64,000 nt of DNA, taken from an uncultured Desulfobacula sp. Its GTDB lineage: Bacteria > Desulfobacterota > Desulfobacteria > Desulfobacterales > Desulfobacteraceae. A program made the position numbers and the translations under genes. Under the pieces are notes generated by a model. The model searched no databases, had not been told where the DNA came from, and saw only the letters and a program-made list of their open reading frames with translations. Positions 1-64,000 of the stretch are shown in pieces. Within the stretch, counting starts at the first letter, position 1. Each line of letters opens with the position of its first letter. The stretch is taken from NCBI GenBank assembly GCA_964455805.1, contig CAYVZG010000002.1:66382-130381 (forward strand), in the 5' to 3' direction.

Positions 1-1315
1 CAGTAAAGCAGGAGCTAAAATCATAGGTGACGATACGGTTCTCATTTCTGAAAGCCTTATAAACGATGCATTGACAAAGACCCTGAAGCGCAAAGACCTT
101 TCGCTTTTTGCCAGGGATCATAAAAAGGATGTAACATTCAAAGAACATGATCCGGCCATCACCTGCATGACCATGGCCACCAGTGTCATCGATCCCTGGT
201 CCGGGAAAAAAAGGCCGGCGGAAAACGATGATCTTGAACGGCTTGTCAGGATTGCGGATCAATTGGAGTATATCAAAGTATCCGGTGGTCTGGTAACTCC
301 CCAGGATGTTAATCATACCGTCTGTGACTGGTATACCTGGGCGACCTGTATCAAGAATACGACCAAGCATATTACCGGTGGTGTTTTAGGGTACAGGGGT
401 GTGCAGGATGCCATTGAAATGGGCAGTATTGCTGCCGGCAGCAGGGAGGCATTTCTTAAAAGACCCTTTATCTCGGGCTGGGTACTTACGCTTCCTCCCC
501 TGGGTATGGATACGGCCTCTCTTGAAGCCATGATGGAAATGAACCGATACAATATCCCAATTATGCTGAGTTCCGGTCCGATTCTCGGCAGCACATCCCC
601 TGTTACCATTCCGGCCATGATCGCCCAGGCACATGCAGAGATCCTTGCTTGCATCACCCTTTCACAACTTATAAATCCCGGTGCACCCGTGGTTTATACC
701 AGCTTTGCCAGGGGTATGAATATGAAAACATCCAACATATCCATGGCTGGCCCCGAGTTCGCTGTATTAAAAGTGGCCATGGCTCAGATGGGTCTCTGGC
801 TTGATTTTCCTATCCGGATGCCATCCATGTTAAGGGATTCCAAAATACTGGATGCTCAGGCCGGGTTTGAAACGGGTATGGTAGGGACACTTTCTTCATT
901 TAATGCTGACATCATGGATGCCATGCAGCTGGATACGGATCTGGTTGTCGATTACCCGGACCTGGTATTCTGCAACGATTGTATGGCTTTTATCCGGCAT
1001 GCTTTAAGGGAAGTAAAAGTAGACCAGGCGTCTTTAGCCTTTGATTTGATTAAGGAGGTCGGGCCAGGCGGTAATTACCTGACCTGTCAGCATACGTTTA
1101 AGAACTTTAAAACTGAGCTATGGCACTCTGATCTGTTTGACCACGACAATTGGGAAAGCTGGAAAAACAAAGGGTCAAAGACCATCCGAGATAAAGCATT
1201 GGAAAAGATCTATACAATGCTTGAAATGGATTACCCATCCATTGTTTCCCCTAAACAGTCAATGGCCATAGATCTTATTGTTGAAAAAGCTGAGAATGAC
1301 TTACAAACGGCTTGA
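1..1315 (+). CDS. mttB: Trimethylamine methyltransferase (MttB/MtgB) superfamily protein, 5'-truncated by the window edge
   Basis: The frame is open from base 2 (SKAGAKIIGDDTV...). Family motifs: SPVTIPAMIAQAHAEILA, PGAPVVY, DSKILDAQAGFE, IKEVGPGGNYL. No in-frame TAG. Confidence 0.85.
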   Translation, partial: SKAGAKIIGDDTVLISESLINDALTKTLKRKDLSLFARDHKKDVTFKEHDPAITCMTMATSVIDPWSGKKRPAENDDLERLVRIADQLEYIKVSGGLVTPQDVNHTVCDWYTWATCIKNTTKHITGGVLGYRGVQDAIEMGSIAAGSREAFLKRPFISGWVLTLPPLGMDTASLEAMMEMNRYNIPIMLSSGPILGSTSPVTIPAMIAQAHAEILACITLSQLINPGAPVVYTSFARGMNMKTSNISMAGPEFAVLKVAMAQMGLWLDFPIRMPSMLRDSKILDAQAGFETGMVGTLSSFNADIMDAMQLDTDLVVDYPDLVFCNDCMAFIRHALREVKVDQASLAFDLIKEVGPGGNYLTCQHTFKNFKTELWHSDLFDHDNWESWKNKGSKTIRDKALEKIYTMLEMDYPSIVSPKQSMAIDLIVEKAENDLQTA

Positions 1316-1637
1316 TTCGTTACAGACAGCCCTAATATACTTCACTGGGTGATGATGGGTCATTCGCGAGCTGGCCAGGGTTCTTAACTGAGGATTTAAA
1401 GGTGATTTTCATACATCGAGAGATATATATTGATCATGATGATAATCCATGATGAAATGAACCAACATCCCAGAACGGCTTATTGGAGATGATTTTCGTA
1501 CCAAAAAACAAGTTCCCATCCTTAATAATTCTTTATTTTTATTTTTAAGTAAAAGTGCCTTTTCAATAACAATTTAGGCATTTTTTTAGTCAAGATTTTT
1601 ATTGATCTTTAAGCAAATAAAATGCACCCTATGAATC

Positions 1638-2588
1638 ATGAAAAACATTAGGTTTGAAAATCCGATGCTTACCAGAGAGCTCTTCGGCCATCACAATTAT
1701 AATCTGGATAAAATTTGCAAAGCGTTTAATGTGGAGATCAATACAAGGGGCAACTCCTTGTTGCTTAATGGCACAGCCCACAATACTGATCTTGCTGAAA
1801 AAATACTCCAACAACTTTATCAGCTTCTGGAAAATAAATTTTCTTTTGACGAAGCTGATTTTGATGCCGCTATAGAAATTATAAAACACAACAATAATTC
1901 CCATATCAAAGATATTTTTTCTACAACAATTTTTAAAACTATTAGAAACAAACCCATCACCCCGCGCAATCCTGCCCAAAAAAAATATGCAGAGGCAAAC
2001 CTTAAAAATGATATTCTTTTTGCCATAGGCCCCGCCGGAACCGGAAAAACATATCTTGCAATGGCTATGGCTATGGCCGCATTCTCAAGAGGGGAAATCA
2101 AAAAAATCATATTAACAAGGCCTGCGGTCGAAGCAGGAGAGACTCTGGGATTTTTACCCGGCGATCTTACCCAGAAAATAAATCCTTATCTTCGCCCTTT
2201 GTATGATTCTCTTTATGATATGATGGACTATGAAAGAGTACAAACACTTATGGAGCAGGACACTATTGAAATTGCCCCTCTTGCTTTTATGCGGGGAAGA
2301 ACCCTGAGCAATTCTTTTATTATACTTGATGAAGCCCAGAATACAACGTCGCAACAAATGAAAATGTTTCTGACACGAATTGGCTATGGATCAAAAGTCA
2401 TTGTCACAGGAGATATCACACAAATTGATCTTCCCACAGGTAAAAAATCCGGTCTTATAGAGGCTAAAGGTCTATTAAAGAAAATAAATAGAATTGAGTT
2501 TATTTATTTTTCAAAAAATGATGTTGTCCGACATAAACTGGTATCAAACATTATTGAAGCCTATGAAAAGAAACAAAAACGACAATAA
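1638..2588 (+). CDS. phoH: PhoH-family ATPase (YbeZ-like)
   Basis: GPAGTGKT Walker A, LTRPAVEAGE, LGFLPGDL, PLAFMRGRT, ILDEAQN, GDITQIDL, VVRH motifs. Confidence 0.93.
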   Translation: MKNIRFENPMLTRELFGHHNYNLDKICKAFNVEINTRGNSLLLNGTAHNTDLAEKILQQLYQLLENKFSFDEADFDAAIEIIKHNNNSHIKDIFSTTIFKTIRNKPITPRNPAQKKYAEANLKNDILFAIGPAGTGKTYLAMAMAMAAFSRGEIKKIILTRPAVEAGETLGFLPGDLTQKINPYLRPLYDSLYDMMDYERVQTLMEQDTIEIAPLAFMRGRTLSNSFIILDEAQNTTSQQMKMFLTRIGYGSKVIVTGDITQIDLPTGKKSGLIEAKGLLKKINRIEFIYFSKNDVVRHKLVSNIIEAYEKKQKRQ

Positions 2589-2829
2589 TATATAAGAATT
2601 CAATCCACCCCTTCTGACAAGTCCCATTTTCCTATGGACTTTGCTCATTCTTATCGTCCCTCTTTTAACTAGTGAACGGTTTTAAGTTTCTGACCTTCCG
2701 GTTATGCCAAAAAAGTATCCATCAGACATTAACCTTGACTGAATTTTTCCGTTGAAGTACATATTCCCTTTAAAGACGGTGAGTTCCGTTATTATTTGAT
2801 TTGCCCACGGGCAACCCAACAGGTATTTT

Positions 2830-3648
2830 TTGATGGCTGATTTTAATTATGATATAACTTTTGCCAATTATAGGATGGATGTCCGTTACGACGGGGAGCT
2901 TTACTATGGATGGCAACGGCTTAAAGACAAGCCTACGATCCAGGGCGCATTGGAACATGCTGTGACAAAATGCTTGGGATTGCGCCATAATGTTGAAGGA
3001 TCAGGTCGAACCGATCGCGGAGCCCATGCAATAGGACAGGTCGCATCTATTCGTCTTCCAGAAGATATCAACGAAAAAGAGACGTTGTTTAACCTTAACC
3101 GTGTCCTTGATAAGAACATCGAAATCACCAGTTTAAAGAAGATATCTGATAGCTTCCATGCGAGAGAATCCGCAATTGGGAAATGTTACATATATAAAAT
3201 CTGGAACCACCCCAACCTTCCATCTGAATTGAATAAAAAGGTTTGGTATGTCCCTGAAAAATTGAATGTTAAAGCTATGGATAAAGCCTGTTCATATTTT
3301 ACAGGGACTATTGATTATGCTTCGTTTGCCAAAGTTCCAAACTATAAAAGGGCAACATCGGTAAGAACTGTTCATTCTCTTACACTTACAGAAGAAAATT
3401 CCTTACTGTGCTTTTCAATTATTGCTGACGGCTTTCTTTATAAAATGGTACGCAATATCGTTCGCGCACTTGTTAAGGTTGGAGAGGGAAGATCAACTAT
3501 TGATGATATTCCCCGTATAATAGATGCAAAGAGTCGTAAGGCTGCGCCCGGTACAGCTCCCGCTTCAGGCCTTTATCTTAATACTGTATTTTATGATAAA
3601 AAAAGCATGGATGATGCAATCAAATCAGATCAGACAGAGGCAATATAA
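2830..3648 (+). CDS. truA: tRNA pseudouridine(38-40) synthase
   Basis: YDG..YYGWQ, GSGRTDRGAHA (catalytic Asp), FHAR, GFLYKMVRNIV, TAPASGLYL. Confidence 0.92.
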   Translation: MMADFNYDITFANYRMDVRYDGELYYGWQRLKDKPTIQGALEHAVTKCLGLRHNVEGSGRTDRGAHAIGQVASIRLPEDINEKETLFNLNRVLDKNIEITSLKKISDSFHARESAIGKCYIYKIWNHPNLPSELNKKVWYVPEKLNVKAMDKACSYFTGTIDYASFAKVPNYKRATSVRTVHSLTLTEENSLLCFSIIADGFLYKMVRNIVRALVKVGEGRSTIDDIPRIIDAKSRKAAPGTAPASGLYLNTVFYDKKSMDDAIKSDQTEAI

Positions 3649-4148
3649 TGGGAAAATTTGAACACCAGCGCCATAAGTTTCGAACAGGTTTAATCAAGCC
3701 CCGTGAGATAATTGTTGCATGTGTACCCATGCGGAGCAACGTGAATATTTCCCAGATCGCCCGAACCGCAAGTGCATGTGCTGTGGAGAAAATGATTATT
3801 TGCGGAAACGCATCATTAATTAATAAAATTGCCAGGGATGCCACCTCAGAGCTAACAGTTTCAAACCACAGATCCTTAGGTCCTGTACTAAAAAAGTTAA
3901 AAGCAGATGGTTACTCTATTGTGGGGATTGAACAGACATCAAACTCACAGAACATCCATCACTTCTCTTTTAAGTGTCGATCCGTTTTAGTTGTGGGCAA
4001 TGAGCGCCTTGGAATTAAGGATGATATCCTTGAGCTACTGGATGAAGTTGTCGAAATCCCCGTATGGGGAATGCCCCATAGCTACAATGCCGCTTCTGCT
4101 GCCAACATGGCTTTGTACGAATACTGCCGCCAGTTTCCAGAAGGATAA
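3648..4148 (+). CDS. SpoU/TrmH-family RNA 2'-O-methyltransferase
   Basis: SPOUT motifs NISQIART, LVVGNERLGI, EIPVWG...SYNAASA. Start overlaps the truA stop codon. Confidence 0.85.
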   Translation: MGKFEHQRHKFRTGLIKPREIIVACVPMRSNVNISQIARTASACAVEKMIICGNASLINKIARDATSELTVSNHRSLGPVLKKLKADGYSIVGIEQTSNSQNIHHFSFKCRSVLVVGNERLGIKDDILELLDEVVEIPVWGMPHSYNAASAANMALYEYCRQFPEG

Positions 4149-4365
4149 ATTTCAGCCATACCTTTTGTCATCCCTAAAAAAAATTAAAGAAGGATGGTTA
4201 TCAATCTGGAGTTTAGGAAACAAACAAAACCAAAGCTGATTTTGATTGAAAAGGCCTGTCATTTATCCTGTTTACAATTTGGGTTTATCCTGATACTCAA
4301 TTATCTGGATACAGAAGCCGCTCTTACACTGAAATTGTTTTCCGGTTACGAAAAGGAACTTTACG

Positions 4366-5529
4366 ATGGACGAAAAGACACTTCTCAAAAAATTTGAAAA
4401 ACAATCTCAAAAACTGGATATCGTAAACCGGGAAAATGAAGAGTTGCGTTTTTTAATTGAAAACCAGCAAAATAATGATGAAAAATTTAAAGCGCTTTTT
4501 GCAGCGATCCCGATTCCAATATCAATTATTCGAAAAGTAGATAGTGAAATTCTTTTTGCAAATAATCATTTCTCAGAATTGATGGGATTCCAGGGGAAAG
4601 AACTTGTGGGCCGCAAAAACTTAAATCTGTTTTATGATCTATCAGACCGAAAATTTATACGGAAAACCCTTATGGAAAAAGGCTTTATAAAATCCTTTGA
4701 ATTTCGGGCAAAAACCAGTTCAGGCAAAATAGTTTGGCTGGTTACCTCAAGCCAGCCCACCCGCTTTCACGGAGAGGAGGCATATATTGCCGGATTTTAT
4801 GATATCAGTCAACGCAAGCAGGCAGAAAATGCTCAGATAGAGATGAACAAGTCCCTTGATAAAAAAGTCAAGGAAAGAACCATTGCCTTAAAGCGATTGA
4901 ATGAACATATTGTTAACTCCGAAGAAAATGAACGTAAAGCCATTGCAATGGATCTTCATGACAGTGTAACCCAGACCATTGGGCTGTGTATTTCAAAAAT
5001 TAAGAATTTCAAAGATTCAGATCCTTTATCTGATTTGGACACTATTCTTCAAATCCAGGGACACCTTGAACAGGCCAACAGGGAGATACGGTCTATTATT
5101 TACCAGCTCAGCCCCCCTGTTTTGGATGATTTTGATATTGCAGTGGCTATTGGATTCCTCATCGAAGAGAGCAATGAGAATTTGAATGCAAAAATTAGAT
5201 ATATCAACAATATTGATAAACCTGTTTCCCTTGCTCGGACCAATAAACTGACCATGTACAGGGCCGTCAGTGAACTGATTACCAATATTTTTAAACATTC
5301 GGGTTCTTTGGAAGCTCAAATTGAATTAACTGAAATTAAAAACAACATTCAGGTATCCGTTGAAGATAAGGGCAAAGGTTTTGATATTGACAGCATCCAT
5401 GAAGATAATTATGGCGGTTTTGGATTGTATAGCCTTTCTGAACGATTGATAAATATGGGGGGTCAATTAATCGTAAGTTCAACTATTGGAAAGGGAACCA
5501 AAGTTATCGTGTCTGTCCCTGTTATATAG
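4366..5529 (+). CDS. Soluble PAS-domain sensor histidine kinase (HisKA_3, NarX/NreB type)
   Basis: PAS/PAC segment, EENERKAIAMDLHDSVTQ H-box, ELITNIFKHS N-box, DKGKGF and GFGL G-boxes. Confidence 0.88.
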   Translation: MDEKTLLKKFEKQSQKLDIVNRENEELRFLIENQQNNDEKFKALFAAIPIPISIIRKVDSEILFANNHFSELMGFQGKELVGRKNLNLFYDLSDRKFIRKTLMEKGFIKSFEFRAKTSSGKIVWLVTSSQPTRFHGEEAYIAGFYDISQRKQAENAQIEMNKSLDKKVKERTIALKRLNEHIVNSEENERKAIAMDLHDSVTQTIGLCISKIKNFKDSDPLSDLDTILQIQGHLEQANREIRSIIYQLSPPVLDDFDIAVAIGFLIEESNENLNAKIRYINNIDKPVSLARTNKLTMYRAVSELITNIFKHSGSLEAQIELTEIKNNIQVSVEDKGKGFDIDSIHEDNYGGFGLYSLSERLINMGGQLIVSSTIGKGTKVIVSVPVI

Positions 5530-5555
5530 ATGACATTTGAAACTCCCACACCATT

Positions 5556-6137
5556 TTATTTATATCCTCTTTTTAATAATATCCCGGCCATTGCCGCGAA
5601 TTTCTTCTGGGATGGAATATCAAAATCCAGGGAGTCGGCAATACGATCAATGATATTGAAATAGGCGCATACATAAATCGCATCTTCAATGGCCTGGTGC
5701 TTTATGCCAGCTTCTATTAAGGGTTTAATGTCTTCCGGGCCCACTTGATAAGGCCTTAATGTTAATTTTTCCAAAAGCTTTAATGTTGTCTCCAATTTTT
5801 TGCTTATGGGTTCTTTGGATCCATCTGCCAATATGTCATTCACATAGGCTTTTCCAAGCACCTTTGATGCAACTGCACCATGGGCGCCCGTTCAGAACTG
5901 ACATTGGTTTTTTTTCGACACATAGGCTGCAAACAACTCTCGTTCTGCCACAGTCCAATCAGAAGGCCCTCTCATAATCTCATTTAACCCACGTCCATAA
6001 GGCTTTCCGAAAAGTTCAGGCCGATACATTGCGGTTCGAATGACATCTGATGCTTTGGAGCGTGTGAGGACACTGATGATACCCAATACAATCTTTTGCC
6101 TGAACCCATGCCCCGTCTCAACTTTTTTCAATCGCAT
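5556..6137 (-). CDS. AhpD/carboxymuconolactone-decarboxylase-like peroxidase, probable selenoprotein (CQFU, Sec at UGA 5892-5894), 193 aa
   Basis: ORFs 5892..6137 and 5556..5861 are in the same frame, separated by one TGA plus 10 sense codons. The joined sequence is ERELFAAYVSKKNQCQF-U-TGAHGAVAS, where TGA occupies the second Cys of the AhpD CxxC..H motif. A SECIS-like hairpin follows. Confidence 0.85.
5858..5887 (-). promoter_or_regulatory. Putative bacterial SECIS element for UGA 5892-5894
   Basis: Minus-strand RNA GCGCC-cau-GGUGC-[AGUU]-GCAUC-aaa-GGUGC forms a two-part stem. G is at loop position 2, and the loop begins 17 nt after the UGA. Confidence 0.65.
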
Positions 6138-6471
6138 GTTTTGCTCCTTTCAAGGCATTCAATCCTTGGTTTAAACGTCCGACACCAGCTCCCAAAGCTG
6201 CACTTAAGGTGATTTCAAAAACAGCATCTTCAGAATAACCTGCCTGTAATAATGCATTTATATCTTCATCTATCACTTTAAAGGCCTGATTTGATACCTT
6301 ATCCACATAGGATTCCAGTTCAAGAGGAATTTTTGGAAGGTTTTCCGGTTTTGTGCCGCCTGTTTGTCCGGATGATCTTGCCTTTACATTTTTTCTCAAT
6401 TCAGGATCTGTGTCGCCGGCCGTCGTACAGACGGCCTCAATCAGTTGTGATAAATTTAATTGGTTGTTCAT
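6118..6471 (-). CDS. Small AhpD/CMD-like helical protein without CxxC; partner of the downstream selenoprotein
   Basis: EDINALLQAGYSEDAVFEITLSAALGAG resembles the C-terminal half of the downstream protein (EDIKPLIEAGIKHQAIEDAI). The two genes overlap by 20 nt. Confidence 0.7.
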   Translation of the reverse strand: MNNQLNLSQLIEAVCTTAGDTDPELRKNVKARSSGQTGGTKPENLPKIPLELESYVDKVSNQAFKVIDEDINALLQAGYSEDAVFEITLSAALGAGVGRLNQGLNALKGAKHAIEKS

Positions 6472-6591
6472 AATAAACCCTTTCTTGAATCATTTTTGTC
6501 ACAATCATCAGATCTGCCCCCGTGCTAAATCGCTGTCATTTTTTCCTATAAAATCAAGCCGGCTTTTTTTTGGCTGAACTGCCTGCTGAAT

Positions 6592-6620
6592 AAATTAGAC
6601 CGGTCGTCTATAAATGTCAA
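6592..6620 (-). promoter_or_regulatory. Putative sigma-70 promoter with palindromic operator in the spacer
   Basis: Minus strand TTGACA (6620-6615) - 17 nt - TAATTT (6597-6592), with palindrome TAGAC-CGGTC-GTCTA at 6596-6610. Confidence 0.5.
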
Positions 6621-6816
6621 GCCAATATTCCAGCACCCGAGGTGTGCTTTTTCTTAACTGCCATTTCATCCCCATGATCCCTGGTACACAAATGAACAAA
6701 ATCTAAAAATGAAATATTTGTTTCTTTTTATATTAGAATGAAATCTTTTTCTTGATTTACGCCTTTGAATCTGTTTTGAATTGTTGGGTACCTTAAATTA
6801 CAATAAGGAATTTACC

Positions 6817-8136
6817 ATGAACACGGATCGAGTGATTGAATTTATTTTAAAGACAAACTTTCATGATTTTCCCGAAAAAATCCAGCATCAGTCCAAACGA
6901 TGCCTCATGGATGCACTTGGTGCAATGATTTCCGGCACTCAGACCCCTGTTTGCGAGACCATGACAAAGATTGCGACCATGCAAATGGGAAATGGTAACA
7001 CCACCTTAATCGGTTCGGGAATTAAATTGTCTTCAATGGGAGCCGCTTTGACAAACGGATTTGCCGCCAATGCTCTGGATATTGATGATGGGTGCAGGCT
7101 GGCAAAGGGACATCCAGGTGCCAGCGTTCTTCCTGTGGCTCTGGCTGCAGCAGAAAATACTGACACCTGCAACGGACCAAAATTTCTTACCGCATTGATC
7201 ATAGGATATGAAACAGCCATTAGAGCTGCATATATCCGTCATGCTACAACATCTGTTTATCATTCATCCGGAAGCTGGGGGGCAATTGGTGGTGCCGCCG
7301 CAGCCGGAAAATTATTGAATCTGGATAAAATCACCCTGTTTAACGCTTTGGGAACATCTGAGTATCATGCCCCTATTGCGCCGATGATGAAAGGTATTGA
7401 AAAAGCCGGCATGGTCAAAGACAGTATTGGATGGGGTGCTCTTGTTGCCATGGCTTCCGTGGAAATGGCAAGGGCAGGATTCACCGGTATTCAGCCCATA
7501 TTTGATGACTCCCCCAACCCGGAATGGATCGATTCCCTTGGCAGGGATTTTGAAATCTTGAATCTGTTTTTTAAACCATACGCTGCCTGCAGATGGGCAC
7601 AACCCGGTGTGGACGGTGTCCTCAAAATTATGGAACAAGAAAATTTAACCCCGGAACACATCAGGAAAATCCGTATTTATACCTTTGGTGAAGCGGCTGC
7701 ATTGAGCCGCAATTATCCTCAGAATACTGAAGATGCCCAGTACAATCTTTCCTATCCCATTGCAGCGGCCGTATTTGATGGCCGGATCGGGCCGGAACAG
7801 ATGTTGCCGCCTCGAATTTTTGACAAAGACATCCTTGCTATGATGGACAGGATCAAAGTCATTGTTGAAGAAAAATTTCAAAATGAGTTCCCGGCCAAAA
7901 CCCTTGCTAATATAAAAATCGAAGATAACAGGGGCCGGGTCCATGAATCCGGTATCATGTCAGCCAGGTGGGATTTAAGTAATAAACTGCCGTCTGATAA
8001 GGAACTTGAAGAAAAATTTATATGGCTTGTTAAACCCGTTTTGGGTAAAACCCGTGCCCGGTTATTGAAGGATATGATCTGGAACTTTGAAACGGTTGAC
8101 TGCATCGACAATATGATTGTTCTGTGCGTTAAATAA
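6817..8136 (+). CDS. MmgE/PrpD family protein
   Basis: NGFAANALDIDDG, GHPGASVLPVALA, FKPYAACRWAQ, DAQYNLSY motifs. ATG at 6817 follows AAGGAA. Confidence 0.88.
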   Translation: MNTDRVIEFILKTNFHDFPEKIQHQSKRCLMDALGAMISGTQTPVCETMTKIATMQMGNGNTTLIGSGIKLSSMGAALTNGFAANALDIDDGCRLAKGHPGASVLPVALAAAENTDTCNGPKFLTALIIGYETAIRAAYIRHATTSVYHSSGSWGAIGGAAAAGKLLNLDKITLFNALGTSEYHAPIAPMMKGIEKAGMVKDSIGWGALVAMASVEMARAGFTGIQPIFDDSPNPEWIDSLGRDFEILNLFFKPYAACRWAQPGVDGVLKIMEQENLTPEHIRKIRIYTFGEAAALSRNYPQNTEDAQYNLSYPIAAAVFDGRIGPEQMLPPRIFDKDILAMMDRIKVIVEEKFQNEFPAKTLANIKIEDNRGRVHESGIMSARWDLSNKLPSDKELEEKFIWLVKPVLGKTRARLLKDMIWNFETVDCIDNMIVLCVK

Positions 8137-8159
8137 AGTATTTATGAAAGGAGGGATGA

Positions 8160-9629
8160 ATGACTACAGGTGGCCTAATAGGAGGCATTTACAAGCCTTT
8201 GACAGATCAGCAGATCGAAACCATTCATGAAAAAGCTCTTGATATCCTTGAGCAGGTGGGCCTTGGATATGAAGACAACCTTGAGGCGCTTGAAATGCTT
8301 AAAAAAGCCGGCTGCAAAATTGATGGCAACGCCCGCAAAGTATTTATGCCCCGGGGCCTTGTCGCAAAAATGGTTAACAAGGCACCCGGAGAATTCACAC
8401 TTTACAGCAGAGATGGAAAAAATGATCTTTTTATCGGTAAAGACAGGGTCTATGCCGGGACCGGCGGAACCACGGTGAGTATTCTTGATCTTGAAACCGG
8501 TAAAATGCGGGAAACCCTTCTCAAAGATCAGTACAAAATAAGCAAATTGGTTGACACACTGGATAATATTCATTTTTATCAAAGTGCCGTAGTCCCCCTT
8601 GATATACCTGGAGAACGCTATGATCCTAATATATTGTTTGCCGCCATGATGGGGACAAACAAACATATCATGTTTGGCTGTAACTTTTGTTCAGGACTGA
8701 GGGAATCATTTAAAATTGCCTCAATGGTTGTCGGCGGAGATGACATCCTAAGGACAAAGCCTGTATTCTCCATATCGGCCTGTGTCATTATCAGCCCGTT
8801 AAAATTTTGTTCTCAAAGCGTTGCAAATATTCAACAGGCGGCAAAACTGGGAATACCCACCACCATAACCAGTGCGCCCATGAGTGGTTCAACCGCTCCA
8901 ATGACAATGGCTGGTACGCTTTTGCAAACCCATGCAGAAGAGCTTGCGGGAATAACGCTCCATCAATTGACCGTACCGGGAGCACCTGTTCTGTATGGTG
9001 CCCTGCCGGCAAGAGCAGATATGAAAACCATGGGATACCGGGGAGGTGCCATAGAATGTGGAATGATGCAGGCGGCCCAGCACCAGCTCAGCCAGCGAAT
9101 TGACATCCCCAACTATGCATCATCAGGCTTGAGTGATTCAAAAGTTCCTGATGCACAGGCTGGCTGGGAAAAAGCCTTTACCACACTGTTGGCTGTTATG
9201 GGGGGAAATAATTATATTCACCATGCTGCCGGAATGCTGGAATCTATGAATGCTGTTGCATTTGAACAATATATTATTGATGATGAAATAATTGGAGCCA
9301 GCTGCAATTTGTTGAAAGGCATCTGCGTGGATGAGGAGCATCTGGGTTTTGATGCCATAAAAGAAGTAGGCCCGGGCGGACATTTCCTCATGAGTTCACA
9401 CACCTTAAAGCATATGCGGTCCGAATATTTTCAGGGCAACGGCATCAGTCACACGGCTAATAGAATCGCTTGGGAAAAACAGGGAAGCCCTGATACCTGG
9501 CAAAGGGCAAACAAAATGGCAAAATCGATCATTTATAATGATATTGTCCCCAAGATTGATGGGGACATTGAAGCACAGATAAGGGACCAATTTGATATGG
9601 CACTTGATCTGGGCAAGCAAAATCATTAG
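8160..9629 (+). CDS. mttB: MttB/MtgB-superfamily methyltransferase (non-pyrrolysine)
   Basis: IETIHEKALDILEQVG, APMSGSTAPMTMAGTL, PGAPVLYG, SSGLSDSKVPDAQAG, VGPGGHFL. No in-frame TAG. Confidence 0.92.
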   Translation: MTTGGLIGGIYKPLTDQQIETIHEKALDILEQVGLGYEDNLEALEMLKKAGCKIDGNARKVFMPRGLVAKMVNKAPGEFTLYSRDGKNDLFIGKDRVYAGTGGTTVSILDLETGKMRETLLKDQYKISKLVDTLDNIHFYQSAVVPLDIPGERYDPNILFAAMMGTNKHIMFGCNFCSGLRESFKIASMVVGGDDILRTKPVFSISACVIISPLKFCSQSVANIQQAAKLGIPTTITSAPMSGSTAPMTMAGTLLQTHAEELAGITLHQLTVPGAPVLYGALPARADMKTMGYRGGAIECGMMQAAQHQLSQRIDIPNYASSGLSDSKVPDAQAGWEKAFTTLLAVMGGNNYIHHAAGMLESMNAVAFEQYIIDDEIIGASCNLLKGICVDEEHLGFDAIKEVGPGGHFLMSSHTLKHMRSEYFQGNGISHTANRIAWEKQGSPDTWQRANKMAKSIIYNDIVPKIDGDIEAQIRDQFDMALDLGKQNH

Positions 9630-9737
9630 ATTTTTCTATCTATTTTGCGGGTTTTGCTGCTGATAAAAGCCAGGCCATTGGTATTACCAATTAAAATGGG
9701 TTGTTTCATGGTTAAAAAGGATTTTTCAAACGGCCAT

Positions 9738-10658
9738 TTACTTATTTTTAAAAGATCTCATTTGCGTTGTATATTCATCATACCGTTGAAGACTTTTTAA
9801 CACCTGGTCAGGTAATCTATCGCTGAACTCTGAGCACAAAACAGTTAAAAAAGCAATGGGTGCCGTATAGCTTTCTCCAAAGGGCAAAAGATTAACAGGG
9901 ACATAAAGTGATATCTCTGATATATCCACCAGCGGTGACATGGGGGTATCTGTAATCGCAATAATATGTGCACCTCTTTTTTGCGCAATCTTCCCAATTT
10001 GTATTGTCTCTCTGGGGTATCTGGGAAATGAGAGCAGGAAAACGACAGAGTCTTTTGTTGTTTTTTCCAATGCCGCAAAAGAGAGTATGTCCGAATGCTG
10101 GATGATATCTGTCTGGTGGTTTATTTTGGATAGATTCTGGCCAAGGTATAAAGCAAGGGAAGATGCTGCCATGCTGCCGCTCACACAAATTCTGTCTGCC
10201 TTAAGCATGAGGTTCAGGCATTTATTATAATTTTCCTGATGTATGCTATCAAGTAATTTGGCCGTGTTGTTGATCTCCTGCTGAAGCAATTTGTAGTACA
10301 TGGATTTAGGCTCAAGGCTTTCCTCTTTATAATCATCCATAAATTTTTTAAGCTTGAACCGGTTAAAAGCCGTAAGGTCAGACTGAAGTGATTGTTGAAT
10401 CAGTTTTGTAAATTCCGTATACCCTTTTAAACCTAAAATCCTGCAAAACCTAACGATTGTTGCCGAAGAGACACCAGACTGTTTGGAAACTTTTGCAATG
10501 GGCATGAAAGCAATTTTTTTTGAGTGTTTCAATACAAAATCTGCAAAAATGCTATGCTGCTTGGAAAAACTATCTTTGTTGGTAATTATTTGGTCTAATA
10601 AATTTTTCAAATTAAACAAACCTTTGTAGAATGTTCTGAGTATAAGTACCAAAGGCAA
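9738..10658 (-). CDS. RpiR/MurR-family transcriptional regulator (HTH + SIS); true start may be near 10610
   Basis: IAKVSKQSGVSSATIVRFCRILGLKGY HTH; SFPRYPRET and AITDTPMSPL SIS motifs. Confidence 0.9.
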   Translation of the reverse strand: MPLVLILRTFYKGLFNLKNLLDQIITNKDSFSKQHSIFADFVLKHSKKIAFMPIAKVSKQSGVSSATIVRFCRILGLKGYTEFTKLIQQSLQSDLTAFNRFKLKKFMDDYKEESLEPKSMYYKLLQQEINNTAKLLDSIHQENYNKCLNLMLKADRICVSGSMAASSLALYLGQNLSKINHQTDIIQHSDILSFAALEKTTKDSVVFLLSFPRYPRETIQIGKIAQKRGAHIIAITDTPMSPLVDISEISLYVPVNLLPFGESYTAPIAFLTVLCSEFSDRLPDQVLKSLQRYDEYTTQMRSFKNK

Positions 10659-10732
10659 TAGTAAAAGTAAAGGTTTGAGAAAATGGTAAAATGGATATTG
10701 GCCTTGACAATGGATGATGGATATTCTATCTG

Positions 10733-10748
10733 TGAAATATTTATTTCA
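10733..10748. promoter_or_regulatory. Palindromic operator TGAAA-N6-TTTCA between the divergent rpiR and dcyD genes
   Basis: TGAAATATTTATTTCA lies just downstream of TTGACA (10704)-N17-TATCTG. A near-copy, TGAAATATTTGTTTCT, is at 6710-6725. Confidence 0.5.
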
Positions 10749-10843
10749 TGATAAACATTAAGATAATTAAATTTCATTTATAAAAACTATAATACCTTTA
10801 AAAACATCACCGTATATTTAACAAGGTAAAAAGGAATAAAATA

Positions 10844-11845
10844 ATGGATTACACTAAATTCCCAAGAAGAGAATACATAACAGATTCAACTCCAATAGAG
10901 AGCATGCCCCGCCTAAGTAAAGCCCTGGGGTCCACTGTAAACCTTTATATCAAACGGGACGATCTACTACCGGGTGCATCGGGTGGAAACAAAACAAGGA
11001 AACTGGAGTTCTGCATTGCCGAGGCTTTGGAAAAAGGAGCAGATACCATTATTACCTGTGGTGCGGTTCAATCCAACCATTGCCGCCTTACCGCTTCCTG
11101 GTCGGCAAAAGAAGGACTTGACTGCCACCTTGTACTTGAAGAACGCGTTGAGGGATCCTATAAAAAGCAGGGAACCGGAAATAACTTTCTTTTTGAACTC
11201 CTTGGAGTAAAAAGCATTGCTGCAGTAAAAGGCGGCACTGATATGGTTGCTGCCATGGATAAAAAGGCTGAAGAACTTAAAAAAACCGGCAGAAAGCCCT
11301 ATATAATTCCCGGCGGTGCTTCTGATCCCATTGGCGCCACAGGATATGCCGTCTGTGCCGAGGAGATCATGAACCAGCTTAACCAGATGCACCTAAGTAT
11401 GGATCATATCATTGTTCCTTCCGGTTCTGCCGGAACCCACGCCGGTCTTGTTGCGGGAATGCTCGGTATTAACGCCCATATTCCTGTAAGCGGAATCAAT
11501 GTTTCAAGAACAAAGGATGTTCAGGAAAAACTTGTTTATGATCTTGCTCAAAAAACGGCCGAAAGAATAGGGGTGAACACCCCTGTGAGAAGTGAGGATG
11601 TTACATGCTACGATGCTTATGTGGGTCCGGGATATTCCATACCCACAGACGCAATGGTTGAGGCTGTAAAACTTTTCTCCATGAACGAGGCTATTCTTCT
11701 TGATCCCGTATATACGGGTAAAGCTGCGGCAGGATTCATTGATCTTGTGAGAAAGCGTGTTTTCCCCAAAGAATCCAATGTACTTTTCCTTCACACGGGG
11801 GGGTCTCCTGCTCTTTATGCGTATCTTGATGCATTCAGAAAATAA
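10844..11845 (+). CDS. dcyD: D-cysteine desulfhydrase / ACC deaminase family PLP enzyme
   Basis: IKRDD..GGNKTRKLEF (PLP lysine), GAVQSNH, GSAGTHAG, LLDPVYTGKA, FLHTGG. Confidence 0.88.
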   Translation: MDYTKFPRREYITDSTPIESMPRLSKALGSTVNLYIKRDDLLPGASGGNKTRKLEFCIAEALEKGADTIITCGAVQSNHCRLTASWSAKEGLDCHLVLEERVEGSYKKQGTGNNFLFELLGVKSIAAVKGGTDMVAAMDKKAEELKKTGRKPYIIPGGASDPIGATGYAVCAEEIMNQLNQMHLSMDHIIVPSGSAGTHAGLVAGMLGINAHIPVSGINVSRTKDVQEKLVYDLAQKTAERIGVNTPVRSEDVTCYDAYVGPGYSIPTDAMVEAVKLFSMNEAILLDPVYTGKAAAGFIDLVRKRVFPKESNVLFLHTGGSPALYAYLDAFRK

Positions 11846-12076
11846 ATATTGCTTTAAAACAGGATAATTCCATGGCATTTTATATCCATAAAAAACGTGA
11901 AAAGCGTTTAATTGTGAGGGAAAAGCGGTTTTTAAAAACTCATTTTTCCTAATAATTGTGCATGGCATAAAAAGTTATAATTATCATGCTTGACACATAA
12001 AAAAGCCTCTGTTATCTGTAAAACCTATCTGGGATACTATAAAAAACAACACCAATACCTATTAATAGGAGACGTT

Positions 12077-13537
12077 ATGATCAACTCGGCATCAACACAG
12101 GCACGGCAACCCCATTTAAAAATTTTAACTGAAGATCAAATTTTTGAAATAACACGCGCAGCCTTTGATATCATGTTCAGTGTCGGTTTTAAGGTATTAC
12201 ATGCCGGAGCAAGGGATATGCTTAAGAAGGCCGGTGCCGTTGTGGAAGGAGAGCATGTAAGGGTTCCTGAATATATTGTTAAGCAATGCCTGGTTACAGC
12301 GCCTAATGGATTTACTCTTTATGATCGTCAGGGTAACCGGGCTCTTGAAGTGGAAGGTCGCAAAAGTTATTATGGCACATCCACTGGAAGCCCAAGAACA
12401 AAAGATGCTCTAACCGGGGAGATTCATCCCACAACTATTAAAGATATTGGTATTGGTGCACGGGTCGCAGATGCATGTGAAAATATTGACTGGGTCATGC
12501 CTATGGGTTCATCCCAAGATGTTCCTTCAATTGTTTCGGATCTTTACGATTTTGAAGCGGTGGTCACCAATACGACAAAGCCAATTGTTTTTCTGGGTTA
12601 TTCCGGTAGAGGAACCCAGTTGGTGTTTGAAATGGCTGCACAAATTGCAGGTGGTATGGACAAGCTCAGGCAAAAGCCGTTCCTTGCCGTTTATCCTGAA
12701 CCCATCAGCCCGCTTGTCCAACCGGATGAGGTCATTGACCGTATATTTGCGGCTGCGGATTATTTTATTCCCCAGGTGCCGGGGCCTGCCGTCCAGATGG
12801 GTGCCACAGGCCCTATGACCATGGCGGGTGTTATCACTATGATTACAGCAGAGTCATTGATGTGCCTGGTATTGGCCCAGTTACGGCAACCCGGATGCCC
12901 GGTTTGTCTGAGCGGAAATGTCCAGATATTAAATATGTCATCAGGTATCTTCGGTGTTGGATACCCGGAAATGAGTCTGGGTATATCTGCCCAGGCAGAA
13001 GTTGCCCAATCATTTAACCTACCAACCTGGGGATATGCGGGCTGCAGCGATTCAAAGGTGTTGGATGCCCAGGCCGGACTTGAGAGCGGATTTTCCATCA
13101 TTACCCAGGCCCTTGCCGGACTCAACCTGATCCATGATGTCGGTTATCTTGACCAGGCAATGGTCTGTTCAACCGCTCAACTGGTATTGGGAAATGAAGC
13201 GATTGGAATGACCCGCAAGTTCATGGAAGGTATAAGGGTAGATGAAGGAAGTATTGCTCGCCAGGTGATTGAGGATATTGGTCCCGGAGGTCATTATCTG
13301 GCACACAAACATACCCTTGACCATTGTCGTGATGCTGTATGGGGTTCAAAACTGCTCGCCAGGCAGCCCTATGAACGCTGGAAAGATGAAGGGGGAAAAG
13401 ACATGGCAGAACGAATCCAGGAGCGCCTGGTTGACATCCTTGAAAATCACAAAGTCCCGCCTCTGGATGAAAACGTCCTTGCAAAAATTAAAAAAATTAA
13501 GGATGCGGGTGTAAAAGAGCTGACCGGCAAGGTATAA
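12077..13537 (+). CDS. mttB: MttB/MtgB-superfamily methyltransferase (non-pyrrolysine)
   Basis: ATG 12077 follows AGGAGA. Motifs GATGPMTMAG, GYAGCSDSKVLDAQAG, NLIHDVGYL, GPGGHYL. Confidence 0.92.
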   Translation: MINSASTQARQPHLKILTEDQIFEITRAAFDIMFSVGFKVLHAGARDMLKKAGAVVEGEHVRVPEYIVKQCLVTAPNGFTLYDRQGNRALEVEGRKSYYGTSTGSPRTKDALTGEIHPTTIKDIGIGARVADACENIDWVMPMGSSQDVPSIVSDLYDFEAVVTNTTKPIVFLGYSGRGTQLVFEMAAQIAGGMDKLRQKPFLAVYPEPISPLVQPDEVIDRIFAAADYFIPQVPGPAVQMGATGPMTMAGVITMITAESLMCLVLAQLRQPGCPVCLSGNVQILNMSSGIFGVGYPEMSLGISAQAEVAQSFNLPTWGYAGCSDSKVLDAQAGLESGFSIITQALAGLNLIHDVGYLDQAMVCSTAQLVLGNEAIGMTRKFMEGIRVDEGSIARQVIEDIGPGGHYLAHKHTLDHCRDAVWGSKLLARQPYERWKDEGGKDMAERIQERLVDILENHKVPPLDENVLAKIKKIKDAGVKELTGKV

Positions 13538-13561
13538 ACATATAAAAACATAAGGATCACC

Positions 13562-14572
13562 ATGTTATTAGGCCTAGAAACATTTAGTTATCATCTGGCC
13601 TTTGCTTACGGGAAAATGGATATTTTCAAATTTATCCAGAGAACGGCGAAGTTGGGTCTGGATGGTGTTCAGATCAATATTGAAGGTGAAGGGCTTGCCC
13701 ACCTCGGGAACGATGATCCCGGATTTCTTCAAGAGGTAAAAAATGCCATCAATAGTTTAGGGTTATTTGTAGAAATCGACACCTGCGGAACCGATCCGGC
13801 CAACCTGACAAGGGGGTTGAACATCTGTAAGCATCTTGGGTCAGACACCTTGCGCGTTTTTTCCAGTATTGGGGGAGATGTTCAGAAAGAGTTAAAACAG
13901 GCGGTGATTGATTTTAAAAAGATCGTTCCCTTGTGCACGGATTACGGCGTTAAAATCGCTTATGAAAATCATGAATTCGAGACCTCTCAGGAAATTATAA
14001 ATGTCGTAGATGAGGTGAACAGCGATTCTATCGGTACACATATCGATGTGGGTAATTCAATGATGTTATGGGAAAAACCCATTGACGCTGTAACAGCAAT
14101 GGCGCCAAAAGCCGTCAGCAGTCACTTTAAAGATCACATTGTCGTAACCATAAAAGATCAACCAATGATTATCGGCGTTCCCCTTGGAAAAGGAAGTATT
14201 GATCTGCCTGAATGCTACCGCATTCTTGAGCAGCACTCTCCGTTGAAGCGTATTAACATCGAAGTCTGTTATGGATATCTTGCACCCTTTCGTATTCCGG
14301 AATCACATGGGTATGGCGGCCGATTAGGAGAGGGGTGCTTCAAAATTTATCACCCCCCCTATGATCCGGAAATAGTGGCCCCATTTATATCTCAGTATTT
14401 AGAGAATCCTTTTGAACTGAATGCCTTTGCCTGGTCGAAATTAGCCAAAATAGCAAATTCGGAAAAACAGCGTGAAGAGCTTGTAGAACTACAGGATAAA
14501 GCGGTAGTGTCCAGCATTGACTACGTGATGGGATTAAGGACCCCACAGGGTATTGACAATTCGTTATTATAA
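13562..14572 (+). CDS. Sugar phosphate isomerase/epimerase (xylose isomerase-like / AP_endonuc_2 TIM barrel)
   Basis: LGLDGVQI, KIAYENHE, HIDVGNS, SSHFKD, PLGKGSID metal-binding motifs. Confidence 0.8.
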   Translation: MLLGLETFSYHLAFAYGKMDIFKFIQRTAKLGLDGVQINIEGEGLAHLGNDDPGFLQEVKNAINSLGLFVEIDTCGTDPANLTRGLNICKHLGSDTLRVFSSIGGDVQKELKQAVIDFKKIVPLCTDYGVKIAYENHEFETSQEIINVVDEVNSDSIGTHIDVGNSMMLWEKPIDAVTAMAPKAVSSHFKDHIVVTIKDQPMIIGVPLGKGSIDLPECYRILEQHSPLKRINIEVCYGYLAPFRIPESHGYGGRLGEGCFKIYHPPYDPEIVAPFISQYLENPFELNAFAWSKLAKIANSEKQREELVELQDKAVVSSIDYVMGLRTPQGIDNSLL

Positions 14573-14863
14573 CAGATTTTAGGTGTTCATATAAAAATCA
14601 TTATATTGCTTATTTAACAAGGGTATAATACTAAATGAATTAAATTCATTTTACTTTCATTATTTCTTGACATTCACCTGATATCTTTAATAAGGTCGCA
14701 TTTGTTGAGAGATTTAATAAAAGGGATGACCTGCGAGATTCGTTTTAGAACACAAAACCGTATAATCAATTTATATTCACTAACAGTGATTATAGATTTA
14801 CTTTTTTGATTATAGTAAGTGTTTCATTTTTATAACTTTATACTTTTTAGGAGGAATCAAATT

Positions 14864-16567
14864 ATGGCAGAACAAGACAAGCTATCTACTAAAAGAGTAC
14901 ATCCCGGTGTTGAAAAAATGAAAAAAAGTCTCATGGAAGGGAAATGCTCCCGCCGTGAATTTTTACGGACAACAACTTTACTAGGTATCTCTGCGACCAC
15001 TGCCTACGGTCTTGCAAGCTCAATACTGGGTAAAGAAATTTTACCCGACCTGATCTCGACAGCCCATGCCGGCCAGAAAAAGGGCGGTGTTTTAAAGTTT
15101 GGAATGGTGGTACAGGAAATGGCAGACCCTGCTACTTTTTCCTGGGTTGAAAGATCGGTTGTTTCCCGTCATATAGTGGAATACCTGGTGGAAACAGGAC
15201 CGGATAATATCACCCGGCCTAATTTGGCAACCAGCTGGGAGGCATCAGATGACCTGAAAACCTGGACTTTTCACCTTCGTAAAGGTGTCAAATGGTCAAA
15301 CGGTGATGACTTTAATGCCGATGATGTCGTGTTCAACTTTACAAGATGGCTGGATCCCAAAACCGGATCATCCAATCTGGGCCTGTTCAACGCCATGCTG
15401 GAAGACAGCGGTAAAAAAGATAAAAAAGGCAACCCCATCAAACAGATGACCAAAAATGCAGTGGAAAAAGTAGATGAGCATACGGTAAGGGTTAATCTGA
15501 ATTCTCCTGTATTGTCCATTCCTGAAAATCTTTACAATTATCCCACTGCCATTGTTCACCGCGACTTTGAAAAAGAGGGCGGGGACCTGTCTAAAAATCC
15601 CGTCGGTACCGGACCCTACGAACTTGCTGAATTTAAAGTCGGCGAACTGGCCGTATTAAAAAAGCGCAAAGCGCCTTATTGGGGTGGTGAAGTCTTTCTT
15701 GATGAGATTCGTTTCATGGACCTGGGTGAAGATGCCGGTGCCTATCTGGCGGCCATTGCTTCAAAACAGGTGGATGCACTTTATATTCTAGGCCTCACAA
15801 CATTGGAAGCAGCCAAGAACATCCCCGGGATCAAGATTGTCTCCATTGCCACGGCACAAACTGGTGTAATTCGCATGAAGGTCAACAAAAAACCCTTTGA
15901 CGATATCCGGGTGAGAAAAGCCGTACAAAAATGCTGTGATTCTGAAAGACAGCTTAAAATTGCCCATCACGGCTTAGGCGTCGTTGCAGAACACCATCAT
16001 GTTGCCAATGTCCATCCCGAGTATTTTAAACTTCCTGAATTTAAACAGGACATTGAAGGAGCAAAAAAACTACTGGCCGAAGCGGGTTATGCAGATGGAC
16101 TTGACATCACCTGTAATGTGGGAAATACCCAGGGTGTCTGGGAACAAAATTCCGTTGCCCTGCTGAAAGAAGATTGTGCCAAAGCCGGAATCAACCTTAA
16201 AATAAATGTTATGCCGTCTGCCCAGTACTGGGATGTCTGGACAAAGGCACCCATGAGTCTCACTTCCTGGACTCACCGTCCACTGGGCACTATGGTGTTG
16301 AGTCTGGCATATCGTGCCGGTGTTCCCTGGAATGAATCCAGCTATAACAATCCTGAATGGGACGCTGCTCTGAATGATGCAGAAGCAACTGTGGATGTTG
16401 AAAAACGCCGGGCCAAGATGGAGAAAGTTGAAAAAATTCTCCAGGATGATGCTGTCATGGTACAGCCCTTTTTCAGGTCTGTTTTCACTGCAATTTCTGA
16501 TAAAGTTGTTGGATTTGAAATGCACCCGACAGTCTACATCCGTTTTCACAAGGTATCACTGTCATAA
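14864..16567 (+). CDS. Peptide/nickel-family (SBP family 5) ABC substrate-binding protein with twin-arginine signal
   Basis: AGGAGG RBS before ATG 14864. SRREFL Tat motif; [40 protein letters not shown]. Confidence 0.9.
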
Positions 16568-16586
16568 ATCGTTACCATAGCAATTG

Positions 16587-16618
16587 CCGGTAAGGGGGTT
16601 TTCTTTCCCCCTTACCGG
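16587..16618 (+). terminator. Intergenic stem-loop after the SBP gene (partial terminator or mRNA stabiliser)
   Basis: CCGGTAAGGGGG-N8-CCCCCTTACCGG, a perfect 12-bp stem with no U-tract. Confidence 0.6.
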
Positions 16619-16652
16619 ACACGAAATCCTGCTCTAAATTGAAGGAGTTAAA

Positions 16653-17588
16653 ATGGTTCTGCTGATTTTTAAGCGAATCGGGTTCATGATTTTTACCATG
16701 ATTGTCGTATCCATAATTCTTTTCATACTTCTGGAAACAGGCCTTACAGGCGATCCTGCAACCCGTGTCCTAGGTAATTATTCCAGTGAAGCCCAAAGAG
16801 AAATGTGGCGGGACCAGCACGGATATAACAAACCGATTGTCGTTCGCTACGCAATGTGGCTGGGCAATTTTGCTACAGGCGATCTTGGAACATCCATCCG
16901 TTATAAAGGCCCGGTAAAAGATGTCCTCCTCCCGCGGTTATGGAGTACCACCGTCCTGGGTTTCTGGGTCTTTGCCATCATGATCCCTTTATCATTGACT
17001 CTAGGTGTCTTATCCGGAATGAAGGAGGGTTCCCTTCTGGACCGGAGCATATCCGTATTTGGTATCTTAACCACCTCTGTACCTGAGTTTGCAAGTGCTG
17101 TGTTTTTCTCTGCCCTTTTTGTTTTCGGATTAAAATGGCTGCCGGGAACAAGCTCCATGGCAAACGGATTTGAGTTCAAACAGCTTCTCCTTCCGGCAAT
17201 GGTTCTTGTGGTTTATGATTTCGGTTATGTTGCCCGTATGACCCGGGCATCCATGGCTGAAGTCATGACATCTCAATATGTAAGATCGGCTGTATTAAAA
17301 GGTCTTCCTTACAGACAGGTGATTATACGCCATGCCCTGCGCAATGCATTAATTGCCCCTTTCACCGTTATTATGCTGCAAATCAACTGGCTTTTGTCCG
17401 GGGTTATTGTTGTTGAATTTTTCTTTGCCTATAAGGGGTTTGGAGCCTTGCTCCTGGAAGCTTCCCTGAACAATGATATAGCACTGCTGGAAGCCTGCGC
17501 AATGATCGCCGTTGTTGTAGCCGTGGGTTCCCAAACCCTGGCCGATATCGGCTATACTTTTCTTAACCCGCGCATCCGTTTTACATAA
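16653..17588 (+). CDS. Peptide ABC transporter permease (DppB/OppB-like)
   Basis: Hydrophobic segments; GDLGTS, ARMTRASMAEVM..YVRSAVLKGL, RHALRNAL, NPRIR. Confidence 0.9.
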   Translation: MVLLIFKRIGFMIFTMIVVSIILFILLETGLTGDPATRVLGNYSSEAQREMWRDQHGYNKPIVVRYAMWLGNFATGDLGTSIRYKGPVKDVLLPRLWSTTVLGFWVFAIMIPLSLTLGVLSGMKEGSLLDRSISVFGILTTSVPEFASAVFFSALFVFGLKWLPGTSSMANGFEFKQLLLPAMVLVVYDFGYVARMTRASMAEVMTSQYVRSAVLKGLPYRQVIIRHALRNALIAPFTVIMLQINWLLSGVIVVEFFFAYKGFGALLLEASLNNDIALLEACAMIAVVVAVGSQTLADIGYTFLNPRIRFT

Positions 17589-17601
17589 GGAGTCTTGACG
17601 T

Positions 17602-18495
17602 ATGAGGACTGAATCCATGACTGAAATGCCCTCCAGGGGTTATGGCGCTGTGATTTGGCGGATAATAAAATCTTTTGGTCTCCTGCGGGAAAGCTGGGTG
17701 GGAATAATCGGTGCCTCTATCGTTTTATTCTGGGTGCTGGTTGCCATCTTTGCCCCTTTGATCGCACACTTTGATCCCAATGCAGCCATTATGCCTTTTG
17801 CCAAACCCGGGACGGTTTCGCCTACCGGTGAAACATTCTGGCTGGGCACGGACCATATGGGAAGGGATATTCTGGCCCGTATTGTATGGGGGTCCCGAAC
17901 CGTCTTAACCTTCGGTCCCCTGGCAACCCTGAGTGCCTACACCGTGGGTATTTTAATGGGACTCATGGCCGGCTACCGCGGTGGCCTGGTGGACGACATC
18001 CTTTCCCGCATTTCAGATATTATTTTATCTTTTCCCGTGCTGGTACTCTACATCATTGTTATTGCAACCATTGGCGCTTCGGGAATCAACATTGTCATTG
18101 CCATTACCTTTGCCTCTTCTCCGGGCATCATGCGTATTGTGCGGGGACTTGTCTTAGATCTTCGCAACAGGGACTATGTGGCTGCCGCCCAGACCCGGGG
18201 TGAATCTGACTGGCGAATCATGCTGTTTGAAATTTTACCCAATGCCCGTGGTCCCCTCATTGTAGATGCCTGCCTGCGTCTGGGTTATGTCATTATTACC
18301 ATTGGTGTTCTTGGCTTTTTAGGTCTTGGCCTGCCGCCGCCAGATCCGGATTGGGGCGGAATGGTCAATGAAACACGGCAGATGGCCATGGTTTTTCCCC
18401 ACATGACCCTTTTTCCCTGTATTGCAATATCTTCGTTAATTCTTGGATTTAATCTATTGGCGGATGGTTTGCGTGAAATATCATTACGTGATTAA
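17602..18495 (+). CDS. Peptide ABC transporter permease (DppC/OppC-like)
   Basis: WLGTDHMGRDILARIVWG, DYVAAAQTRG, ILPNA, FLGLG...PDWG, FNLLADGLR. Confidence 0.9.
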   Translation: MRTESMTEMPSRGYGAVIWRIIKSFGLLRESWVGIIGASIVLFWVLVAIFAPLIAHFDPNAAIMPFAKPGTVSPTGETFWLGTDHMGRDILARIVWGSRTVLTFGPLATLSAYTVGILMGLMAGYRGGLVDDILSRISDIILSFPVLVLYIIVIATIGASGINIVIAITFASSPGIMRIVRGLVLDLRNRDYVAAAQTRGESDWRIMLFEILPNARGPLIVDACLRLGYVIITIGVLGFLGLGLPPPDPDWGGMVNETRQMAMVFPHMTLFPCIAISSLILGFNLLADGLREISLRD

Positions 18496-18508
18496 AAGGT
18501 AAGAAACA

Positions 18509-20611
18509 ATGAATGATAATCAAGAACCTGTACTGATTTGTAAAAACCTGTGCATTTCATATTATACAAGAGCCGGAGAGATTCCTGCTGTTGTAGATTT
18601 TTCACTGACGGTTAAACCGGGTGAGACCATTGGTATTGTGGGGGAATCCGGATGTGGAAAATCCACAGTTGCAATGGCGATCATGCAGTACATGGGGTCC
18701 AACGGGGGAATCAAAAGCGGCAGTATAACATTCAAAGGCAGAGATTTAACTACCTTGAACGAAAATGAACTGCGCGACATCCGGGGATCAGAAATATCCA
18801 TGATCTATCAGGAACCCTTTGCCTCATTAAACCCAAGTCTTAAAATCAGTACCCAGCTCATGGAAGTGCCCCTGGCACATGAAGATATCTCTAAAGAGGA
18901 AGCCCGTAAACGATCTTTGCAAATGCTGTCTGATGTGAACCTGCCCGATCCGGAGCGGGTTATGGAGTCCTATCCCCATCAATTGTCTGGCGGTCAGCAG
19001 CAGCGGGCCGTCATTGCCATGGGACTTTTGTCCAAACCATCCCTGCTACTGCTGGATGAACCCACCACTGCACTGGATGTTACCGTGGAAGCCGGTATTG
19101 TTAAATTGATTGCCGATATCAGTAAAAAATTCGGCACCTCCCAGATCTATATCTCCCACAATCTAGGCTTGATTTTAGAAACCTGCGACCGAGTGTTTGT
19201 AATGTATTCAGGTGAAGTTGTGGAAGAGGGAACGGTAAATTCGCTTTTTGCCTGGCCAAAACACCCCTATACCCACGGACTTTTTTCATGTATCCCTTTG
19301 CCCACAACAGATAAAAATGCAGCCCCCTTAAAGCCCATCCGGGGACAATTACCCCTGCCCTTTGAAAGACCTGCCGGATGTTTTTTCGGACCCCGGTGTG
19401 ATCATTTTAAACGAGGCCTGTGTAATAAAGATCATTTCAAAATGGAGCATGTAGAGGACGGCGCATTAGATCACCGTGTCCGATGCTTGCGATATAAAGA
19501 AATTGACCATGCCAGCAGGCTGGCTCCCGATTCCACTAAAAAATCACCTCAGATTGGTAAACGGGTCCTGAATGTTGATAGTATGAAAAAATACTATGAG
19601 GTAAAAGATTCTTCATTGGCAGCCTTGATAACGGGTAAAAGTTCTCGTTTTGTAAAAGCAAATGAAGAACTGAACTTTACAGCCCATGAAAGTGAAACCG
19701 TAGCCATTGTCGGCGAATCAGGCTGTGGCAAATCAACCTTTGCCAAAGTTCTCATGGGGTTGGAAACCGGAACAGCTGGAGAGGTCCGTCATGATGGCCA
19801 GGATATTTCCGGTATAAAGGTCAGGGATCGTTCCACTGAATCGATCCGCTCTCTGCAGATGGTGTTTCAAAATCCATTTGATACTTTGAACCCGAGTCAT
19901 AGCATTGGCGGGCAGATCTCACGGGTAATAAAACTATTTGGTATTGAAACGGATAAGGCAAAAATTTTCAATCGGGTGATGAAACTGCTGGATATCGTCA
20001 AACTGCCAAGGGATTTTTATTTTAGAAAACCCAGGCAGCTGTCCGGTGGACAGAAACAGCGTATCGGTATTGCAAGGGCATTTGCGGGAAACCCGAGTAT
20101 TGTCATTGCCGATGAGCCCGTATCTGCACTGGATGTATCTGTGGCAGCCGCCGTAACCGAGCTTTTAATGGATATACAACGCGAACATAAAACAACCCTG
20201 CTTTTTATCAGCCATGATTTAAGTGTTGTCCGCTACCTGTCTGATCGGGTTGTTGTCATGTATCTGGGGCACATTCTTGAGAGGGGAACCACAGAGGAAA
20301 TTTTCTCACCTCCGTATAATCCGTATACTGAAGCTTTATTATCAGCAGTTCCCATTGCTGATCCGGAAGTGACCAAGCGAAGAATTGTACTGGAAGGTGA
20401 TATACCAAGTGCCATGGCGCCCCCCAAGGGTTGCCCTTTCTGCACCCGGTGCCATCGAAGAATCGGTGACATTTGTGATAATGATCTTCCGCCGGAACAA
20501 TTGGTAAAAGACCGGCACGTCATCAAATGCCATATCCCCATTAAAGAATTGAGTCAGATCGAACCTGTCATAATAGTCCCTGAAGCAAAAGATCGTATTC
20601 ATGCTGAATAA
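18509..20611 (+). CDS. Fused double-domain peptide ABC ATPase (DppD-DppF fusion)
   Basis: Two GESGCGKS Walker A motifs, two LSGGQ signatures, DEPT/DEPV, and two Cys-rich oligopeptide C-terminal tails. Confidence 0.92.
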   Translation: MNDNQEPVLICKNLCISYYTRAGEIPAVVDFSLTVKPGETIGIVGESGCGKSTVAMAIMQYMGSNGGIKSGSITFKGRDLTTLNENELRDIRGSEISMIYQEPFASLNPSLKISTQLMEVPLAHEDISKEEARKRSLQMLSDVNLPDPERVMESYPHQLSGGQQQRAVIAMGLLSKPSLLLLDEPTTALDVTVEAGIVKLIADISKKFGTSQIYISHNLGLILETCDRVFVMYSGEVVEEGTVNSLFAWPKHPYTHGLFSCIPLPTTDKNAAPLKPIRGQLPLPFERPAGCFFGPRCDHFKRGLCNKDHFKMEHVEDGALDHRVRCLRYKEIDHASRLAPDSTKKSPQIGKRVLNVDSMKKYYEVKDSSLAALITGKSSRFVKANEELNFTAHESETVAIVGESGCGKSTFAKVLMGLETGTAGEVRHDGQDISGIKVRDRSTESIRSLQMVFQNPFDTLNPSHSIGGQISRVIKLFGIETDKAKIFNRVMKLLDIVKLPRDFYFRKPRQLSGGQKQRIGIARAFAGNPSIVIADEPVSALDVSVAAAVTELLMDIQREHKTTLLFISHDLSVVRYLSDRVVVMYLGHILERGTTEEIFSPPYNPYTEALLSAVPIADPEVTKRRIVLEGDIPSAMAPPKGCPFCTRCHRRIGDICDNDLPPEQLVKDRHVIKCHIPIKELSQIEPVIIVPEAKDRIHAE

Positions 20612-20681
20612 TCCGACGGGTAACCGGCAATTTCCAGGTTTTTAATCGTACACCTTTTACCGGTTAAAAAGAATATCTATT

Positions 20682-20710
20682 AAGGGTCCTTGTTTAAAAG
20701 GACCCTTTTT
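20682..20710. terminator. Intrinsic terminator between convergent genes
   Basis: AAGGGTCCTT...AAGGACCCTT stem followed by a T-run, lying between the convergent ABC ATPase and oxidoreductase. Confidence 0.65.
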
Positions 20711-20712
20711 CT

Positions 20713-22020
20713 TTATCCGAGAACTGAAAAACTGGAATCCTGATTGATTTCCCTGTTCCGGCTAAAGAAACCAATATCCAGTGTATGTTTGATATATTTC
20801 ATCTTGTACTGCAAAGGCGTTTTATCGTGGTCATTGCCGCTTTCACAATATTTAATGAGTTCTGACATGAATCCACCGACCACAGGTGCATTCTTGTACT
20901 GATTCCCGCTGGTGCCGATGGCCAGATAAAATCCGGGAAGATCTGACTTGTCATAAATGGGATACCAGTCATCAGATACGTCATATAGATCCACCAGGCC
21001 CTGATTTTTGTTTGGGATGGGCAGGTCTGGAAACCGCATGGCCAATCGCATGGCCTGGGTCTTGAGCTGATCTGTGAAATTTTCATTATAATCATCCGGG
21101 TCCACATAATCCAGGGGATCACACGCCGGCTCTTCACTGCCGATAAGGACGTGATTCCCGACTTCAGGGCGTGTATAAACACCCGTGTCAGAGTCTGAGG
21201 TGATCACACAATTGTTTTCCCAGTCCACGCCTTCAGGGCTTGGCACATGGGCCACTTCCACCCGTAGCGCCCGGGTTTTGATATTCATTTTGTCTTCAAC
21301 ACCTGCCATGCGGTTAATAAGATAGGAATGGGGACCTGCTACATTGACCACTACTGGCGCATAAATTTCAGATCCGTCTTTTAATTTCACTCCGGCTGCC
21401 CTGCCGTCTTTTTTCAGGATATCCACAACCTGGGTGTTGAACATGAAATCCGACCCCACTTCCCGGGCTGCGACTTCAACATTATGGGTGGACAGTTTCG
21501 GATCACTGATATAGCCTGATTCAGGTACAAAAAGCGCTCCATTGATACTGTCGCCGATGGGTTTTCCAAAACCCGGGTCATCCATTCGTTTCTGGGGATG
21601 GAAAGAACGAAGATCAGGGTTGGGCAGATAGTGCTTCATCTCTTCCGGAGTCAGTTCTAGGTAGCCCACGCCAAGGGCATCCAGAGATTTCATCACTGAT
21701 GCCATGTTCTTGTTGCGGTCGGTTTTATAGACCATGGCCCCCGTGTTCTTGTAATATGCCATGCCGTCAGGATCGACTGCATTCAGATATCGTGGCCAGT
21801 TCAGCCAGTAATAATACCCTTCCCGGGCAAGGGCTACCCCTTCAGGGGAGGAGTAATAAAGCCGTATAATGGCACAGGATCCTGCAGTGGATCCAAATCC
21901 TGAGCCGCCCAGCTTATCGATACTCAGTGTTTTATAGCCTTTCAAGGCCAGTTCATAGGCAATGCTGTTGCCTATAATCCCCGTACCAATAATTATTGCG
22001 TCATAATTTTTCTTGGTCAT
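20713..22020 (-). CDS. FAD-dependent oxidoreductase, DAO/sarcosine oxidase beta-like family (paralog 1)
   Basis: YDAIIIGTG Rossmann motif, GSTAGSCAIIR, VVVNVAGPHS, GTSGNQYKNAPVVG. Confidence 0.88.
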   Translation of the reverse strand: MTKKNYDAIIIGTGIIGNSIAYELALKGYKTLSIDKLGGSGFGSTAGSCAIIRLYYSSPEGVALAREGYYYWLNWPRYLNAVDPDGMAYYKNTGAMVYKTDRNKNMASVMKSLDALGVGYLELTPEEMKHYLPNPDLRSFHPQKRMDDPGFGKPIGDSINGALFVPESGYISDPKLSTHNVEVAAREVGSDFMFNTQVVDILKKDGRAAGVKLKDGSEIYAPVVVNVAGPHSYLINRMAGVEDKMNIKTRALRVEVAHVPSPEGVDWENNCVITSDSDTGVYTRPEVGNHVLIGSEEPACDPLDYVDPDDYNENFTDQLKTQAMRLAMRFPDLPIPNKNQGLVDLYDVSDDWYPIYDKSDLPGFYLAIGTSGNQYKNAPVVGGFMSELIKYCESGNDHDKTPLQYKMKYIKHTLDIGFFSRNREINQDSSFSVLG

Positions 22021-22069
22021 TTCTTTTTCTCCAAAGCAAAGGATTCACTCAAAAACCTGTGATTAATTT

Positions 22070-22202
22070 GTAATTGTTTAGCCCGATAAAAGACTTTATC
22101 TTAAAGCCCTGTCTGATTGATATTTGCAGGAGGTTAAGCCTTTAGCATCGAAACAAATATCCTTGGATAGGGCGATTTCAAACATAAGATCTGAATAGTT
22201 AC
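22070..22202 (-). repeat. MITE-like dispersed repeat, copy 1 (inverted relative to copies 2 and 3)
   Basis: Reverse complement reads GTAACTATTCAG...GATGCTAAAGGCTTAACCTCCTGCAAATA...CTAAACAATTAC and aligns end to end with 52982-53115 and 55179-55314. Confidence 0.85.
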
Positions 22203-22262
22203 ATTCAATTTCTTAAATTTCGGTCAAGGGCAGTATTCATCGTTTCCTTGGTGATAAAGGAA

Positions 22263-23732
22263 TTATCCTTTTTCTAATTTGGCAAGAATTTCCTTTTCAC
22301 CTTCTTTTTTCAACCGGTCCAGCTCGGATATGACCTTGTCGGATAAGGGTTCTGGTTTATGGGTTTCTGAGATCATCCTGACCTCCTCTTTCACCCTGTC
22401 CTCCATTGAAGGTCTGCCCGCATCTTTCCAGCCGTCAATGGTCTGGCGGTTCATAAGGTTGGATGTCCACAGCTCCTCTTTAAAATGGTCCATGGTATGC
22501 TGCTGCACCAGAAAATGTCCTCCAGGTCCAACATCTTCTATGACCTGTCGTGCAAGGGTTTCTTTTGTTACTTTAATGCCTTCCACAAAGCGTTTTGTCA
22601 TACCCACAACCTCGTTGCCCATGACAAGCTGTTCAAGAGAGCAGGCCATACCGGAAGCCATATATCCCACATCATGGATAAGGTTTAAACCGGAAAGCCC
22701 CTGGCTCAATATTGAAAAGGTAGATTCAATTCCTGCCTGTGCATCTAAACTTTTAGCATCTGTTGAACCGGCAAGTCCCCAGGTGGGAAGATTAAAAGAT
22801 TGTGCCACCTCTGCCTGGGCTGCAAGCCCCAGGGTATTTTCCGGTGCACCTATGGCCATAAGCGCTGTTTTCATATCTAAAATTCCCACATTGCCGCTCA
22901 TGGCAACAGGACATCCTGTTTTCCTCAACTGGGCAATGGTGATATGAATGAGGGATTCTGCAGTAAGCTGAGTGATAAGCCCTGCCAGAGTAACCGGTCC
23001 TGTAGCGCCTGCCTGTACGGTTGAACCCGGCAACTGAGGCATAAACCGGTCTGCTGCCACAAAGATTCGTTCAATGACTTCATCGGGAAAAAAGAGAGGG
23101 GCTATGGCTTCGGGATAGGCAATAATAAAGGGTTTTTGGCTTAAGTTGTCCTGTCCCCCGGCAATCACGGCTGCCATCTCATAAACATATTCACAGCCAA
23201 GGCCCGTATACCCTATAAAAACAGCCGGTTTTGTTGTGTTGGAAATCATTGCGGGAAATTCATGGACTTCAGCTGCATCCGCGGGTACATCCTGGGCCGT
23301 TCCCATGGGCATGACAAAATCAATACCGTCCAGTGAATCCGCCACTTTGGCACCCAGCTCAATATCTTTTATACTGGTATTTCTTATTTCACCTGTGAAT
23401 GCGTCCCGGGTAAAGGGACTGGCCGTGGAGGTTCCATAATGGCTCTTTTCCCCTTCCACTTCCATCGCCCGTCTGCCGTTCCTGTCATAAATTGTCCAGC
23501 CCGTGGGAGTTGTAACAAGACATTCTTTAACAATGTGCCGTGGAATTTTGATATGGTCTTCCCTGACCCAGGCACCCGCCTGCTTCATCATCTTGTGCAC
23601 TTTTCTGTGCCGGCATTTAAACCCGACTTTTTCGATAATATCAAAGGCAGCCTGTTTTATTTCCCAGATCTGGTCTTCCGTAAATATTTTCATGCCAACA
23701 GATCTGGATTGAATGTTTGAAGACTGAATCAT
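22263..23732 (-). CDS. mttB: MttB/MtgB-superfamily methyltransferase (non-pyrrolysine); close paralog of 12077..13537
   Basis: GATGPVTLAG, AQAEVAQSFNLPTWGLAGSTDAKSLDAQAG, NLIHDVGYM, VGPGGHFL. Confidence 0.92.
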   Translation of the reverse strand: MIQSSNIQSRSVGMKIFTEDQIWEIKQAAFDIIEKVGFKCRHRKVHKMMKQAGAWVREDHIKIPRHIVKECLVTTPTGWTIYDRNGRRAMEVEGEKSHYGTSTASPFTRDAFTGEIRNTSIKDIELGAKVADSLDGIDFVMPMGTAQDVPADAAEVHEFPAMISNTTKPAVFIGYTGLGCEYVYEMAAVIAGGQDNLSQKPFIIAYPEAIAPLFFPDEVIERIFVAADRFMPQLPGSTVQAGATGPVTLAGLITQLTAESLIHITIAQLRKTGCPVAMSGNVGILDMKTALMAIGAPENTLGLAAQAEVAQSFNLPTWGLAGSTDAKSLDAQAGIESTFSILSQGLSGLNLIHDVGYMASGMACSLEQLVMGNEVVGMTKRFVEGIKVTKETLARQVIEDVGPGGHFLVQQHTMDHFKEELWTSNLMNRQTIDGWKDAGRPSMEDRVKEEVRMISETHKPEPLSDKVISELDRLKKEGEKEILAKLEKG

Positions 23733-25588
23733 ATTTTCCCCTCCAATTCGATAAATTGTGTTTTCAACGCCGGTTCAGGAGGGATTCCTTTCTCATCCCA
23801 CCCCATGGCGGAGTAATACTCCTGTAACATGGTTTCAAAATTTCTCAGGGTTAATCCCTGTTTGTCTTCCCGATTCAAAAACATTTCAGGAAGCCTGTCT
23901 TCAATATCCCCTTTTTCATGTCGGATATTAAAGCATTTTTCAAGTGTAGCAATTTGTTGGCCTGCTTCAAACAGGTCTTTTTGTGATATATTTAAATCCG
24001 TTAGACCATTGATGAGACTCACTTCACTTTCAAGGTTAAAGGATCTTAAAAGGGATAGTACAGGAACTTTGCAAAGCCCCAGGCTGTCTATGATAATATT
24101 GGTGGTAACCGCTTTTTTTATCACCTGTCCCTTTGCACAAATGGATTTAATGTTGACGGCTTCTTTTGTTCCAAACTCATTTTTTGCCTGTTCCTCAGAC
24201 CAGCTGTACTCAAGGGATGCATAAATATTATTATAATCACCGCCCCTGCTGGACACAGCATATCCAAGTGCTGTGCCCATAATGGCTGACGGATGATAAC
24301 CGGTTAGCTCAAGTCCCTTTATATGGGCCGCATATTTCGATGCGCCATTGCCGATGAGCTGGGCGGCCTTTCTGACGCCAAGACTTAAAATTTTGCCAAG
24401 GCCTTTGCCTTCAACCATCTGAAAGATTAATTTCTCCATGGTGTCGGCATTACCCCAGGAGAGATCAAGATCTCCTATCAAGTGGTCAGGTAATAATTTC
24501 TTTTCAAAAAGGTCCATGGCAAAGGCTATACCAGAGGCAGCAGATGTGCTGTCTATTCCCAAACGGGTACATAGATTATCCAGTTTGATGATTTGTGTCA
24601 GATCTTCAAGACCACATTTTGGACCAAAGTTAAGAACAGGTTCAAATTCCGGTCGCGTAAAGCGTTTATCTTTATTTGTTGCATCTAATTTAAGTTCAGC
24701 TTTGCACTGTACCGGACATCGAAAGCATCCGCTGGACCTGACGATACTTTTATCAAGCTGCCTTGCATCTATTTTTTCAATCTGCCCGGTCCCGATTTTA
24801 CCATAATTATGCCGACCCATGATACCCAGGTCATTTACCCATTTTACATATCCTGAACTGCCATATTTTGAAAAAAATTTAAACTCTGAAGAGTTTTTTA
24901 TTTCAGCCACATACTCTTTTACCGCTTTTTTCTGCACAGGTGTAGTAGCAGCAAAGTGTTTGTGTCTTCCTTTAAAAATCGCAATCGCTTTAAGATTTTT
25001 TGAGCCCATGACAGATCCCATCCCTGTTCTTCCGGCAGCATGATCTTTTTCAGTGATGATTGCACCAAACCTTGTCTTGCCTTGTCCGCCGGGCCCGATG
25101 GTCAGAATTCTTATTTTTTTATCGCCATGGGATCGTTTTATAATCTCCTGGGTTTCAAAAGTATCGCATCCCCAGATATGGGATGCATCCTCAAGACGGG
25201 CTCCATTATTATCAATAGAGAGGAGAACGGGTTTTTGCGATTTTCCTTTTATTATAATGGAGGCGATGTTACAGGATCTTAACCAGGCGCCTGCATACCC
25301 GCCAATATTTGAACTTCCCAGTATTCCCGTCAATGGTGAAAGTGCATTAATATGCAGTCTTGATGACGTTGGAGCAGATGAACCGGTAAGAAGGCCGCAG
25401 GAAAGCAGCAATATGTTCCCAGGGGCTAAAGGATGCGTACCAGAAGAAAGATGGTGATAAAGATGCCAGATATTAAACCCGCGACCGCCGATATAATTTT
25501 TCGCAGCTTCGGGAAATGCTGACAAACAACACTTGCCTGTACTTAAATCGATATCTAACAATTGTCCAAATTGTTTTGTCAAACCCAT
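23729..25588 (-). CDS. aor: Aldehyde:ferredoxin oxidoreductase family (W/Mo-pterin, 4Fe-4S)
   Basis: SPLTGILGSSNIGG, AAGRTGMGSVMGSKNLKAI, GCFRCPVQC, SSRGGD, DSLGLC, YYSAMGWD. Confidence 0.9.
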   Translation of the reverse strand: MGLTKQFGQLLDIDLSTGKCCLSAFPEAAKNYIGGRGFNIWHLYHHLSSGTHPLAPGNILLLSCGLLTGSSAPTSSRLHINALSPLTGILGSSNIGGYAGAWLRSCNIASIIIKGKSQKPVLLSIDNNGARLEDASHIWGCDTFETQEIIKRSHGDKKIRILTIGPGGQGKTRFGAIITEKDHAAGRTGMGSVMGSKNLKAIAIFKGRHKHFAATTPVQKKAVKEYVAEIKNSSEFKFFSKYGSSGYVKWVNDLGIMGRHNYGKIGTGQIEKIDARQLDKSIVRSSGCFRCPVQCKAELKLDATNKDKRFTRPEFEPVLNFGPKCGLEDLTQIIKLDNLCTRLGIDSTSAASGIAFAMDLFEKKLLPDHLIGDLDLSWGNADTMEKLIFQMVEGKGLGKILSLGVRKAAQLIGNGASKYAAHIKGLELTGYHPSAIMGTALGYAVSSRGGDYNNIYASLEYSWSEEQAKNEFGTKEAVNIKSICAKGQVIKKAVTTNIIIDSLGLCKVPVLSLLRSFNLESEVSLINGLTDLNISQKDLFEAGQQIATLEKCFNIRHEKGDIEDRLPEMFLNREDKQGLTLRNFETMLQEYYSAMGWDEKGIPPEPALKTQFIELEGKI

Positions 25589-25889
25589 CTAACTATCTCC
25601 ATTTATCACCAGACTGTAATTTAGAGAGGATAATCTTTTATCATAATATACGCCAAACAAAAAGGGGAATTTATCAGGTTTTAAAAACAGGTGTTTATTA
25701 TCATATAATTTGACTGAAAATCTATTTAAATAATTGGTTTGACACCATGAAAATCCGGTTTTTTTATTAACTTACATGAGATTAACTTGACAAAAAACCA
25801 GGTCTTATCCTACTTATACTTGTGTCTTTTGTGTTTTTTATACTATAATTAAATATTTCACTATTGGTCTTAAATAAATTTGGGTGAGT

Positions 25890-26921
25890 ATGAAACAAAC
25901 GGATGTAAAAATACTTGTTGTAGATGATCTTCCAATGAATATTGAACTGTTGGTAGACATCCTCACTCCGGAGGGGTATATCGTGGATTCTGCCGGAGGC
26001 GGCGAAGAAGCACTGGAAAAAGTCCTTAATGACCCTCCTGACCTGATACTGCTAGATGTCATGATGCCTGTAATGAACGGTTATGAAGTCTGTCGAAAAA
26101 TTAGAGGGAACAAATCTTTGCCCTATGTACCCATTATTTACGTAACCGCAAGTGAATTAGAACAAAAACACGCCATAGAGGGCTTGAATGCTGGCGGAGA
26201 TGATTATATCCGAAAACCGTTTAAAATAGGGGAATTACTGGAACGAATTATTTCCTGTCTGCGCGTAAAATCACTATATGATGAACTGGCAAGGACAAAA
26301 GCGGAATTGTCCCGTTATGTCTCTTTATCAACACTGAAAATGGTTGAAAATCAAATTCAACACTTCCAAACAGAGCCTCAGGATCGAGATGCATATGTGA
26401 CTATCCTGTTCTCTGACATTCGGGGATTCACCCAGATTACAGAAGGAATGGCACCGTCAGACGTATTTGATAAGCTGAATGCCAATATTGGAAAGCAACT
26501 CAGGATTATTGAAAAATACAATGGTATTATTGAAAAACTTAACGGTGACGAGGTTATGGCTGTATTTGAAGGCCCTGAGATGAGTGATAATGCCCTAGGA
26601 TGTGCCCTTGAAATTATCCAGGAATTGTCAACCTCCAAATCCAACAGGGGAGTAGATTTGTTTAATGTCGGTATCGGTATTAATACAGGCAACATTTATC
26701 TGGGCAGCCTGGGAAATGAATTCTTCCGGGACTATACGGTTATCGGAGATACCGTCAACATTGCAGCCCGCCTGTGCGGACTTGCCGGGGAACTGCAAGT
26801 TCTGTTTACCAAAACGACTCTGACCTCTCTTAATCAGGATAAATTTAGTTTCCAGTCCATTGGGAAAAAGATGTTAAAGGGATTGAGCAAACCCATAGAA
26901 GTGTTTAAGGCTGATTTGTAA
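25890..26921 (+). CDS. Response regulator receiver fused to a class III adenylate/guanylate cyclase
   Basis: Receiver: ILVVDD, DLILLDVMMP, DDYIRKPF. Cyclase: ILFSDIRGFT, EKLNGDEVM, DYTVIGDTVNIAARL. Confidence 0.9.
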   Translation: MKQTDVKILVVDDLPMNIELLVDILTPEGYIVDSAGGGEEALEKVLNDPPDLILLDVMMPVMNGYEVCRKIRGNKSLPYVPIIYVTASELEQKHAIEGLNAGGDDYIRKPFKIGELLERIISCLRVKSLYDELARTKAELSRYVSLSTLKMVENQIQHFQTEPQDRDAYVTILFSDIRGFTQITEGMAPSDVFDKLNANIGKQLRIIEKYNGIIEKLNGDEVMAVFEGPEMSDNALGCALEIIQELSTSKSNRGVDLFNVGIGINTGNIYLGSLGNEFFRDYTVIGDTVNIAARLCGLAGELQVLFTKTTLTSLNQDKFSFQSIGKKMLKGLSKPIEVFKADL

Positions 26922-26978
26922 ATCCGAGTATTCATATTCAAGGAATCTTACGCCCCCTGACAATTTGGAGGAGATCCA

Positions 26979-28190
26979 ATGAAAAATGGAGGAATTGAAA
27001 AGACAGATAACTTGCGAAATCCTTTAAGAAAAAAACTCCTTACCATTGAAGCCCTGATTTTTCTCATACCTGTCCTTACTATTATTTATCTTTTTTTCCA
27101 AAAGCCCGTCTCTTTTGAAACGGATCAGCTTCTCATTATTCTTGCCGTTCTATTTCTCATCCTGGGTGGAATGCTGCTGCTCAGGCAGGTCTTTGATCGG
27201 ATCTTTATGTTCCAGAACATAATGAAGAATGCTGAAAGAGGGGAACAATACGCTCTGAATGTACAAAAAGATACAGATGAACTGCATGAGATTACAAAAT
27301 CTTTCAACAACCTGATGAATAATTTCCAGACCTCAAACAAAGAGCTTCAACGGAGTATTGAGGAAATTGCTGAACGAAAAAGAATTGCTGCTGCTTTAAA
27401 ACGGGCCAAGGAAAAAGCAGAAACGGCCAGCATGGCAAAAAGCCGCTTTCTTGCCAATATGAGCCACGAATTTCTCACACCGCTTAATGCGGTCATTGGT
27501 TTTTCCCAACTTTTGGAAACAAAGACCCATGGGGATTTAAATGAAAAACAAATAAAATATGTCCAGAATGTACTGGGAAGCGGACAACAGCTTTTAAAGC
27601 TGGTAAATGGAATTCTTGAGCTATCAAGGATTGAAACAGAAGATATGGAATTAAAATTCTCAGTATTCGCTATTATGGATGAATTGAAAAACACTGTAAA
27701 CCAGATCATGGAATTGGCTCACAATAAAAAAATCGCCCTGACTTTAGACCTGCAGCCGGATATGCCGGATATTAATGCTGATCAAAAAAAATTTAAACAA
27801 ATTATTTTTAATCTTCTTAACAATGCTGTAAAATTTACTCCTGATAATGGCTCGATTCACATAAAGGCCAGAACAATGATGGGTTCCCAATTACAAGTTC
27901 CGAATTCTGCAAAGCCACATGCACAAATTCATTTGTTTGATGTTGGAGCAAAGTTTCTTCAACTTGCCGTAGCAGACACAGGTGTCGGCATCAAACATGA
28001 AGACAAGGAAAGAATTTTCTCCATATTTGAACAGGAAGATATGTCTTCAGAAAGGCTGTTCAATGGTATTGGGCTGGGGCTTGCTATATGCCATAAGCTT
28101 GTGGCTCTCCACAAGGGAATTATTTGGGTGGAAAGTAAAGGTAAAAATAGAGGAAGTAAATTTACTTTTGTTCTGCCTCTTAACCTTTAA
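26979..28190 (+). CDS. Membrane sensor histidine kinase (2 TM, HAMP-like, HisKA, HATPase)
   Basis: FLANMSHEFLTPLN, NLLNNAVKFT, DTGVGI, GIGLGLAI. Confidence 0.9.
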   Translation: MKNGGIEKTDNLRNPLRKKLLTIEALIFLIPVLTIIYLFFQKPVSFETDQLLIILAVLFLILGGMLLLRQVFDRIFMFQNIMKNAERGEQYALNVQKDTDELHEITKSFNNLMNNFQTSNKELQRSIEEIAERKRIAAALKRAKEKAETASMAKSRFLANMSHEFLTPLNAVIGFSQLLETKTHGDLNEKQIKYVQNVLGSGQQLLKLVNGILELSRIETEDMELKFSVFAIMDELKNTVNQIMELAHNKKIALTLDLQPDMPDINADQKKFKQIIFNLLNNAVKFTPDNGSIHIKARTMMGSQLQVPNSAKPHAQIHLFDVGAKFLQLAVADTGVGIKHEDKERIFSIFEQEDMSSERLFNGIGLGLAICHKLVALHKGIIWVESKGKNRGSKFTFVLPLNL

Positions 28191-28261
28191 ATGAATTCAC
28201 ATTAAGGAAATTCACACCTCAAACAAAACCGGCCGGATCTTTTTTTAATTTGACCCAAAAG

Positions 28262-29707
28262 TTACTCTAAATCATCACGGTTAATATTATATTTCTTAAT
28301 TTTATAGTAAAGCAGTTGTCTTGAAATACCAAGCGCCCTGGCAGTCTTGGTGATATTTCCTTTATCCTCCAGGAGTGCATTTTTAATAATGCTTTTTTCA
28401 TGTTCTGTGGTATTTTTTATTAAATTGGAATGGCGATTTTCCGAAAAATCGTCAGTCCATCGTTTTTGGGGTCTTGCAGACTTGGCTTTTACAGACCACT
28501 TTGAAAAGTGAGTTTGCAGGTGCTGAATCCGGATGACTTCAGCCGTACCCAGAATATTCATAGCACCCTCTATCACATGCTCAAGCTCCCTGACATTGCC
28601 CGGCCATTTATATTGTTTAAACAGCTCCATTACTTCATTGGAAATATTTTTCGCATTTTTACCCAATGTGATATTATGCTTTTCAATAAAATGGTTGACC
28701 AATAAACCAAGGTCTCCCATACGTTCTCTCAAAGGTACAATTTGGATGAATACCACACCCAGACGATAAAAAAGATCAGATCTCAATGTTCCTTCGGAAA
28801 TGGAAATATGGGGGTCATTGTTTACTGAACTAATAATTTTTAAATCTGTTTCAATCTCTTTTAAAGCACCTACTCTTCTGACTTTGTTTTCCTGGATGCT
28901 TCGCAGAATTTTGCTCTGCAATCCCACTGGCATTGAGTTGACCTCATCCAGGAAAATAGTGCCTTTGTCGGTTCTTTCAAACAACCCGGCTTTGTCCACC
29001 GAGCCAGTAAACGCCCCTTTGGATGTGCCGAACAAAATACCCTCTAACAGGTTTTCAGGAATAGCCGCGCAATTAACCGGTGTGTATTTTTTTTTGCCCC
29101 TCATGCTGTGATTATGGATAGCCCTTGCAAACAACTCCTTGCCCGTGCCTGTCTCACCAAGGAGCATCACAGGAGATGGTGTGTTCGATGCCATCCGTGC
29201 TGTATTAATCGCATCGATAAATGCGGGGTCTTCTCCTATAATCCTGTCAAATGTTATTGAAGCAATATCAAATTGCTCTTCCTTACCAGGCAGAGGCATG
29301 GAAGCAATGGTTTCTGTCAGGGCGTGATAATCTCTGACAAAACAGATGGCTCCCACCAGTTTTTTCTTGAGAAAAATCGGCATGGCATTGTGAATGGTAT
29401 TTGCAAATTTCCCCATTCTTGTACGATAATAAAAGGGCTCATCAATTATGGGTTTTTGTCTTACCAGACACCGCAGGATGATGCTGGTGGAACCATCAAG
29501 GTCATAAACATCTATCAGCTTACGAAAAATCACATTATCAGGGTGCAATTCATCAATGAGTGACATGGCTCTATTGTAATAGACAATTACGCCATCGGCA
29601 TTTGTAACGATAACGCCGTCACTGAAATCATCGAAAATGGATAAATAATCTGAATTATCCAGATCCTGCAAAAACTTTCCCGGCTTATTTTTCTTAAAAT
29701 CAGCCAT
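28262..29707 (-). CDS. PAS-domain sigma-54-dependent transcriptional activator (RocR/PrdR-like)
   Basis: GETGTGKELFA, NCAAIPENLLE, GAFTGS, FLDEV, WPGNVREL, C-terminal Fis HTH. Confidence 0.92.
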   Translation of the reverse strand: MADFKKNKPGKFLQDLDNSDYLSIFDDFSDGVIVTNADGVIVYYNRAMSLIDELHPDNVIFRKLIDVYDLDGSTSIILRCLVRQKPIIDEPFYYRTRMGKFANTIHNAMPIFLKKKLVGAICFVRDYHALTETIASMPLPGKEEQFDIASITFDRIIGEDPAFIDAINTARMASNTPSPVMLLGETGTGKELFARAIHNHSMRGKKKYTPVNCAAIPENLLEGILFGTSKGAFTGSVDKAGLFERTDKGTIFLDEVNSMPVGLQSKILRSIQENKVRRVGALKEIETDLKIISSVNNDPHISISEGTLRSDLFYRLGVVFIQIVPLRERMGDLGLLVNHFIEKHNITLGKNAKNISNEVMELFKQYKWPGNVRELEHVIEGAMNILGTAEVIRIQHLQTHFSKWSVKAKSARPQKRWTDDFSENRHSNLIKNTTEHEKSIIKNALLEDKGNITKTARALGISRQLLYYKIKKYNINRDDLE

Positions 29708-30653
29708 TATCCAAAATATTTGTTAATTTGGGTATAATTTCCAAAGCATCAGCCACTGCGTAATAATCACAATTAGCCAGAATAGCCGCATTTTCATCTG
29801 TATTGATGGCAATGACCATTCCCGAGGTTTTCATGCCGGCAAAATGCTGGATGGATCCGGATATGCCACAGGCAATATAAACCCTGGGACTTACTTTCTC
29901 TCCTGTCTGACCCACCTGCATGGAATAGGGCACCCAACCTGAATCCACAGCGACTCTAGATGCCCCAACAGCGGCATTTAATTTTTTTGCGCATTGAGAA
30001 AGCAGGGTAAAATTTTCACTTTTTTTCATGCCCCTTCCTCCTGCAATGATCACTTCAGCTTCGCTAAGATTGATATGTGTCGTCTTATCTAATTCACCTG
30101 ATTTAATCACCCTGAATTCATCTGTAACAAGATGGGTTGAATCAAATTTTAAAATCCGGGCAGCGGTTTGGGCCTTGACAGGTTCAATGGCATTGGGACG
30201 GATACCAACCATGGGGATATCCCCTTTTAACTGAACACTGGCCATGGTTTTTCCTGAATACTGGGATGTCTTTACTTGTTTTTGCTCAATGTCCACATAG
30301 ACACAATCCATTGCAAGAGGCGCATATAATTGGGCTGCGATTCTGGGCAACAGATCCTTTCCCTTTGCAGAGGAAAGACCGAATACCATGGAGATATTAA
30401 ATTCCTCAATGGCATTTACCAAGGCCTTTGCCCTAGTTACCGGATTGTTTTGCTGGTCCGGAGCAAGAACGACCTCAACAATATTAGATATGCCAAATGA
30501 TTCCAGATTTTCTTTTACGCCTGATTCATAAGCATCCAAAACTAATGCAAAAAGCTGGGTGTTTTTTGCCCTTGCCATGGTGATCATGGCAAAATTGGTT
30601 TCCTTAATTTTCTTGTTATCCAATTCTATGATGATTCCGACATTTTTCATCAT
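29700..30653 (-). CDS. etfA: Electron transfer flavoprotein alpha subunit
   Basis: GGRGM, AVGASRVAVD, QVGQTG, YIACGISGSIQHFAGM. Confidence 0.93.
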   Translation of the reverse strand: MMKNVGIIIELDNKKIKETNFAMITMARAKNTQLFALVLDAYESGVKENLESFGISNIVEVVLAPDQQNNPVTRAKALVNAIEEFNISMVFGLSSAKGKDLLPRIAAQLYAPLAMDCVYVDIEQKQVKTSQYSGKTMASVQLKGDIPMVGIRPNAIEPVKAQTAARILKFDSTHLVTDEFRVIKSGELDKTTHINLSEAEVIIAGGRGMKKSENFTLLSQCAKKLNAAVGASRVAVDSGWVPYSMQVGQTGEKVSPRVYIACGISGSIQHFAGMKTSGMVIAINTDENAAILANCDYYAVADALEIIPKLTNILDNG

Positions 30654-31417
30654 ATTAACTTTGCCTCTTGTTTAAGGATTCGAAAAAGTTCATTTGCAAT
30701 TCCGTCAGCATCTCCCTTTATCTCTTTTGGTTCCCGGTTTTGTTTGAGGGGGACAAGTTCAACAATGCTCATTTTTGTGGTAACCTCTTTAATATTCAAG
30801 TCATTGAAATCAATTGTTTTCACCGGTTTCTTTTTTGATTTAACCACATCGGGAAACGTCGGATATCTGGGTGTATTCAGTCCTCTTCCAGCCCCTAGTA
30901 TGCAGGGCAAAGGCATCTGGTAGACATTGGAAACACCGCCTGACAATTCACAGTCAACAACGGCCTTATCAGATTCAATATTCAGTTTGACCACATTTGT
31001 GGCAACGGGAAAATCAAATAATGTCCCTAATCGGAACATGGTCTGCATCCCTTCAGCATCAATGGATTCCTTGCCTGTAAAAATCAATCCGGGATTACCA
31101 TCCTGTTCTATGACTGATTTTAGAGCAAAGGCTGTTACCAGGCTGTCATGATTGTCATCACTGGCTATCAAAATACCTCTGTCTGCTCCCATTGCCATGG
31201 CAGACCGAATGGTTTTTTCCGCTTCATTGTTCCCAAGACAAACCACTACAACTTCAGTACCTGGATGATTATTTTTAATCTTAACTGCTTCTGTCACTGC
31301 ATGTTCATCATAGGGATTTAAAAGAAAGGATATATTTTCATCAATACGGTTTTTATCAAGGATGGTTATATGTGCAGCCGAATCAGGGACATGTTTAACA
31401 CAAATATAGATCTGCAT
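30650..31417 (-). CDS. etfB: Electron transfer flavoprotein beta subunit
   Basis: ICVKHVPD, LNPYDEHAV, AMAMGADRG, GKESID, NTPRYPT. Confidence 0.93.
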   Translation of the reverse strand: MQIYICVKHVPDSAAHITILDKNRIDENISFLLNPYDEHAVTEAVKIKNNHPGTEVVVVCLGNNEAEKTIRSAMAMGADRGILIASDDNHDSLVTAFALKSVIEQDGNPGLIFTGKESIDAEGMQTMFRLGTLFDFPVATNVVKLNIESDKAVVDCELSGGVSNVYQMPLPCILGAGRGLNTPRYPTFPDVVKSKKKPVKTIDFNDLNIKEVTTKMSIVELVPLKQNREPKEIKGDADGIANELFRILKQEAKLI

Positions 31418-31519
31418 TTATTATTCACCATTAACACTTCATCCGCCATGAAGAATACGAACGGAAAAATCATCATTCCTGCGTATTCTTCATGGTTCGG
31501 ATATTTATATAAAGCCGCC

Positions 31520-32857
31520 TTATCCGTTTACGGAAAAGGAACTATTATAGTTGATTTCTCTTTTTCTTGAGAAAAATCCCACGTCGCAGGATCTTTCAGT
31601 ATATTTGAACTCGTACTGAAAGGGTTCTTTATCGTGATCAAGCCCTTTTTCACAGGCATCAATCAACTCAGCCATCATGCGACCCACAACGGGTGCATTC
31701 TTGTATTGGTTTCCGCTGGATCCAATGGCCATGTAGTACCCTGGCAGGTCAGATTTATCATAAACCGGAATCCAGTCGTCAGAGCAGTCATAAAGATCAA
31801 CAACCCCATTGGGCTGATTGGGCACCTGAAGAGTGGGGATACGTTTACCAAGCCTGTAGCACTGTGCTTTCCACTGTGCTTCAGACAGAACATTATCTTT
31901 TCCAAGGCCACCTTTACCCGCATAAAAATCATCAGGATCTACCCATTCCTGGGGATCACAATCAGGATCTTCGCTGCCGATGAGAAATGTGTTACCCACT
32001 TCCGGACGGACATAACACCCGATATCACCATCAGACATGTGATACCCTGTATTCAGATAATCATACTCATCGGGTGAGGGGCAGTACATGACTTCGTGAC
32101 GCAGAGCCTTTGTTTTGATGTTACAGCCTTCCCATACACCTTCGGCCATCTGGTTAATTTTAAACGAATGGGGTCCACCGACATTGACTACAATCCCTGC
32201 ATCAATCATTGTACCGTCTTTCAATGTTATGCCGGTTACTTTACCGTCTTCACTTCTGACATCAACAACCTCGGCATTAAACATGAACTCGGCACCCTTG
32301 GCTTCAGCAGCCCGCATGATATTATGAGCAGAAAGAGTCGGGTCATTAACATAACCGGCTTCAGGACAAAAGATACCGCCCTCAAGCTCTTTGGTGGGCT
32401 CATCATAAAATTTAGGATCTTCCGGGCGTCTCACCGGCCAGAACTCATGAAGGTCAGCCACAGGAACCATTTCTCTTATTTTATCATTGTTCCATTCTTC
32501 GTAGGGCACGCCCACTTCATCATAGTTTTTTTGAACTTTTTTCCAGTCATGACCCTGGGATTTGAGAAGAATTGATCCTGTATTCATATATTTGGCAAGG
32601 CCTTTTTCATCCTCTACATGATCAAGATAGTTTTCCCAGTCCAGCCAGTACTTGAATCCTTCATAGGCCATGGCCACACCGTCTGCTGTTGAATAATGCG
32701 CTCTTACAATTGCGCATGATCCCGAGGTTGAACCTTCGCCGGCATCTGGAAGCTTGTCAACATTAAGGGTTTTATACCCCATTTTAGAAAGTTCAAAAGC
32801 AATGGGTGATCCGATAACACCAGCTCCAATAATAATTGCATCATATTTTTTGTTCAT
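31520..32857 (-). CDS. FAD-dependent oxidoreductase, DAO/sarcosine oxidase beta-like family (paralog 2)
   Basis: YDAIIIGAG, GSTSGSCAIVR, GSSGNQYKNAPVVG. Collinear with 20713..22020. Confidence 0.88.
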   Translation of the reverse strand: MNKKYDAIIIGAGVIGSPIAFELSKMGYKTLNVDKLPDAGEGSTSGSCAIVRAHYSTADGVAMAYEGFKYWLDWENYLDHVEDEKGLAKYMNTGSILLKSQGHDWKKVQKNYDEVGVPYEEWNNDKIREMVPVADLHEFWPVRRPEDPKFYDEPTKELEGGIFCPEAGYVNDPTLSAHNIMRAAEAKGAEFMFNAEVVDVRSEDGKVTGITLKDGTMIDAGIVVNVGGPHSFKINQMAEGVWEGCNIKTKALRHEVMYCPSPDEYDYLNTGYHMSDGDIGCYVRPEVGNTFLIGSEDPDCDPQEWVDPDDFYAGKGGLGKDNVLSEAQWKAQCYRLGKRIPTLQVPNQPNGVVDLYDCSDDWIPVYDKSDLPGYYMAIGSSGNQYKNAPVVGRMMAELIDACEKGLDHDKEPFQYEFKYTERSCDVGFFSRKREINYNSSFSVNG

Positions 32858-32899
32858 AGTACTTATCTCCTTATATTTAGTTTATTGGCAGATGCCATT

Positions 32900-33535
32900 T
32901 TATAGACCTTTTATCCAGTCTGTAAACCTGGTTTCGCCAGCAGGATTCAGCCCAAACTCTTCTCCTGCATGAAGGATTGAATCTATCATATCTCTGCCAT
33001 ACCCTCTTGAGCAGGTCAGTATCAATCCTGAGCTTTCAACCGCTTTGTTTAATGTCACCATCTGACAGGGCACATGGGAAAAAGGACCCTGAAAAAGAAA
33101 AGGCGCCTTTCTCTGGGGATCCATAAAATCAAGGGCTGTCAATTTTTCACAAATTGAAAACACATTTTTCCCAAAAAGTGCAACGCACAATGTGGATTCC
33201 GTGACATCTGTAAATTCTTTTTCATCAGGCATAATGACAGTATCGTCGCCATCCAGATGATACAATGACACCTGGGTGCCGTTCATACGATTGGCAAGAA
33301 TACCGTTTTCAAGAACACAAATGCCGGGTGTTTCAGGAATTACAATTCCAAAAGGTTTTTGGGCTGCGAGGTTGGAATCCTGCAGATCAAACCGAGGCCT
33401 GTGGCTTAAGTCAACCAAAAATGGCCCGTCACCTTCTCCACTATACTCCATAACCACTTCCCAGTTGTCCCTTGTTTCTGTTTTAACAGGTGTACTTTTA
33501 AATACAACCGGGGAAACTCTTTGTATCTCTTTCAT
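32900..33535 (-). CDS. soxG: Sarcosine oxidase gamma-like subunit (GcvT-fold fragment)
   Basis: Follows soxA. LVDLSH, TDVTE...VALFG, EKLTALD, SRGYG resemble SoxG/GcvT N-terminal folds. Confidence 0.7.
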   Translation of the reverse strand: MKEIQRVSPVVFKSTPVKTETRDNWEVVMEYSGEGDGPFLVDLSHRPRFDLQDSNLAAQKPFGIVIPETPGICVLENGILANRMNGTQVSLYHLDGDDTVIMPDEKEFTDVTESTLCVALFGKNVFSICEKLTALDFMDPQRKAPFLFQGPFSHVPCQMVTLNKAVESSGLILTCSRGYGRDMIDSILHAGEEFGLNPAGETRFTDWIKGL

Positions 33536-33545
33536 GATTTTTCCC

Positions 33546-36467
33546 TTACATTTTCATCCGTTTACCTTCTGGATCATAAAACGGCATGGCAACTACCTTT
33601 CCATAAATCCGCTCATCACCGCACTCATCTTCAAAAATCGTAAGCCGTGTGCCGATCTTGGAAAGGGGTGCCTCAACCAGGGCCATACCCACTGCCTCAT
33701 TTAATGAAAAGCTATCTCTTGCGGTAGCAATATATCCTCTCACCTTGTCATCCACAACCAGGGCACCATCTCGTGGAGCCCGTCCATTGTTTTCCATCTT
33801 AAACCCGACCAGTTTGAGCCGGGTCTGATCATTTTCAGCCTGGCGCAGTGCCACAGCACCCACTGTTTTGGCTTCCGCCTTTTTGCGGTCCCACAAGAAT
33901 CCCAGGCCCACATCCAAAAGGTTGGTTCGCTGTTCAGACTCCTGGCCCAGGATGATATGACATTTCTCCATGCGAAGCACGTTCTGGGCTTCAACACCAA
34001 AGTTCTGGATACCAAATTCTTTTCCCGCTTCCTTGAGCATGATCCATACAGCCTTCATATAAGAAGACGGCACATGCAGCTCATAGGAAAGTTCACCCAC
34101 AAACCCCAGACGCATGGCTCTTACGGGAATAGTATCCTTTATTTTAAACTCTTTATATTCCGAATACCCAAAAGCATCATTTGAAATATCAATATCAACA
34201 ACTTTTTTGAGTACTTTTCTGGCATTGGGGCCGGACAGATTGACCACACCCAAGGCATCGGTGAGATTCACCAGAGCAAAATTCCACCCGTCATATCGCG
34301 TGTGATATCTTATCCATTCAACGGTCTGCCCTGCACGTCCGCTTGAAGTGGTGAAATAATAATCATTTTCTCCCTGTTTAACAACAACGCCATCATCAAT
34401 GACGCAGCCGTCATCATTGCACATGGCAGAATATTTGACCCGTCCTTGTTTCATTTTAGACATATCCGATACAAATACCCGTTGCAGTGCTTTTAATGCA
34501 TCCGGTCCATGGAGTCTGAACTTACCAAGGGTTGATCCATCAAGCATCCCCACATTGGATCTGACATTTTCAATTTCTTTTTTACAACTTAGATCACTTG
34601 AAAAGTAACGAGCCCGCTGCCAAACGCCAATATTTCTGAAAATGCCACCGTCTTTTCTCTGCATGTCATCCATGGGTGTTATTTTAAACATCTGATGATT
34701 AACACCGGCATAAGTTGAAATCAGAGTGGGTACCAGAGGTGGCCTCACATTGGTAGGTCTGATGGAAACATCCGGTAACGCCTTGTATTTAGCCACATAC
34801 AAAGGTAGATTGTGGCCTGGGATGCCCCCCTGGCCAGGTCCCAACCCCGTGGCAGTAAACCGCTTGATCAGTTCAGGTACATCAAAGCCTTTTTCAATGG
34901 CCTGTTTAATATTTTTAATCGTTGCATCTTCATCAAAACATATAAAACTCTTGCGACCTTTCACAGGTGCTGTTACCAATTTTGTCCCCCGTGCAGGTCC
35001 CGGCAGATTTTCCAGAGCTTTTTTTGCTTCACCGATCTCCTGGGTGGAACAGTTTTCACAGTCAAAGGCAGCCATTAACCCTGCAAGTGCTCCAGACGCT
35101 TCAATGGACATGGCATCATTTAAACCCAATAGACGACCGGCTGCATGCATTTTTTCCGGCATTTCATCGGGCAGGAAAAAACCGGTATGGTTATCATACT
35201 TAAGTGTTCCCTGCGCCACTGTAATATGGCCGGTGACGGGTGTCATACCAGCCGAGGCCACAACCACATCACAGGAAAAGGTTTTGCTAACCTGGCCGTC
35301 AATGGCTGAAAGACTGATTTTCTTAACCACTTTTCTTCCATGAACTTTGGTGGCCACCCACCCCTTTAAAAATGGAATGTTTTTATCCTGGATTTTTTTC
35401 AACAGGGCTGGATCCTGGCCGTCTTCCCTGATATCGGCAATACATCCAATGGTAAGGCCAAGGTCGTGAAGTTCGAGAGCTGCTTCAAGTCCCAGATCAT
35501 GACCAATACTGAATACCGCTTTCTTCCCTGGCATCTGGCCATATGTTTTGGCAAGCCTGAGTGCACACCCGATCTGCATCACACCCGGTCTTTCGTTATT
35601 ATCAAAAATCAAGGGCCTTTCAATACATCCGGCCGCAACAACAACACTTTTGGCTCTAATCTCAATATAACGCTGGTTAAAGACATCCTCTTTTTTTCCG
35701 ATCTGAAATCCGGTGACCAGGTTGTTGTTATAGGTCCCCACAGCCGCCGTGTGTGTAAACAGGCGAATGTTTTCCTGCGCTGCCACTTCGTTGGCTAGAA
35801 AATTTGCTCTGTCATGGAGGGTCTGTCGATCTTTATATGTACCGGAGCGATATTCAAAAAACCCGCCCAGCCAGGGCCGGGATTCCATCAATATAACCCG
35901 GAGTCCTTTTTTGGCAGCTGAAAGAGCAGCCGTCATTCCTGCCGGTCCGCCACCGATAACACAGATATCTGTATTTAAGAAAATTTCATCATATTTACCC
36001 GGCATCTCAAAATCAGGACTGATTTTCCCAAGCCCGGCCGCTTTCCGGATCTGTTTCATGGCAATGGGCCATATTTTTGCAGGCTTGTGCATGACATTAT
36101 AATAAAATCCGGCCGGCATAGCCCAGTCCATTTTATCCAGAAAAGACATCATGTCATTTTCTGCAGACCCTTTTACATTCTGCTCTTTTATGACCATGCC
36201 GTCTTCAAGCAGTGTATTTTCGCACCGGACATTGGGGATACCGTCCACTTCCATGCAGGTATTACTGCATTCACCGTCAAGACTGTAAAGCCCTCTGGGC
36301 CTGTGATATTTGAGGCTTCTGCCGAATATCCTGATCCCGTTTGCATATAAAGCCGTTGCAACGGTATCTCCCTTTACCCCATAATGTTTTTTCCCTTTAT
36401 AGATAAAGGCAATTTTCTGAGTCGTATCTACTTTCAATGTAGGCAGATGATTAAACCTGTTCATCAT
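33546..36467 (-). CDS. soxA: Sarcosine oxidase alpha-like subunit (N-terminal Fer2_4-like, FAD/NAD-binding and GcvT folate-binding domains)
   Basis: GDTVATALYANG..GRSLKYHRPRG, VIGGGPAG, ELIKRFTATGLGPGQG, DGSTLGKF, GFVGELSYE, LRMEK, PFYDPEG. Start at 36467 after AGGAGG; the ORF-track extension to 36596 overlaps soxD. Confidence 0.88.
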   Translation of the reverse strand: MMNRFNHLPTLKVDTTQKIAFIYKGKKHYGVKGDTVATALYANGIRIFGRSLKYHRPRGLYSLDGECSNTCMEVDGIPNVRCENTLLEDGMVIKEQNVKGSAENDMMSFLDKMDWAMPAGFYYNVMHKPAKIWPIAMKQIRKAAGLGKISPDFEMPGKYDEIFLNTDICVIGGGPAGMTAALSAAKKGLRVILMESRPWLGGFFEYRSGTYKDRQTLHDRANFLANEVAAQENIRLFTHTAAVGTYNNNLVTGFQIGKKEDVFNQRYIEIRAKSVVVAAGCIERPLIFDNNERPGVMQIGCALRLAKTYGQMPGKKAVFSIGHDLGLEAALELHDLGLTIGCIADIREDGQDPALLKKIQDKNIPFLKGWVATKVHGRKVVKKISLSAIDGQVSKTFSCDVVVASAGMTPVTGHITVAQGTLKYDNHTGFFLPDEMPEKMHAAGRLLGLNDAMSIEASGALAGLMAAFDCENCSTQEIGEAKKALENLPGPARGTKLVTAPVKGRKSFICFDEDATIKNIKQAIEKGFDVPELIKRFTATGLGPGQGGIPGHNLPLYVAKYKALPDVSIRPTNVRPPLVPTLISTYAGVNHQMFKITPMDDMQRKDGGIFRNIGVWQRARYFSSDLSCKKEIENVRSNVGMLDGSTLGKFRLHGPDALKALQRVFVSDMSKMKQGRVKYSAMCNDDGCVIDDGVVVKQGENDYYFTTSSGRAGQTVEWIRYHTRYDGWNFALVNLTDALGVVNLSGPNARKVLKKVVDIDISNDAFGYSEYKEFKIKDTIPVRAMRLGFVGELSYELHVPSSYMKAVWIMLKEAGKEFGIQNFGVEAQNVLRMEKCHIILGQESEQRTNLLDVGLGFLWDRKKAEAKTVGAVALRQAENDQTRLKLVGFKMENNGRAPRDGALVVDDKVRGYIATARDSFSLNEAVGMALVEAPLSKIGTRLTIFEDECGDERIYGKVVAMPFYDPEGKRMKM

Positions 36468-36738
36468 TTTTGCCCTCCTGATTTGTTGCCTTATAATTTT
36501 CCTGTTCAAGGTTCGTTGTTGTATCACGGTAAATGGGGAACCATGATCCGCATCCGTCTTTATGAAACCACCATTCCTCCTGAACCCCGGCAACACATTT
36601 ATTCATATGCACGTATTCACACCAGGCTTCTGGTGTCAGATCTTTCTCTTCAGGTCTTGGGCCTTTTTCTTCCCCACCAAACTTGAATTCATATCCGTTT
36701 CTTTTCCCGCAAATTGGACATGTGATTGTTAATGCCAT
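36451..36738 (-). CDS. soxD: Sarcosine oxidase delta subunit (Zn-binding)
   Basis: ITCPICG.R...EF..GGE, EWWFH..GC..WF..RDT.T pattern; lies between soxB and soxA. Confidence 0.88.
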   Translation of the reverse strand: MALTITCPICGKRNGYEFKFGGEEKGPRPEEKDLTPEAWCEYVHMNKCVAGVQEEWWFHKDGCGSWFPIYRDTTTNLEQENYKATNQEGKNDEQV

Positions 36739-36767
36739 TTTCTTTTCTCCTTATGCCTAATTGCCGG

Positions 36768-38024
36768 CTAATTATCTGGGCTGTAATTCACAAGCGCAGC
36801 GGTTTCACCCATGAGATTGTGCTCTTGATATCGTTTCAGGGCAAAGGGTTTCAACATGTCAGGACAATTGTCTGTCGCCATATATTCGGCCATGTATTTA
36901 CCTACGGCAGAGCAGGATTTAAATCCGAAATAACCCCATCCACAATCCATAAAAAATCCTTCAACATGGTTGTTTCCTTCCATTATAGGCGCCATGTCCG
37001 GTGTCATATCCGCCAGTCCGCCCCAGATTCTCATAAAACGAACGCCTCTTAGGCAGGGAAGAAATTCCGAAAGCGCCTCAGCCTGATGTTTGATATAGTG
37101 AGCCGTATTCAAAGTCGTATAGTTTGGCCATGGATCCATGTGCGCCCCCGTGGCTATTTCACCCTTCAGGGTCTGGTTGGCATAGCAATGGTAGGCACCG
37201 GATGAAACCACATGATCAAGAACAGGTTTCAAGGGTTGGGTCACCATGGCCTGAATGGTCAAAACACTAATGGGAAGCTTGATTCCCAGCATGTCATAGA
37301 TCAGAGCTGCAGAATAACCTCCGGCTGAAATCAACACCTGCTTGGTATTAATGACCCCCTGGCTTGTGGTTACCGATGTCACTTTACCGTTTTTCGTTCC
37401 AATATCCAGGGCTTCGGTCTGCTGGTGAATCTCAACACCTTTTTGGGCTGCACCTCTTGCAAGCCCCCAGACTACGGCATCATGGCGAACGACACCACCC
37501 GGAGGATGGAACATGGCGCCATGAATCGGAAATGTAATATCTTCAGAGATATTCAGGGCAGGAACCAGCTCTTTCGCTTCTTTGGCATCAATGAGATGAC
37601 TTTCAACGCCATGAAACTGAGCCGTGGCTATTGTCATACGGGCAGCCTTCATGGCAGCTTCACTGTGCATGAGGTTTAAGTTTCCGCAATTGTTAAACAT
37701 TAAATTGTAATCCAGGTCCTTTGTCAGAACCGGCCAGAGATCAAGGGCTTCTTTATAAAGGGGGACATTGTACTGTGTCCGCTGATTGGCGCGAACAATT
37801 GCAGTATTTCTGCCGGCACCGCCGAATCCGATATAATTCTTTTCTATAATCGCGATATCGGTGATGCCATGTTCCTTTGCAAGAAAATAAGCCGTTGCCA
37901 GACTATGAAGTCCGCCTCCAATGATAACCACATCATAACTTGATTTAAGCTTGGTCTTTTTTCCCCACATGGGTTTTTTTTTCAAAAACATTGGCCTTCT
38001 CTTAAAATTATGGATTTTTGTCAA
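36768..38024 (-). CDS. soxB: Sarcosine oxidase beta subunit
   Basis: SYDVVIIGGGLHSLATAYFLAKEHGIT, GRNTAIVR, GGVVRHDAVVWG, WGGLADMTPD, CGWGYFGFK. Confidence 0.88.
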   Translation of the reverse strand: MTKIHNFKRRPMFLKKKPMWGKKTKLKSSYDVVIIGGGLHSLATAYFLAKEHGITDIAIIEKNYIGFGGAGRNTAIVRANQRTQYNVPLYKEALDLWPVLTKDLDYNLMFNNCGNLNLMHSEAAMKAARMTIATAQFHGVESHLIDAKEAKELVPALNISEDITFPIHGAMFHPPGGVVRHDAVVWGLARGAAQKGVEIHQQTEALDIGTKNGKVTSVTTSQGVINTKQVLISAGGYSAALIYDMLGIKLPISVLTIQAMVTQPLKPVLDHVVSSGAYHCYANQTLKGEIATGAHMDPWPNYTTLNTAHYIKHQAEALSEFLPCLRGVRFMRIWGGLADMTPDMAPIMEGNNHVEGFFMDCGWGYFGFKSCSAVGKYMAEYMATDNCPDMLKPFALKRYQEHNLMGETAALVNYSPDN

Positions 38025-38214
38025 ATTACACCTTATCCATTTTCTTCACTACTCGATGAAATGATTCATGTCAAGCATTTATTTCTAAAATGACATTATT
38101 TCTTTCATTGGTGCTTGACAAACCCTTTCCCATTCTATAAAAATAAATGATATTAAGTCGTTATAATTATGATGGCTAACTCCAACAACATATGTATAAC
38201 AGGTTGAAAATATA

Positions 38215-39090
38215 ATGAATGATCCCGCATCACATCCGGTAATCAATGGCATATCAAACAAACTGGAGTCCCTTACCCCCAAGGCTCAAACCCTTGGTAC
38301 TTATATCATGCAAAATCCTTCCAAGGCTGTTTTCATGACCACAAAAGAACTGGCAGAAACCTGTGGCATCAGTGAGGCCACCGTGGTTCGATTTGTCAGC
38401 ACCCTGGGATACAAGGGATACTCAGAATTTCAGGAAGCATTGAAGGATTTTGTCAACACAGGCCTCTCCCTTCCTGAAAGAGCTGCCATCAAAGGAATTA
38501 AGGAACCCGGCACGGACAGGCTTCACCGGGGTATTTTAGAAGAATTAAACAACCTTAAATACCTTTACGAAAATATTAACATTGAAACAATGAACAAATT
38601 TGTTGAACACCTGGAAAAAAGCCATTCTGTCTATGTTGTCGGTTCAAGGCTATCCTATACATTTGCCTATTATCTCGGCTGGTCCTTGACCAAGATCAGA
38701 AAAGGAGTTCACATCCTTAAAGGCAGTGATTCTACATCATTTGACATGCTGACCAATGCGCATCCCAACTGCCTGGTCATTCTTATGGCGACTTCCCGGT
38801 ATCCCAATGAACTGATAAAGTTAAGCAAAATGATCCGCAGAAGCGGCCATACCTTATTAACCATGAGTGACAGTTCAATCAGCCCGGTCATTCAGTTTTC
38901 AGACCTGTCTCTTGTGGTTCCGTCAAGATCCATCCCCTATATTGGAAATGTTTCAGGCATTTTAGCTGTCATACAATATATTGTTCAGGAATTGGCCAAT
39001 ATCAAAGGAGATGAATTAACAGATTATCAGAAGCAATTGGAACAGGTTTATCTGGAAAATGATGTCCTGTTTAACCTTGAACCCAAATAA
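38215..39090 (+). CDS. RpiR/MurR-family transcriptional regulator, divergent from soxB
   Basis: KELAETCGISEATVVRFVSTLGYKGY HTH; SRYP and SDSSISP SIS motifs. Confidence 0.9.
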   Translation: MNDPASHPVINGISNKLESLTPKAQTLGTYIMQNPSKAVFMTTKELAETCGISEATVVRFVSTLGYKGYSEFQEALKDFVNTGLSLPERAAIKGIKEPGTDRLHRGILEELNNLKYLYENINIETMNKFVEHLEKSHSVYVVGSRLSYTFAYYLGWSLTKIRKGVHILKGSDSTSFDMLTNAHPNCLVILMATSRYPNELIKLSKMIRRSGHTLLTMSDSSISPVIQFSDLSLVVPSRSIPYIGNVSGILAVIQYIVQELANIKGDELTDYQKQLEQVYLENDVLFNLEPK

Positions 39091-39102
39091 TTGGAAAAAA
39101 AC

Positions 39103-39591
39103 ATGTTGCAAACCCAAGAAGAACTGCTTAGCGTACTCGCTCAAATCGGCATTGAACACACCAACCATGAACATCCGGCTGTTTTTACCGTTGAAGAGGC
39201 CAACCGGCATCACCAGGGGATAGACGGCGCGCACAGTAAAAATTTATTTTTTAAAGATAAAAAGAAAAATCTTTTTTTAGTGGTCACCCTTTCCGACAAA
39301 GCCATTAAAATCAAGGAAATGGCAAAAAAAATAGGCGCCAAGAGCCCATCCTTTGGGAAACCTGATCTCTTAGAACAGGTATTGGGTGTCATACCGGGCT
39401 CAGTAACGCCCTTTGCCGTTATAAATGCGAAAGGACATGACATCAAAGTGATACTGGATGAAGAAATGATGGAAAATGACCTTCTCAACTTCCATCCCCT
39501 GGTTAATACAGCAACCACAACCATTGCATCAAAAGACCTTATAAAATTCATGGACCACTGCAATCAGGAGTTTGAAATCATCAAATTATAA
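39103..39591 (+). CDS. YbaK/ProX-family aminoacyl-tRNA deacylase (PrdX/ProXp-ala-like)
   Basis: HPAVFTVEE, SKNLFFKDKK, LGVIPGSVTPF, NFHPLVNTAT. Confidence 0.88.
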   Translation: MLQTQEELLSVLAQIGIEHTNHEHPAVFTVEEANRHHQGIDGAHSKNLFFKDKKKNLFLVVTLSDKAIKIKEMAKKIGAKSPSFGKPDLLEQVLGVIPGSVTPFAVINAKGHDIKVILDEEMMENDLLNFHPLVNTATTTIASKDLIKFMDHCNQEFEIIKL

Positions 39592-39650
39592 TAGGCTCAT
39601 AAATTTTGGAGTGTGCATTGACCCTGACACACTATTTTATCTTATTGGGT

Positions 39651-39980
39651 CTATTTAATATTATGGTAAAATCGTGGAGGGATACCACCCACAACGGGTT
39701 CATAATACCGGTATTGGGTTTTTTCACCCAGTAACTCATCAATCTTGCTCTGGATCGCCATTCTTTCCTTGCTGTTCATCCACTTGTTCCAGCTTTCCAG
39801 AGTGTTCCAGGTGGTGATGATCATGTACTCTCCTTCACAGTCCAGACAACTGAACGTCTGGTCGGTTAGAAAACCCGGCTGAACAGTGGCCTTTGATCTG
39901 AGCTGCACTATAAAAGGGGCCAATTGCTCTGCCATGGCTTCATTCTTAAGTGTTCGTCTGATAACAATGGAAACTGCCAT
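39651..39980 (-). CDS. Antibiotic biosynthesis monooxygenase (ABM) domain protein
   Basis: ATVQPGFL, YMIITTWNTLESWNKWMNSKER pattern; AGGAGG RBS. Confidence 0.8.
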   Translation of the reverse strand: MAVSIVIRRTLKNEAMAEQLAPFIVQLRSKATVQPGFLTDQTFSCLDCEGEYMIITTWNTLESWNKWMNSKERMAIQSKIDELLGEKTQYRYYEPVVGGIPPRFYHNIK

Positions 39981-40302
39981 AATACCCTCCTTTATTTAAA
40001 CCTGTTTAATAAGTTCCAAAAAAGTGTTGGCAGGAATGATAGAAAAACAATGGAAAAATACCGGGACTGCGAAAATGAAATTTGGGATCAGTTTCAATTG
40101 GAAAGGATATATTATATCAATTTGTATGATTTGTTGTCAATATCAATCGATATTCAATCCGACTATCAGGTTTGAAGGGGAACACGACAATAAAAACTTT
40201 ATTTTTGCTTTGTCCCTGCCGGCTTTGATAAATGGTAGATGTGTGAGTCCCACTGCACAGTATCTTAGAACATCCCATGCAAACATGTGAGCAATAAGAA
40301 AA

Positions 40303-40342
40303 ATAAAAAAAAAGCCGGTTTCAAACGAAAATGAAACCGGCT
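40303..40342 (-). terminator. Intrinsic terminator of the liv operon
   Basis: AGCCGGTTTCA...TGAAACCGGCT stem (40313-40342) followed by a U-tract on the minus strand. Confidence 0.75.
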
Positions 40343-40378
40343 GAAAAATACAGATACTATTTTTATTCTAAAATATTC

Positions 40379-41101
40379 TTATTCACCAAGATAGGCTTCC
40401 CTGATTTTTGGATTTGACATTAGCGCCTGGGCTTCGTCTTCCAGTGTTATTTCACCTGTTTCAACAACATAACCCCTGGACGCTGCCTGAAGGGCAAGAT
40501 TCGCATTCTGCTCAACCAAAAGAATGGTGACACCCTCTTCCTTGTTAATCTTTTCAATGATATCAAAAATCTGTTGCACAATGATGGGGGCAAGACCCAG
40601 AGACGGTTCATCCAGCAAAAGCACCTTTGGTTTTGTCATAAGGGCTCTGGCAATGGCCAGCATCTGCTGCTCGCCTCCGGACAGAGTTCCGCCCTGTTGA
40701 CCTCTTCTTTCTCCCAGAATGGGAAACATGTCATAGGAATGCTGGATATCTTTCATAATCTGGTCTGTATCATCCCTGTGAAAAGCACCCAGCCGAAGAT
40801 TTTCCATTACTGTGAGCCTGGGAAAAATCCGCCTTCCTTCCGGCACCTGGCACAGCCCCATGGTGGGCAGCTTTTCCGGCATAATTTTATTGATCAATTG
40901 ACCATTATATAACACCTCACCTGATTCAGCCGGGACAATACCGCAGATAGTCATGAGTGTTGTTGATTTTCCCGCGCCATTGGCTCCGATGATCGCCACA
41001 ATTTCTCCGGGCATCACTTTGAGGGAGATGCCTTTGAGGGCTTTGATGGACCCGTATCCGGAATGGACATTTTTCAGTTCAAGAATTGGTTGCACGCTCA
41101 T
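40379..41101 (-). CDS. livF: Branched-chain amino acid ABC ATP-binding protein
   Basis: GANGAGKST, QVPEGRRIF, LSGGEQQML, LLDEPSLGLAP, AYLG. Confidence 0.93.
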   Translation of the reverse strand: MSVQPILELKNVHSGYGSIKALKGISLKVMPGEIVAIIGANGAGKSTTLMTICGIVPAESGEVLYNGQLINKIMPEKLPTMGLCQVPEGRRIFPRLTVMENLRLGAFHRDDTDQIMKDIQHSYDMFPILGERRGQQGGTLSGGEQQMLAIARALMTKPKVLLLDEPSLGLAPIIVQQIFDIIEKINKEEGVTILLVEQNANLALQAASRGYVVETGEITLEDEAQALMSNPKIREAYLGE

Positions 41102-41107
41102 GTGTCC

Positions 41108-42334
41108 TTATCCCTCCTTTTCTTCAGATCGGGTTCCCATACGCTTGGCCGGTATCAGGCCTGCCGGTCTGAAGAGCATCATGATAATCATGGTACCGCC
41201 AAATATCAGCATACGATAGGATTCAAATTCACGAAACACTTCAGGAAGGGCAACCAGGGCAACAACGCCCAGTATAATTCCGGGGATGGAGCCCATCCCT
41301 CCCAGAACCACCATGCTTAATACCATGGCCGATTCAATGAAAAGATAGCTGTCAGGGCTTACAAACCTCATGCGGGCGGCAAAAAATGCACCGGCAAGAC
41401 CTGCGAATATTGCACCCATGGCATAGGCTAAAAGTTTATAAATAAATGTGTTTACCCCCATGAGTTCGGCCGCAGTTTCATCTTCCCTGATAGATTCCCA
41501 GGCACGTCCCACACGGGAAATATTTAAACGCTGGACCCCGATGGCTGTGATGATGGCAAGAGCCAGGGCAAAATAATAAAATAGTTGAAGTTTTTTGATC
41601 CAGATATGCTCAAGGGTAAATCCATTTTCAAATACAGGGATAAAAAAACCAATGGGTTTAATGCCAAGAATGCCGTTGGGTCCGTTGGTCAGGGTCATCC
41701 AGTTATTGAGGATGATGCGAATGATCTCTCCAAAACCCAGGGTGACGATGGCCAGATAATCCCCCCGCATGCGAAGGGTCGGATACCCCACTATACAGCC
41801 GGCCAAACAGGCAAAAGCAGCGGACAGGGGCAAACAAATCCAGAAACCCAGGCCGTAAACGGTATTGAGTACAGCATAGGTATATGCACCTACACCATAA
41901 AATGCAATGTACCCCAAATCCAGCATACCGGCCAATCCAACCACCACGTTAAGACCAAGACCCAGACAAATATAGAGCAGGACATTGATTGCCACGTCCG
42001 TACCATATCGACCAGCAAGCTGAGGATAAAACAGCGCAGCAATAAAAAGTGCAGTGAACCATACCCAGGTGGGAAGTGCTGAGGTAGCGTTTTTAATATT
42101 GCCAGTGACCCGGGAAATCGGATCCATAATCACTTTTAAGGAGCCGCTGGCCTTTGTTATATAGATCAGAAGACAGACAAAAGTGCCTGCAACAATATAA
42201 CTCCACACCGTTATTGTTTTCTGAAAGGTGAGAGTGCCGTCGGCATGTATTCCCAGCATCGGCCAGAGCAGGCCCAAAAGCCACAGCATGCCGATGGTAT
42301 ATTTTTTCCAAACTTTCTTAAACTCTTGTATCAT
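41108..42334 (-). CDS. livM: Branched-chain amino acid ABC permease
   Basis: GLNVVVGLAGMLDLGY, LRMRGDYLAIVTLGFGEI, IREDETAA, VVLGGMGS. Confidence 0.92.
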   Translation of the reverse strand: MIQEFKKVWKKYTIGMLWLLGLLWPMLGIHADGTLTFQKTITVWSYIVAGTFVCLLIYITKASGSLKVIMDPISRVTGNIKNATSALPTWVWFTALFIAALFYPQLAGRYGTDVAINVLLYICLGLGLNVVVGLAGMLDLGYIAFYGVGAYTYAVLNTVYGLGFWICLPLSAAFACLAGCIVGYPTLRMRGDYLAIVTLGFGEIIRIILNNWMTLTNGPNGILGIKPIGFFIPVFENGFTLEHIWIKKLQLFYYFALALAIITAIGVQRLNISRVGRAWESIREDETAAELMGVNTFIYKLLAYAMGAIFAGLAGAFFAARMRFVSPDSYLFIESAMVLSMVVLGGMGSIPGIILGVVALVALPEVFREFESYRMLIFGGTMIIMMLFRPAGLIPAKRMGTRSEEKEG

Positions 42335-43229
42335 CGATATTCTCGCCCATAATTCCAGTTGGTTTAAAATAAAGAACGCCTATCAATATGATAAATGCAA
42401 ACACATCCTTGTACTCGCTGGATATATAGCCTGCACCAAATATTTCAACCATACCGATTATCAGACCGCCGATCATGGCACCGGTAATATTTCCGATCCC
42501 GCCCAGAACTGCTGCGGCAAAGGCCTTGATACCCGGAACAAATCCCATGTCATACTTGACTGATCCATAATAAAGCCCATACATGATACCTGCGGCTGCG
42601 GCAAGGCCCGCTCCAATGGCAAAGGTAAGCGAGATAATCTTATTGCTGCCGATAGCCACAAGGGCGGACATGGTCTTGTCCTGTGCTGTTGCCCGCATAG
42701 CCATACCGATTTTGGTTTTAAACACCAACAAATTAAGACCCACTAAAAGGCAGGCAGTCAAAGATACAATCATGATCTGGAGATAGGAGACGGTTACCAT
42801 GCCAAAATCAAATCTTCCCTGGAAAAGTTCACCCGGATACACTTTGTCATAAACACCCTGGGTGAGCATCATACCGTTGGAAAGAAAAATCGACATACCC
42901 AAAGCTGATAAAAGCGCAGCCAGTCTGGATTGCTTTCGCAATGGCTTATAAGCGATCTTTTCAACCCCCACGGCAAGATAGGCGCAATAGGCCATGGCAA
43001 TCATAAAAGAGCCCGTCAGGCAGATTACAGGATGAGAGTCCATATAACCGATCCCGGCAAAGTAGGCAAGAGCGATGGCACCCACATATCCGCCGGCGGC
43101 AAAGAATTCACCATGGGCAAAATTAATGAGCTGGATGACACCGTATACCATGGTATACCCCAATGCGATCAATGCATACATACCGCCAAGGGTTAAACCG
43201 TTAATCAACTGCTGAATAAAATATTCCAT
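42318..43229 (-). CDS. livH: Branched-chain amino acid ABC permease
   Basis: QQLINGLTLGGMYALIALGYTMVYG..INFAHG, AFAAAVLGGIG. Start MEYF at 43229; the ORF-track extension runs through a terminator hairpin. Confidence 0.92.
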   Translation of the reverse strand: MEYFIQQLINGLTLGGMYALIALGYTMVYGVIQLINFAHGEFFAAGGYVGAIALAYFAGIGYMDSHPVICLTGSFMIAMAYCAYLAVGVEKIAYKPLRKQSRLAALLSALGMSIFLSNGMMLTQGVYDKVYPGELFQGRFDFGMVTVSYLQIMIVSLTACLLVGLNLLVFKTKIGMAMRATAQDKTMSALVAIGSNKIISLTFAIGAGLAAAAGIMYGLYYGSVKYDMGFVPGIKAFAAAVLGGIGNITGAMIGGLIIGMVEIFGAGYISSEYKDVFAFIILIGVLYFKPTGIMGENIDDTRV

Positions 43230-43266
43230 TATTTTTAATTTTCTTAACTTTAGTTCTTGGGGTGGG

Positions 43267-43304
43267 AAAAAAGATGCGGCTTCTGCCACGGCAAAAGCCG
43301 CATC
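43267..43304 (-). terminator. Hairpin plus U-tract after the livK-like gene
   Basis: GATGCGGCTT...AAGCCGCATC stem with an adjacent A-run (U-run on the minus strand). Confidence 0.65.
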
Positions 43305-43331
43305 ATATGTTAACCAGATGTGTTAATCGGG

Positions 43332-44468
43332 TTATTTGATCAAACCGTTTACCGGCTCCCAATACGGAACAAACTTGTCGCCGACAACTTTGTAGGCAAT
43401 ATATGAAGATCCGGAATCTCCTTTAGCATTAAACTTGATATGTTTTGCAACACCTTGGAAATCCTGTTTCATCAATTCGGCTTTCACTTTTTTAGGATCT
43501 GTGGACCCTGCTGACTTAATTGCATTTAACAGTGACGTTGCTGCATCATAAGCATAAGTTGCATAAGCTGCAATCTTCCCATATTTGGGAACATATCTTG
43601 CTTCAAATGCTTTGTATTGAGGTGTACTCTGATCGGTATATCCATACGTCAGGAAAACACCTTGAGAGGCTTCTTTGGCAACATCCATGTATTTGGGCTG
43701 AAACACAGCATCCTGAGTGACTATCTGGGAATCCATTCCAAGACGTTTGGCCTGGAGTGTCATCATGGCTGCAGGAGAATATCCCTGAAGAGACATGTAA
43801 AACACATCGGCATTGGCCCGTTTTGCCATGGTCAAAACTGCTGAAAAGTCCTTGTCGCCCTGGTTAACATGCTCATGGGCGAGTACTTTCATTCCCAATG
43901 CTGTACTGGCTTTTGAAACACCATCAGCAAGACCCTGGGAATAAGTGGTTTTGTCATCTACGATAAATATGGTTTTTGCGCCCAGAGCTTCTTTGAGAAA
44001 TTTAGCTGCCGCAGGTGCCTGGTCATCATCTCTTCCGCACATTCTGAACATGTAAGGAAGACCACGGTCTGTCACTTTTTCATTTGTGGAAGCCGGGGTA
44101 ATCATGATGATGTCTTCCTCATCCAATACCTCGGATGACGGGATGGTGGAAGAAGAACAATAGGCACCAACAACTCCGACAACCTCAAGGTTGATAAGCT
44201 TATTGGCTGCGGCTACTGCTTGCCTTGGATCGCAGGCTGTATCCTGGGGAAAAAACTCAATTTTGTCATAACCCGGCATTCCGCCCGCTTCTTCAAATAC
44301 TTCAATGGCAGCACGGGCACCGTTCTTAATATCTGTTCCATCAGATGCATACGGGCCTGTCAAAGGACTCATGGAGCCTATTTTCAAGGTTTTTGCAGAA
44401 ACTGCGCCAAACAGAAATGGAACCAGAATAAGGCCCATAATCATAATTGATAAAACTCTTTTTTTCAT
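43332..44468 (-). CDS. livK: Branched-chain amino acid ABC substrate-binding protein
   Basis: Signal peptide; PLTG, DTACDPRQA, GAYCSS, DKTTYSQGLAD, YAYDA. Confidence 0.9.
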   Translation of the reverse strand: MKKRVLSIMIMGLILVPFLFGAVSAKTLKIGSMSPLTGPYASDGTDIKNGARAAIEVFEEAGGMPGYDKIEFFPQDTACDPRQAVAAANKLINLEVVGVVGAYCSSSTIPSSEVLDEEDIIMITPASTNEKVTDRGLPYMFRMCGRDDDQAPAAAKFLKEALGAKTIFIVDDKTTYSQGLADGVSKASTALGMKVLAHEHVNQGDKDFSAVLTMAKRANADVFYMSLQGYSPAAMMTLQAKRLGMDSQIVTQDAVFQPKYMDVAKEASQGVFLTYGYTDQSTPQYKAFEARYVPKYGKIAAYATYAYDAATSLLNAIKSAGSTDPKKVKAELMKQDFQGVAKHIKFNAKGDSGSSYIAYKVVGDKFVPYWEPVNGLIK

Positions 44469-44484
44469 TTTTTCCTCCTAAAAA

Positions 44485-45252
44485 TTATTGGTTGGCAGGC
44501 TGACCAAGATACGCCTCAATTACCTTTGGGTTATTCTGAATTTCATTTGAATCACCTTCAGCAATTTTCACTCCATGATCAACACATACAATATGATCAC
44601 ACACACCCATCACAACCTTCATGTCATGCTCCACCAGGAGCACATCAATACCAAGCTCTGATATGCGTGTAATGTCTTTCATCAACTCCGAGGATTCAGA
44701 GGGGTTCATACCGGCTGCCGGTTCATCCAGAAGCAGCACTTTGGGTTCCGATGCAATAGCTCTTGCAATTTCAAGTCTTCTCTGGAGACCATATGGCAAA
44801 TTTGATGCCACATCATCGGCATATTTTCCAACACCCATGAAATCCAGGGCTTCCATGGCCTTTTCTTTTATAAATGCCTCTTCCCGTTTCTGCGACGGTG
44901 TTCTGAAAATTGATCCCACAACCCCTTTGGAGGCCCTGCAATGCCTTGCCACCATGGCATTTTCAACAGCGGTCATGGCAGAAAACAGACGGATATTCTG
45001 AAAGGTTCTGGCGATCCCTTTTTCAAAAATGATATAGGGACGTTTGCCAAGTATACTTTTCCCATCAAAGAGCACATCTCCTTCCGATGCTTGATACACA
45101 CCGGTCAGGACGTTAAAAACAGTTGTTTTTCCCGCACCATTTGGTCCGATTAGGCCGACTACTCCACCGTTGCCGATTGTAAAACTCAAATTAGATAATG
45201 CTAAAAGTCCACCAAATCTCACACTCACATTTTTTAATTCTAGCTGTGCCAT
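44485..45252 (-). CDS. livG: Branched-chain amino acid ABC ATP-binding protein
   Basis: FGGL, GPNGAGKTT, ARTFQNIRLF, LPYG.QRRLEIARA, DEPAAGMNP. Confidence 0.93.
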   Translation of the reverse strand: MAQLELKNVSVRFGGLLALSNLSFTIGNGGVVGLIGPNGAGKTTVFNVLTGVYQASEGDVLFDGKSILGKRPYIIFEKGIARTFQNIRLFSAMTAVENAMVARHCRASKGVVGSIFRTPSQKREEAFIKEKAMEALDFMGVGKYADDVASNLPYGLQRRLEIARAIASEPKVLLLDEPAAGMNPSESSELMKDITRISELGIDVLLVEHDMKVVMGVCDHIVCVDHGVKIAEGDSNEIQNNPKVIEAYLGQPANQ

Positions 45253-45561
45253 ACAGATTTTCCAACCCATTAAATTTTTAAAGACTACAAATAGTTAAAC
45301 AACGCGCCTCTATCGCTCGATTGTTGATTTCTGTAGCCCATATACCATATGTTGTCAACCAAAAAAAGTCCATGATTTTCATGGTGATTGCCGGAAACCC
45401 CTACCCGGCAAAGCGATAAAAATTTGAAATGGTCTAACCATACTAAATCACAACTTTCAATTTGTTCAGATTTTTTATTTACAATACCTTTACATTTATA
45501 TTGACATTTAAACAAATGCCTGTCACACTATTACAAACCAGATAAAAAAGGCATAAAAAAT

Positions 45562-46197
45562 ATGAGAGTAAAACTGACTTCCAACCAGCAAAAGGTGTTT
45601 GATTTCTTAAAACAGGAAATAAAGGAACACGGGGTTTCCCCCAGCCTTCGCACCATTGCCGCTGAGCTTGCCATCAGCCATGCTGCCGTTTCCCAGACCC
45701 TTAAAACCCTTGAGAATAAAGAATACCTCAAAAGAGAAGGCCGATACAGCCGGACCATTCACATCCTGGATGACAGGGGTGATCTGCATCTTTTGCAAAG
45801 ACAAAAACAGGTTCCTATCATCGGTCACATCACAGCAGGCCTCCCCATGTATGCCCAGCAGGAATGGGGTGGCCACCTTCTGGTTGATGCAAAGATATAT
45901 CCTGGTCAAAATCTTTTTGCCCTTAACATACAAGGCAGTTCCATGAAGGATGCCGGCATTCTTGATCAGGATCTGGCCATTTGTGAACCCAGGCAATATG
46001 CCCGCAACAAAGAGATTGTTGTGGCCCTGATTCATCATGAAGAAGCCACTGTAAAGCGGTTTTTTCTTCACCCTGATTTTATTGAGCTGCGGCCTGAGAA
46101 CCCGGATTTCAGATCTCAGAAATATAATTTCGATGACGTGCTGATCCAGGGCAAAGTCATCGGTATTGTTCGCGGCCCCAAGGGCCTGGAGATATAA
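45562..46197 (+). CDS. lexA: LexA repressor
   Basis: N-terminal wHTH (PSLRTIA), Ala-Gly cleavage site (ITAGLP), catalytic Ser (GSSM) and Lys (ATVKR), IQGKVIG. Confidence 0.92.
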   Translation: MRVKLTSNQQKVFDFLKQEIKEHGVSPSLRTIAAELAISHAAVSQTLKTLENKEYLKREGRYSRTIHILDDRGDLHLLQRQKQVPIIGHITAGLPMYAQQEWGGHLLVDAKIYPGQNLFALNIQGSSMKDAGILDQDLAICEPRQYARNKEIVVALIHHEEATVKRFFLHPDFIELRPENPDFRSQKYNFDDVLIQGKVIGIVRGPKGLEI

Positions 46198-47028
46198 ATG
46201 ATCAAGGATCTTTATCCGGCAAATGATCTTTTTATCGGCACCAGCGGCTACTCCTATGGAGAGTGGATCGACTCGGGATTCTACCCGGACGGCACCCATT
46301 CTTCCAATATGCTTGATTTTTACACCCAGGTCTTCCATGCAACCGAACTCAACTATACCTGGTATCAAATGCCAAAGGCCCCGGCCATTGAACGCATGTG
46401 TACAAAAGTACCCAAAAACTTCAAGTTTGCTGCCAAGCTCACACGGACCATGACCCATGAAGTAAAAAAAAGGCAATGGGCAAAAGAAGTCATGCTTTAC
46501 CGCCAGGGAATAGAGCCTTTAGTCCAATATCAAAAACTCTTATGTATTCTCATACAGCTTCCGCCATATTTCAAACGATCCATCCATTTTCGAAATTATC
46601 TTGCAGCACTTTTGGATGAACTGGCAGGTCTGCCTATTGCCGTGGAATTCCGGCATGATTCCTGGGCAAATGACAAGGTGTTTTCAGAACTTGAAAGGAG
46701 AAAGGTGACTCTGGTGTCAGTGGATGAACCGGCTCTGTCCGGCCTTTTTCCACGGCTTGATGTGGTCACCAACCCGGATCTTTTCTATATCCGCTTCCAC
46801 GGCAGGAATACGAAGGGATGGCGGTCAGGCAACATGCAGAAACAATTTGATTATGATTATGCCCAGTGGGAACTTGCCCAATGGGCAGCCACCATTAAAA
46901 CCGCCATGATGCCGGAAGCGGCATCCGGTGGTATTTTTTTTAACAACCATGTCAGGGGCCAGGCCCCGAAAAATGCATTGGTTTTGATCGATCTCCTGTC
47001 CAAGGATGAGCCGCACCCAAAGACATGA
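46198..47028 (+). CDS. DUF72 (YecE-like) TIM-barrel protein
   Basis: IGTSGYSY..W...FYP, ELNYTWY, QLPP, AVEFRH.SW, YIRFHGRN, FFNNH. Confidence 0.88.
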   Translation: MIKDLYPANDLFIGTSGYSYGEWIDSGFYPDGTHSSNMLDFYTQVFHATELNYTWYQMPKAPAIERMCTKVPKNFKFAAKLTRTMTHEVKKRQWAKEVMLYRQGIEPLVQYQKLLCILIQLPPYFKRSIHFRNYLAALLDELAGLPIAVEFRHDSWANDKVFSELERRKVTLVSVDEPALSGLFPRLDVVTNPDLFYIRFHGRNTKGWRSGNMQKQFDYDYAQWELAQWAATIKTAMMPEAASGGIFFNNHVRGQAPKNALVLIDLLSKDEPHPKT

Positions 47029-48224
47029 ACCGCTCAATTATTCATTTAAACATTGCAGATTTTGCCGTTGCAGTGGAAACCAATATACAGCCGTCCCTCA
47101 AAGGCTACCCTGTGGTTATCGCTCCTTTAGGGGCACCCCGGGCAGTGGTGTATGATATGAGCGATGAAGCCTACAAAGAAGGTATCCGGAAAGGCATGGC
47201 ACTGGCCCGTGCAAAACGGATCAATAAAAAGATCAAAATTCTGCCACCCTGCTTCAACCGGTATGAAAGGGTCATGAAAGATCTTTTGAAACAAACCTTT
47301 GCCTTTACCCCACTCATCGAGTCCGGCACATCAGATGGTCACATATTTCTGGATGTCACAGGTTCTGGAAGACTTTTTGGCCCCTCTGTTGATGTGGCAT
47401 TCAAGCTTAAGAAAGCGTTTAAAAAAACATTTAATTTTGATCCCATCTGGTCTGTTGCCACCAACAAACTTGTGGCTAAAGTGGCCACCCGGCTTGTCAA
47501 ACCTGTGGGAGAATATGTTGTCGCCCCGGGTGATGAAAAAGCCTTTCTTGCCCCATTGCCCCTCAACCTGATACCCGGTTTTATAAAAAAGGACTTAACA
47601 ACACTTTTTGAATTCAATCTTTTTCTTATCTCCCAGGCAAGAGTCCTTACCCTGGAACAGCTGAAGATCCCTTTTCATCAACGGGCGCCCCTGGTTTACG
47701 ACTGGATCAGGGGTATTGATTCAACCCCTGTCACTGCCCTCAGGCAAAATCTTTCCATCATACGGGCTGACCATGAATTTAGCGATGACACCAATAACGG
47801 CAATTTGCTTAAACGGGCCCTTTATCTCATGATTGAAAAAATATGCAAAAAATTACGGAACCAAAAACTCACAGGTGCTGCCACCCAAATCACACTTTCC
47901 TATTCAGATGGACTGCAAACCAGATCAAATCTCGTACTTAAGCCAGCCACATCCAATGATTACACCATGTTTAAAAAATGTGTTCCCCTTTTAAACAACG
48001 CATGGAAAAGAAGGGTGAGAATCCGCCACATGCGCCTCACATGTAAAAAACTTGCTCCATGTGCGGTGCAGGCAGACCTGTTTTTTGCAAAGACAAAAGA
48101 GGCAAAGCAGGCTGAATTGATCCTTGCAATGGACAAAATCCACGAAAAATTTGGTAAAACTGCCATAAAGACCGGCTTAACTATGATCCAAAAAACAAAG
48201 ATCCGAAAAAACAAAGATCAATGA
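47025..48224 (+). CDS. imuB: Y-family polymerase homolog, probably catalytically inactive (ImuB-like)
   Basis: DinB-like layout, but IHLNIADF replaces the HxDMDxF motif and SDGH replaces SIDE. Also NKLVAKVA and a C-terminal QADLF clamp-binding motif. Confidence 0.8.
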   Translation: MNRSIIHLNIADFAVAVETNIQPSLKGYPVVIAPLGAPRAVVYDMSDEAYKEGIRKGMALARAKRINKKIKILPPCFNRYERVMKDLLKQTFAFTPLIESGTSDGHIFLDVTGSGRLFGPSVDVAFKLKKAFKKTFNFDPIWSVATNKLVAKVATRLVKPVGEYVVAPGDEKAFLAPLPLNLIPGFIKKDLTTLFEFNLFLISQARVLTLEQLKIPFHQRAPLVYDWIRGIDSTPVTALRQNLSIIRADHEFSDDTNNGNLLKRALYLMIEKICKKLRNQKLTGAATQITLSYSDGLQTRSNLVLKPATSNDYTMFKKCVPLLNNAWKRRVRIRHMRLTCKKLAPCAVQADLFFAKTKEAKQAELILAMDKIHEKFGKTAIKTGLTMIQKTKIRKNKDQ

Positions 48225-51200
48225 TTGCCCTGAACACAAGATCCCATTATTCTTTTATGTGGGGCACAGCTTCTGTAAAACGTCTCTGCTCCCAGGCAAA
48301 GGCCCTTGGATACCAGAAAATTGCCCTGACAGATACAGACAATTTATGTGGCATGTGGCCGTTTATAAACGCCTGCAGGCACCAGGGATTAACCCCTGTC
48401 ATTGGCGCAGAGATCACCGATCCTAAAACATTCCACCGAGCGGTTTGTCTGGTAAAAAACAGCAATGGCTACAGCCAGCTTACCCGGCTCATCACCAAAC
48501 GACACAGGGATAAGGATTTTTCTCTCAAAACAGCCCTGCCAAATTTTTCCAAAGGGCTTTTGGTATTGACCAGAAACCACGACCTTTTACCATTCTGGCA
48601 CCAAAACGATATAGACCTCGCCGTTAACCTTGCCAGAAACCCTCTGTCCAGGCAGCATACACTATGCATGACTGCCAGAAAGCTTGGCATTCCCATGGTG
48701 GCGACACCTGGCAGTTTTTTTCTAAACAGGGAAGACATAAAAATCCACCATATGCTCAGGGCCATCGACAACAACACCTGTTTAAGCCGTTTGACCCGCA
48801 AGGATGCAGCCCCAGATACTGCATTTCTGGCTCCCCCGGATGTATATCAAGAAAAATTTGCCGTGCTTCCTGAGGCCATAAAAAACAGCTTTAGCCTGGC
48901 GGAAAAACTTGAGTTTCAGGAACCGGATTTTGGCATTGTCATGCCTCCTTTAAAAGAAGACACAGGGCTTTGTGCGGATAAACTTTTATACAAAAAGACA
49001 TTGCAGGGAGCAAAAACTCGCTATGGTTCAAGCCTGTCAGGGCGTGTCATCAAAAGGATTGACCATGAGATAAGCATCATCCGTCAAAAAAAATTTTGCG
49101 AATATTTTCTAGTGGTAGAAAAAATTGTTAAAAAAGCATCGAGAATCTGTGGCAGAGGGTCGGGTGCAGCATCCATTGTCGCCTATTGCCTTGGCATTAC
49201 CAATGTCTGTCCCATTAAATACAATCTGTATTTTGAACGGTTTTTGAATCTTCAGCGAACAGATCCGCCAGATATTGATATTGACTTTGCATGGGATGAA
49301 AGGGACGATATTTTAAACTGGGTGCTGACGGAATTCAAAGGCCATAGTGCAATGGTATCCAGCCATATCCTGTTTCAGCCAAGGATGGCGGTCCGGGAGG
49401 TGGCAAGGGTATTTGGGCTGCCCGATGCAGAAATCGGAAAAGTATCCAAGCGGCTTCCCTGGTTCTGGAAGTTAAATGAAGCCAAAGAGGACCTTTTAAA
49501 CCGGATCAGGCACCGGCCTGAATTTAAATTTATGGATTTTCCTCACCCCTGGCCTGAAATCATGGCCTATGCCCAGGCCATCACAGGAACCCCACGATAC
49601 CTTTCCGTTCACCCGGGTGGTGTTGTTATCACCCCCAAGCCCATTGATTCATATGTCCCCGTGGAAACAGCTCCCAAAGGGGTACCGCTCATCCAATGGG
49701 AAAAAGACAGTACAGAAGAGGCAGGTCTCGTTAAAATCGATCTTTTAGGAAACCGGAGCCTCGGCGTCATCCGGGACAGCATCGACAGCATCAGAACAGC
49801 CTCCGGCAAATTTGATGACTTTAACACCCTTGATCCTGAAGATGATTATGAAACCCAGCAGAATGTCGCCCAGGGCAATACCATGGGATGTTTTTATATT
49901 GAAAGCCCTGCCATGCGTTTATTGCAAAAAAAATCAAAGGTAGGGGATTTTGAACATGTAGTCATCCACTCCTCCATTATCCGACCGGCAGCCAATGAAT
50001 TTATCCAGGAATACATCAAACGGCTTCATACGGGAATATGGCAACCCATTCACCCTCTTTTAGAAGATGTTTTGAACGAAACATTCGGCATTATGGTGTT
50101 TCAGGAAGATGTCTCTAAAGTGGCGGTAAAAATAGCCGGATTCACCCATGCCCAGGCGGATGGCTTAAGAAAAATCATATCAAAAAAAGACAAGAAACGA
50201 GAAATTGCTGATTATTATGAGCGATTTAAAAAAGGCGCACTTGCCAACCAGGTTTCCATAAAAGACATCCAACTCATCTGGGATATGATAACAAGTTTTT
50301 CCGGTTACTCTTTTTGCAAGCCCCACTCTGCATCCTACGCGCGGGTCTCTTTTCAGGCTGCATATTTAAAAACCCATTACCCGGCCGAGTTCATGGCAGC
50401 CGTCATCAGCAATCAGGGGGGGTTTTATTCCACTTTTGCCTATGTATCTGAAGCCAGAAGACTGAATGTAAACATTCTCGCTCCGGATATTAATAAGAGC
50501 CGTATCAGGTGGAAGGGGCATCATCGTCATTTAAGGGTGGGTTTATTGTCCATCAAAGATCTTTGCACCAAAACAATGAAACGTATCATTGAAGAACGAA
50601 AAAAAACGGTGTTTTCACATCTTGAAGATTTTTTTAAACGGGTCAATCCCAGGGAGGACGACGTCCGGGCATTGGTCCACAGTGGCAGCCTGGATTCATT
50701 AGATGATCAAGGCAATAGGGCCGCCCTTTTATGGGCCTTTGCATCCTGGCAAAAACAGGGTAAAAAAACAGATACGCAGCCTTCATTATTCGATCATAGC
50801 GGGTTTCGCCATAAGAATGTTAACAATAAAGGGTCCGATCACAACGGTCCGGCAATCAATATGCCAAAACTTCCGGCTGAAGATCCTGTTGAAAAGCTTC
50901 GAAGAGAATTTTCAACCCTGGGGTTTTTATGCGGATGCCACCCCATTGTCCTGTTCAAAGACATCATCTTGAAACACAAGACTATCAAAGCAAAGCACCT
51001 GCCGCGGTTTGCCAATCAGAAAATTGGTTTTGCAGGATGGCTGATAACGGGAAAAGTTGTAAAAACCAAACAGGGCGACCCCATGAAATTTCTGACCTTT
51101 GAAGATGAAACCGGTATTGTTGAAACTGTTTTTTTCCCAAAGCCCTATGCTGTTTTCTGCCATTCCCTGGATTATGGTAGACCATATCTGCTTTGTGGGA

Positions 51201-51265
51201 AGCTTGATTCAAACTGGGGTGCCATAACCCTTATAGTTGAAACTGTTCAACCGCTTTCCTTTTAA
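48221..51265 (+). CDS. dnaE2: Error-prone DNA polymerase III alpha subunit
   Basis: PHP domain (SHYSF, ALTD), GRGSGAAS, PPDIDIDF, SVHPGG, KIDLLG, YSFCKPH, OB fold (FLTFEDETG). Located in the lexA-imuB operon. Confidence 0.9.
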   Translation: MIALNTRSHYSFMWGTASVKRLCSQAKALGYQKIALTDTDNLCGMWPFINACRHQGLTPVIGAEITDPKTFHRAVCLVKNSNGYSQLTRLITKRHRDKDFSLKTALPNFSKGLLVLTRNHDLLPFWHQNDIDLAVNLARNPLSRQHTLCMTARKLGIPMVATPGSFFLNREDIKIHHMLRAIDNNTCLSRLTRKDAAPDTAFLAPPDVYQEKFAVLPEAIKNSFSLAEKLEFQEPDFGIVMPPLKEDTGLCADKLLYKKTLQGAKTRYGSSLSGRVIKRIDHEISIIRQKKFCEYFLVVEKIVKKASRICGRGSGAASIVAYCLGITNVCPIKYNLYFERFLNLQRTDPPDIDIDFAWDERDDILNWVLTEFKGHSAMVSSHILFQPRMAVREVARVFGLPDAEIGKVSKRLPWFWKLNEAKEDLLNRIRHRPEFKFMDFPHPWPEIMAYAQAITGTPRYLSVHPGGVVITPKPIDSYVPVETAPKGVPLIQWEKDSTEEAGLVKIDLLGNRSLGVIRDSIDSIRTASGKFDDFNTLDPEDDYETQQNVAQGNTMGCFYIESPAMRLLQKKSKVGDFEHVVIHSSIIRPAANEFIQEYIKRLHTGIWQPIHPLLEDVLNETFGIMVFQEDVSKVAVKIAGFTHAQADGLRKIISKKDKKREIADYYERFKKGALANQVSIKDIQLIWDMITSFSGYSFCKPHSASYARVSFQAAYLKTHYPAEFMAAVISNQGGFYSTFAYVSEARRLNVNILAPDINKSRIRWKGHHRHLRVGLLSIKDLCTKTMKRIIEERKKTVFSHLEDFFKRVNPREDDVRALVHSGSLDSLDDQGNRAALLWAFASWQKQGKKTDTQPSLFDHSGFRHKNVNNKGSDHNGPAINMPKLPAEDPVEKLRREFSTLGFLCGCHPIVLFKDIILKHKTIKAKHLPRFANQKIGFAGWLITGKVVKTKQGDPMKFLTFEDETGIVETVFFPKPYAVFCHSLDYGRPYLLCGKLDSNWGAITLIVETVQPLSF

Positions 51266-51431
51266 AAAAACAATTACAAAACAAAATGCTCAACTCATTG
51301 ACAGCAATATCTTTAATGGGCGCTTTTTACAAAATTGTGATTTGTATGCCGGTTATGATCCAGATTTCAATACCAAACAAGGGATATTAAGTCATTAAAG
51401 GCAAAATCTGGCGGGCCATAACCATTTAAAA

Positions 51432-51472
51432 CAATTTTGTAATATTATAAGGTGTATAATATTACAAAATTG
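51432..51472. promoter_or_regulatory. Perfect 18-bp inverted repeat upstream of amtB (candidate enhancer/UAS)
   Basis: CAATTTTGTAATATTATA-aggtg-TATAATATTACAAAATTG, with an extra half-site TTACAAAATTG at 51327-51337. Confidence 0.6.
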
Positions 51473-51584
51473 AACTTTATGATCGATCTGGATATATAAG
51501 ATTTGTGATATTTCGATTTGCTAAATCCAATTTATTATATATTTTCAGATAGTTATGTTATAGCCCTTGGGCAATTTATTTTTC

Positions 51585-51600
51585 TTGGCACACAGCTTGC
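51585..51600 (+). promoter_or_regulatory. Sigma-54 (-24/-12) promoter of amtB
   Basis: TTGGCACACAGCTTGC matches TGGCAC-N5-TTGC with exact GG-N10-GC spacing, about 65 nt before the ATG. Confidence 0.8.
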
Positions 51601-51664
51601 TCTACATCGTTTTTGTTAAGGACGACACAATTAAGAAAATATTAAAAAAAATAAGGAGCCCTGC

Positions 51665-52960
51665 ATGTCACGAAAAACAATTTTGCTGTCCCTGTTACTC
51701 ATACTTTCAAACACCGTTAACGCTTATGCCGCAGAGGGAACTATTGACACGGGAGATACGGCCTGGGTAACCATGTCAACCGCCTTGGTCATGATGATGA
51801 CTCCGGCTGGCCTGGCCCTGTTCTATGGCGGGATGTCCCGGTATAAAAACCTTTTGAATACCATTGCAATGACGCTGGTTGCCTATTGCCTGGCCAGTAT
51901 CGTCTGGATTGGATGGGGTTATTCCATAGCCTTTGGTGAGAGCTCAAATCTGCTTGCCGGTAATCTCCATCATATATTTCTCAGGGGGATTGATATTCAT
52001 TCCATATCCGGAACAATACCCACCGTTATTTTTGTTTTATTCCAGATGACCTTTGCCTGTATAAGTGTTGCTATTATCCTGGGTTCTGTGGTGGATCGAA
52101 TGAAATTTTCTTCCTGGATTGTCTTTACAATTTTGTGGGTCACTTTTGTTTATGCTCCGGTTTGCAACTGGGCCTGGGGGGGCGGTTGGATGCACAAGAT
52201 AGGCGCCCTTGATTTTGCCGGCGGTAATGTTGTCCACATTAATGCAGGGGTCTCAGGTCTGGTGCTGTCCATCTTTCTTGGGAAACGCCACGGATATGGG
52301 AAAGAGGCCATGATTCCGTCCAGTGTCACCTTCACAGCCCTTGGGGCAGGTCTTTTATGGTTTGGGTGGTTTGGATTTAATGCAGGCAGTGCACTTGCTG
52401 CAGACACCCTGGCCGCCTCTGCATTCCTTGTAACCAACACCGCTGCGGCAATGGGCGGTCTTGCCTGGCTGTTTGTTGAATGGAAACACAATAAAAAACC
52501 CACTGTTTTGGGACTTGCATCCGGCGCCATTGCCGGTCTTGTGGGCATCACCCCGGCGGCGGGGTTTGTCTCCCTGGAAGGCGCATTGGCAATTGGGGCC
52601 ATTTCCGGTGTTATCGGTTTTTTCGGCGTAGCAGTGCTTAAACGAAAGATAGGTTATGACGACTCTTTGGATGCCTTTGGGATACATGGTCTGTGCGGGG
52701 TATGGGGAGCCATGGCCACCAGTCTTTTTGCCAACCCTGCCATCACCCGGGAAGCAGCAGGATTATTTTATGGGAATCCCAGACAGGTCTGGATTCAGTT
52801 TTTGTCCATTGTTGGCACAATGGCTTTTTCTGCAGCAGCCACTCTTATGGTTATTTATATCACAAAATTTGCCACCAAAGGGCTTCGCGTAGACAGGGAG
52901 GATGAACTTGAAGGCCTCGACAATTCCCTACACAGCGAACGGGCGTTTGAAATTGAGTAG
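51665..52960 (+). CDS. amtB: Ammonium transporter
   Basis: GDTAW, LALFYGGM, FQMTFA, DFAGGNVVH, LWFGWFGFNAGS, GLVGITP, DDSLDAFGIHG, GLD...H.E.A. Confidence 0.96.
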   Translation: MSRKTILLSLLLILSNTVNAYAAEGTIDTGDTAWVTMSTALVMMMTPAGLALFYGGMSRYKNLLNTIAMTLVAYCLASIVWIGWGYSIAFGESSNLLAGNLHHIFLRGIDIHSISGTIPTVIFVLFQMTFACISVAIILGSVVDRMKFSSWIVFTILWVTFVYAPVCNWAWGGGWMHKIGALDFAGGNVVHINAGVSGLVLSIFLGKRHGYGKEAMIPSSVTFTALGAGLLWFGWFGFNAGSALAADTLAASAFLVTNTAAAMGGLAWLFVEWKHNKKPTVLGLASGAIAGLVGITPAAGFVSLEGALAIGAISGVIGFFGVAVLKRKIGYDDSLDAFGIHGLCGVWGAMATSLFANPAITREAAGLFYGNPRQVWIQFLSIVGTMAFSAAATLMVIYITKFATKGLRVDREDELEGLDNSLHSERAFEIE

Positions 52961-52981
52961 AAGCGCCTTAAAATATTATTT

Positions 52982-53115
52982 GTAACTATTCAGCCATTAT
53001 GTTTGAAACCGCCCTATCTGATGAATATTTGTTTCGATGCTAAACGCTTAACCTCCTGCAAATATTCATCGGGCAGGGCTTTGAGAAAAGGTCTTTTAAC
53101 GGGCTGAACAATTAT
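52982..53115 (+). repeat. MITE-like dispersed repeat, copy 2
   Basis: Termini GTAACTATTCAG...CTGAACAATTAT form an imperfect inverted repeat. Internal 21-bp stem at 53011-53031/53059-53079. Confidence 0.85.
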
Positions 53116-53152
53116 TATTATTTTGGGTACTATTATTTTAAAAAATCAGATA

Positions 53153-55078
53153 TCAGGCCGATCTTGCAATCTCCTCGGCTTCACTGATGCAGTACATCAA
53201 ATGCCGTGGAGATTTTGCATCCCCAATCAAATGAAAGGGTATCTTTGTTTTTCTTTCCAGTTTTTTTGCTTCCCTGATGGAGCTGTGCTTTTCAGAAATA
53301 ATCACTGCTTCAAAGCCATTTAATTGAAAATCTGTCCCACTGGCCTTAAAAATCACTCCATCATCTGTGAACGCTTTAACCGATACATTTTTATACAGGG
53401 TGACATCCCCTTTTTTTAACCGTTCTCTCAGGTAATACCGATCATTGCTGGCCATTTCTTCGGCAAAACTCTTTTTCCGGTTTAAAACAACCACCTGTTT
53501 ATTCTGGTCTGCCAGAAAATCAGCCGTGATCAGACCCGTCATTCCGCCACCGAGGACAATAACTTTATCTTTGACCTCTTCTTTACCGCTGATCACGTCA
53601 ACATTGGTTACCAGGTCCATTTTTGTTTGAAAAAGTCCTTTTATCACTGGCATATCCGGCATTGAACCGGTTGCAAGAATCACTTTGTCAGGATTAATTT
53701 CATTGATCAGATCAATGCTTAATTCGGTATCATACCTGATTTCAATATCCAGTCTTTTTATTTCATTTTTAAAAAAGTCGAGGATATCATTAAGTTCTCC
53801 TCTTCCAGGTGCTTTTGAAGCAAGGGTCAATAATCCGCCTGTTTTGTTTTGTTGTTCACAGATAATGGTCTTATGCCCTTGAATTGCGAATTCTCTGGCC
53901 GCTGCCATACCGGCAGGTCCGGCACCGGCAATAAGTATTTTCAAGGCCTGCTCTGGCCTTGTTTCACTTTTAAGTTTATACTCCCTTCCCACATCCGGAT
54001 TCACCACACAGGAACCGGGCTCCTTGGCCAGTACAGCATGTATGCACCCAAGACAGCATCCCACACAGGGACGAATCTGTGAAAACTCACCTTTTCTTGC
54101 TTTTTCCGGATAATAGGGATCAGCCAGAAATGAGCGGCCAAATGCCACCATATCAGCCTTACCTTCTTTAATGATCTCGTCGGCATGATCGGGATACTTA
54201 ATTCTCCCCACTGTAATAACAGGTATGTTGACATGTTTTTTTATTTGTTGAGCCAAATGTACAAAACATCCATGGGGAGTATACATGGATGGAATGGTCA
54301 ATTCTGTTGATCCGTAAACCCCTCCGGAAATATGGAGGTATACAACGCCTGCCCTTTCAAGCAGGGGCGCTATTCTTACCGTGCTTTCAAGATCCCAGCC
54401 ATTCTCAATATAGTCATTTCCATTAATCCGTATACCAATGGGAAAGTTTTTCCCCGTCTTTGCCTGGATATCTTCAATAATTTCAAACAAAAACCGTGTC
54501 CTGTTTTCAAAAGACCCGCCATATTCATCTGTTCTGATATTGGAATTTTGTGCCATGAACTGGTTAATCAGATAACCATGGGCGCCATGAAGCTCTACAA
54601 AATCAAATCCCGCCTTTTGGCATCGTCTTGCCGAATCACCGAAACAGGAAATCAGTTCTTTGATTTCATCAATTGAAAGGGCTTTTACTTCACCCTTTAC
54701 AACAGCAGGTGCTGGAATAGCTGATGGTGCAACTTTCTTTGGAAGATAAGACTGGCGCCCGCCATGCATGAGCTGCACCCCAAACAGGGTGTCATACTGC
54801 TTTACCCTTTGAACCATATCTTTAAGAGCGGGGATACAATCATCATTATACATCTGGGGAAGATCCGGCAGTTCCTGGCCTCCCGGATGGACGCTTCCGC
54901 CCCCCACCAGCATCATGCCCACACCACCCTTTGCTCTTTCTATAAAATATTCAACAAGTTGATCTGTTACACAACAATTATCATCCACACCAAAGTTGAT
55001 ACTCATGGCAGACATTAATAGCCTGTTTTTTGAGGTCATATGGCCTATCTGGATAGGGCTGAAAAGATTTGATAACAT
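53153..55078 (-). CDS. NADH:flavin oxidoreductase (Old Yellow Enzyme / 2,4-dienoyl-CoA reductase-like, FMN + 4Fe-4S + FAD)
   Basis: RAKGGVG, QLMHGGR, ELHGAHGYLINQF, RTDEYGGS.ENR, PCVGCCLGC, CVVNP, GAGPAG. Confidence 0.9.
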   Translation of the reverse strand: MLSNLFSPIQIGHMTSKNRLLMSAMSINFGVDDNCCVTDQLVEYFIERAKGGVGMMLVGGGSVHPGGQELPDLPQMYNDDCIPALKDMVQRVKQYDTLFGVQLMHGGRQSYLPKKVAPSAIPAPAVVKGEVKALSIDEIKELISCFGDSARRCQKAGFDFVELHGAHGYLINQFMAQNSNIRTDEYGGSFENRTRFLFEIIEDIQAKTGKNFPIGIRINGNDYIENGWDLESTVRIAPLLERAGVVYLHISGGVYGSTELTIPSMYTPHGCFVHLAQQIKKHVNIPVITVGRIKYPDHADEIIKEGKADMVAFGRSFLADPYYPEKARKGEFSQIRPCVGCCLGCIHAVLAKEPGSCVVNPDVGREYKLKSETRPEQALKILIAGAGPAGMAAAREFAIQGHKTIICEQQNKTGGLLTLASKAPGRGELNDILDFFKNEIKRLDIEIRYDTELSIDLINEINPDKVILATGSMPDMPVIKGLFQTKMDLVTNVDVISGKEEVKDKVIVLGGGMTGLITADFLADQNKQVVVLNRKKSFAEEMASNDRYYLRERLKKGDVTLYKNVSVKAFTDDGVIFKASGTDFQLNGFEAVIISEKHSSIREAKKLERKTKIPFHLIGDAKSPRHLMYCISEAEEIARSA

Positions 55079-55178
55079 TATTTTAGACTTCCTTTTGATT
55101 TATAAGTCAAGTTTAGGCATCCAAAATTGAATATAAGCGAATTATCCATCCTGATACAAGTTTTTTACAAAATTTATT

Positions 55179-55314
55179 GTAACTATTCAGTTGTTATGTT
55201 TGAGGTCACCCTGTCTGATGGATATTTTATTTGGATGCTAAACGCTTAACCGCCTGCAAATAATCATCAGGCAGGGCTTTTTAGATAACCGCTTTTAACA
55301 GGCTGAACAATTAT
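55179..55314 (+). repeat. MITE-like dispersed repeat, copy 3
   Basis: GTAACTATTCAG...GATGCTAAACGCTTAACCGCCTGCAAATA...CTGAACAATTAT, a direct repeat of copy 2. Confidence 0.85.
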
Positions 55315-55334
55315 AAAAAATTTTGTTCATCCTG

Positions 55335-56090
55335 TTAAAGCGTCAATAGATCCTGGGCAAGTACAATTGGTCCGGCAAAAGTATTTCGGCATTGCGCCTT
55401 GATATCAATTGCATCGCACTCAGGATAAAAATGAGTTAAAACAAGTTTTTTTACACAGGCTTTTTCTGCAATATCACCGGCAATGGATGGGGTAAGATGC
55501 CCTGAAACTTTTTTGTCGTCTGGAAAGGCTGATTCGCAGATCAGAATATCTGTTTCCCTGGACAGGTCAACAAGTGACGGGCAAAAATCTGTATCCCCCG
55601 AATAGACCACAGTGAATCCTGTTTTATCGGCCAAGCGGTATGCCAGGCTTTCAGGCCTGTGACAGACCTTTGTGTAAACCAATTGAATCCCTTCAGGATT
55701 CAGGGTCATTGAACCTTTTTCATCAAGCTCAATGATTTGGAATAATTCATCTTCGATTTGGATGGTTTGATCAAAACATTTATTTAAATTTTCAAACAGG
55801 GCACGTAACCCATTACCGCCAATCAGGGTAAGTCTCTTTTTCCTTTTAACTCCCGAGTATTTCGTGGCAAATAAAAACGGGGCTATTTCAGCACAATGGT
55901 CCAGATGAAAATGACTTAACAGGATATAATCAATGTCATTGATGTGAACTCCCAGTTGCAAAAGCTGACCCATGGTTCCAGGCCCTGCATCCAGGAGGAT
56001 ATTAACGGCTTTTTCCCTTACAAGAGCGGAACAGGAATGTCTTTTAAGTGAAGGCACACAGGTTCCTGACCCCAAAATTGTCACCTGCAT
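55335..56090 (-). CDS. Metallo-beta-lactamase fold hydrolase (RNase Z/ElaC-like)
   Basis: TILGSG, LLDAGPG, SHFHLDH, YSGDT, LICES, HLTP, LTHFYP. Confidence 0.85.
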   Translation of the reverse strand: MQVTILGSGTCVPSLKRHSCSALVREKAVNILLDAGPGTMGQLLQLGVHINDIDYILLSHFHLDHCAEIAPFLFATKYSGVKRKKRLTLIGGNGLRALFENLNKCFDQTIQIEDELFQIIELDEKGSMTLNPEGIQLVYTKVCHRPESLAYRLADKTGFTVVYSGDTDFCPSLVDLSRETDILICESAFPDDKKVSGHLTPSIAGDIAEKACVKKLVLTHFYPECDAIDIKAQCRNTFAGPIVLAQDLLTL

Positions 56091-56110
56091 TCTATGAATA
56101 TTTCCTTTCA

Positions 56111-57508
56111 TTACTCCTTGGATATTTCATTTAAAACATTTTCAATCAATTCTTCAAACCTTACTATCACCTTTTTGTCCTTAATGAACGAATTGCCTGT
56201 TATCGCTTTAAAAAATTTTGCACAGATATTTCTTTGGCTTGAAGTAAACCTTGTGGAAAACCCTTTTTTTTTACTATCTGAATTCCCGGGATGACCAGGC
56301 AAATCTCTTTTTCCATGCGGGCGGTTGATGATATGGGAATAGTAGATCAATGCCCTGTCAATTAAAATATAGAGAAACTGAAGATTCTTATTGGGTCCAA
56401 GTTTAAGTTTATCTCCGCCAAATCGGATGCCTGACCATTTCTTCTTTGTTATTTTTTTCCCGCCTAACAATGCAGAACCCGCTCCTAAAACACCTCCCAA
56501 AGCGGTAAACACACCAAAGGTAACGCCTGCAGCAGCCGTGTCAATGACCGCACCCATTGTGCCTCCAATAATGGCTCCAGCTGCGGCCAGCTGCTCTTTT
56601 GTCAACCCCAGAAGCTCCCAGGTCTGTTTTGAAAAAAGATCGTGTTTAAGAATTGAATACTCCACCAGATGAACTTCAAAAAGGTGATGTTTGAAAAGCG
56701 CCCTTATCTGCTTGAACATCTTATTTTCAAGCGCTTTTATATTCGCCTGATACTTTTCATTCAGTTTTTCTTTTATCTTTTCTTGATCAGAAGACTCTTT
56801 AATAGATTCAGAAATGGAGAATGACAAACTTTTTTCAATGGTTTTGAGAATTAAGGCAGACACCTGGGCATTTCTTTTCTGCCAGTCTTGTTTAAATGCC
56901 TGGATTACCCGGGAAAGTAATATTTCCCACTCCTGGTCAATGGACTTGAGGCTTTCAAGCATTTTAATACGTTCTGAAAAATTTGCCTTGTTTGAATTAA
57001 AGACTCGGATGGAATTAAAATGCTTTCTAAACTCAAATTTCCAGTCCTGAGTATAATCTTTTTCACTTGTTTTGGAATTAATTATGGCCATTCTCGGCCG
57101 CCCGGTTAACCTTAAAATCTCCATTTCAGCCAGGTCATCATCCCTCACAGGCCTTGAACCGTCCACCACATAAATGATGCCGGCCCCCCTGGCCACAGGA
57201 TCCAATAGTTCACATTCATCCGCATAAAAAGGATCATTTTTAAAGGTGTCTATAAACCGGCCGGCAATTTTGTCCTGGTCGCCCTCAAATGCCTTAAACC
57301 ATTCCAGGGTCTGCTTTGGCACCTGGAACCCCGGTGTGTCAACAAACCGGATAATGTCTCTGCCGTCAATGATTATGGTATATTTTTTTGATATAGTGGT
57401 TTCACCCGGGACCGGACTGACCTTAATCTGATCATTTTCCGTCAAAGTGGATACAACAGAAGACTTTCCTTCATTGGGATGCCCTAAAACGGCGAATTCC
57501 GGTATCAT
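56111..57508 (-). CDS. Era/MMR_HSR1-like GTPase with C-terminal DUF3482-type region
   Basis: G1 GHPNEGKSS, G2 PGETT, G3 DTPG, YVVDGS, E.EILR. Gly/Ala-rich hydrophobic hairpin near the C-terminus. Confidence 0.75.
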   Translation of the reverse strand: MIPEFAVLGHPNEGKSSVVSTLTENDQIKVSPVPGETTISKKYTIIIDGRDIIRFVDTPGFQVPKQTLEWFKAFEGDQDKIAGRFIDTFKNDPFYADECELLDPVARGAGIIYVVDGSRPVRDDDLAEMEILRLTGRPRMAIINSKTSEKDYTQDWKFEFRKHFNSIRVFNSNKANFSERIKMLESLKSIDQEWEILLSRVIQAFKQDWQKRNAQVSALILKTIEKSLSFSISESIKESSDQEKIKEKLNEKYQANIKALENKMFKQIRALFKHHLFEVHLVEYSILKHDLFSKQTWELLGLTKEQLAAAGAIIGGTMGAVIDTAAAGVTFGVFTALGGVLGAGSALLGGKKITKKKWSGIRFGGDKLKLGPNKNLQFLYILIDRALIYYSHIINRPHGKRDLPGHPGNSDSKKKGFSTRFTSSQRNICAKFFKAITGNSFIKDKKVIVRFEELIENVLNEISKE

Positions 57509-59088
57509 TGTTCAGCAAACCTTTTCACTATAATATAAGGATTTTCAAGTTTAAAAACAGCTTTTTTCCAGACCTTATAATTAATATTGGTGCTCTCCAC
57601 AAAAAGATCTACCTGCCCGGCATCCTGGGTCAAAAGGATGCACAATGCGGTTTCTTCAGGCATAATCGCCTTTAGCTGATCAATATAATGGAGTATCCCT
57701 CTAATGGGAGGCTGCCAGACTTCATGGACCAGGATCACCTGATATATATCACCTTGATCCATTTGACGGATAGTGTCTGCATCCCTGTCAAAATCAAAAC
57801 TGATTTTCTGGATCTCTTTCACACTAAAAAACATGTGATTTTCAATTTTTCTGGTAATACTCTTAATTATGTCATCAGGGTAAACATTTTGAGGGATCAG
57901 GAGCAATACATTCTGATCCGGTCCTTTGGGATTATTATTAAAACAGGGGCTTTTTTCCATATCTGTGTTTACGTTTTTTTCAACGGATTTACTTTGTTTT
58001 GTTCTATCTGAACCGATGTCCATGACAGGAGATTGCATTCTGGCCATTAACTGCCTGTACCTTGGCCCCTTTAGATTAAAATGCCTGATGACACGTTTTT
58101 GTGCCAAAATTCCGGTAATAATTAGTAGCGCCCTGGGTATAACCCCATAAATCAAAATTCCCATACAGATAAAGGGCCACCAGGATACCAAGTCCGGTGT
58201 TGCCAGAGTGGAAATGCCGTCTTTTAAAATAATCCGGGACCCTTCTATTTGTTCAAGAGTGGGGTGGGCAAAGGATTCCGGCAGTAACCAGGACCAGGGG
58301 ATTGCTATAAATGAAACCAAATCATAAACAGCCTCACTTGAAGCCATCAGCGTGGACTGCCACCCAAATGCCATGTCGCTGACAACCACCCTGAAAAATG
58401 TACCGCCCAGGGCGCCGGTTGAAAAGGCAAATGCAAATACAGATGTCATAAGAAAAACCGGCCAGAACAAAAGGGCATCATATTCCCTGCCCTTCATCCT
58501 CATGATGGACAACGCATATTCCATGGCGTCAAAATTTTTATTCAAAACCTGTTGTCCTGTTTTCTTTATCATTTTAGGTACCACATTAAAAAATAAGGAA
58601 AAAATCAATGTATGGAGAATGGAAGTGTTGAAAAAATTTTTCCTGTTTTTTGTTCCAACATGCCTAAGCATCAGAAGTGTCAAAGTGAATAATAGTAACA
58701 GGACCTGCAGCAAAACAAACAAAAACAAAAAAATGGTGACATTAATCGGACGGTTTCCATGATAGGCCAGAAAGGAATATGCCAGTGATATTCCCGTGAT
58801 GGATCCTGACAAAACCATGGCATAAACCATCCAGGAAAACAGGGTTGAAAAAACAGTACCGGGCAACTGGGATATTTTTTTCTTATCTCTTCCTTTAACG
58901 AATTGTTCTTTTCTGAAAGCCAGCCATTTTAATAATAGTGTTGATTCGGTTTGGGAAGTGTCCTTGATCTGATTATAAATTTTTCGATCCCTTACCGTTT
59001 GTGAATGAATCTCTTCTGAAGAATCAACAGCCTCATCCATATTGATAAAATAATCCAGATCAATGATATCTTTTAATCTTATATGCAT
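57505..59088 (-). CDS. DUF2868-like membrane protein
   Basis: Several TM segments; YHGNRPINV, DMAFGWQSTL, PWSWL, WWPF..M....YG..PR, EVWQPPI. Overlaps the GTPase start by 4 nt. Confidence 0.7.
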   Translation of the reverse strand: MHIRLKDIIDLDYFINMDEAVDSSEEIHSQTVRDRKIYNQIKDTSQTESTLLLKWLAFRKEQFVKGRDKKKISQLPGTVFSTLFSWMVYAMVLSGSITGISLAYSFLAYHGNRPINVTIFLFLFVLLQVLLLLFTLTLLMLRHVGTKNRKNFFNTSILHTLIFSLFFNVVPKMIKKTGQQVLNKNFDAMEYALSIMRMKGREYDALLFWPVFLMTSVFAFAFSTGALGGTFFRVVVSDMAFGWQSTLMASSEAVYDLVSFIAIPWSWLLPESFAHPTLEQIEGSRIILKDGISTLATPDLVSWWPFICMGILIYGVIPRALLIITGILAQKRVIRHFNLKGPRYRQLMARMQSPVMDIGSDRTKQSKSVEKNVNTDMEKSPCFNNNPKGPDQNVLLLIPQNVYPDDIIKSITRKIENHMFFSVKEIQKISFDFDRDADTIRQMDQGDIYQVILVHEVWQPPIRGILHYIDQLKAIMPEETALCILLTQDAGQVDLFVESTNINYKVWKKAVFKLENPYIIVKRFAEQ

Positions 59089-59119
59089 GGTTTGTTATTA
59101 GCAAAACCTCTTGATGGGA

Positions 59120-59824
59120 TCAAGATTCAATATCCGGATGCCGGATCTTCCTGTAATAGGATTCTGACTGATAAATGGCTGCCAAAGGATTGTGGCCGGT
59201 GACACGGTCTTTTACGGCAAGCACTGTGGTGGGAATATCTGTATATTGTAAAAACAGTGAATCATGTCCCACACACAACCCCAGCAAAATATTAAAATCC
59301 ACCTGCTCATTGGTCATGATTTTTGCCTGAAATATAGGGTTGCACATCGCCTCATCCGTGCCTTTATAAACCTTCTCATCATTTGAAATACCAATAATAT
59401 CTTTTGAACTATTGCCTGCCTTACAGCATATGGACACCAGTTCAAACCCGTATCCTGTCAAAATTTCTCCCACAACTTTTGCCTCTTTTGTCAATCCAAG
59501 ACAAAATGCAAGTCCAATTCGTTTGTACCCCATTTTTATTGCAAATTCACAGGTTTCTACGATCCGTGTTTTAGTGGGCTGCATAATATATGGCTGCTGG
59601 TCCCTGTTTGCATAGCATTGGGCCTCCTGTAAAGACGCTTTATAGGCAAACTCATTTATCTCTTTGGCCTCATATTCTCTATTGGCTGCATCTAATACAT
59701 CTTTTTGTATCAATGAAGGGCATCCTTTGTGACCCTTGCCCTTTTTGGAAAAACAAACTCTTTGGGGAATCTCCAATGCACAGGATGCGCATGAAGGCGG
59801 AATCTTCTTTTTGTTATCAGCCAT
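59120..59824 (-). CDS. DUF1847-family Cys-rich putative metal-binding protein
   Basis: CASC, TRIVE..EFA.KMGYKRIGLAFCLGL, ICCK, MCNPIFQA, GLCVGHDSLF, VKDRVTGHNPLAA. Confidence 0.82.
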   Translation of the reverse strand: MADNKKKIPPSCASCALEIPQRVCFSKKGKGHKGCPSLIQKDVLDAANREYEAKEINEFAYKASLQEAQCYANRDQQPYIMQPTKTRIVETCEFAIKMGYKRIGLAFCLGLTKEAKVVGEILTGYGFELVSICCKAGNSSKDIIGISNDEKVYKGTDEAMCNPIFQAKIMTNEQVDFNILLGLCVGHDSLFLQYTDIPTTVLAVKDRVTGHNPLAAIYQSESYYRKIRHPDIES

Positions 59825-59906
59825 CTTTTCTCCGGAATTAAATGTTATCAAAAAAGTAAATTATTTGCCTTATTTGTTCAAAATGGGTGCACATATCATT
59901 TTACTG

Positions 59907-60551
59907 TCATTTGTGCTTCACACCATTTTGTACAAGTAACTTCTCAAGGATTTCATAGGGCTGTGCCCCCACAAGACGGTCAAGTCCGAAAAAAAAGCTT
60001 GGTACTGCTGTAACACCTTTTACTCTTGACAGTTTCCAATCCGAATCCACAGCATCTGAAAATTCCCGGGTTTCAATTATTGTCTTCCCTTCATTTCTAT
60101 CAAGCCCGGACCTTTCAATCAAGTTCAGTAAAACTTTTTTCTGGGCAATATTTTTTCCCTCTACAAAATAAGCCCTGAATGCTTCCATATGAAATTTATG
60201 CCCATGGCCTTTTGTTTCTGCCCACAAGCCAACTTCCTGGGCCAGCCGGCTGTTATAGGTCATCTTTCTATCACCCAGAGCAAGCCCGAGCTTTGCTGCC
60301 GTGGTTTTAAGGTGGGACATCATTTTATCGACATTAACGGGTATCCCTTTATGTTTAAATAAATCTTCCAGCGAACGGCCCTGTTCGGGCGTATCTGGAT
60401 GAAGGGGAAAGGCCCGCCATTTGATGCGGATATCATACTCTTTCTCAAGTTTTTCAATACTCCCGGTAATGAAGTAACACCAAGGTCAGACATAATCGGA
60501 AAAGATCTCAAGCGTGTGTTTATGGGGGTTTAAGCCTTTATTGTCAGTCAT
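59907..60551 (-). CDS. DsbA/FrnE-like thioredoxin-fold protein, probable selenoprotein (UPWC, Sec at UGA 60486-60488), 214 aa
   Basis: ATG 60551 gives MTDNKGLNPHKHTLEIFSDYV-TGA-PWCYFITGSIEKLEKEYDIRIKWRAFPLHPDTP..., continuing in frame into ORF 59907..60323 (GVTAVPSF, LVGAQP). TGA is at the first Cys of the FrnE SDxxCPWC motif. Confidence 0.88.
60453..60473 (-). promoter_or_regulatory. Putative bacterial SECIS element for UGA 60486-60488
   Basis: Minus-strand UUCA-U-UAC-[CGGGA]-GUA-U-UGAA hairpin. G is at loop position 2, and the loop begins 20 nt after the UGA. Confidence 0.6.
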
Positions 60552-60610
60552 TTTCAAATTATCCTTTTATCAGTGTTTTTTACCGGATTTTACTTGTTTT
60601 GTTATCACTT

Positions 60611-60627
60611 TGGTAACATTGTTACCA
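60611..60627. promoter_or_regulatory. Perfect palindrome upstream of the DsbA-like gene (candidate operator)
   Basis: TGGTAACA-T-TGTTACCA, 60 nt upstream of ATG 60551. Confidence 0.45.
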
Positions 60628-60764
60628 TCTAAATAATAGTTAGCTTTTAAGGAAAGGCAAATGATCATCATGATTGGTAGTGTCAAATATTTCCCGAACT
60701 TTTGATTTTGAGCTTAACTTAATTTCATTGTTTATACCGTATATTTTTTGTTATTTCATTTCTT

Positions 60765-61274
60765 TTAACATTTCCATATTTTCTCGCCTACACGGTTAAG
60801 TTTATACAATCTTTTCCCGTCTTGAACCCCAATCCATGCATCTGATATGGCACTGTTACCAATTATCACCACTGACATAAAATTTAACGGATAATAATTA
60901 TGTTGAAAGCTTTTTAAACTTTCATCCATATCGTGTTGAGAAGGTATTGGCTTTTCTTCAGGATGAGTATGCCATTCCCCTGCTAAAAACAATTCACCTT
61001 TTGTAATTTGCCGAAATTTCGAAAAAATTTTATTTGCTTTGAGTTTATTTCTTAAAATGAAGAATCTACTTCGAATATCAGTATTGTCAGGTTCTGTGGC
61101 TATTTCAATCACAATTTGATCATTAAACTGTCGTCCAAACAGATATCCTCCTGCCTCTGAATCATTGATCTGTCTTTGTTGATATTTTATGAATGATTCT
61201 AAAACAGTTGGTACAAAAAGAATCGTTCCATACTCTGAATAACCATATAACATAATTATGCTTTTCTTTCGCAA
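60765..61274 (-). CDS. cap3: CBASS Cap3 JAB/MPN deconjugating peptidase
   Basis: EAGGYLFG and GEWHTHPE..P.PS.HD JAMM motif; directly downstream of the E2-E1 gene. Confidence 0.88.
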   Translation of the reverse strand: MRKKSIIMLYGYSEYGTILFVPTVLESFIKYQQRQINDSEAGGYLFGRQFNDQIVIEIATEPDNTDIRSRFFILRNKLKANKIFSKFRQITKGELFLAGEWHTHPEEKPIPSQHDMDESLKSFQHNYYPLNFMSVVIIGNSAISDAWIGVQDGKRLYKLNRVGEKIWKC

Positions 61275-63055
61275 GAGTTACAATTCAATTTTCTAGCAAT
61301 CGTTTCTTTATGAAGGCTATAACTTTTTTCTACTGCTACAGAAAGTTTTAGATTTTTATTTTCAGCATCATTTAGATCACCATAATAAATCCAATATTCA
61401 GACATTTGGACATTGTTGTTTAAAAACATTAAGCAACACCGAGTTGCAAATCCAGCAGCACTATCAGATGCAATAGCACTAAATGGCAAGTAAATCGTAT
61501 TACAGCCCGCTTCTTGTTGAAGGATCACCTCCGCTTCTGAAATTATACAATTATGTCTCTCATTTTTAAAATCATCATAAGTACAATTTAAGCATCCACC
61601 TTTTTCTGGATGAATAATTATGGAATGGGATGCATATCCATTAATTTCTATCCATGAATACAAAATTGGTATTGGAAGACTTAATCCATTCATAAAAACA
61701 TTAAATGTTTTATCTCCTGTTGCTGAAATTACAATATCGCTTTCTAAAAATATTTCTTTTTTGTTCGTTAACAAATCATAACCATTGTCTTTTATAGGGA
61801 TTACATCAATATGTGGCATTCTCTTTTTTATATATTTAGTAACCGCATCAACCTTATGCAGACCGATATCCTTCATATTGCAGATATGTCTTTTGATATT
61901 CTCCGCTTCCAATTTATCATCATCAATTAAAATGATTCTTCCAATTCCAGCAAGAGCACAATTCACGGCTATCCTACAACCTATTGAGCCACATCCTATT
62001 AACACTATTTTTCTGTCTTCCATTACAGTCATTTTTGAGTCACCGATTCTTTGTTGAAGCCTTTCGTTATCGATTCTTAACACGTTTGATTTTAAAATTC
62101 TTGAATCTGCAAACGCATTGGTAAATTGTAAGACTGGTGGGATCTTTGAATTACGAAATCCCGGTAGCAACGCATTTTCAGATTTGCAGATTTTGGGACG
62201 TTTAAGAATAAATCCACCAAAAATCATTTTATCATTTGTCGTTGATGGATATACAAATGAAAATATCACAGGTACTGATTCAACATTATTTTTAAAAAGG
62301 AACAGACAAAATTTATCTAATTCTTCCGGAAGCATTTTCCTCTTAAGAATTTGATATAATTCAAAATTATTTTCTGGATAAGGCGGATAAATAGGCTCTA
62401 GAAAGTGTAAATAAATTCCATTATAGATCTTTTGAACCGACCGCTTCCTACCTTCTACTACTTCGACCTCTCTATCAATATTTGATAACCAGGAAATTCC
62501 TTGATGCTCATTCTCTGCTGCTATCCAATTTATTCTGTTTAATCCCGGAGCGAATTCAATAATTTTGATTATTTTAAAATATGGGTCTGGTTTAATTATT
62601 GATAACCACGTGGGAATACCCCCGCCAATTATCCAATAGCTACGAAACTCTTTTATGAAATCCTTTGTGTTTTGTTTATTGATGCCATCTTTTATTAATT
62701 GAGCTGCGATTTCTATGGTCTCATGAAAAATCAGGATTGGATAATCAATGTCTAAAAATGTACTTGGATGGTCAACGGTGCAAAGATGATTATCCCTTGA
62801 TGGGGTCAAATGGGGAATAGGAAAAGGTACGTCCTTATAATAAATCCTTGGTACCTTATTCGGAAAATGCCTTGTTAAGGTTATAATAATATCAATCCAC
62901 TCACCTTTAATATCGACCTTAGCTTCCCATCCATAAATATTGGGAACAGGAGCGTCCTTATCTGGGAGATTCTCCTTCAAAATTGGTGTAAAACAATCTT
63001 CTGGTAAAGATTGAATAAATTCTTTTATTTGACGAATAGCTTCTTCAATTATCAT
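61256..63055 (-). CDS. cap2: CBASS Cap2 (E2-E1/ThiF fusion)
   Basis: N-terminal E2-like region (FPNKVP...PHL...HLCT). C-terminal ThiF domain (IVLIGCGSIG, DDDKLEAENIKRH, ISATG, GGCLNC, EAGC). Confidence 0.85.
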   Translation of the reverse strand: MIIEEAIRQIKEFIQSLPEDCFTPILKENLPDKDAPVPNIYGWEAKVDIKGEWIDIIITLTRHFPNKVPRIYYKDVPFPIPHLTPSRDNHLCTVDHPSTFLDIDYPILIFHETIEIAAQLIKDGINKQNTKDFIKEFRSYWIIGGGIPTWLSIIKPDPYFKIIKIIEFAPGLNRINWIAAENEHQGISWLSNIDREVEVVEGRKRSVQKIYNGIYLHFLEPIYPPYPENNFELYQILKRKMLPEELDKFCLFLFKNNVESVPVIFSFVYPSTTNDKMIFGGFILKRPKICKSENALLPGFRNSKIPPVLQFTNAFADSRILKSNVLRIDNERLQQRIGDSKMTVMEDRKIVLIGCGSIGCRIAVNCALAGIGRIILIDDDKLEAENIKRHICNMKDIGLHKVDAVTKYIKKRMPHIDVIPIKDNGYDLLTNKKEIFLESDIVISATGDKTFNVFMNGLSLPIPILYSWIEINGYASHSIIIHPEKGGCLNCTYDDFKNERHNCIISEAEVILQQEAGCNTIYLPFSAIASDSAAGFATRCCLMFLNNNVQMSEYWIYYGDLNDAENKNLKLSVAVEKSYSLHKETIARKLNCNSCERKA

Positions 63056-63064
63056 TTTTTGAAA

Positions 63065-64000
63065 CTATGCGCTGCTTGTATTTTTTTTGATTGCTTTAGT
63101 TCCTGCCACTGCGGCACTGAATTTAGTGGCTTTGTTTTTAGAATCCTCATAGACTGGGAATCTATCACCTAACCTTTTTGTCCATTCTTTTGCAGCCTCT
63201 TCTTTACTTGAATGTTCTAATGCTGTCTCTGCAGATCGAATTAAAACGTCCAATCTGTTTAAAAAATTTGAAAATTGAGCATCTGTGATGCGGTCTCTTA
63301 AGTTCTCCGTTGAATCCACGGGATTTAAAATATCTTCATCAATACTTAATCTTTCATATATAGCAGATGCCGTATTGCCAAAAGAACTATCATCATGGCT
63401 ATCATGGTGGTAGAACTCTTCAGTTGCAAGGATCGTAAGAATCAAACCACTTGGCATTTTGGCTCTTGCGGACTGATTCTCTTGATCAGCCCATGCTTTA
63501 AAATATCGAACAACTCTTTTTAACTGACCTTGATTATTTTTTGCCTTTTGATTAAACCAGTTGGTTATTTTCACTGGATCACTAAAAATCCAACCGTCTA
63601 CTTTTACAGCCAAATATGGCTCTGGATCTTCTTGACCATCAACTTCAATCAAATCATAAATCGGGAAATCTACATGATACCCACTTTTAAAAGGGACACG
63701 AACACAACGCTTTTTATCAACAGGAGGATCCACCGTTCTATATGATTTTGCTGCATCAACAACCCAATTATGTACAGTTTGTGGTGTAGGCCTGTCCTCT
63801 ATACTTGGTGAAAAATAGATACCGTCATCAATATCATAATCTTCATCTAGCGGATTAACCGTTGTATTCATAATAAATGAGCCTTGCATCTGAAATTTGA
63901 TTTTTGGTCTATCGTGCTCTTCAAAGTCAGTTCTAATATGCTTTCTAAGATTGTCACGACTAGTTCTCAATGAATTAATTTTGGATGCGTCTAAACTGAT
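63065..64000 (-). CDS. CBASS cGAS/DncV-like nucleotidyltransferase (CD-NTase), 5' end beyond the window
   Basis: QGSF..NT...P...DYDIDDG nucleotidyltransferase motif, YHVDFPIY, SDP, LKRVVRYFKAWAD, SGLILT. The frame is open to base 64000, and cap2-cap3 follow. Confidence 0.88.
   Translation of the reverse strand: MSLDASKINSLRTSRDNLRKHIRTDFEEHDRPKIKFQMQGSFIMNTTVNPLDEDYDIDDGIYFSPSIEDRPTPQTVHNWVVDAAKSYRTVDPPVDKKRCVRVPFKSGYHVDFPIYDLIEVDGQEDPEPYLAVKVDGWIFSDPVKITNWFNQKAKNNQGQLKRVVRYFKAWADQENQSARAKMPSGLILTILATEEFYHHDSHDDSSFGNTASAIYERLSIDEDILNPVDSTENLRDRITDAQFSNFLNRLDVLIRSAETALEHSSKEEAAKEWTKRLGDRFPVYEDSKNKATKFSAAVAGTKAIKKNTSSA

Follow-up and report, generated by a model that had tools for sequence, protein, structure and literature searches.

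Read on its minus strand, part of the window (the 64,000 nucleotides of uncultured Desulfobacula sp. DNA analyzed here) holds two short open frames separated by a single TGA. Does this codon end a gene, or does it encode selenocysteine (Sec), and what would the complete protein do?

A single in-frame UGA in an AhpD-like gene

The list of open reading frames gives 6137-5892 (81 aa, ending in NQCQF) and 5861-5556 (101 aa) in the same frame. As the original prediction had noted, one TGA joins them, and the continuous translation is a 193-aa AhpD-like protein (5556..6137, minus strand) with that codon at residue 82, an assignment based on the frame list, the family model TIGR01926, and full-length homologues. 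The prediction was silent on the strand; the feature lies on the minus strand, and the plus strand is full of stops. The UGA (5892..5894, minus strand) is codon 82 and takes the second position of a CxxU motif, NQCQF-U-TGAH, where U is the predicted Sec. A Shine-Dalgarno-like AAGGAG (6144..6149, minus strand) stands 6 nt before the ATG, within the last codons of an upstream partner gene. Promoter and terminator scans remained at chance level, with 6 found versus 4.7 expected.

We compared 160 homologous loci, comprising the best 80 of 583 confirmed genome loci and the best 80 of 596 confirmed metagenome loci. Homologues had been expected to carry Cys or TGA at the Sec column, and this held for 160/160 of these best loci, with TGA in 96 and Cys in 64; the sequence is conserved on both sides of the column as one protein, and not as two separate genes. 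At the DNA level, the column holds only TGA, TGC, or TGT in the best 160 loci. The genome loci contributed 78 TGA and 2 TGC and the metagenome loci 62 Cys and 18 TGA; the query that led the metagenome scan was of Cys type, the set contains some near-duplicate loci, and the TGA:Cys proportions, reflecting search design, do not describe the make-up of the family. A search for more Cys forms in 400 genomes of the class of one genome in the set (G103) returned none at E 1e-45.

Protein databases yielded 52 relatives, mostly full length and 37 to 54% identical. In these, the column reads C in 34, W in 6, R in 2, S in 1, and L in 1, with a gap in 8, several of which stop exactly before it. As database letters at a TGA are unreliable, we counted codons instead. 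The six Trp entries (P0002, P0005, P0006, P0008, P0016, and P0036) likely reflect the genetic code chosen by gene callers, judging from the protein records. Separate halves of the protein are also among the entries (P0045 to P0052).

Sequencing runs added little on the codon itself. A contig from run X1 shows no difference across it, a match that is not independent since X1 may be the source sample. Run X2 gave no cover over the codon, and in X3 it was covered only by the end of one 151-nt contig.

A predicted SECIS element follows the UGA

The hairpin with an AGUU loop that had been placed within 5 nt of the UGA was recovered, its fold starting 1 nt after the codon. This predicted bacterial SECIS element (5855..5890, minus strand) consists of an 8-bp lower stem, a 2x2 internal loop, and a 6-bp upper stem. 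Pairing and covariation delimit a conserved core (5865..5880, minus strand) made of the upper stem and the loop (5874-5871), which is AGUU in the query and GGUC in most relatives. The loop begins 17 nt after the UGA. Folding energies ranged from -20.7 to -22.8 kcal/mol, with z scores of -2.7 to -3.6 in five fragments of 42 to 100 nt and of -0.8 when a 32-nt fragment truncating the lower stem was folded.

The published bacterial SECIS model specifies a loop of 3 to 9 nt with G in the first two loop positions, located 16 to 37 nt from the UGA, an upper stem of 4 to 16 bp, and an energy no higher than -7.5 kcal/mol (PMC13188914, Fig. 2 legend). In our own coding of these constraints, used in place of bSECISearch, the hairpin passed on all four counts (AGUU loop, 17 nt, 6 bp, -20.7 kcal/mol). 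As a chance control, 31 of the 697 TGA codons closing long open frames in the host genome (about 4%) passed the same model; none of the 697 was as strong as the query hairpin, by a stricter threshold set after the query had been seen.

A gap-free alignment of the window with the 78 TGA genome loci (from the best 80 of 583) showed how far the pairing is kept. In the upper stem, 98.7% of cells are paired and four of six pairs show changes on both sides, and neither shuffled nor slid controls attained its paired percentage or its covariation score. Covariation extends to the loop, whose first and last bases are G-C in 73 and A-U in 6. The lower stem is loosely kept, its eight pairs holding in 36 to 72 of 79 rows. 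Across the best 160 loci, 91/96 TGA forms preserve the full 6-bp stem together with an N-G-U-N loop, versus 0/64 Cys forms. Among loci that encode the same peptide, HGAVA, the 89 Sec forms have third codon positions that are fixed or covary, whereas in the 15 Cys forms these positions scatter and all six pairs are never found together. Thus, protein constraint does not explain the conservation of the SECIS element.

The host genome encodes the selenocysteine machinery

If the UGA specifies Sec, the genome should carry selA, selB, selC, and selD, as the original prediction had proposed to confirm. By family models, the genome carries selA (E 1.5e-177), selB (3.6e-101), selD (2.4e-101), and a tRNA-Sec (77 bits, anticodon UCA), each scoring above cut-off, and ARAGORN calls the latter tRNA-SeC(tca). 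dsrA is also above cut-off, which suggests that the host is probably a sulfate reducer.

Co-occurrence was sampled in 50 of the 80 genomes (48 with TGA, 2 with Cys). selA is present in 42 of 48 TGA-bearing genomes versus 0 of 2 Cys-bearing ones, two Cys genomes being too few for a test. The six TGA genomes lacking selA have selB in five cases, one of them an unpublished genome (G079), and a 77-bit tRNA-Sec in the sixth. selB was looked for and not found in either Cys genome. Both gave tRNA-Sec model hits above cut-off (51 and 57.5 bits); in control genomes whose selA scores fall short, this model still exceeds its cut-off, and we therefore consider such weak hits unspecific.

TGA or Cys at the column in 160/160 best loci, together with the Sec machinery, supports the earlier proposal of one Sec-dependent 193-aa protein. 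The mid-gene UGA very likely encodes Sec in a predicted AhpD-fold redox enzyme. As the first step of a mechanism, SelB would almost certainly bind the hairpin and deliver Sec-tRNA, letting the ribosome make the full 193-aa protein.

The protein probably belongs to a known class of predicted selenoproteins

TIGR01926 is the best NCBIfam model for the query (E 3.6e-21) and is matched by 40/40 aligned relatives at E 0.001. As the query scores 75.7 bits, under the curated cut-off of 81.8, we regard it as a close outlying subfamily and not as a formal member. The query does not reach the 23-bit gathering score of the CMD family PF02627 (17.1 bits, E 0.005), which many homologues carry. Other models were excluded: NF041238, the AhpD-related CFYUT selenoprotein, gave 37.9 bits versus a cut-off of 175 and describes a protein of about 357 aa versus 193 aa, and TIGR04030, TIGR04029 (Avi_7169/7170), and the YciW-related NF053654 gave 51.4, 18.1, and 14.2 bits against 233, 101, and 310. 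The best solved structures in profile searches were the AhpD-like proteins 6k40, 2oyo, 3c1l, 2pfx, and 2prr (E 2e-30 to 1e-23), led by Deinococcus 6k40 (2e-30) and including 2oyo (1e-26), with Pseudomonas aeruginosa PA0269 (2o4d) at 1e-4. The query would thus adopt the all-helical AhpD fold with its two-helix catalytic hairpin.

In 2005, Zhang, Fomenko and Gladyshev listed AhpD-like CxxU proteins (COG2128) as predicted selenoproteins (PMC1088965), and Zhang and Gladyshev counted them 299 times in a 2008 ocean survey (PMC2398784). Table 1 of a review lists "AhpD-like 1" under TIGR01926 as "predicted with high confidence" and experimentally unverified (PMC13188914), and BSepDB has a page for the AhpD-like protein (PMC13326102). 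The kind of selenoprotein is therefore already known, and the literature agrees with the original description of a recognized, uncharacterized class (PMC1088965, PMC13188914). The query shares with the published family the CxxU motif, the TIGR01926 match (just under cut-off), a SECIS element right after the UGA, and widespread Cys homologues; a cysteine-less partner gene is not mentioned in the published passages on the family. On the strength of the motif and the family model, the protein very likely belongs to this class (COG2128/TIGR01926).

Predicted active site and chemistry

The spacing of E67, C79, U82, and H86 equals that of E118, C130, C133, and H137 in Mycobacterium tuberculosis AhpD and of E36, C48, C51, and H55 in PA0269 (PMC3141380). 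By this spacing, Glu67 (5937..5939, minus strand) and His86 (5880..5882, minus strand) correspond to the proton-relay Glu and His of AhpD. His86 is conserved in 158/160 best loci; the invariance of W61, R66, and E67 was partly built into the scan patterns. The position equivalent to His132/Tyr50 is Phe in 155 and Tyr in 4 of the best 160 loci, which leaves the AhpD relay incomplete; this position is described as not absolutely conserved (PMC3141380).

Cys79 (5901..5903, minus strand), the first residue of CxxU, is Cys in 96/96 Sec forms and in 60/64 Cys forms, the other four having Ser or Thr, and position 82 is never lost. We infer from this pattern that residue 82 is the attacking residue and Cys79 likely the resolving one. 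According to Koshkin in 2003, the second cysteine of AhpD is reportedly the attacking one. One passage of PMC3141380 calls Cys130, and not Cys133, essential.

The relatives differ from the query in several respects. 6k40, 2oyo, and PA0269 have the same Glu..CxxC..His spacing, but with Cys in place of Sec and Tyr in place of the Phe before the second Cys, and they are single genes forming homo-oligomers, whereas the query gene adjoins a partner gene. M. tuberculosis AhpD, part of the Lpd-DlaT-AhpD-AhpC chain, shares the spacing of four of five relay residues, but its His132 is Phe in the query. In addition, its gene adjoins ahpC, whereas no peroxiredoxin gene recurs beside the query pair. We take 6k40 to be the AhpD-like protein of D. 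radiodurans whose mutant is H2O2-sensitive. A selenol is expected to raise a weak peroxidase rate. The topology of M. tuberculosis AhpD also differs, and the peroxidase activity measured for PA0269 was weak (PMC3141380). A D. radiodurans mutant in an AhpD-like gene is sensitive to H2O2, both cysteines of the protein being needed, and AhpD proteins draw electrons from lipoyl proteins (PMC8945050, PMC12028322).

By homology, Sec82, aided by a Glu67-water-His86 relay, would attack a peroxide or a disulfide, Cys79 would resolve Sec82 to a selenenyl-sulfide, and a cellular dithiol, for instance thioredoxin or a lipoyl protein, would re-reduce the enzyme. We consider this second step, taken as a whole, probable. 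Peroxide or disulfide reduction is our best guess for the activity, and the label "peroxidase" would likewise derive from homology. The enzyme might serve oxidative-stress defense in its dsrA-bearing, probably sulfate-reducing host.

The fold also serves other reactions, and a true selenoprotein might use its selenol on a specific small molecule, for instance dehalogenating it reductively, like the debrominase Bmp8 of AhpD fold, or taking part in the turnover of sulfur amino acids, a role proposed for Escherichia coli YciW, which is linked to cysteine metabolism (PMC11429811). The Phe at the relay His position and the lack of a peroxiredoxin neighbor fit this reading, as do conserved residues outside the relay (R39/H39, R56, S59, F160, and R165) that could line a pocket. 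The family profile does match Bmp8, but at E 3e-4, with the peroxidase-related structures far ahead (E 1e-23 to 1e-30), and no catabolic or biosynthetic gene recurs beside the pair. We judge this alternative to be rather unlikely, and retain peroxide or disulfide reduction.

A cysteine-free partner gene overlaps the selenoprotein gene

The original prediction overlooked a gene directly upstream (6118..6471, minus strand, listed as frame 6471-6118). It encodes 117 aa without cysteine and overlaps the start of the selenoprotein gene by 20 nt. Its product is a paralogue of the helical C-terminal half of the enzyme (hhalign 93.4%, E 2.5e-7) that lacks the active-site stretch, about 30 residues of that region being missing. 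TIGR01926 is matched by 52 of 67 partner members and TIGR04029 by 3, at E 0.01 at best. Across the 67 members, no alignment column has more than four cysteines. Clusters containing the partner in a protein atlas are only unnamed or CMD-labeled. A Pfam T7-like Y65 match (E 0.011) and matches to designed-repeat PDB entries were rejected as chance.

With the partner as sole tblastn query, a homologue was found at 77 of the 80 genome loci (best 80 of 583). A profile built from that set detected it at 71 of the 80 metagenome loci (best 80 of 596), an independent set. Considering those of the best 160 loci with at least 300 nt upstream, the partner is present in 92/93 Sec and 51/57 Cys loci. The partner frame could be called in 76 loci, where it overlaps the enzyme start by 1 nt in 43 and by 4 nt in 14; 68 of the 76 overlap the enzyme gene or lie within 20 nt of it, and in two the partner is downstream. 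A Chloroflexia genome carries partner and selenoprotein fused in frame (L083, 3665-4201), and database proteins P0002, P0050, and P0051 appear as fusions in their protein records. No longer fused form (355 to 2000 aa) was found at E 1e-20 among 7996 candidates; the fusions that we did find, of about 300 aa, are below that range. Partner genes placed downstream and not upstream were seen at L044, L064, L121, L123, L124, L130, and L132.

The selenoprotein gene is the second member of a conserved gene pair, and the partner is usually predicted to be translationally coupled to the enzyme. Similar combinations of an active AhpD-like unit with an inactive paralogue, joined or adjacent, occur in Avi_7170/Avi_7169 (TIGR04029 plus TIGR04030) and in YciW. 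The TIGR04029 and TIGR04030 genes are presumably adjacent or fused. A sestrin review describes bacterial AhpD proteins of sestrin-like type in which an active domain is joined to a cysteine-less one (PMC11429811). Unlike in all of these, the dead partner here has only about 110 aa and is mostly a separate gene. A literature search found no account of the gene pair; supplementary or BSepDB sequence lists may already include the gene.

From the gene context, the partner product is likely a subunit that binds the enzyme. In a third step, translational coupling would make it in step with the enzyme, and it would act as a non-catalytic scaffold, taking the position of the second subunit in a dimer or ring of AhpD type. 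We lean toward this step as a whole.

Alternatively, the enzyme might be a self-sufficient homo-oligomer and the upstream paralogue a transient helper in the operon, such as a folding aid, inhibitor, or regulator. Solved relatives are indeed homo-dimers, trimers, or hexamers (PMC3141380), the active-site region of the partner is short by some 30 residues, no partner was seen near 6 of 57 Cys forms with enough upstream DNA, and the partner is downstream in some loci. However, its near-universal adjacency across ten phylum labels, the 1- or 4-nt overlaps in 57 of 76 loci, and the natural fusions fit a fixed 1:1 relation better. We therefore regard the helper role as unlikely, and favor the scaffold subunit.

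Distribution and descent of the pair

In 60 relatives, no match exceeded the E 1e-26 level, versus 5e-86 for the query gene, and a search for the partner gene across 150 genomes from the host's family gave none. The GC content of the pair is 42% versus 40% for the genome. A quick maximum-likelihood tree, with an uncertain root, comprised the query, 3 paralogues, 96 Sec loci, and 60 of the Cys loci, the 4 short Cys rows being omitted. In it, the query, with a composition flagged as atypical, joined two Verrucomicrobiota-type sequences (SH-aLRT 98). Among Sec forms carrying ten phylum labels, the Cys forms fell into two groups, both well supported. This distribution would fit, short of proof, horizontal gain of the gene and reversion from Sec to Cys.

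Clustering of all frames in 81 loci gave no third conserved gene, and Pfam searches of 121 of 141 picked flanking frames (70-odd loci) revealed no third recurring gene. Specifically, among the 121 flanking frames, no peroxiredoxin, thioredoxin, or lipoyl gene recurred beside the pair.

Weighing the complete explanation

In the complete explanation, the UGA would be read as Sec, in an AhpD-fold redox enzyme that works with a cysteine-free paralogue from an overlapping gene. We modestly favor it in its entirety.

Could the TGA nevertheless be a true stop, arising from a pseudogene, an assembly error, or two small genes? About 4% of the host's ordinary TGA stops (31/697) pass the loose SECIS model, and separate halves exist in databases (P0045 to P0052). 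However, the same TGA is present in 96 related loci from many phyla with Cys as the sole alternative, the SECIS element is kept only with TGA, the codon co-occurs with the Sec machinery, and the X1 contig is identical, if not independent. A true stop is thus very improbable and appears already contradicted by the comparative data. Finally, that the UGA is read as Trp or Cys, through a changed genetic code or leaky read-through, is scarcely credible: Trp in 6/52 and Arg in 2/52 database homologues would suit it, but the best 160 loci have only TGA, TGC, or TGT, TGA ends 697 long host frames, and the single UCA-anticodon tRNA examined is called tRNA-SeC.

With Sec as the preferred reading of the UGA, we tentatively propose a broader synthesis, which as a whole we hold to be possible and somewhat short of probable. 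The pair would form a two-subunit selenoenzyme, an obligate hetero-oligomer of a Sec chain and a dead half-size paralogue, as the split-gene counterpart of the sestrin-like architecture of one active and one dead domain. It would travel as a free-standing cassette between at least ten phyla, its Sec having gone back to Cys on two or more occasions, and its SECIS core, almost unvarying, would be readable by different SelB proteins.

These results correct the annotation of a family that gene callers split into halves or mistranslate with Trp at the Sec column. They also supply a clean test set for a predicted selenoprotein class, with matched Sec and Cys forms and a natural fusion (L083), and make SECIS covariation visible in 96 sequences. 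A selenoprotein specialist would find little surprise in any of this. The dead partner is the sole part that we did not find in print, its role as a subunit being drawn from context; a conserved partner of this kind would explain failed expression of such proteins alone.

Other features of the locus and the host genome

The selenoprotein gene converges with a PAS histidine kinase gene (window 4366-5529), 26 nt apart. Around the pair lie two genes of the trimethylamine-methyltransferase family, one MmgE/PrpD gene, and a gene for an RpiR regulator (window 71-1315, 6781-8136, 8160-9629, and 9738-10658), and 11990-13537 resembles a third methyltransferase by eye; none of the methyltransferase, MmgE/PrpD, or RpiR neighbors recurs beside relatives. 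FG-GAP/ASPIC-UnbV repeat genes often flank the pair, only in Gemmatimonadota and Acidobacteriota (L043, L068, L072, L087, and others). Two Cys forms (L136 and L145) have Leu in place of His86 (C-x-F-C-x-x-M-L) and no partner found nearby; they possibly have a diverged function.

Elsewhere in the host genome, selD (L004, G000:C48:16963-17892) is itself a predicted selenoprotein gene with one TGA in C-G-U-A-A-K, and its hairpin passes the SECIS model with a GAUC loop at 21 nt. A weak dsrA-like match with two in-frame TGA (G000:C24:17639-18160, minus strand) may encode a further selenoprotein or be a damaged gene. The second AhpD-like gene of the genome, a distant one lying outside the window (L013, G000:C46:20105-20536), has a TGA in C-V-N-U..H, and its downstream hairpin fails the SECIS model as coded here; TGA-bearing paralogues resembling it occur in 4 of 36 same-genus genomes. 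A third AhpD-like paralogue (L094, G000:C50:9973-10275) has a plain C-D-Y-C..H motif with no stop.
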